Shown piece by piece: positions 1 through 31,656 of a stretch of 31,656 nucleotides of DNA. Numbering within the stretch: position 1 is the stretch's first letter; each line of letters starts with the position of its first letter. This DNA is from Candidatus Aphodoplasma excrementigallinarum (GTDB taxonomy: Bacteria > Bacillota > Clostridia > UBA1381 > UMGS1253). A program made the translations under genes and the position numbers. Under the pieces are notes generated by a model. That model did no database searches. It worked only from the letters and a program-made list of their open reading frames with translations, and was not told the origin of the DNA. Location: contig DVOF01000142.1 of NCBI GenBank assembly GCA_018713805.1, positions 1 through 31,656 on the forward strand, read 5' to 3'.

Positions 1-25
1 CTATAGTATATAAATAGGATCTATC

Positions 26-46
26 AAAAACGGCTGTGCCGTTTAT
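26..46 (-). terminator. Intrinsic terminator candidate downstream of rubredoxin
   Basis: aaacggc-tgt-gccgttt stem (28-34/38-44); on the minus strand it is followed by a T run; lies 40 nt past the rubredoxin stop. Confidence 0.55.
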
Positions 47-85
47 TTGCAGGCAGGGGTGGCGGTACAGCCGCCCCTGTAGGGG

Positions 86-244
86 TCACACCTGTTCAAA
101 CGCGTCTTTCCCAAGACCGCACACAGGGCATACCCAGTCTTCCGGAATGTCCTCGAACGCCGTGCCGGGAGCAATCCCGCCGTCCGGGTCGCCGACCTCC
201 GGGTCATACACGTAACCGCATGCGCTGCACTCGTACTTCTGCAT
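86..244 (-). CDS. Rubredoxin (52 aa)
   Basis: [43 protein letters not shown] has two CxxCG motifs and the canonical rubredoxin pattern. ATG at 244 has a GGAGGA SD (251-256); the ORF-track start at 277 is an over-extension. Confidence 0.96.
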
Positions 245-300
245 GGCAATTCCTCCTTTAATGTATAGTTTTGGCAAAGCAAGCCAACAGGCTTGCTCCT

Positions 301-309
301 ATTATACCA
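301..309 (-). promoter_or_regulatory. Extended -10 promoter element for rubredoxin
   Basis: Minus strand reads TGgTATAAT at 309-301; no good -35. Confidence 0.55.
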
Positions 310-381
310 CAGAAATCGAAAAAGAAAACCCCACAATGAAAATTTTGGCGGGTAATCCGGTTTTGCGGCGGGGATTGCGCC

Positions 382-442
382 TTTACAAATCGTAAATTTT
401 GTGCTATTATATACTTGATTTCGTGTATTATTTGGTTATAAT
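382..442 (+). promoter_or_regulatory. Tandem sigma-A-like promoters upstream of ole
   Basis: TTTACA(382-387)-N17-TATTAT(405-410, with extended TG) and TTGATT(415-420)-N16-TATAAT(437-442). Confidence 0.55.
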
Positions 443-488
443 ATATGGGAATGCAGCATGTGTAGAGCAACGTAAGTGGTATATAAAA

Positions 489-1098
489 TACGGTGGCGCA
501 GTATTCTAGTCAGCTCGGTCTATTCCCAAGACGGGCCTAAAAATCCGTAAAAGGGCATATCGATGAAGTTTCTGGTGCTTGCTTGGAACGCCCAGTTCGG
601 GGCTGGTGCTGGAAGTTAAGGCTTAGGGGCGGTCCGCAACGGCATGCGGGCGCCGAACCCCTTTGCCGCGGAGACCCATGCTTGTGGCTGCCAATGGGTA
701 CGGCATAAGCCGTGCCTAAGTGGTTACGACATGGGGGAGAACCTGCATATCGGTGCATTGGCGCTGGGTGCAGCGTAGCCTGCCTTGCGTGGACAGGGCT
801 GGGATAACGGACAAATCGGTACGGGCCGGCCAACCTATGCCGGTTATCGCTGTTTGAAACCCTGTCTGCAAAAGAGGCCAAGAATAGATTTGACTGCCGA
901 GGAAACCTCCTAGACTGTTGCTCTGCTGATTTGCAAGGGATTGAAATGCGGACTAAGTGGCAATCAGGTCATAAATACGGCAACGTATTTGTAGGACGCT
1001 TGAAAGGGAAACCGCCGCTTTGGCGACGGGGCGGCAGCGTCCTGGGAAAACCTACCTGACCTTAAGCCGCAAAATTTACTTTGCAGGTTGCCACCGTA
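489..1098 (+). ncRNA. ole: OLE RNA (ornate large extremophilic RNA)
   Basis: ~610-nt stretch with no credible ORF, closed by tacggtggc(489-497)/gccaccgta(1090-1098). Nested pairings: gtcag(509-513)/ctgac(1056-1060), gtagg(991-995)/cctac(1051-1055), aggacgct(993-1000)/agcgtcct(1036-1043), and a GCAA-tetraloop hairpin at 973-990. Blocks GCAGTATTCTAGTCAG, CGATGAAGTT and GGACTAAGTGG are recognised from OLE RNAs. It lies directly upstream of oapA-dxs-tlyA, the known OLE context. Ends approximate. Confidence 0.9.
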
Positions 1099-1153
1099 GT
1101 TTATATGCCACTTACTGTTTTATTTTTGTGATGGATTTGGAGTTGAATATTGT

Positions 1154-1780
1154 TTGGGAAAACGAAAGGGCCTTTTCAAGGTCAAAGGTTCGGGACAAAA
1201 TATCAAGGTCAGCCATAAATGGACGGCAAGCGTGACGGTGATGGCGTTTGTGTTCACGGTCGTGCTCAGCGTGGTGACGTCGGGCGCGGAAGGGCTGGGG
1301 CTTACGGCCGCGGCGGCCGTGCTGCTGTTGATCGTCCTGCTGGGCATTGGCTTTGACATTGTCGGCGTTGCGGTGTCGACCGCGAGCGAGGAACCGTTCC
1401 ACGCTATGGCGGCAAAAAAAATCCCCGGTGCGAAGGAAAGCGTCAGAATCATCCGCAGCGCGCAGCAGATATCGAGCCTGTGCAACGACGTGATCGGCGA
1501 TATCGCCGGCATTATCAGCGGCGCCATGACTGCGGCGATCGTGGCGGGTATCGTCGCGCTCACAGGGTGGGGGACGACGTTTTGGAACCTGCTTTTAGCA
1601 GGCGCCGTCGCTGCTTTGATGATTGGCGGTAAGGCGGCGGGAAAAGGCGTCGCGATGAAAAGCAATAACACGATTGTTTTTCTGATTGGACGGCTTGTAT
1701 ATGCTTTGAAGCGTCCTTTTGTAAGGCGCGGTGGCAGCCGCCGCGTACCGCGGGGCAAGAAAAATGGGAAACAGGTGTAA
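1154..1780 (+). CDS. oapA: OLE-associated protein A (DUF21/CNNM-like membrane protein)
   Basis: Several hydrophobic helices; motifs PFHAMAAKK and CNDVIGDIAGIISG; position immediately 3' of ole and 5' of dxs. TTG start, GGAG SD at 1139-1142; start somewhat uncertain. Confidence 0.88.
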   Translation: MGKRKGLFKVKGSGQNIKVSHKWTASVTVMAFVFTVVLSVVTSGAEGLGLTAAAAVLLLIVLLGIGFDIVGVAVSTASEEPFHAMAAKKIPGAKESVRIIRSAQQISSLCNDVIGDIAGIISGAMTAAIVAGIVALTGWGTTFWNLLLAGAVAALMIGGKAAGKGVAMKSNNTIVFLIGRLVYALKRPFVRRGGSRRVPRGKKNGKQV

Positions 1781-1786
1781 TGGGAT

Positions 1787-3682
1787 ATGAAAAAGGGTTT
1801 GGAACAGATAGAGTCGCCGGCAGACCTGAAGAAAATGAATCGGAGGGAGCTCGACGCGCTTGCGGCGCAGATCCGCCAGTTTTTGATCGAGTCCGTGTCC
1901 AAAACCGGGGGGCATCTTGCGTCGAACCTCGGCGTGGTGGAGCTGACGATTGCGTTGCACCGCGTTTTTAACCTGCCGGAGGATAAAATCGTATTTGACG
2001 TGGGGCACCAGTCCTACGTACATAAAATCCTGACCGGGCGGATGGGGCAGTTTTCCACCCTGCGGCAGGAGGGCGGCCTTTCCGGCTTCCCAAAGACGAG
2101 CGAGAGCGAGTACGACGCGTTCAACACTGGGCACAGCTCGACGTCGATTTCCGCTGCGTTGGGGCTTGCGCGAGCACGCGACCTGAAGGGGCAGTCGTAC
2201 AAGGTCGTCGCGCTCATTGGCGATGGCGCGCTGACGGGCGGGCTGGCCTATGAAGCGATCAATGACGCGGGCCACGCGGAAAACGACCTGATTGTCGTGC
2301 TCAACGACAACGAGATGAGCATTGGCAAAAATGTGGGCGGGATTAGCGAATATTTGTCGCGTATCCGGACAAGGCCGTCGTATTTCAAGCTGAAGTCGGC
2401 CACGGAGACCGCGCTGGAAAAGCTGCCGTTCGGCGAGTCGATCGTTGAGTTCCTCCGCCGAATCAAGGACGGGCTCAAGCAGACGTTTATGCAGCAGAAT
2501 ATTTTTGAGGATTTGGGCTTTACCTACCTCGGGCCGGTGGACGGGCATGACATCGGGCGTATGGAGAAAATGTTCGAGCATGCCAAGAACACAAAAGGGC
2601 CTGTGCTGGTGCATGTCTGTACGAAAAAGGGGCATGGGTACCAGCCTGCGGAGGCAAAGCCGCAGACGTTCCACGGGATTTCACGCTTTGACATTGCGTC
2701 CGGCGAGGTGATTCGCGACAAGGTCACGGCGGACTATTCGGCGATTTTCGGGCGGCACCTTTTGCGGCTGGCAAAAGACAATGAAAAAATCGTGGCGATC
2801 AGCCCGGCAATGGCGTCCGGGAGCGGGCTTTTGCCGTTTGCACGCAGCTTTCCAAAGCGGTTTTTCGACGTTGGCATCTGCGAGGCGCATGCGGTAACGA
2901 GTGCGGCGGGGCTTGCAATCGGCGGCTTTATCCCGGTGGTGGCGATTTATTCTTCGTTTTTGCAGCGTGCCTATGACCAGATTATTCACGATGTGGCGCT
3001 GCAAAACCTGCATGTCGTGTTCTGCATTGACCGCGCCGGCGTTGTTGGCGACGATGGCGAGACGCACCAGGGCGTATTTGATATCGCGTTTATGAGCCAG
3101 ATTCCGAACATGGCGGTGCTTGCACCGGCGAGCTTTTATGAGCTGGAGCATATGCTCAAGTATGCGGTTTTGAAGCATAAAGGCCCGATCTGTATCCGGT
3201 ACCCGCGCGGACGCGAGCAGTATAAGGGCACGCAGGTGAAGTTTGTATTTGGAAAAAGCGAGCTTATCAGCGAGGGCGGCGACGTGACGATCGTGGCGGT
3301 CGGCAATCTGGTGCGCTATGCGGCGCAGGCTGCGCAGGAGCTTCTCCGGCAGGGCATTTTTGCCGAGGTAGTCAACGTCCGTACGGTCGTCCCGCTCGAT
3401 AAGGAAACGATCCTGCGCTCCGTGCGCAAAACGGGCGACGTGCTCGTACTTGAGGACGGTGTGGCACGCGGCGGCGTGGGCGACATGGTGGCCCGCTTGT
3501 TAATCGAAAACGGCGTTACGGCAAACTTTGAGGGCCGCGGCTACGATGAATTTGTCGCGCAGGCGAAAGTGGCGCGCATCCACGAAAAATACGGGCTTGA
3601 CACGGCGGCGATTTGTAAATGGGCTGTGCAGGCCGCAGAGAAAAAGCGGGGGTATCAACTTGGCAAAAAAGCGCAGAGCTGA
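1787..3682 (+). CDS. dxs: 1-deoxy-D-xylulose-5-phosphate synthase
   Basis: GGHLASNLGVVELT, FDVGHQSYVHK, TPP motif GDGALTGG...NDN, DRAG, GETHQG; 631 aa. Confidence 0.98.
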   Translation: MKKGLEQIESPADLKKMNRRELDALAAQIRQFLIESVSKTGGHLASNLGVVELTIALHRVFNLPEDKIVFDVGHQSYVHKILTGRMGQFSTLRQEGGLSGFPKTSESEYDAFNTGHSSTSISAALGLARARDLKGQSYKVVALIGDGALTGGLAYEAINDAGHAENDLIVVLNDNEMSIGKNVGGISEYLSRIRTRPSYFKLKSATETALEKLPFGESIVEFLRRIKDGLKQTFMQQNIFEDLGFTYLGPVDGHDIGRMEKMFEHAKNTKGPVLVHVCTKKGHGYQPAEAKPQTFHGISRFDIASGEVIRDKVTADYSAIFGRHLLRLAKDNEKIVAISPAMASGSGLLPFARSFPKRFFDVGICEAHAVTSAAGLAIGGFIPVVAIYSSFLQRAYDQIIHDVALQNLHVVFCIDRAGVVGDDGETHQGVFDIAFMSQIPNMAVLAPASFYELEHMLKYAVLKHKGPICIRYPRGREQYKGTQVKFVFGKSELISEGGDVTIVAVGNLVRYAAQAAQELLRQGIFAEVVNVRTVVPLDKETILRSVRKTGDVLVLEDGVARGGVGDMVARLLIENGVTANFEGRGYDEFVAQAKVARIHEKYGLDTAAICKWAVQAAEKKRGYQLGKKAQS

Positions 3683-4475
3683 TGAAATTTTACTGTCCCG
3701 CGCGCTGGCGGGCGACATTGCAGAGGCGCGCGCGCTGATTATGGCGGGCGTGGTGTATATTGGCGAGGTGCGCTGTGATACGCCGGGGCAAATGCTGGCG
3801 GAGGATGTACATATCGAGGTACGCGACAAAAACCAGAAATATGTCAGCCGCGGCGGGCTGAAGCTCGAAAAGGCGATTAAGACATTTGGCATCGACCTGC
3901 GCGGCGCGGAGGCGATGGACATCGGCGCGTCAACGGGCGGCTTTACGGACTGTATGCTGCAAAACGGCGCGGCAAAGGTGTACAGCGTTGACGTGGGCTA
4001 CGGCCAGCTCGCGTGGAAGCTGCGCGGCGATACGCGCGTGGTGAATATGGAACGGACGAATATCCGCTTTGTGGAGATAGGGCAGCTGGGCGGCCCGCTC
4101 GACTTTGTTTCGGTGGATGTGTCGTTTATCTCACTGAAGCTGATTTTGCCCGTCATGCGGCGGCTTATGAAAGAGACCGGGCAGGCCGCTGTGCTGGTCA
4201 AGCCGCAGTTCGAGGCCGAGCGCGGGCAGGTCGGCGACAAGGGCGTTGTGACCGACCGGGCCGTACATCGGGAAGTAATAGAAAACTGTATCGGCTATGC
4301 GCTGGAAAACGGGTTCGACGTTTGCGGCCTGACGTATTCGCCGATCAAAGGGCCGGAGGGCAACATCGAATATTTGCTGTACCTGCGCTGCGGCGGTGGG
4401 AATTTGGGCGTTACGCCGGGGGAAATCGACGCTGCGGTGGAGGATTCGCATAGGGCGGCTTTGGCGCGGCATTGA
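3660..4475 (+). CDS. tlyA: TlyA-family rRNA methyltransferase (S4 + FtsJ domains)
   Basis: YVSRGGLKL, DIGASTGGFTD, VDVG, LVKPQFE, GNIEY. TTG at 3660 overlaps the dxs end and follows a purine-rich SD; the ORF-track start at 3528 is too far upstream. Confidence 0.95.
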   Translation: MAKKRRADEILLSRALAGDIAEARALIMAGVVYIGEVRCDTPGQMLAEDVHIEVRDKNQKYVSRGGLKLEKAIKTFGIDLRGAEAMDIGASTGGFTDCMLQNGAAKVYSVDVGYGQLAWKLRGDTRVVNMERTNIRFVEIGQLGGPLDFVSVDVSFISLKLILPVMRRLMKETGQAAVLVKPQFEAERGQVGDKGVVTDRAVHREVIENCIGYALENGFDVCGLTYSPIKGPEGNIEYLLYLRCGGGNLGVTPGEIDAAVEDSHRAALARH

Positions 4476-4508
4476 GATAGGCTTTTGGAACGGATAAGTG
4501 GTGATGAT

Positions 4509-4718
4509 ATGTATGCAAAGGATATAGAGCCGAAGTGCGCGCTGTGCCAGCATGGGGAGCCGATCCCCGACACGCTGGACATGCTCTGCAAAAAGTATGG
4601 CGTGGTGCCGTACAACCATTCCTGTAAAAAATTTAAATACGATATTTTCAAAAAGAAAGTGCGCCGCCGCGCGCCGGTCGATACCGGCTATAGTGCGGAG
4701 GACTTTTCGATTGACTGA
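4509..4718 (+). CDS. Small Cys-rich hypothetical protein (69 aa), putative metal binder
   Basis: MYAKDIEPKCALCQHG...LCKK...SCKKFKYD: CxxC plus two further Cys, basic C-terminal half; co-oriented with tlyA and followed by a terminator. Confidence 0.72.
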   Translation: MYAKDIEPKCALCQHGEPIPDTLDMLCKKYGVVPYNHSCKKFKYDIFKKKVRRRAPVDTGYSAEDFSID

Positions 4719-4721
4719 AAT

Positions 4722-4750
4722 AAAGCAGGCCGTTTCAGGCCTGCTTTTCG
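4722..4750 (+). terminator. Intrinsic terminator closing the ole-oapA-dxs-tlyA unit
   Basis: aaagcaggcc(4722-4731)-gtttca-ggcctgcttt(4738-4747) followed by T-rich sequence. Confidence 0.75.
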
Positions 4751-5475
4751 TTTAGTCCGACTATCTCTTTAATCACCTCGCCCGCCAAAAGCAGCCCCGC
4801 CGCAGACGGCACAAAGGACACGCTGCCCGGCGTCTGCCGTTTTTGTACGCAGCCCGTATCCTGCTCCATTGAATCGTGCGCATACGGCGTGAGCGGCGGC
4901 TCCTGCGAATAGACGACCTTGAGCCGTTTGACGCCGCGCTTGCGCAGCTCATAGCGCATCACTTTGGCAAGCGGGCACATCGACGTTTTATAAATATCGC
5001 TTACCTCAAGACGAGCCGCGTCAAGCTTGTTGCCCGTACCCATGCAGCTGATAACGGGCACGCCCGCGGCCTGCGCGCGTTCGATGAGCAACAGCTTAGA
5101 CGTTACGGTATCGATCGCGTCTATGATATAGTCGTAAGCGGTAAAATCGTATCCGTCTGCGTTGTCCGCGCTGTAAAAGACGCGGTGCGCGTTTATGACT
5201 GCGTTTGGATTGATGTCGAGCGCACGCGCCTTCATGACGTCCACTTTTGGCTTGCCAAGCGTGCTGTGCAGGGCGATCAGCTGCCGGTTCAGGTTCGACT
5301 CGCATACGGTGTCCGGGTCGAACAGGTCGAGAATACCCACGCCTGCGCGGACGAGCGCCTCTGCGGCAAACGAGCCCACGCCGCCAATCCCAAATACGGC
5401 GACATGGGCGCGGCTTAGTTTTTGCACACCGCATTCCCCAAGCAGGAGCGCGGTCCGGATAAATTGCTTTTCCAT
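4735..5475 (-). CDS. tcdA: ThiF-family tRNA threonylcarbamoyladenosine dehydratase (TcdA-like)
   Basis: VAVFGIGGVGSFAAEAL, SNLNRQ, IIDAIDT, SCMGTGNKLD, CPLAKVMR, GSVSFVPS. ATG at 5475 with GGAGGT SD (5481-5486). Confidence 0.9.
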   Translation of the reverse strand: MEKQFIRTALLLGECGVQKLSRAHVAVFGIGGVGSFAAEALVRAGVGILDLFDPDTVCESNLNRQLIALHSTLGKPKVDVMKARALDINPNAVINAHRVFYSADNADGYDFTAYDYIIDAIDTVTSKLLLIERAQAAGVPVISCMGTGNKLDAARLEVSDIYKTSMCPLAKVMRYELRKRGVKRLKVVYSQEPPLTPYAHDSMEQDTGCVQKRQTPGSVSFVPSAAGLLLAGEVIKEIVGLNEKQA

Positions 5476-5499
5476 GCTGCACCTCCATATCCTGCATTG

Positions 5500-5529
5500 A
5501 TTGTACCACAGCGGCGTAGGCATTTGCAA
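5500..5529 (-). promoter_or_regulatory. sigma-A-like promoter of tcdA
   Basis: Minus strand TTGCAA(5529-5524)-N18-TACAAT(5505-5500) with extended TG. Confidence 0.55.
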
Positions 5530-5556
5530 GAAAATATGAAATAATCCGGCGCGGAA

Positions 5557-5585
5557 TTGAAAATAATTGACGGGTATGATATACT
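5557..5585 (+). promoter_or_regulatory. sigma-A-like promoter of the GH39 gene
   Basis: TTGAAA(5557-5562)-N17-TATACT(5580-5585) with extended TG at 5577-5578. Confidence 0.65.
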
Positions 5586-5633
5586 GGACACAATAGGGGC
5601 GAAATGTTTATTTTGTGAAGGAGGCATGCCATT

Positions 5634-6947
5634 ATGGAAACGCTAACATTTGATTTGAACAAAAAAGGCGGTAAATTTAAGATTTTGAATGCAACAAACG
5701 GCGGCCCATGGCACAAAAGACACACAAACGACCAGTATCGGAGCAATTTTGACAGTTATAAAGCTGCAAGAATACCGTATTCGAGGAATCATGATTCCGG
5801 TGTAGTGGGAATATACGGCGGCCCGTTCAGCCATGATATTACAAGAATCTTTCCAAATTTTGATGCGGATGCAGAGGACCCTGCTTCGTACGATTTTGCC
5901 TGTACGGACGAATCTATTTTATGCACCCTTGAGGCCGGGACAAAAACTTTTTTCAGATTGGGCCAAACGATTGAGCATCAAATAAAAAAACACGGTATAA
6001 TACCGCCGCCGGATTTTAAAAAATGGGCGGTTATCTGTGAACATATTATCAGGCACTATAACGAGGGATGGGCAGAAGGATACCATCTTGATATCGAATA
6101 TTGGGAGATATGGAATGAACCTGATTTAGACCCGGACGATAGCGCAAACAAGCGTACATGGGCGGGAACCAAAGCCGAATTTTTTAATTTGTACGAAATT
6201 GCGGCAAAACATCTTAAAAATTGTTTTCCCCATCTGAAAATAGGCGGCCCTGCGCTCGCAGGAGATGAAGAATGGGCGGCGGATTTTCTTGCAGAAATGA
6301 GAAAAAGGGACGTGCCTATCGACTTCTTTTCCTGGCATGTGTATGGGTCAACGCCTGATAAAATGATAAAAAAGGCAGAGCGAATAAAAGCCCTCCTGAT
6401 CAAAAACGGATATAAAAATGCAGAAAGTATTTTAAATGAATGGAATTACGTAAAAGGATGGACGGATGAATTTGTATATACCATTCAAATGATTCATGGT
6501 ATGAAGGGCGCGGCATTTACGATGGCCTGTATATCGGAAGCGCAGAAATGTACCGGCATAGATATGCTGATGTATTACGATACAAGGCCGTCGGCGTTCT
6601 GCGGTGTATTTGATTTTTATACCTGGCGGCCGTTGAAGGGATATTACCCGTTCCAATGGTATGGTATGTTTTATGATATGATTGCCGAAATTAGCTGTGA
6701 GTCCAGCATAGATGACATCTATACGCTTTGCGGAGTGGATAAAAACGACAAGGTTCTCTGTGTGCTCACACATTATTCGGACAATGACGCTGCGGGGGCA
6801 AAGTCTGTGAAAGTAGACTTTGGCAGAAAGGGAAAATATGAGATTTATTTTCTTGATGAAAAACATGACGCAGAGCCTGTAGCAATTACGGATAAGCTGG
6901 AGTTAACAATGGTGAACAATTCCTGCGTTATGATCAAAGAGGTATGA
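5634..6947 (+). CDS. Clan GH-A glycoside hydrolase, GH39-like
   Basis: YWEIWNEP (acid/base), KIGGP, DFFSWHVY, ILNEWN (nucleophile); no signal peptide seen; AGGAGG SD. Substrate cannot be called. Confidence 0.85.
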   Translation: METLTFDLNKKGGKFKILNATNGGPWHKRHTNDQYRSNFDSYKAARIPYSRNHDSGVVGIYGGPFSHDITRIFPNFDADAEDPASYDFACTDESILCTLEAGTKTFFRLGQTIEHQIKKHGIIPPPDFKKWAVICEHIIRHYNEGWAEGYHLDIEYWEIWNEPDLDPDDSANKRTWAGTKAEFFNLYEIAAKHLKNCFPHLKIGGPALAGDEEWAADFLAEMRKRDVPIDFFSWHVYGSTPDKMIKKAERIKALLIKNGYKNAESILNEWNYVKGWTDEFVYTIQMIHGMKGAAFTMACISEAQKCTGIDMLMYYDTRPSAFCGVFDFYTWRPLKGYYPFQWYGMFYDMIAEISCESSIDDIYTLCGVDKNDKVLCVLTHYSDNDAAGAKSVKVDFGRKGKYEIYFLDEKHDAEPVAITDKLELTMVNNSCVMIKEV

Positions 6948-7014
6948 TTGTATGGCTGCTGCATAGTATAACCATGCAGTGCCAGGGTAAGGTTTATATA
7001 AAGGAGGAGTAAAT

Positions 7015-7848
7015 ATGCTGCATATTGGCTGCCATCTGTCGGCCGCGAAAGGATATTACCATATGGGGCAGGAGGCGCTCAAGGTCGGTGCGGACACGCT
7101 GCAATACTTTACGCGCAACCCGCGCGGCGCAAGCGCAAAAAAGGTCGACCCGGAGGATATTAAAAAGTTTGTCGACTTGATGGAGGAACACCACTTTGCA
7201 AAAATCGTCGCGCATGCGCCGTACACGCTCAACGCCTGCTCGAAGGACGAGCATCTCCGCGCGCTTGCAAAGCGGATGATGGCGGAGGATTTGGAAACGC
7301 TCGACTATCTCCCGGGCAACTACTATAACTTCCACCCCGGCAGCCATGTCGGGCAGGGGATAGAGGCCGGGATCGGCTACATCTGCGAGGCACTCAACGA
7401 GGTGCTGCGCGCCGACCAGAAGACTACCGTCCTGCTCGAGACAATGGCGGGCAAGGGGAGCGAGGTCGGGTCGCGGTTCGAGGAGCTGCGCTCGATTATA
7501 GACGGCGTGGAGAAAAGCGACAAGCTGGGCGTGTGCCTAGACACCTGCCACGTCAGTGACGCGGGGTATGACATTATCCACGACCTGGACGGCGTTTTGA
7601 ATGAATTTGACCGCGTGATCGGGCTTGACCGGCTCAAGGCCGTGCACTTAAACGACAGCATGAACGTGACCGGCGCACATAAGGACCGTCATGCAAAGAT
7701 CGGCGAGGGGGAGATCGGCGTAGAAGCAATCACGCGCATTATCAACCACCCTGCCCTGCGGGACTTGCCCTTCAATCTCGAAACGCCAAACGATCTGGAA
7801 GGTTACGCCGCAGAGATTAAGCTTTTGCGCGGGCTGTACGAGGCGTAA
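7015..7848 (+). CDS. nfo: Endonuclease IV (AP endonuclease)
   Basis: [31 protein letters not shown] and ETP zinc-ligand motifs. Confidence 0.97.
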
Positions 7849-7883
7849 TTGCCGCGTGCGGGCGGAGATTAGAAAGAAACGGA

Positions 7884-7912
7884 TTGACAAATCGGTTATC
7901 TTGTGCTATACT
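7884..7912 (+). promoter_or_regulatory. sigma-A promoter of FMN riboswitch-ribU
   Basis: TTGACA(7884-7889)-N17-TATACT(7907-7912) with extended TG. Confidence 0.85.
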
Positions 7913-7920
7913 ATTAATAA

Positions 7921-8055
7921 ATAAATGTCTTCAGGGCAGGGTGCAAGTCCCTACCGGTGGTTACAGCCCACGAGCTGCTGCCGATGATATCGGCAGAGCA
8001 GATTCGGTGTGATTCCGAAGCCGACAGTTACAGTCTGGACGAAAGAGGACAAGAG
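7921..8055 (+). promoter_or_regulatory. FMN (RFN) riboswitch aptamer
   Basis: Canonical blocks TCAGGGCAGGGTG..A.TCCC.ACCGGTGGT, AGCCCACGAG, GATTCGGTG..ATTCCGAAGCCGACAGT, AGTCTGGA.GAAAGA; P1 tgtcttc(7926-7932)/gaggaca(8045-8051); upstream of a riboflavin S-component. Confidence 0.97.
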
Positions 8056-8086
8056 CGGCACGCTGCCGCGCCTGTTTGTATGGATT

Positions 8087-8117
8087 GCCCTGCATAGTAT
8101 GCAGGGCTTTTTCTTTT
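8087..8117 (+). terminator. Riboswitch-controlled intrinsic terminator
   Basis: gccctgcat(8087-8095)-agt-atgcagggc(8099-8107) followed by tttttctttt. Confidence 0.85.
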
Positions 8118-8180
8118 GCGGCGGCGCGCCCGCTTTTCCGGAGACGTTTGTTGCATTTTCTTATAAAGGAGACGGGAAAC

Positions 8181-8738
8181 ATGAAACAAACACAGACAAA
8201 AAAACGGGTCAACGTACGGGCGATCACATGGGTCGCCATGCTGTCGGCAATTGCGTTTGCGCTCCAGCTTGTAGCGGCGTTTTTGCCAAAGGTGGGGGGC
8301 TTTCTCGATCTGGAAATCTCCGACCTGCCCGCCATTGTCGGCACGATGGCGCTGGGGCCGGTTGCGGGGCTGATTATTGAGCTGATCAAAAACCTGCTCC
8401 ACTGCACGGTGACGACGACCGGCTTTGTGGGGGAATTTGCAAATTTTGTCATGAATGGGACGTTTATGCTGGTTGCAGGGCTGATCTACAACCGGAACAA
8501 GACGAGGAAGGGCGCACTGTGGGCGCTTTTATGGGGCGTTGTGGCGCTGGCGGCCATGGGCGTGATTGCCAATATGGTGATTATGCTGCCGCTCTATATG
8601 CCGGCTGCGCCGTTCGAGGCAAAGCTTGCGATTGCGCTGTCGACGATTCTGCCGTTCAATCTTGTACGCGGCGCTGTTTTGTCGCTCATTACGCTTTTGA
8701 TTTACAAAAAATTGTCGCCCATAATCAAGGGGAAGTAG
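8181..8738 (+). CDS. ribU: ECF transporter S component, riboflavin (RibU)
   Basis: FLDLEISDLPA, GPVAGLIIELIKN, GFVGEFANF, LPFNLVRG; downstream of an FMN riboswitch; ATG 8181 with AAGGAG SD. Confidence 0.9.
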   Translation: MKQTQTKKRVNVRAITWVAMLSAIAFALQLVAAFLPKVGGFLDLEISDLPAIVGTMALGPVAGLIIELIKNLLHCTVTTTGFVGEFANFVMNGTFMLVAGLIYNRNKTRKGALWALLWGVVALAAMGVIANMVIMLPLYMPAAPFEAKLAIALSTILPFNLVRGAVLSLITLLIYKKLSPIIKGK

Positions 8739-8834
8739 AAAGCATTGGCACGGTGCACAGTTTCTCACACTAATATTTCCGCGCCGCCTGCAATATAATA
8801 AAAATAGATTAAATCTATTGCAGGTGGGTGCCGT

Positions 8835-9644
8835 ATGCGTTCGGTTATCATAAATTTTTTAAAAAGCATCGTAATTGGCGCGTCGGCGTTCATACCGGGA
8901 ATCAGCGGCGGCACGATGGCGATTGCGCTCGGCGTATACGACCGGCTGCTGCGCTGTGTATCGCATTTTAAGGATAATATGCGCCAAAATGCGGCGTATC
9001 TGACCGTATTTGCTGTCGGCGCGTCGGTGGGGCTGCTTACGCTGTCGGGGTGGGTGCTGTGGATGTTTAACACCTACCGGCTTCCGATGATTTATCTGTT
9101 TATCGGCTGCGTGTTCGGCAGTATCCCGATGCTGTTCCGCCGTGGCGGCGTGTCGCAGATCGGCATCAGCGATACGTTCTGGGTATTGGCGGGGTATCTG
9201 TGCATTACTTGGGTTGCGCAGATTCCAGCCGGGTCGTGCCTGGTCGGCGGCATTTACGTTTTAAATTTTCTGATGCTGATGGCAGCGGGCGTAATCGTGG
9301 CAATCGCGTTTATTTTGCCCGGAATCAGCACCTCCTATATCCTTTTGCTGCTGGGAATCTATGACATCAGCCAGCGGGCGGTGCAGAGCTGGAATTTCGC
9401 ATTTTTAGTGCCATTGATTTTGGGCGTGCTGGCTGGGACGCTCATTACGACGCGGATTTTGGAAGACGCGCTCGAGCGGCACAGGAAGCAGACCTATATG
9501 CTGATCGTGGGGTTTGTGCTCGGCTCTATTTTTGAGATCATACCCGGTTTTCCGATGGGGTATGAGATCATCGTGTGCGTGTTGACATTTGCCGCGGGCT
9601 TTTTGGCGGTGAAACTGATTTTGCGCTACAGCGAGGAGTTTTAG
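8835..9644 (+). CDS. DUF368 family membrane protein (undecaprenyl-phosphate translocase family)
   Basis: Two internal repeats IPGISGGTMA..LGVYD and LPGISTSYILLLLGIYD; multi-pass hydrophobic protein. Confidence 0.9.
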   Translation: MRSVIINFLKSIVIGASAFIPGISGGTMAIALGVYDRLLRCVSHFKDNMRQNAAYLTVFAVGASVGLLTLSGWVLWMFNTYRLPMIYLFIGCVFGSIPMLFRRGGVSQIGISDTFWVLAGYLCITWVAQIPAGSCLVGGIYVLNFLMLMAAGVIVAIAFILPGISTSYILLLLGIYDISQRAVQSWNFAFLVPLILGVLAGTLITTRILEDALERHRKQTYMLIVGFVLGSIFEIIPGFPMGYEIIVCVLTFAAGFLAVKLILRYSEEF

Positions 9645-9672
9645 CAAATTGGGAAAAAATTTTAAAAACCCC

Positions 9673-9700
9673 TTGTCAAAACCGAAAAATGTGGTATAAT
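9673..9700 (+). promoter_or_regulatory. sigma-A promoter of secG
   Basis: TTGTCA(9673-9678)-N16-TATAAT(9695-9700) with extended TG. Confidence 0.75.
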
Positions 9701-9744
9701 ATATAAGCATATATGGTTACGAATGAATTTAGGAGGGTTTTGGA

Positions 9745-10011
9745 ATGCAGATTGCAGAAACGATCGTGATGGTGCTACATATTATAGCATCGCTCGTTTT
9801 AATTGTGGTTGTACTGTTACAGTCGGGGAAAGCGGCCGGCCTTTCGGGGACGATTGCCGGCGGCGCGGAAACATTTTTTGGGAAAAACAAGGGCCGTACG
9901 ATCGATGCGATTCTGGAGAAGTGGACCGCATTCTTTGCGATCCTGTTCCTGATAACGTCGATTGCGCTTGCGCTTATCATTAAGTGGCTTGCGGCAACGC
10001 CGGTTGCGTAA
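9745..10011 (+). CDS. secG: Preprotein translocase subunit SecG
   Basis: Two TM helices with VVLLQSGKAAGLSGTIAGGAETFFGK linker; AGGAGG SD. Confidence 0.95.
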   Translation: MQIAETIVMVLHIIASLVLIVVVLLQSGKAAGLSGTIAGGAETFFGKNKGRTIDAILEKWTAFFAILFLITSIALALIIKWLAATPVA

Positions 10012-10029
10012 TTACTTATCAAAAGCAAG

Positions 10030-10056
10030 ACCCGCACGTGTTGTGCGGGTTTTTTT
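10030..10056 (+). terminator. Intrinsic terminator after secG
   Basis: acccgcac(10030-10037)-gtgtt-gtgcgggt(10043-10050) plus T run. Confidence 0.85.
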
Positions 10057-10126
10057 GTTTGGCGGCGGCAAAAAATTTTAAAATTTTTGAAGTGTTTTGC
10101 AAATCAGCAGTCGTTCTATCTCATGG

Positions 10127-10648
10127 ATGGGGGTGATAGTCATTTGCAGGACGGAGTTTTTAGAGTGCATCAAAGAATACGAAAAGCTTGTGTTCCATAT
10201 CTGCTTTTCCTTTACGAAAAATTACTTTGACGCCGAAGACCTCGCGCAGGAAACCTTCATTGCCGCGTACAATAAGCTGGACCTGTTCGACGGGAAAAAC
10301 TTGAAAGCGTGGCTCAGCGCGATTGCCGCAAACAAATGCAAAGACTATCTCAAGAGCGCCGCAAGGCGGAGCATCCCCACTGAGGAGAGCGACCTCGATT
10401 TGTATGCGTCCGAACATACCGGCCCGGAGGAGGCCGCGCTGCGCGCCGTCGGTGAAGAGGAGGTACGGGCGATTTGTGAACAGCTCGACGAGCCATACCG
10501 GACGGTGGCGGTGAAGTACTTCTGCGAGGACGTGACGCTCAGCGAGCTGTCCCGCAGCACGGGCCAGAAGCTGAAAACGCTGCAAACACGGCTCTACCGC
10601 GCTAAGAAAATGATGAAAGAATATGTAAGGAGGACGGCCGATGTGTGA
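10127..10648 (+). CDS. ECF RNA polymerase sigma factor
   Basis: Region 2 DAEDLAQETF...KAWLSAIAANKCKDYLK; region 4 SELSRSTGQKLKTLQTRLYRAKK. Start codon ambiguous (10097 TTG, 10127 ATG, 10133 GTG, 10142 ATT). Confidence 0.93.
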   Translation: MGVIVICRTEFLECIKEYEKLVFHICFSFTKNYFDAEDLAQETFIAAYNKLDLFDGKNLKAWLSAIAANKCKDYLKSAARRSIPTEESDLDLYASEHTGPEEAALRAVGEEEVRAICEQLDEPYRTVAVKYFCEDVTLSELSRSTGQKLKTLQTRLYRAKKMMKEYVRRTADV

Positions 10649-11069
10649 GAAAACAAAGACAGGACAGCATTTGACACAAAAAGACATTGCAAAATTCCAG
10701 GCGATGGAACTCAGCCCCGATGCGCTGATTGCGTTTGCCGAGCACATCGAGACGTGCCCGGCCTGCGCGGAGATGCTTGCGCAGGCGGAGGAACAGATGG
10801 ACATCCATGTCCCGAAGGGCTTTGCGCCCGAGGTGCGGCGGCGCGCTGCGGGAGAAGGCAAACGGGATTTTTACCGCTACAGTATACGTGTTGGCGCGGC
10901 GGTGTGCGCTTCGCTGGCGTTGCTGTTTGGGGGAAGCTTTTCGTTCGACACAGCGAAGGAGATTTCGGCGCCGAAGTTTGAGCTGTTAGACAAGATGACG
11001 CAGTCGATATCTGATTTTTCCAATTCTATAATAAAGTGGGAGGGCTTATTCGATGGTCAAAAGAAATAA
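10641..11069 (+). CDS. Zinc-binding anti-sigma factor (zf-HC2/ZAS) with a TM helix
   Basis: HIETCPAC = HxxxCxxC; one hydrophobic segment (VGAAVCASLALLFGG); overlaps the sigma stop by 8 nt. Confidence 0.85.
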   Translation: MCEKTKTGQHLTQKDIAKFQAMELSPDALIAFAEHIETCPACAEMLAQAEEQMDIHVPKGFAPEVRRRAAGEGKRDFYRYSIRVGAAVCASLALLFGGSFSFDTAKEISAPKFELLDKMTQSISDFSNSIIKWEGLFDGQKK

Positions 11070-11580
11070 GTTTTGGACAGTTGTATTCGCATTTTTGCCC
11101 GGGGCCGGGCACATGTTCATGGGCTTTATGAAGCAGGGGACGAGTATCATGGTCGCGTTTTGGGGATTGTTTCTGATTTCGTCCTGGCTTGGCATTGGCG
11201 AGCTTACGCTTCTGGCTCCCGTACTGTGGTTTTATGCGTTCTTTGACTGCATCAACAAGCGGTTCTCAACGGACGTGCAGTTTATGCAGTTCGAGGACAA
11301 ATTCCTCTTTGAGGATTGGCTGAAATCCAGGACAGGCGTAGGCTTTGGTAAGTACCAGACATTTATCAGCGTCCTGCTGATCATTGTCGGCGCATACATG
11401 ATTCTCGAAACTGTATGGGGCGTGGTGTCTTGGAACCTGTGGATGATCGTTCCGGAGATCGGAAATTATGTTGATTCTATTTTTGGCAATCTGCCGCGGG
11501 TTGTGGTCGGCGTATTAATTGTCGTATTTGGCGTAAAGCTGATCCGCGGGAAGAAAAAGGAGATGAAGGACGATGAATAA
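11053..11580 (+). CDS. Membrane protein of the ECF operon
   Basis: N-terminal KFWTVVFAFLPGAGHMFMG helix-turn and about four TM segments; overlaps both neighbours. Confidence 0.8.
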   Translation: MVKRNKFWTVVFAFLPGAGHMFMGFMKQGTSIMVAFWGLFLISSWLGIGELTLLAPVLWFYAFFDCINKRFSTDVQFMQFEDKFLFEDWLKSRTGVGFGKYQTFISVLLIIVGAYMILETVWGVVSWNLWMIVPEIGNYVDSIFGNLPRVVVGVLIVVFGVKLIRGKKKEMKDDE

Positions 11581-11896
11581 TCGGGTTCGCAGGGTCGGCA
11601 CCCTGTCCGCCGGGATCGTACTGGTCGGGTTTGGCATTGTGTTTCTGCTGCGGCTGGCGATACCATGGCTCAATTACGGCGTTATCCTGTCATTCTGGCC
11701 GGTCGTGCTGATTTTGCTTGGCGGAGAAATGCTGTATGCGTATACATTTGGAAAAAGCGACACCGTCAAATACGACGGCGGCGCGATAGCAGTTATCATT
11801 TTGCTGTGCATCTTCGCGATGTGCATGGCGGGCGGGGAGCTAATATTCAATACGCTTTCCGAGGCCGCCAGATATCACTATCACATAAATTGGTAA
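11573..11896 (+). CDS. Small membrane protein (LiaF/LiaI-TM-like, inferred)
   Basis: RRVGTLSAGIVLVGFGIVFLL...SFWPVVLILLGGEML; three hydrophobic segments; 8-nt overlap with the previous gene. Confidence 0.75.
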   Translation: MNNRVRRVGTLSAGIVLVGFGIVFLLRLAIPWLNYGVILSFWPVVLILLGGEMLYAYTFGKSDTVKYDGGAIAVIILLCIFAMCMAGGELIFNTLSEAARYHYHINW

Positions 11897-11973
11897 CACG
11901 CCTGCTCACCACGGGCTTGTTATATGGCGGGCCTGCCCGCCGATACTACCCCACCAAACATATCCCTAAAAGG

Positions 11974-12004
11974 AAAAGGCAGCCTTTTGGCTGTCTTTTT
12001 CTTT
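11974..12004. terminator. Bidirectional intrinsic terminator between the ECF operon and MATE gene
   Basis: aaaaggcagcc(11974-11984)-tttt-ggctgtctttt(11989-11999), A run before and T run after, between convergent genes. Confidence 0.8.
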
Positions 12005-12013
12005 GCGTATTTA

Positions 12014-13369
12014 TTATATCTCCTCTTTGATCCATTTAAAGCGGTTGACCTTAATGACGGCGACAAAGCACTTCAAAATCTGGTCGGACTTTAAGCAGAT
12101 AAAGGTGATGACCGGCGAAAGATTGAGCCAGTAAGCGCAGATTGCCGACGACGGGAGCACGATGCCCCACATGAAGATCAGGTCGTTGATCAGGACGAAT
12201 TTCGTGTCGCCGCCGCCGCGGACAATGCCCGTGAGCGCGGCCATCTGGTACGATGTGCCGACGACGGTGACAGAAAGGATCGTCAAAAAGGTCAGCGTCA
12301 GGCCGCGCGCCTCCGGCGTAACGTCGTAAAGCTGGATAATCAAATCCTTGCAGAAGAACAGAGCGGCCCCGGTCGCAACGCCAATCAGCAAAAACAGAAT
12401 CTGCATGGTGATTGCGTACTGCTTTACCTTGTGGCGGCTGCCCTCGCCGATTGTTTTCCCGGTCAGGACGCTGCTTGCGCTGCCCGCGCCGTAGGTCACG
12501 ACTGTGAGCACCTGGAACACTGTCGTCGCAATGCTGTTTGCGGCGATGACCTCGCGCCCCATATGGCCGAGGATGGCAGTTTGCACTGACATGGCCACCC
12601 CCCAGATTGCGTTGGAAAAAAAGATGGGTGAGCCGACCTTGACAAAGCTTTTCAGCAGCGCGCGGTCAAAGGTGAAAAAGTCGCGCAGCCGCAGCCGTAC
12701 CTTTTTGTCGGCAAACCTGACAAAGCAGACCATAATAACGGTCTCCACGATGCGGCTGATCAGCGTTGCGATCGCCGCGCCCTGTATCCCGAGCCGCGGC
12801 GCGCCGAGGTTGCCGTAGATCAGGATGGAGTTTAAGCATACATTGATACACAGCGTCGAGAGCGACACGAAAAACCCGATCCTGACCGTTTCCACGCTTC
12901 GCATGGTATAGATCAGGATGTTTGTCACCGCAAAGAAAAAGTAGGAAAAACAGATGATCTGCAAATACTTCGTGCCCTCCGCGATAACGCCCGCGTCGCT
13001 CGTAAACAGGGACAGGACCCACCCGGGCGCAAAAAAGGCCGTCGCCCACATGGCAAGCGCGATTACGAGCGCCGTCGCCATACTGATGCCCGCGAGCTTG
13101 CGGATAGGGTCGATCTCTTTTTTGCCCCAGCTGCGCGACGACAGGATCAGCGCGCCTTCGCCCACGCCGAAGATCAGCATTTGCAGCAGATACTGCACCT
13201 GATTGACGACGGCCGCGCCGGAGAGCGCGTCCTGCGAATAGGCGCCGAGCATGACGTTGTCGGCGAGGTTGACGCCGAACACGATCACGTTTTGCAGTGC
13301 GATGGTCAGCGTCAGCTTAAAAAACGTTTTATAAAAATAGTTATCCCGAACAAAAAGTTTCCCAAACAG
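12014..13369 (-). CDS. MATE family efflux transporter
   Basis: About 12 TM segments; NLADNVMLG, LNSILIYG..GAPRLGIQGAAIATLISR, GIVRGGGDT. Frame stays open 27 codons upstream of the track GTG (13288) to a CTG at 13369, then hits TGA. Confidence 0.92.
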   Translation of the reverse strand: MFGKLFVRDNYFYKTFFKLTLTIALQNVIVFGVNLADNVMLGAYSQDALSGAAVVNQVQYLLQMLIFGVGEGALILSSRSWGKKEIDPIRKLAGISMATALVIALAMWATAFFAPGWVLSLFTSDAGVIAEGTKYLQIICFSYFFFAVTNILIYTMRSVETVRIGFFVSLSTLCINVCLNSILIYGNLGAPRLGIQGAAIATLISRIVETVIMVCFVRFADKKVRLRLRDFFTFDRALLKSFVKVGSPIFFSNAIWGVAMSVQTAILGHMGREVIAANSIATTVFQVLTVVTYGAGSASSVLTGKTIGEGSRHKVKQYAITMQILFLLIGVATGAALFFCKDLIIQLYDVTPEARGLTLTFLTILSVTVVGTSYQMAALTGIVRGGGDTKFVLINDLIFMWGIVLPSSAICAYWLNLSPVITFICLKSDQILKCFVAVIKVNRFKWIKEEI

Positions 13370-13546
13370 TTTGCCTCAGACTCCTTCCAGTAAAGATTCG
13401 ACTCAACTTCACCAATTATATAACAGATCGTGAAAAAAAGCTACAGGAAATTGAAACGGATGTAAAACTTTAGGGAGAAAGCACGGTTTTTTACCATTTT
13501 TGCGGAGGGTTTTCTATGAAGAATCCATGAATCTTTAAAAAAACTA

Positions 13547-13575
13547 TTGCAATATCATGCCAGGTACGGTATACT
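13547..13575 (+). promoter_or_regulatory. sigma-A promoter of the fapR/fab operon
   Basis: TTGCAA(13547-13552)-N17-TATACT(13570-13575). Confidence 0.7.
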
Positions 13576-13596
13576 ATGTAAAAATATCACTTAAAC

Positions 13597-13613
13597 ATAG
13601 TAGCAGGTCATAA
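13597..13613 (+). promoter_or_regulatory. Candidate FapR operator
   Basis: ATAGTAGCAGGTCATAA resembles the 17-bp TTAGTA-N5-TACTAA FapR box; lies between the -10 and the fapR SD. Confidence 0.55.
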
Positions 13614-13636
13614 TTTTTGTCCGGGGAGGTGGGCGC

Positions 13637-14203
13637 ATGGCAAAGAGGAGCATCAAAAAGCTTCGGCAGCAGCAGTTGATGGAAAAGCTGGAAGAGAACC
13701 CGTTTTTGACGGACGAGGAGCTTGCGGCGCTCTTTTCGGTCAGCGTCCCGACAATCCGGTTCGACCGGGCGGAGCTCGGCGTCAAGGAGTACCGGGAGCG
13801 GATCAAAAATGTGGCCCGCAGCGCCATCGCGCACAGCGCCGGGCGGGAGAGCGAGCCGGTCAACCATCCGATGGGCGAGCTGCTCGACTTAAACCTGTTT
13901 AAAGACGGGCTTTCCGTTTTTGTGCCGGACGAAACGATGACGTTTGACGACAGCGGCGTGGTGCGCGGGTGCTTCATCTATTCGTTTGCAGAAATGCTGG
14001 CGACGAAGGTGATCGACGCGAACGTCGCGCTCGTGGACGTGGCAAATATCAAGTACAAGCAGCCGGTCATGGCGGGCAGCAAGCTTGTTGCAAAGTCGGA
14101 GGTCGTGCGCCGGCGCAACAACGAATATATCGTATGGGTCAAAATCAAGGTCAATATGGCGGAGGTGTTCCGCAGCAAGTTTATTCTATCGGTAATTGAC
14201 TAA
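13637..14203 (+). CDS. fapR: Fatty acid biosynthesis transcriptional repressor FapR
   Basis: ENPFLTDEELAALFSVSVPTIRFDRAEL HTH plus hot-dog-fold C-terminal domain; directly upstream of plsX. Confidence 0.95.
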   Translation: MAKRSIKKLRQQQLMEKLEENPFLTDEELAALFSVSVPTIRFDRAELGVKEYRERIKNVARSAIAHSAGRESEPVNHPMGELLDLNLFKDGLSVFVPDETMTFDDSGVVRGCFIYSFAEMLATKVIDANVALVDVANIKYKQPVMAGSKLVAKSEVVRRRNNEYIVWVKIKVNMAEVFRSKFILSVID

Positions 14204-14293
14204 ACCGCGCATGTGCAACGCACATGCGCGGGGCGAATCCGCAATGTGAATTCGAAGTGGAAACCTTTTGGAGTTTGAAAGGTGGGGCATGGC

Positions 14294-15310
14294 ATGAGAA
14301 TTATTGTTGACGCAATGGGCGGCGACTACGCACCCGGGCCGCAGGTCGAAGGGAGCGTACGGGCCGTGCAGGAACTTGGCGTAGAGATTGTTTTAGTTGG
14401 GAAACAGGATATTTTGCAAAAAAAGCTGGACGAAACCGGCTATACAGGTAATCAAATCACGATCCGTGACGCGGCGGATATTATTACAAACGATGACGAG
14501 CCGGCAAAGGCGCTCCGCCGGAAAAAGGATGCTTCTATCGTTGTGGCGGCCAACATGCTCAAAAACGGCGAGGGCGACGGCCTCGTTTCGACGGGGGCGA
14601 CGGGCGGCGTTTTAGCCGCGGGGCTGCTGATTGTCGGGCGGATTGAGGGTGTGGCACGGCCTGCGCTTGCGCCGGTTCTCCCGACGGACAAAGGGCCTGC
14701 GCTGCTGGTTGACGGCGGCGCTAACGCAGATTGCAAGGCGCTTAATCTGCTGCAATTTGGAATTATGGGCAGCGCGTATGCAAACAATGTGCTCGGTATG
14801 AAAAATGCGCGGGTCGCACTCGTCAACATCGGTGCGGAGGAGCACAAGGGCAACGACGTGACGCGCGCGGCGTATGAAATGCTCAAAAAGGCGCCGGTCA
14901 ACTTTACCGGCAACATTGAAGGACGCGACATTATGGACGGCGCGGCGGACGTCATCGTCTGCGACGGGTTTGTCGGCAATGTGATTCTGAAGCTGACCGA
15001 GGGGCTTGCCGCGACGCTTCTGCGCAATATCAAGACTATGTTTATGAAAAATTTCGCCACAAAGCTGTGTGCGCTTGGGATGAAGGGGCCGTTTTCGGAG
15101 TTTAAGAAGAAAATGGACTATACCGAATACGGCGGCGCGCTTTTGCTCGGGCTTAAGCACCCGGTGATCAAGGGGCATGGCTCGTCCGACGCAAAAGCGG
15201 TTTTCTCCGCCATCCGGCAGGCGCAAAAATTCGTATCCGCAGGCGTTGTGGAAAAAATAAAAGAGGACTTGGAGAAAATGGAGGAAACGCAATATGGCAT
15301 TGAGAGCTAA
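14294..15310 (+). CDS. plsX: Phosphate acyltransferase PlsX
   Basis: MRIIVDAMGGD, GRIEGVARPAL, DGGANAD, GNIEGRD, CDGFVGN, YGGALLLG, KGHGSS. Confidence 0.97.
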   Translation: MRIIVDAMGGDYAPGPQVEGSVRAVQELGVEIVLVGKQDILQKKLDETGYTGNQITIRDAADIITNDDEPAKALRRKKDASIVVAANMLKNGEGDGLVSTGATGGVLAAGLLIVGRIEGVARPALAPVLPTDKGPALLVDGGANADCKALNLLQFGIMGSAYANNVLGMKNARVALVNIGAEEHKGNDVTRAAYEMLKKAPVNFTGNIEGRDIMDGAADVIVCDGFVGNVILKLTEGLAATLLRNIKTMFMKNFATKLCALGMKGPFSEFKKKMDYTEYGGALLLGLKHPVIKGHGSSDAKAVFSAIRQAQKFVSAGVVEKIKEDLEKMEETQYGIES

Positions 15311-16274
15311 ACTGTTAGGCGGCGGCTATTACGTGCCCGACCGCGTGCTGACAAACGCCGACCTGGAAAAGATGGTCGATACGTCCGACGAGTGGATTGT
15401 GCGGCGCACGGGCATCCGGGAGCGGCGGATTGCGGACGAGGATATGTATTCGTCCGACATGGCGGTGATTGCGGCGCGCCGCGCGCTGGAAAACACCGGC
15501 ACAAAGGCGGAGGAGATAGACCTGATTCTGGTGGCGACGTGTACGCCGGACATGTTCACGCCGAGCGTGGCGTGCATGGTACAGGCGCAGCTCGGCGCGC
15601 CGCAGGCCGCGGCGCTCGACGTAAATTCTGCCTGCGCGGGCTTCATTGCGGCGCTGACGGTGGCAAACCAGTTTATCGGCACAGGCTACTACAAGAAAAT
15701 ACTCGTGATCGGTGCGGAAAACCTGACGAAAATGACCGACTATAAGGACCGTAACACGTGTATCCTGTTCGGTGACGGCGCGGGCGCGTTCGTCGTAGAG
15801 GCGAGCGAGGAGGGCGGTATCCTTGCGACGGACATCGGTGCGGACGGCGCAGGCGGGAGGAACCTGACGAGCCTTGCGTTCCGCAACGACGAAGCGGAGA
15901 TTGCCAAGCGGGTGTCCGGCAACAAGCAGACGCTCTGGATGGACGGCAGCGAGGTACTCAAGTTTGCGGTGCGGATTATGGTGCAGTCGACGCGCACCGT
16001 GCTGGAGAAGGCGGGCCTCACGCTCGACGACATCAGCCTGATCGTCCCGCACCAGGCGAATATCCGCATTATCGACGGTGCGGTAAAACGTCTTGGAATC
16101 AGCCATGACAAGGCGTTTGTCAATATTGAAAAATATGGCAATATTTCTTCGGCATGCATCCCGATTGCGCTTTGCCAGGCCATTGAGGAAGGCAGGGCCA
16201 AAAAGGGAGATAAGATTGTTTTGGTTGGTTTTGGCGGCGGCCTGACCTGGGGTTCGGCTGTCATTGAGCTATAA
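15294..16274 (+). CDS. fabH: 3-oxoacyl-ACP synthase III
   Basis: SACAGF (Cys), PHQAN (His), YGNISSA (Asn), GFGGGLTWG. Confidence 0.97.
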   Translation: MALRAKLLGGGYYVPDRVLTNADLEKMVDTSDEWIVRRTGIRERRIADEDMYSSDMAVIAARRALENTGTKAEEIDLILVATCTPDMFTPSVACMVQAQLGAPQAAALDVNSACAGFIAALTVANQFIGTGYYKKILVIGAENLTKMTDYKDRNTCILFGDGAGAFVVEASEEGGILATDIGADGAGGRNLTSLAFRNDEAEIAKRVSGNKQTLWMDGSEVLKFAVRIMVQSTRTVLEKAGLTLDDISLIVPHQANIRIIDGAVKRLGISHDKAFVNIEKYGNISSACIPIALCQAIEEGRAKKGDKIVLVGFGGGLTWGSAVIEL

Positions 16275-16296
16275 ATCAGATGAGGAGGGCAAAACG

Positions 16297-17235
16297 ATGA
16301 AAACGTGTATTTGCGATTTGCTGGGGATCCAATACCCCATCCTGCAGGGCGGTATGGCATGGGTTGCGACGGCGGAATTAGCCGTTGCGGTGTCGGAGGC
16401 GGGCGGCCTCGGCATCATTGCGGCGGGCAACGCGCCGGGCAGCTATGTGCGCGAACAGGTGCAGAAGGCGAAGTCCATGACGGATAAGCCGTTCGGCGTA
16501 AACGTCATGTTGCTGTCACCCTATGTGGAAGAGGTCATGCAGGTTTTGACGGAGGAAAAGGTCGCGGTCGTGACGACGGGCGCGGGCAACCCCGGCAAAT
16601 ATATCCCCGCGCTGAAGGCGGCGGGAATCAAGGTCATCCCGGTCATCCCGTCGGTTTCGATTGCAAAGAAGATGGAACGGGACGGCGCGGACGCAGTCAT
16701 TGCAGAAGGGACGGAGTCCGGCGGCCATATCGGCGAGCTGACAACCATGGCGCTGGTGCCGCAGGTTGTGGACGCGGTCAATATCCCGGTCATTGCGGCG
16801 GGCGGCATTGCAGACAGCCGCGGTATCGTTGCGGCGCTTGCGCTCGGCGCAGTCGGGGTGCAGCTTGGGACGCGGTTTTTGTGCTCGACGGAATGCACGG
16901 CGCATGAAAACTACAAGGAAGCCGTTGTAGCGGCGAAGGACCGCGACGCGGTCGTAACCGGGCGCAGCACGGGCCATCCGGTGCGCGGCATTAAAAACAA
17001 GCTCACGCGCGGGTTTGACAAGCTCGAAAAAGAAGGCGCGAGCGTCGAAGAGATCGAAAAGTTTGGCATGGGCGCGCTGCGCAATGCGGTCGTAGACGGC
17101 GACACGCAGATGGGCGCGCTGATGGCGGGCCAGTCGGCGGGGCTTGTATGCGACATCAAGCCGTGCGCGCAGATTATGGCCGAGCTGGTCGGCGGGCTGG
17201 ACGCGGTTGAAAAACAGATTGAATCAGTTCTTTAA
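16297..17235 (+). CDS. fabK: Enoyl-ACP reductase II (FabK)
   Basis: YPILQGGMAWVA, EGTESGGHIG, IAAGGIADSRG, QLGTRF, GQSAG; inside the fab cluster; ATG 16297 with GAGGAGG SD. Confidence 0.93.
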   Translation: MKTCICDLLGIQYPILQGGMAWVATAELAVAVSEAGGLGIIAAGNAPGSYVREQVQKAKSMTDKPFGVNVMLLSPYVEEVMQVLTEEKVAVVTTGAGNPGKYIPALKAAGIKVIPVIPSVSIAKKMERDGADAVIAEGTESGGHIGELTTMALVPQVVDAVNIPVIAAGGIADSRGIVAALALGAVGVQLGTRFLCSTECTAHENYKEAVVAAKDRDAVVTGRSTGHPVRGIKNKLTRGFDKLEKEGASVEEIEKFGMGALRNAVVDGDTQMGALMAGQSAGLVCDIKPCAQIMAELVGGLDAVEKQIESVL

Positions 17236-17265
17236 TAAAACGGGAAACGGAAAGGCGGTACATAG

Positions 17266-18207
17266 ATGGGGAAGATGGCGTTTATGTTCAGCGGACAGGG
17301 CGCGCAGGCGGTCGGTATGGGCAAAGAGCTTGCCGAAAACTTTGCGTGCGCGGACGCAGTGTTTGAGCAGGCGAGCGACGCGCTCGGCATGGATGTGAAA
17401 AAGCTGGTCTGGGAGAGCGACGAAGAGACGCTCATGATTACGGAAAACACCCAGCCGGCGATTCTTACGATGAGCGTTGCGGCGCTGCGCGTGCTGGAGG
17501 AAAAGGGTATAAAGCCCGACGTGGTTGCAGGGCTGAGCCTGGGCGAATATGCGGCGCACGTTGCGTCCGGCTCGCTCGATTTTAAAGAGGCAGTTAAGCT
17601 CGTGAAAAAGCGGGGGAAGTACATGCAGGAAACCGTCCCGCTCGGCGTGGGCGGCATGGCGGCGATTCTTGCGCTTAGCCCGGAAGATGTTGTGGCGTGC
17701 TGTAAGGAGGCGTCGGCGGCGGGCATCGTCGAGCCGGCAAACTTCAACTGCCCGGGGCAGATTACGGTAGCAGGCGAAATTGCGGCGGTGGAAAAGTGCT
17801 GCGAGATTGCAAAGGAAAAGGGCGCAAAGCGCGCCATGCTTTTGCCGGTGAGCGCGCCGTTCCACTGTTCCATGCTTAAAGAGGCAGGGGAAAAGCTTGC
17901 GCGCGAGATGGAGAATATAACCATCAGCGACATGCAAATCCCGCTCATCACAAATGTGACGGGCGACTACCTCAAGGCAAAAGAGGAAATCAAACCCACG
18001 CTCGTAAAGCAGGTCAGCTCTTCGGTGCGCTGGGAGGAGGGCGTCCGCCGCATGATCGCGGACGGCGTCGACACGTTTGTCGAGGTTGGCCCCGGTAAGG
18101 CACTGTGCGGCTTTATGAAGAAAATCGACAAGGAAAAGAAAGCGTACAACGTAGAGGATATGGCCTCGCTGGAAAAGACGCTGGCAGGGCTGGCGGAAAA
18201 CGCATAA
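17266..18207 (+). CDS. fabD: Malonyl-CoA:ACP transacylase
   Basis: FSGQGAQ, TENTQPAI, GLSLGEY, ANFNCPGQI, VSAPFH. Confidence 0.97.
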   Translation: MGKMAFMFSGQGAQAVGMGKELAENFACADAVFEQASDALGMDVKKLVWESDEETLMITENTQPAILTMSVAALRVLEEKGIKPDVVAGLSLGEYAAHVASGSLDFKEAVKLVKKRGKYMQETVPLGVGGMAAILALSPEDVVACCKEASAAGIVEPANFNCPGQITVAGEIAAVEKCCEIAKEKGAKRAMLLPVSAPFHCSMLKEAGEKLAREMENITISDMQIPLITNVTGDYLKAKEEIKPTLVKQVSSSVRWEEGVRRMIADGVDTFVEVGPGKALCGFMKKIDKEKKAYNVEDMASLEKTLAGLAENA

Positions 18208-18240
18208 AGCAAGCACAAAACAGGAAAGGATGGTCGTACC

Positions 18241-18987
18241 ATGATTGATTTGACAAACAAAACTGCGATTGTGACCGGCGCAGGGCGCGGCATCGGCAAG
18301 GCAATTGCCCTAAAGCTCGCTTCCTTCGGCGCAAATATTGTAGTAAACGATATCCCCTCGTCAGCCGATGCAGACGAAACCGCCAAAGAGATCGAGGCGA
18401 TGGGCCGCGGCGCGCTCGTCTGCAAGGGCGACGTACGGAATTTTGACGATGTGAGCGAAATGGTGAAAAAAACGCTTGACAAATTCGGCACAGTTGATAT
18501 ATTAATAAATAACGCCGGTATCACACGCGATAACCTGATTATGCGGATGGATGAAAAAGACTTTGACGACGTTATTGCAATCAACCTCAAGGGGGCGTTC
18601 AACTGTATCAAGGCCGTGACGCGCCCGATGATGAAGCAGCGCAGCGGCGCGATTGTCAATATGGCGTCTGTGGTTGGTATCATGGGCAACGCAGGGCAGG
18701 CGAACTACAGCGCGTCGAAGGCAGGGCTGATCGGCCTGACAAAGTCGACGGCGAAGGAGCTGTCCAGCCGCGGCATCCGCGCAAATGCGATTGCGCCCGG
18801 GTTTATCGAGTCGCTGATGACTGACAAGCTGCCGGAAAACGTAAAGAACGAATACTTTAAGGCAATCCCGCTCGGCCGCTTCGGCACGGCAGAGGATATT
18901 GCCAATACGGCGGCCTTTTTGGTCAGCGACATGGCATCCTATATCACCGGGCAGGTAATACATATTGACGGCGGGCTCCTGATGTAG
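18241..18987 (+). CDS. fabG: 3-oxoacyl-ACP reductase
   Basis: TGAGRGIG, NNAGITRD, YSASK catalytic motif, NAIAPGFI. Confidence 0.97.
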   Translation: MIDLTNKTAIVTGAGRGIGKAIALKLASFGANIVVNDIPSSADADETAKEIEAMGRGALVCKGDVRNFDDVSEMVKKTLDKFGTVDILINNAGITRDNLIMRMDEKDFDDVIAINLKGAFNCIKAVTRPMMKQRSGAIVNMASVVGIMGNAGQANYSASKAGLIGLTKSTAKELSSRGIRANAIAPGFIESLMTDKLPENVKNEYFKAIPLGRFGTAEDIANTAAFLVSDMASYITGQVIHIDGGLLM

Positions 18988-19090
18988 TATGATAGGGTAC
19001 TGGAATGAAGAAAACCATCCTGGTTTTCTTGATTTATAGAGTTTGCGTTTTGCAAAACTTTGAAATCTTCGTAAAGGAGGTGACACACCA

Positions 19091-19318
19091 ATGGTATTTG
19101 ACAAGGTAAAAGCAATCATTGTTGACCAGCTTGGCGTTGAGGAAGATGCTGTAAAGATGGAGGCGTCCTTTTTAGACGATTTGGGCGCGGACTCTTTGGA
19201 CATCGTAGAGCTTATTATGGCTCTTGAGGAGGAATTCGATATCGAGATTCCGGATGAAGAGGCTGAGAAGATTACAACAGTGGGGGATGCAGTCAACTAC
19301 ATTTCCGCTAATTCCTAA
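19091..19318 (+). CDS. acpP: Acyl carrier protein
   Basis: [12 protein letters not shown] phosphopantetheine site; acidic 75 aa; AAGGAGGTG SD. Confidence 0.98.
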
Positions 19319-19520
19319 AAGACACGTTCGCAGCGGGGAGGGCGGCGCGCCTTTCCCGCCGCGGATATGTGTTCTCGATCGATGTGTTTGGTGAATTTGG
19401 GAAATTCTCTTTTAAACAGAGTTTATATAGACACAAAATCTTGTCTTTGCGCCGTAAGGGGGCGCAGGGCGTTATTTTTATCGTAGGTATGCGCAAGGTA
19501 TACGAAAGGATGGTCAGACA

Positions 19521-20753
19521 ATGAGAAGAGTTGCAGTGACCGGGCTTGGCGTAATCAGCCCGATCGGGAACGAGATCGATACATTTTGGAAAAACGTAAA
19601 AGACGGCGTATGCGGCATCGACCGGGTGACGCGCTTTGACGCAAGTGCGTTTGCGTGCCAGGTGGCAGGCGAAGTCAAGGACTTTGAGCCGACGCAGTAC
19701 ATTGACCGGAAAGAGGCAAAGCGGATGGACCGCTACACGCATTTTGCCGTTGCAGCGGCAAAAATGGCGATTGCCGACAGCGGGCTCGACTTGGAAAAAG
19801 AGGATATGAACCGCTTCGGCGTAATTACCGGCTCCGGCATCGGCGGGATTGAAACGTTTGAAGCACAGTCGAAAACAATGCTGGAGAGAGGGCCGGGGCG
19901 CGTCAGCCCGTTCTTTATCCCGATGATGATTTCCAACATTGCGGCGGCGCAGATTGCGATCATGACCGGCGCGAAGGGGGTAAATTTCAATGTGACGAGC
20001 GCGTGCGCATCCGGTACAAATGCAATCGGCGAGGCGTTCCGCGCGATTAAATACGGCACTTGTGACATTATCTGCGCCGGCGGGGCAGAGGCGGCGATCA
20101 CACCGCTGTCGTTTGCTGGCTTTTGCAACATGAAGGCGCTGAGTACGCGCAACGACCCGAAGCGGGCGAGTATCCCGTTCGACGCGGACCGCGACGGCTT
20201 TGTCATGGGCGAAGGCGCGGGGGTTCTGATTTTGGAGGAGCTGGAGCACGCGAAGGCGCGCGGCGCGGAAATCTACTGTGAGATGGTTGGCTATGGCGCA
20301 ACGGACGACGCGTACCATGTGACGGCGCCGGCGCCGGAGGGCGAAGGCGGCGCGCGGGCGATGCAGCTTGCCATTGATGAGGCTGGCATACCGGCTTCGG
20401 ATGTGGATTATATCAATGCGCACGGTACATCGACGCCGTACAATGATAAGTTTGAGACTGCGGCGATCAAGACCGTGTTTGGTGAGCATGCCGGAAAGGT
20501 CGCGGTCAGCTCGACGAAATCCATGACGGGACATCTGCTCGGCGGGGCCGGCGGCGTGGAGGGCGTAATTTGCGCGCTGTCGCTCAAGGATGGCTACATC
20601 CCGCAGACGGTCGGATATCAGACGCCGGACCCGGAGTGCGACCTCGACTATGTGACCGAGGGCGGCCGTGAGCAGGCGATCAACTATGCGCTTTCCAACT
20701 CGCTTGGCTTTGGCGGGCACAATGCAAGTATATTATTTAAAAAATTTGCGTAA
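19521..20753 (+). CDS. fabF: 3-oxoacyl-ACP synthase II
   Basis: VAVTGLG, TSACASG (Cys), [26 protein letters not shown]. Confidence 0.97.
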
Positions 20754-20794
20754 TTTATGAGGGGACAGGAAACAGAGAGAGGCAGGCGCGTAAC

Positions 20795-21520
20795 ATGAGC
20801 AGCGAAGGGCGCGGCGGGCACAGCAAGGCCCATCTGGCGGAGTTTGAGAAGATAATTGGATACAGCTTTAAGGACAAGGCGCTGCTCCGCCATGCACTGT
20901 CCCATACGTCGTACACAAATGAGCACGGCCTGGAGAAGCATGCAAGTAACGAGCGGCTCGAGTTTTTGGGCGACGCAATCGTCGATATGGTAGTGAGCGA
21001 CTATCTGTACCGGCACAGCAGCACAGAGCCGGAGGGGACGCTGACGAAATGGCGCGCGAGCGTTGTGTGCGAGTCGTCGTTTGCCCACATTGCCGCGGGG
21101 ATGGACTATGGCGCGTACCTGCTTTTGGGCAAAGGCGAGGAGGCGACCGGCGGCCGCAGCCGCAGCAGCGTGCTTGCCGATGCGTTTGAGGCTGTGATTG
21201 CGGCGATTTACTTAGACAGCGACATACAAACCGTGTCGGATTGGATTATCCGGCACCTGAAAGAGGAGATTGCGCTTGCCGTGGAGGGCAAGACTGCGAA
21301 GGACTATAAAACGCTTTTGCAGGAATTGGTGCAGAAGGGCGAACGTGGGAAGGTCTCCTACCGGGTGACGGACGAGCGCGGGCCGGACCATGCCAAGATG
21401 TTCTGTGTCGAGGTGTTGATCGACGGGCAGCGGGTTGCGGACGGCTCGGGAACGAGTAAAAAGGACGCGGAGCAGGCGGCTGCCGGCGCGGCGGTCAAGG
21501 CCATTACAAAAAGGAGATAA
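20795..21520 (+). CDS. rnc: Ribonuclease III
   Basis: NERLEFLGDAI signature, LADAFEAVIAAIYLD, C-terminal dsRBD (DYKTLLQE...GPDHAKMF...SKKDAEQAAA). Confidence 0.98.
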   Translation: MSSEGRGGHSKAHLAEFEKIIGYSFKDKALLRHALSHTSYTNEHGLEKHASNERLEFLGDAIVDMVVSDYLYRHSSTEPEGTLTKWRASVVCESSFAHIAAGMDYGAYLLLGKGEEATGGRSRSSVLADAFEAVIAAIYLDSDIQTVSDWIIRHLKEEIALAVEGKTAKDYKTLLQELVQKGERGKVSYRVTDERGPDHAKMFCVEVLIDGQRVADGSGTSKKDAEQAAAGAAVKAITKRR

Positions 21521-21525
21521 GATTG

Positions 21526-21555
21526 CGGGCTGTGGATTTGTGCAGCCCGTTTTTT
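21526..21555 (+). terminator. Terminator/attenuator-like hairpin between rnc and the radical SAM gene
   Basis: cgggctgt(21526-21533)...gcagcccg(21542-21549) then six T. Confidence 0.55.
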
Positions 21556-21569
21556 CACGGGAGGTTTCT

Positions 21570-22562
21570 ATGAGGAAGGTCAATATCCCCATCTTTGTGC
21601 CGCATTTAGGCTGTCCGCACGGCTGCGTATTTTGCAACCAGAGGCGGATTACCGGGCAGACGGACGCCGTGACGCCGGATATGGCGCGCAAAATTGTGGA
21701 GCAGGCGCTACACACGATTGACCGGGAAAATACATGCGTCGAGATCGCCTTTTTCGGCGGAAGCTTTACGGCGATACCGCTGCCGGAGCAGGAGGCGTTC
21801 CTGCGTGCGGTGGAGCCGTACCGGCGCGGCGGTATGGTGGACGGGATACGGCTTTCGACGCGGCCGGACTGCATTGGGGAGGGGAACCTCTCCCTGCTGC
21901 GCGGCTATGGCGTCACGAGCATTGAGCTGGGCGTACAGTCGAGCGACGGCGGCGTTTTGGCAAAAAGCCGGCGCGGGCATACGTTTGCCGACGTGGAAGC
22001 GGCGGCGCGGCTGATCAGGCACTTTGGGTTCGAGCTGGGGCTGCAAATGATGCTCGGCCTGCCGGGCGACACGTGGGAAAAGTCGCGCAAAACGGCGGAA
22101 GATATTATCTCTCTATCGCCGGACACGGCGCGGATTTACCCCACCGTTGTGCTGCGCGGCAGTGTGTTGTGCGATTTATACGAAAAGGGGCTGTATGCGC
22201 CGCTTCCGCTTGAGGAAGCGGTGGCATGGTGCGCGCAGATTTATGCACTCTTTACACAAAGCGGTATCACCGTTTTGCGGATGGGGCTGATGGCGTCAGA
22301 GGATTTGCGCGGGGGACTTGTGGCAGGGCCGTACCACCCTGCGTTCGGCGAGCTGGTGCATGCGCGGCTGTTTTTGGATCAAATGCGCAAGCTGCTTGCC
22401 GGGCGCGCCGGCGGCGAGGCGGTCGTGCGCGTCAACCCGAAAGACCGCTCGAAGGCGGCGGGGCACCACCGGCAAAACATAGAGACGATAAAAAATGAAC
22501 TGGGTGTAAAGATTACCCTGATTGGCGACGAAAGTGTTGAACCCGGGATCATAATATGCTAA
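21570..22562 (+). CDS. Radical SAM protein (ELP3-like group commonly found between rnc and smc)
   Basis: IPIFVPHLGCPHGCVFCNQ (CxxxCxxC), AFFGGSFT, RLSTRPD, ELGVQS, GPYHPAFGE; ATG 21570 with GGAGGT SD. Confidence 0.93.
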   Translation: MRKVNIPIFVPHLGCPHGCVFCNQRRITGQTDAVTPDMARKIVEQALHTIDRENTCVEIAFFGGSFTAIPLPEQEAFLRAVEPYRRGGMVDGIRLSTRPDCIGEGNLSLLRGYGVTSIELGVQSSDGGVLAKSRRGHTFADVEAAARLIRHFGFELGLQMMLGLPGDTWEKSRKTAEDIISLSPDTARIYPTVVLRGSVLCDLYEKGLYAPLPLEEAVAWCAQIYALFTQSGITVLRMGLMASEDLRGGLVAGPYHPAFGELVHARLFLDQMRKLLAGRAGGEAVVRVNPKDRSKAAGHHRQNIETIKNELGVKITLIGDESVEPGIIIC

Positions 22563-22582
22563 AATAAAATTTAGGTGGTTTT

Positions 22583-23116
22583 ATGAATCTTTGGCAAAAC
22601 TTCGAGATCGACCAAACAAAATGGATCAATAACGGGATTTCTTTTCGGTATGAAAAGGGGATAGACGAGGAACTAAAAAGTAAGTTTATCCTGTTTGCAA
22701 AATGGTTAAGGCGTACGTATGTTTTTCCTGTACATATCAATGTTTATGTAAAAAACTGCGTAAAAGTCAAGCTTTGGAGCGGGGCTATGGCCTATGGGAG
22801 TTTCCGCTGGTTCGAGGATAGAGCGCCGTATATCCGGATACCTGCAAAAATAGATTCACAGTTATACGAAACGTTTTCGCGGGAGGAACTGTATGAACAG
22901 CTTCTTTCCTCACTCGTTCATGAGCTGAGCCACTATTATCAATGGTTTTTGGGCTTGGAGCAGGACAATGCAACATCGGAACGGCAGGCGAATTATTTTA
23001 GGTATCGTATTATTGATCAATATTACAACATTGGTATCATGAGCGCGGCAGACACAGCCGCACACAGAAGGGGAGAGTCGTTTGTACTTAAAGGGGATCG
23101 AGCTGATAGGTTTTAA
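22583..23116 (+). CDS. Hypothetical HExxH (zincin-like) metalloprotein, low G+C
   Basis: LVHELSHYYQ (22919-22933) followed by ERQANYF; AGGTGG SD; 3' end overlaps the smc start by 35 nt. Confidence 0.75.
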   Translation: MNLWQNFEIDQTKWINNGISFRYEKGIDEELKSKFILFAKWLRRTYVFPVHINVYVKNCVKVKLWSGAMAYGSFRWFEDRAPYIRIPAKIDSQLYETFSREELYEQLLSSLVHELSHYYQWFLGLEQDNATSERQANYFRYRIIDQYYNIGIMSAADTAAHRRGESFVLKGDRADRF

Positions 23117-26100
23117 ATCCTTTGCCGATAAGACGCGCCTGACGTTTGAGCCGGGCGTGACGTCGGTCGTAGGGCCGAACGGGAGCGGGAAAAGCAATAT
23201 TTCCGACGCGATCCGCTGGGTCATGGGCGAAATGAGCGCAAAGAGCCTGCGCGGGGCGAACATGCAGGACGTGATTTTCGCCGGGACGCAGACGCGCAAG
23301 CCGCTCGGCTTTGCACAGGTGAGCCTGACGCTCGACAACAGCGACCATGCGCTCGACATTGAATATGGCGAGGTCACGGTGACGCGGCGGGTATACCGCA
23401 GCGGCGAGAGCGAATATTCCATCAACGGCGCGCCATGCCGGCTTAGGGACATTCACGAGCTGTTCATGGACACGGGGCTGGGCCGGGACGGTTATTCGAT
23501 CATCGGGCAGGGAAAGGTCAACGAAATTATTTCCGGCAAAGCGGACGACCGGCGCGGTATCTTTGACGAGGCGGCGGGCATTTCGAAGTACCGCCATCGG
23601 AAGGAGGAGGCGGAGCGCAAGCTCGCGCACACGGAGGAGAACCTCATCCGCATAAACGATATCGTAGCGGAGCTTTCCAGCCAGGTGGAGCCGCTTTTGA
23701 AGCAGTCGCAGAAGGCGCGCCAGTACCTTGATTTGCGCGAGGAAATGAAAAAGTTAGAGATCAACCTCTTTTTGCAAACGGTCGATAAGCTCAAGCGGGA
23801 GATTGCGGATACGGCGAAGGCGTTTGCCGTGGTGACGGAGCAGCTTACCGCCATGCAGGCTGATAACGCGAAAACGGACGGAGAGATCGACCGGGTCAAT
23901 GCGCTGGCGGATGAATTGGAGGAGAAAATTGAGGCGCGGCGCGGGGAAAACGCGGACGCGGAGCTTCGCATCAAAGGGCTGCTTGGCGAGGCAGAAGTGC
24001 TCAAAAGCACGGCGGCGTCAAACGAGACGCTGATTGGGCGGATTAAAGGCGAAATCGCCCAGATGGAGCAGAAAATAGAAGGGCTTTCGCAGGCTGCGGA
24101 AGCGATTGTATTAGAAAAGCAGGAAAAGCAGGCGGCGCTGACGCAGCTTGAGGAGGAGGCCGCGCGGGCCGCAGAGGAGAACCAAGCGTTTTCCGGCCGC
24201 GCGCTTGCACTCGGCGAGCAGATCAATTCGATCAAGGCCGGCGTGATTGAAAAACTTAACGATATTGCGGCGTTGAAGGCGCGGCTCAGCTCGCTCGAGG
24301 CATTTAAAAAGAGCTTTCTCCAGCGTCGTGAGGCAATCCAGCTTGAAAAGGAGAGCATGGGCGCCGAACTTGCGCAGATCGAGGAAGCGCGGCAGGCGGG
24401 CGTGCAAGCGGCGGAGGCGGCACAGCGCCGCATGGACGCAGAGCAGAAGGAGCTTGCCTCGCTTACGGAAAAGATGGAGACGGCGCAGCGCACGCTTGCC
24501 GCGGCAAAGGACGACGCGGCGGCGAAAAATGCGGCGCTTACGCGGGAGCTGTCGCGCCTGCACATGCTAGTTGAAATGGAAAAGGATTTTGAAGGCTTTG
24601 CCAAGAGTGTCAAGGGCGTGCTTGCAGCGCATAAAAACGGACGGCTCGGCGGCGCGAAGGTGTACGGCGCGCTGTCATCGCTGATCGGCGTTCCGAAGCA
24701 GTACGTCACGGCGGTCGAGGCTCTGCTCGGCGGGGCGCTCCAAAACGTGGTTGTCGAAAGCGAGCAGGACGCAAAAACGGTGATCGAATACCTCAAGCGC
24801 AACCACTTGGGCCGCGTGACGTTCCTGCCGGTGACGTCGGTCAAGGGCCGCATGCTCGAAAACCAGCGCGCCGCTGCGGCGTGCCCTGGCTATATTGGCC
24901 TTGCGAGCGAGCTCGTGTCGTGCGATGCGCGCTATGGGGAAATTATTTCAAGCCTGCTCGGCAGGTGCGTGGTCGTCGACACAATGGATCACGCAATCGC
25001 CATGAGCCGGAAGTTCGGGTACAAATTCCGCGTGGCGACGCTGGAGGGCGAACTGCTTAATGCCGGCGGGTCGATCACGGGCGGCAGCATGAACAAGACG
25101 ACGGGGCTGCTCAGCCGCGCGGCGGAAATACATGCACTGCGCGCCTCGACGCAGGAAAAGCAGGCCGCGCTGGACGGCGTGCTTGCGCAGCAGGCCGCGC
25201 TCGAACAGGAGATGGAACAGTTTGCGGCGGCGCGGCGCGGCGCGGATGCGCTTCTGCGCACGGCGGAACAGGATTTGATCCGCGCGCGGGCGGAGCAGGA
25301 GCATGTCGAAAGCCTGGCGCAGGCGAAGAAGCTTTCCGGCGAGTCGATGGAGGGCGAGCTTGCGCAGATAGAGGAACAGATCAAAGACGCAAACGAGCAG
25401 ATTGCCGAGCTGATCAACGAGACGACGAAGGAAGAACTTACGATCGAGGCGGATCAGCAGAAGGCCGCGGAGCAGGAGGCTGCGCTTGCGGAGCATGAGG
25501 CTACGCGCGGCGAGATTGCGGCGCGCGTCAATGAAAAAAATATCGCGCTGACTGCGGCGCGCAAAGACATTGCCGCATGCGACTACCGGATCCGTGATGC
25601 AAAGGCGCAGGCCGAGACGGCGCGCGGCGAGATTGCGGCGAAACAGGCGGATATAGATGGGCTGAAAGAAAAAAACAGTTCGATCGCGGCGCAGGTCCGG
25701 GACAAGGAAGAACAGGCCGCCGCGGCGCAGGAACAGGCTAAAACGCTGCTCGGCGCAGTCGCTGTGCTGTGCGAGCAGCGCGACGCGGCGCGGACGCGTG
25801 CGCGCAGTTTACTGGAGGAAAACAAGGAGGCGCGCGAGCAGATATACGCGCTCAAGGAGGAACAAAGCCGGATCGACAACAAGCGTACCCGGCAGGAGAG
25901 CGAGCTCGATACTATTACGGCGAAAATTTGGGAAGAATACGAAGTGACATACCTGAGCGCAAAAGAATACGAGGTCGACATCGGGCCGGCCGGCGTGGCA
26001 AAGTCGCGCGTGGGCGAGCTGCGCGCAAAGATACGCGCGCTCGGGAACGTCAATGTCGACGCAATCGAGGAATATAAGTCCGTCAAGGAGCGGTTCGACT

Positions 26101-26660
26101 TTCTGTCGGGGCAGGCGGCTGACCTCGCCGGGGCGAAGGAAAGCCTCGAAAAGCTGATTGAGTCGATCCAGGAGAAGATGAAAAAGCAGTTTAAGGAGCA
26201 GTTTGCGGTGATTGGCCGCTATTTTTCCGAGACGTTTGCCGAGCTGTTTGGCGGCGGGCGGGCGGAGCTCCGCCTGACTGACCCGGGCGACGTGCTGGGC
26301 AGTGGGGTTGAGATCGACGCGCAGCCGCCGGGCAAGAAGCTGCAAAACCTGAGCCTGTTGTCGGGCGGGGAGATGGCGTTTACGGCGATTGCGTTGCTGT
26401 TTGCAATCTTGAAGGTGCGCCCCACGCCGTTCTGCGTGCTCGACGAGATCGAGGCGGCGCTCGACGAGGCGAACGTGTACCGCTTTGCCGACTATGTCAA
26501 AGCGTACAGCAAAAAGACGCAGTTTATCTTAGTGACGCACCGGCGTGGCACCATGGAGGCGGCAGACCTGCTCTACGGTGTGACCATGCAGGAAAAGGGC
26601 GTGTCGAAGCTTTTGGCGCTGCATTTGGACGAGGCGGTCCGGACGGCGCAGGCAAAATAA
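23082..26660 (+). CDS. smc: Chromosome segregation protein SMC
   Basis: Walker A GPNGSGKSN, long coiled coils, hinge (LGRVTFLP, GGSITGG), LSGGE signature, Walker B LDEIEAALD; TTG start. Confidence 0.98.
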   Translation: MYLKGIELIGFKSFADKTRLTFEPGVTSVVGPNGSGKSNISDAIRWVMGEMSAKSLRGANMQDVIFAGTQTRKPLGFAQVSLTLDNSDHALDIEYGEVTVTRRVYRSGESEYSINGAPCRLRDIHELFMDTGLGRDGYSIIGQGKVNEIISGKADDRRGIFDEAAGISKYRHRKEEAERKLAHTEENLIRINDIVAELSSQVEPLLKQSQKARQYLDLREEMKKLEINLFLQTVDKLKREIADTAKAFAVVTEQLTAMQADNAKTDGEIDRVNALADELEEKIEARRGENADAELRIKGLLGEAEVLKSTAASNETLIGRIKGEIAQMEQKIEGLSQAAEAIVLEKQEKQAALTQLEEEAARAAEENQAFSGRALALGEQINSIKAGVIEKLNDIAALKARLSSLEAFKKSFLQRREAIQLEKESMGAELAQIEEARQAGVQAAEAAQRRMDAEQKELASLTEKMETAQRTLAAAKDDAAAKNAALTRELSRLHMLVEMEKDFEGFAKSVKGVLAAHKNGRLGGAKVYGALSSLIGVPKQYVTAVEALLGGALQNVVVESEQDAKTVIEYLKRNHLGRVTFLPVTSVKGRMLENQRAAAACPGYIGLASELVSCDARYGEIISSLLGRCVVVDTMDHAIAMSRKFGYKFRVATLEGELLNAGGSITGGSMNKTTGLLSRAAEIHALRASTQEKQAALDGVLAQQAALEQEMEQFAAARRGADALLRTAEQDLIRARAEQEHVESLAQAKKLSGESMEGELAQIEEQIKDANEQIAELINETTKEELTIEADQQKAAEQEAALAEHEATRGEIAARVNEKNIALTAARKDIAACDYRIRDAKAQAETARGEIAAKQADIDGLKEKNSSIAAQVRDKEEQAAAAQEQAKTLLGAVAVLCEQRDAARTRARSLLEENKEAREQIYALKEEQSRIDNKRTRQESELDTITAKIWEEYEVTYLSAKEYEVDIGPAGVAKSRVGELRAKIRALGNVNVDAIEEYKSVKERFDFLSGQAADLAGAKESLEKLIESIQEKMKKQFKEQFAVIGRYFSETFAELFGGGRAELRLTDPGDVLGSGVEIDAQPPGKKLQNLSLLSGGEMAFTAIALLFAILKVRPTPFCVLDEIEAALDEANVYRFADYVKAYSKKTQFILVTHRRGTMEAADLLYGVTMQEKGVSKLLALHLDEAVRTAQAK

Positions 26661-26688
26661 AGGATGAAACGGGAAAGGATACGGAATA

Positions 26689-27597
26689 ATGGGATTTTTT
26701 GATAAACTGAAACAGGGGCTGAGCAAGACGCGCGACGCGTTTTCTGAAAAGGTGAACTCGGTGTTTGCCACGTTTGTGAAGGTGGACGAGGAACTGTTTG
26801 AGGAGCTGGAAGAGGCGTTGATTACGGCGGACGTCGGGATGGAGACGTCCATGTATATCATAGAGGAGCTGCGCGACCGCGTTAAAAAGGCGCGGATCGA
26901 GGATGCAGACGGCGTAAAGGCAAAATTGCAGGAGATCATCGCTGAGATTATGGCAGAGCAGGAGACGGAGCTTGACCTCTCCGGGACGCCGGCGGTCATC
27001 CTTGTGATTGGCGTCAACGGCGTGGGCAAGACGACCACGATCGGGAAGCTTGCCGCGCGGTTCAAGGCGGACGGCAAGCGGGTCATGCTTGCGGCGGCGG
27101 ATACGTTCCGCGCGGCGGCGATCGACCAGCTGCAAATCTGGGCCGACCGGAGCGGGTGCGAGATCATCAAGCACAGCGAAGGTTCAGACCCGAGCGCCGT
27201 CGTATTCGACGCGGTAAATGCGGCGAAGGCGCGCGGCGTGGACGTACTGATCTGCGACACGGCGGGCCGGCTGCACAATAAAAAGAATCTGATGGACGAA
27301 CTGGGCAAGATAAGCCGCGTGGTGGAGCGGGAAGCGCCCGCTTCGTCGCGCCACGTCTTTTTAGTGCTTGACGCAACGACGGGCCAGAACGCAATCAGCC
27401 AGGCCAAATTGTTCGGCGAGGCGGCCAGCATCGACGGCATCGTGCTGACCAAGCTCGACGGCACGGCAAAGGGCGGCGTTGTGATTGGCATATGCCGGGA
27501 GCAGAACATCCCGGTGCGCTATATCGGCGTCGGGGAAGGCATCGACGATATGCAGCCGTTTGATGCGGCGGATTTTGCAAAGGCGTTGTTTGAATAA
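26689..27597 (+). CDS. ftsY: Signal recognition particle receptor FtsY
   Basis: GVNGVGKTTT, ADTFRAAA, DTAGR, DATTGQNA, TKLDGTAKGG. Confidence 0.98.
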   Translation: MGFFDKLKQGLSKTRDAFSEKVNSVFATFVKVDEELFEELEEALITADVGMETSMYIIEELRDRVKKARIEDADGVKAKLQEIIAEIMAEQETELDLSGTPAVILVIGVNGVGKTTTIGKLAARFKADGKRVMLAAADTFRAAAIDQLQIWADRSGCEIIKHSEGSDPSAVVFDAVNAAKARGVDVLICDTAGRLHNKKNLMDELGKISRVVEREAPASSRHVFLVLDATTGQNAISQAKLFGEAASIDGIVLTKLDGTAKGGVVIGICREQNIPVRYIGVGEGIDDMQPFDAADFAKALFE

Positions 27598-27672
27598 TTT
27601 GAATTAACCGGGGTTTATGTTTGGTGATTGTCTGCGCGGCGTATTGGGCGCTGCGGAAAGGGTGGTAGCGCA

Positions 27673-30537
27673 ATGGCGTTTGAAATGAGTGATTTTAAAA
27701 AGGCAAAGGACGCGCGCGGCGGGGGAAAATGGGGCGCAAAGGTGCTGATCTGGATTCTGGCGCTGATCTGTGTCGCGCTTGTCGTCGGGTTTTGCGCGTC
27801 TGTGCTGACTGACTATATCCAGATCAAGGAAATCGGGCAGGAGTATGTCAGCGTATTCTGGACGAATATCCGGGTACGGCTGATTGCACAGATCGTCAGC
27901 TTTTTGATCGTGTTTGCGCTGTTTATGGCAAACAACATCGTGCTGCGGCGGATCTCGCTCAAGGAAAACGGCGATTTGGTCCTGATTGCAAAGGTTTTGC
28001 CCATGGTTCTGGTAACGTTTATCATTGCATTCATTGCGAGCCGCTTCATCAGCGACAATGTGTACAGCCGGTTTCTGACGTTTGCCAACTCCACCTCGTT
28101 TAACCGGGTGGATCCGGTGTTTTTCCAGGATATCGGCTACTATATGTTTATCCGGCCGTTTATGGTGTCGTTGATGGACAGCGTCAAGATTATTCTGCTT
28201 ATTCAGACATTGTACACGCTGCTGGTGTATATTCTGCTGCATGCGCGCGGCGGGCTGGAGCATTTTGGGGAGATTTTTCGGAACAAGAGCATTGTCATCC
28301 ACAATATCGTCAATGTGCTGCTCATCTTCATCAGCGTTGCAATCACGTTTAAATATAATGCGGAAGACATTTTGTATGGCAGCTTCGGCGAGCTGTTTGG
28401 CGCAGGATATACCGACATATATGTCTGGACGCCGTTTTTTAACTTTGCGCCTTACCTGCTTTTGGCAGTAGTGGCGGCGACGGTGTTTTTCCTTCTGCGC
28501 GGCAAAATCAAGGCCGGGATACTCAGCGTCTGCGTTTTCCCTGCGGCATGGGTTTTGACCGGCGCGATTGCGCTTGTGGTGCAGACGTTTGTCGTTGCGC
28601 CAAACGATGTGGCGGTCGAAGCGCCGAACATTGCAAACAATATCTATATGACGCGCGAGGCCTATGGGCTTGATAAGATCATCGAGGTGGAGTTTCCGAT
28701 TGAGAATACGCTTAGCGCCGAAGATTTGGAAGAAAACCAGACAACGCTGGAGAATATCCGGATCATTGACTATAACTCCAATGTCACAGCAATGAACAAG
28801 CTGCAAGGGATTAAGCCGTACTATACGTTCAAAAGCGCGGACATCGTGTCGTACGACGTCGATGGGAAGCCGACTGCGGTTGCAATCGGCGCGCGCGAGC
28901 TTGACCCGGAAAAGCTGGCGGCAGAAACAAGCGACACCTATCTGAACAAAACCTACAAGTATACGCACGGCTACGGCGTGGCGGTCAATCCTATGAACGA
29001 GGCGACCCAGGAGGGGCAGCCGAACTTCATTGTGCGCGACATCCCGACCATCTCGGACGCGGGCATGGTCGATGTGACGCAGCCGCGTATCTACTATGGC
29101 GAGTTTACCAATGAACATGTTATCGTCAACACGAAGCTGAAGGAGATCGACTATTCGGAGGGGCAGACGAATGTGGAGTTCTCGTATGACGGTACGGGCG
29201 GCGTCAACTTAAACTGGATGAACCGGATCCTGTTTTCCATGATGTACGGCGACTACAAGATGCTTGTGTCGAACCAGATCACCTCAGAGAGCAAAATCCT
29301 TCCGAACCGGAACATTCTTGAGCGGGTGAAGAAGGTTGCGCCGTTTTTCGAGTACGATGAAAACCCATATCTGCTGATCGACGACAGCGGAAGGCTCAAG
29401 TGGATTATCGACGCGTATGCGACGTCGGAGTATTATCCGTATGCGCAGAAATACGGGAAGTTCAACTATATCCGGAATAGCGCGAAGGCGGTCGTGGACG
29501 CATATGACGGCAGCGTGACGTTCTATATCACGGACGAATCCGACCCGATCGTACAGACGTATAAAAAGATATACCCGAGCCTGTTTTCCAGCGAGCCGAT
29601 CCCGCAGGATTTAAAGCGGCACATCCGCTACCCGGAAAAGCTGTTTAAGATTCAGGCGGAGATGTACAAACAGTACCATATTACCGACGCACATGTCTTC
29701 TATAACAAGAGCGACGTGTGGGACATCGCAAAGGAAAAATACGCCAAGGGCGACAGCCAGTACATCGAGCCGTATTACAATATGATGGAGATCGAGGGCT
29801 TTGACGAGAAGGGCGAAAGCCTGCTGCTTACCATGCCGTTCACCATCCAGAATAAGGATTATATCAGCAGCTGGCTCGCCGCAGGGTCGGACGATAAGTA
29901 TTACGGGAAGCTGGTTTTGTACCGGTTTACCAATGCGGAGAAAAACGCCTACGGCACTATGCAGATGGAGAACCGCATTGACAACGACCCGACGATTTCG
30001 AGCCAGATGACGCTCTGGGGCCAGGGCGGGTCCTCGGTCGTACGGGGCAATATGATCATGGTTCCGATCAAGGATTCCCTGCTGTATGTCGAGCCGGTTT
30101 ACATTACGACGAACAATACGGCGGCCTTCCCGGAGCTGAAGCGTATTATTGTCGCGTATAAAGAAAAAATTGTGATGGAAGCGACCTTGCAGGAATGCTT
30201 TGCCAAGCTGTTCGCCGAGGACGGCACGTCGCAGGGCGGTACGTCCGGGTCATCCCCGGGAGACACAACTGCACAGCCGCCCCTGTTGACGCCGCCCGCT
30301 GAGGGGGGACAGGACGAGGCGGAGCAGATCCTCCTGACGGTGATCGAATTATATGAGCGGTATAAACAGTACAATGCAGAAAACGACTTTGAAAATGCGG
30401 GGAAAATCATGCGCGACATCGACGAAAACCTCAGCCGCGCCAACGAACTGCTTATGCAGGGGACGGAGGAAGGGCAAACTGTGCCGGAGGAGGACGCGGC
30501 GGCAGCCACGTCTACGCCGGATATGCAAACTGAATAG
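27673..30537 (+). CDS. UPF0182 family membrane protein
   Basis: N-terminal multi-TM block with DPVFFQDIGYY, then NI..TREAYGL, NIRIID, YTHGYG, PRIYYGE, NYIRNSAK..VDAYDG, SSVVRGNMIMVPI; ATG 27673. Confidence 0.93.
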   Translation: MAFEMSDFKKAKDARGGGKWGAKVLIWILALICVALVVGFCASVLTDYIQIKEIGQEYVSVFWTNIRVRLIAQIVSFLIVFALFMANNIVLRRISLKENGDLVLIAKVLPMVLVTFIIAFIASRFISDNVYSRFLTFANSTSFNRVDPVFFQDIGYYMFIRPFMVSLMDSVKIILLIQTLYTLLVYILLHARGGLEHFGEIFRNKSIVIHNIVNVLLIFISVAITFKYNAEDILYGSFGELFGAGYTDIYVWTPFFNFAPYLLLAVVAATVFFLLRGKIKAGILSVCVFPAAWVLTGAIALVVQTFVVAPNDVAVEAPNIANNIYMTREAYGLDKIIEVEFPIENTLSAEDLEENQTTLENIRIIDYNSNVTAMNKLQGIKPYYTFKSADIVSYDVDGKPTAVAIGARELDPEKLAAETSDTYLNKTYKYTHGYGVAVNPMNEATQEGQPNFIVRDIPTISDAGMVDVTQPRIYYGEFTNEHVIVNTKLKEIDYSEGQTNVEFSYDGTGGVNLNWMNRILFSMMYGDYKMLVSNQITSESKILPNRNILERVKKVAPFFEYDENPYLLIDDSGRLKWIIDAYATSEYYPYAQKYGKFNYIRNSAKAVVDAYDGSVTFYITDESDPIVQTYKKIYPSLFSSEPIPQDLKRHIRYPEKLFKIQAEMYKQYHITDAHVFYNKSDVWDIAKEKYAKGDSQYIEPYYNMMEIEGFDEKGESLLLTMPFTIQNKDYISSWLAAGSDDKYYGKLVLYRFTNAEKNAYGTMQMENRIDNDPTISSQMTLWGQGGSSVVRGNMIMVPIKDSLLYVEPVYITTNNTAAFPELKRIIVAYKEKIVMEATLQECFAKLFAEDGTSQGGTSGSSPGDTTAQPPLLTPPAEGGQDEAEQILLTVIELYERYKQYNAENDFENAGKIMRDIDENLSRANELLMQGTEEGQTVPEEDAAAATSTPDMQTE

Positions 30538-30550
30538 GTTTTCCGATCAT

Positions 30551-30578
30551 AAAAGGGCGGCCATATGGCCGCCCTTTT
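30551..30578. terminator. Intrinsic terminator (perfect 28-bp palindrome)
   Basis: aaaagggcggccatatggccgccctttt is fully self-complementary; 14 nt after the UPF0182 stop. Confidence 0.8.
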
Positions 30579-30665
30579 CGCACGTGCCTGTCCTGCGCTT
30601 CTAAAAAATACATGAAATATTTCCGTGCATTTGTGCATATAAATCTCATTAAGAGGTGAGGCTAT

Positions 30666-31550
30666 ATGAAATGCGCAATCGTTTCGCTTGCAGAAAATGC
30701 ACAGGAACAGCACGGATTGGTCAGATGGATACCTGGCCGGAAAAACAGGATATTCGACCTTGAAGTTGTCCATGCGCAGCAGCCCGTCACGATTTACATC
30801 CTGCCCTATACAAAGGAAGAACTGCGCAGTAAAAAGGAAAAAAAGCAGGCAAAGCTGTTTGCGCGGTGTATCCGGGATCTGCAAAGCAGAAATGTCGGCT
30901 GTGTATATCTGGCCGACGATGTGCTTGATTTCGCGCCGGCCGGGGCGTTCAGCCGGTGCTTCCAGCTTCCCTCCGGCAAGGCAGTGTTTGACCATATGCT
31001 TTGCGAGGCACTGAAATGGTGCGCGAAAAAGGCGCAGCTCGACCTTATGGAGGCGGAGGTTGGGATTTGGCAGGATTGCTTTGATGAGCATGGGTACCGA
31101 ATCCTGGAAAGTGTGTGTGAAGAATTGAAATTTGCGACCCTGTACACCAATTCTGCTGAATCGGCGCGGGTATTTGCGGACAAACTGTATTTGCAGACGG
31201 GATTGTCGCTGAAAATTTCCAAAAAGCTGACTGGCATGAACCGGTGCGACATTGTTATCCTGACCCAAAAGCTGGAGCAGCAAATCGTACGGGAGGACAC
31301 GGTGGTGCTCGACGAGAGCGGCGCGTATCCATATCGTTGCAGAAATACGATGGAGTTTTCTTTGCCGTTTGGGTTCAATGCGCTCATGCCGTATCTGGAC
31401 GGAGCGGACCAGCGCGGCATGGAGTTTCTACTGACTGCATGCGGCGTACGCCTGTATAAGGGGACTGACCTTCCGTCCGAGCTGAAGGAGATTGGATGCT
31501 CGCTCAAAAAAGTCCTATACAAACCGCACAAAACCTGCTTGACAAATTAA
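30666..31550 (+). CDS. Hypothetical protein (294 aa)
   Basis: Long ORF with AAGAGGTGAGG SD; alternating beta/alpha pattern in the C-terminal half; no family recognised with confidence. Confidence 0.8.
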   Translation: MKCAIVSLAENAQEQHGLVRWIPGRKNRIFDLEVVHAQQPVTIYILPYTKEELRSKKEKKQAKLFARCIRDLQSRNVGCVYLADDVLDFAPAGAFSRCFQLPSGKAVFDHMLCEALKWCAKKAQLDLMEAEVGIWQDCFDEHGYRILESVCEELKFATLYTNSAESARVFADKLYLQTGLSLKISKKLTGMNRCDIVILTQKLEQQIVREDTVVLDESGAYPYRCRNTMEFSLPFGFNALMPYLDGADQRGMEFLLTACGVRLYKGTDLPSELKEIGCSLKKVLYKPHKTCLTN

Positions 31551-31567
31551 TTGCAAGATAGTATAAT
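31539..31567 (+). promoter_or_regulatory. Consensus sigma-A promoter for a gene beyond the window
   Basis: TTGACA(31539-31544)-N17-TATAAT(31562-31567), overlapping the last codons of the preceding ORF. Confidence 0.8.
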
Positions 31568-31637
31568 ATATAAAATATATGGGGAATTTGGCAGCTTTGT
31601 TATGAAATCAATCCGAAATTTGAAATACATTTGCTTG

Positions 31638-31656
31638 CTGTCTCTTATACACATCT
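31638..31656 (+). other. Nextera/Tn5 mosaic-end adapter (sequencing artefact)
   Basis: The final 19 nt are CTGTCTCTTATACACATCT exactly. Confidence 0.97.

Follow-up and report, generated by a model that had tools for sequence, protein, structure and literature searches.

Background

OLE is a well-described large structured bacterial RNA, the biochemical function of which is, to our knowledge, still not known for the family as a whole. Its hosts are Bacillota, typically anaerobes or extremophiles. Of its partner proteins, OapA is a small protein of about four transmembrane helices, which is encoded beside ole and is weakly related to the CNNM/DUF21 proteins, OapB (YbzG) is a KOW-type small beta-barrel, and OapC (YbxF) is an L7Ae-family kink-turn binder. 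The OLE RNA of Halalkalibacterium (Bacillus) halodurans, the member of Rfam RF01071 that has been studied by experiment, is part of a membrane-associated ribonucleoprotein (RNP) with a role in stress tolerance, as known from this species only (PMC9723947, PMC10898510); its J4a/5 and J5/6 segments form the kink turn to which OapC binds (PMC9723947), and binding of OapB requires the GNRA loop of hairpin P13 together with one bulged nucleotide three pairs below it (PMC7936274). The OLE RNAs of C. acetobutylicum and C. botulinum have been seen as dimers by cryo-EM (PMC12286853, PMC12265935), and an Infernal survey of GTDB R214 recorded 2,822 Bacillota OLE RNAs and described reduced variants besides the full-length form (PMC11332333).

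The OLE RNA considered here lies in a stretch of 31,656 nucleotides, hereafter the window, from contig DVOF01000142.1 of Candidatus Aphodoplasma excrementigallinarum. The source assembly (GCA_018713805.1) is a metagenome-assembled genome (MAG) of 1.77 Mb in 243 contigs, 81% complete, from a chicken gut metagenome. An earlier note, made from the sequence alone, had placed an OLE RNA at positions 489-1098 and an OapA-type gene directly behind it, and the analysis below follows up that proposal.

A full-length OLE RNA gene

A scan of the whole window with the covariance models of Rfam 15 gave a match to the OLE model RF01071 at 477-1110 on the plus strand, scoring 488.4 bits against a gathering threshold of 50 bits (E 1.4e-140) and covering positions 1-616 of the 616 in the model with an alignment accuracy of 0.98 (cmscan). 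When the full terminal helix P1 is included, the gene extends over 472-1115 (+), and the earlier note had therefore named the RNA and found its location correctly, while drawing its limits slightly too narrowly. The gene is present in one copy in the whole assembly. The description of the stretch as ORF-poor and self-complementary, with nested helices and conserved blocks, is likewise borne out: each of the six frames of 472-1115 holds 5-11 stop codons, and in alignment A1, which comprises the window RNA and 27 homologues and spans four families of its order, about 250 columns are invariant. The covariation to which the earlier note had pointed as a check is also present in these 28 sequences, since 101 of the 187 base pairs given by RNAalifold show double, compensatory changes in at least one sequence each. 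Two-sided changes in so many pairs indicate that the structure is under selection, and they make the assignment to the OLE family secure. Family membership and structure are thus matters of observation, as are the gene neighbourhood and the partner genes described below.

In view of these data there is practically no chance that the stretch is protein-coding and its match to an RNA model incidental. An open reading frame of 114 aa does exist on the minus strand at 537-881 and could be taken to speak for coding, but chance cannot account for an E value of 1.4e-140 against a structured-RNA model, the substitutions among relatives preserve base pairs, stop codons interrupt every frame, and the product of the 114-aa frame is not in the protein collection. 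The RNA match and the covariation already refute a coding reading of 537-881. The absence of this product, the longest that the stretch could encode, from a collection of 15 billion proteins also leaves the suggestion in the earlier note, that spurious ORFs are called here, without support.

Most of the conserved blocks of OLE RNAs are identical to the Rfam consensus in the window RNA. Among the segments that are both identical to this consensus and invariant in alignment A1 are AUCGAUGAAGUU of J4a/5 (559-570, +) and AGUUAAGG of J5/6 (614-621, +), which by their sequence would be the kink-turn-forming elements of the OapC site. In common with the H. halodurans RNA, the window OLE has the full P1-P15 architecture, the conserved blocks, the J4a/5 and J5/6 segments and the GNRA loop of P13; it differs by a P13 without bulge, by a P1 of 26 bp and by a 17-nt insertion at about 700-716. 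This insertion, which relative to the Rfam OLE consensus occupies 700-716 (+), lengthens one variable hairpin (ACGGC-AUAA-GCCGU), and comparable extensions, with A-N-A-A loops, are seen in relatives of the same family. The hosts of the C. acetobutylicum and C. botulinum OLE RNAs belong, like the host of the window RNA, to the class Clostridia, and the sequence elements of the domain 1 dimer and of the kink turn are conserved between them, the window RNA being known from sequence and about 60 nt longer than the 577-nt RNA of C. acetobutylicum. Variant 1 (TANB77) and variant 2 (RF39) OLE RNAs are likewise found in uncultured gut Clostridia or Bacilli (PMC11332333), but as compared with these the window RNA is full-length, with P7-P9 present and with the loop of P13 retained, so that only the bulge of this hairpin is lost.

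All 18 other genomes of the family that were sampled carry OLE, including each of the 7 from the window's genus, and so do 33 of the 41 relatives in total. The nearest records are uncultured Clostridia/Clostridiales gut MAGs. The earlier note had considered that the host lineage might not have been described for OLE. This can no longer be upheld, since the presence of the RNA throughout the sampled family, together with the published GTDB survey and its 2,822 Bacillota OLE RNAs (PMC11332333), makes the host lineage unremarkable. Judged by its sequence, window 472-1115 (+) is confirmed as a complete and typical full-length OLE RNA gene, and the stretch as a correct call of a known RNA family that is ordinary for its lineage.

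Terminal helix P1

The earlier note had seen a closing helix between 489-497 and 1090-1098, and indeed TACGGTGGC (489-497) is the exact reverse complement of GCCACCGTA (1090-1098). These nine nucleotides are the inner part of a considerably longer helix, in which a 5' arm at 472-497 (+) pairs with a 3' arm at 1090-1115 (+) over about 26 bp, interrupted by a single mismatch. For this pairing of the RNA ends RNAduplex calculates -52.2 kcal/mol. Besides this energy, the helix has covariation in its favour (columns 1-6/691-696 and 13-21/676-684 of the RNAalifold alignment). A covarying P1 of 25-33 bp is found in all relatives of the window's own family, f1, as against about 9 bp in the neighbouring families f3 and f4. 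The extended P1 is a small clade-specific detail that is newly described here.

The gene unit headed by ole

The gene upstream of ole encodes a rubredoxin of 52 aa (86-244, minus strand; NF045768, 109 bits) and is divergent from it, so that ole has no co-directional preceding gene here. On the ole side of the rubredoxin gene is a sigma-70-type promoter (382-410, +), the likely start of the ole unit, which consists of TTTACA at 382-387, a spacer of 17 nt and a TATTAT element with a TG extension, the TGnTATTAT ending at 410. In an alignment of nine upstream regions from the same family (A2), the columns CTTTACA and T.TG.TAT..T are invariant in 9/9. A second promoter-like site (TTGATT, 16 nt, TATAAT; 415-442, +) was picked up by the promoter scan, and among the nine family members it is shared by the window and its nearest relative (L015) only.

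The gene for OLE-associated membrane protein A, oapA (1154-1780, +; 208 aa, TTG start), begins 38 nt after the end of P1, directly downstream of ole as the earlier note had stated and as is the case in H. halodurans. The window protein has no Pfam or NCBIfam match, and a precomputed PF01595 match is found on some OapA homologues, not on this one; the assignment is made from homology and position. In a tblastn search 496 confirmed relatives of the ORF were found among the genome contigs scanned, and in 13 of 13 loci tested, which include Thermoanaerobacter, Lentibacillus halodurans, Lederbergia lenta, Virgibacillus and Lihuaxuella, a full-length OLE lies directly upstream of the oapA homologue. 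This conserved pairing is the defining feature that, together with homology, identifies the gene. Three clear hydrophobic helices can be made out in the protein and a fourth is not resolved, and from its sequence the product of 1154-1780 appears to fit the description of OapA.

Next in the same direction is dxs, encoding 1-deoxy-D-xylulose-5-phosphate synthase (1787-3682, +; TIGR00204, 767 bits against a cut-off of 466), followed by a tlyA-family gene for an rRNA 2'-O-methyltransferase (3660-4475, +; TIGR00478, 229 bits against 185.8), the start of which was placed at the TTG at 3660 and which overlaps the end of dxs by 23 nt. The last gene is an ORF read from the sequence (4509-4718, +), encoding a basic protein of 69 aa with four cysteines for which no family match was found. 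It is followed by an intrinsic terminator (4722-4753, +), composed of AAAGCAGGCC, the loop GTTTCA, GGCCTGCTTT and a T-rich tail, which was missed by the pattern scan and found by reading the sequence directly. The window ole thus stands under a promoter of its own, next to the divergently oriented rubredoxin gene, and its unit ends after tlyA and one small ORF.

The small ORF was considered as a new OLE partner, but the case for this is weak, as its synteny with ole is confined to three genera: only genera g1, g3 and g4 have it, 3.4-4 kb downstream from ole, other OLE genomes either carry it on a different contig or gave no match for it (0/6 in the OLE-bearing genus g2), and one genome in which OLE was not detected has it nonetheless. 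Further along the window, the region 4735-5529 holds only ORFs without assignment, on both strands, and after it come a glycoside hydrolase family 39-like gene (5634-6947, +; PF01229, E 1.1e-19) and an nfo-type endonuclease IV gene (7015-7848) with an FMN riboswitch downstream of it (7923-8054, +; RF00050, 113.3 bits against a cut-off of 66.2).

That ole heads its own ole-oapA-dxs-tlyA unit, as the earlier note had proposed from the gene order, is supported, because the family-conserved promoter at 382-410 lies upstream of ole and because a pattern scan for terminators on the plus strand found none from ole to oapA. Promoter scans furthermore detected no promoter directly before oapA, and co-transcription of the unit is what we infer from this arrangement.

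OLE sequence in RNA libraries

Contigs of one DNA run and three RNA runs were compared with positions 1-2400 of the window. The DNA run covers this region evenly at about 9x. In two gut metatranscriptomes the assembled contigs match the OLE body with 98.5-99% identity, at 611-1069 (7 differences) and 604-935 (3 differences), at a low depth of 2.7-5.2 and without transcript ends, and depth is zero on 1-480 and 1121-1840. The remaining RNA library, from wastewater, covers the flanks too; it represents a relative that is about 96% identical, and it may contain DNA. Contigs confined to the OLE body would fit a stable RNA that is more abundant than the neighbouring mRNAs, although in assemblies of such low depth the sequence in these RNA libraries need not stem from transcripts. 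In addition, RNA libraries from wastewater and gut (X12, X15) contain very short contigs (31-59 nt) that match conserved blocks of OLE at word depths between 42 and 2,200, which suggests that many community members have OLE RNA as a highly abundant transcript.

These data also bear on the notion that the element is mainly a long structured cis-acting 5' leader of an oapA-dxs-tlyA mRNA and not a separate stable RNA. Such a leader would account for the conserved promoter being upstream of ole with none detected before oapA, for the gap of merely 38 nt to oapA, and for the failure to find a terminator-like site between 1115 and the start of that gene. The occurrence of the OLE body without oapA sequence in two metatranscriptomes, albeit in low-depth contigs, is however what would be expected of a stable or processed RNA, and the long P1 duplex joining the ends is of a kind that delimits and protects a mature RNA. 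Moreover, the RNP in which the H. halodurans OLE works includes proteins whose genes lie elsewhere (PMC9723947, PMC7936274). We therefore hold it to be highly unlikely that the element is mainly a leader.

Genes for OapB and OapC

The earlier note had proposed that oapB and oapC be sought in the rest of the genome, and candidates for both were indeed found there. A search for the L7Ae family returned two genes, one of which encodes a protein of 94 aa (G000:C199; L003:1456-1740) directly upstream of rpsL and rpsG. The best PDB matches of this protein are to B. subtilis YbxF (4LCK/3V7E, E 1.1e-11), the conserved RNA-contacting Gly is kept, and its NCBIfam score is below the cut-off (65.5 against 113). 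The other L7Ae paralogue occupies the YlxQ position, flanked by a ylxR-like gene and infB. The YbxF-type matches of the former taken together with the YlxQ context of the latter make the gene upstream of rpsL the OapC candidate.

OapB was missed in this genome by searches with the Pfam KOW (PF00467) and L14e (PF01929) families. In Lentibacillus halodurans a KOW protein of 98 aa encoded between map and infA matches OapB (7K9B) with E 1e-31, and with this protein as query a candidate of 94 aa was found in the window's genome (G000:C10; L123:1483-1767, minus strand), in the same map-oapB-infA position. The structure 7K9B, OLE-associated protein B, is its only PDB match (E 4.5e-11), and the candidate keeps the Gly-Arg and His contact residues, with Ser as the equivalent of R49. 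As far as sequence and gene context can tell, OapA, OapB and OapC are accordingly all encoded in the genome, as they are in H. halodurans, whereas the TANB77 and RF39 clades mostly lack oapB and oapC (PMC11332333).

Homologues of OapB and OapC are also found in relatives in which OLE was not detected, and OapB homologues in OLE-less organisms have been reported for other lineages (PMC11332333). The two partner genes are thus consistent with an OLE RNP but are no proof that their products take part in it. The genome also contains a full CNNM/DUF21 gene of the MpfA/CorC type (G000:C110:32-616, L154), an open frame of 444 aa, which is a point against the proposed RNP, since organisms with OLE tend to lack the CNNM/MpfA family (PMC11332333).

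The P13 hairpin and the OapB site

The P13 hairpin, the site of OapB, is found at 971-992 (+) and reads AUAAAUACG-GCAA-CGUAUUUGU, with a GCAA loop of the GNRA type at 980-983 on an unbroken stem of 9 bp. The usual single-nucleotide bulge has no counterpart in this hairpin, since in the cmscan alignment A987, an insertion, stands opposite U976 and pairs with it. A parse of 79 OLE RNAs showed the continuous stem to be restricted to the window's family (f1), its sister family (f2) and a few MAGs nearest to them, while the bulge is kept in Bacilli, Thermoanaerobacter, Congzhengia and others. The bulge is a feature of the protein site and not a criterion of membership in the OLE family, and its loss is a second small clade-specific detail that is newly described here. 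An altered OapB site at P13 has likewise been noted in variant 1 (TANB77) (PMC11332333).

In the absence of the bulge OapB may bind differently in this clade or not at all. The residue R49 of OapB contacts the bulge backbone of P13, and a co-variation of this residue with the bulge was therefore considered; it was rejected, as the two do not change in step. Where the OLE RNA lacks the bulge, the equivalent residue is S, T or C (window's genus) or K (the family's other genera); where the bulge is present, it is H, R, K or Q in family f3 and S in Lederbergia lenta. It is conceivable, though rather doubtful, that the OLE RNP of this clade is built differently, with OapB docking in another manner or not at all and with both RNA ends locked in a duplex of 25-33 bp as a possible processing or anchoring element.

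The missing bulge might alternatively be taken as a sign that the locus is a decaying, non-functional relic, and the published survey does mention rare defective ole genes, these being in organisms without OapA (PMC11332333). In the window oapA is however intact and the OLE model is covered in full at 488 bits, and OLE is retained in all 18 of the sampled genomes of the family. The same form of P13 is kept with compensatory changes family-wide, which points to selection and not to decay. A relic can thus be regarded as extremely improbable.

Proposed function and significance

The locus is very probably a functional full-length OLE RNA gene with its own conserved promoter and the fold of its family, the product of which would form an RNP with OapA, OapB and OapC. 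Transcription would start from the promoter at 382-410, probably giving a transcript that begins with OLE, continues through oapA, dxs, tlyA and the small ORF and would end at the terminator near 4722-4753. The RNA is predicted to fold into the conserved OLE architecture, in which the 26-bp P1 would join both ends. Assembly of the RNP, its membrane location and its physiological role we infer by analogy with H. halodurans and with the clostridial cryo-EM structures: the RNA most likely dimerises and binds the adjacently encoded OapA, itself as dimers, at the membrane, while segments 559-570 and 614-621 would form the kink turn that receives OapC, and P13 in domain 2 would be the docking site of OapB. 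The membrane-bound RNP may then aid tolerance of cold, alcohol, Mg2+ and poor carbon sources (PMC9723947, PMC10898510, PMC12286853, PMC12265935).

A standard Rfam scan finds the gene at once, and the finding has little significance beyond its correct annotation. The locus nonetheless shows cleanly what a self-contained ole-oapA-dxs-tlyA unit under its own conserved promoter looks like, and the natural variants that it presents, an OapB site without bulge and a P1 in the form of a long duplex, may be used to test which RNA-protein contacts are required.
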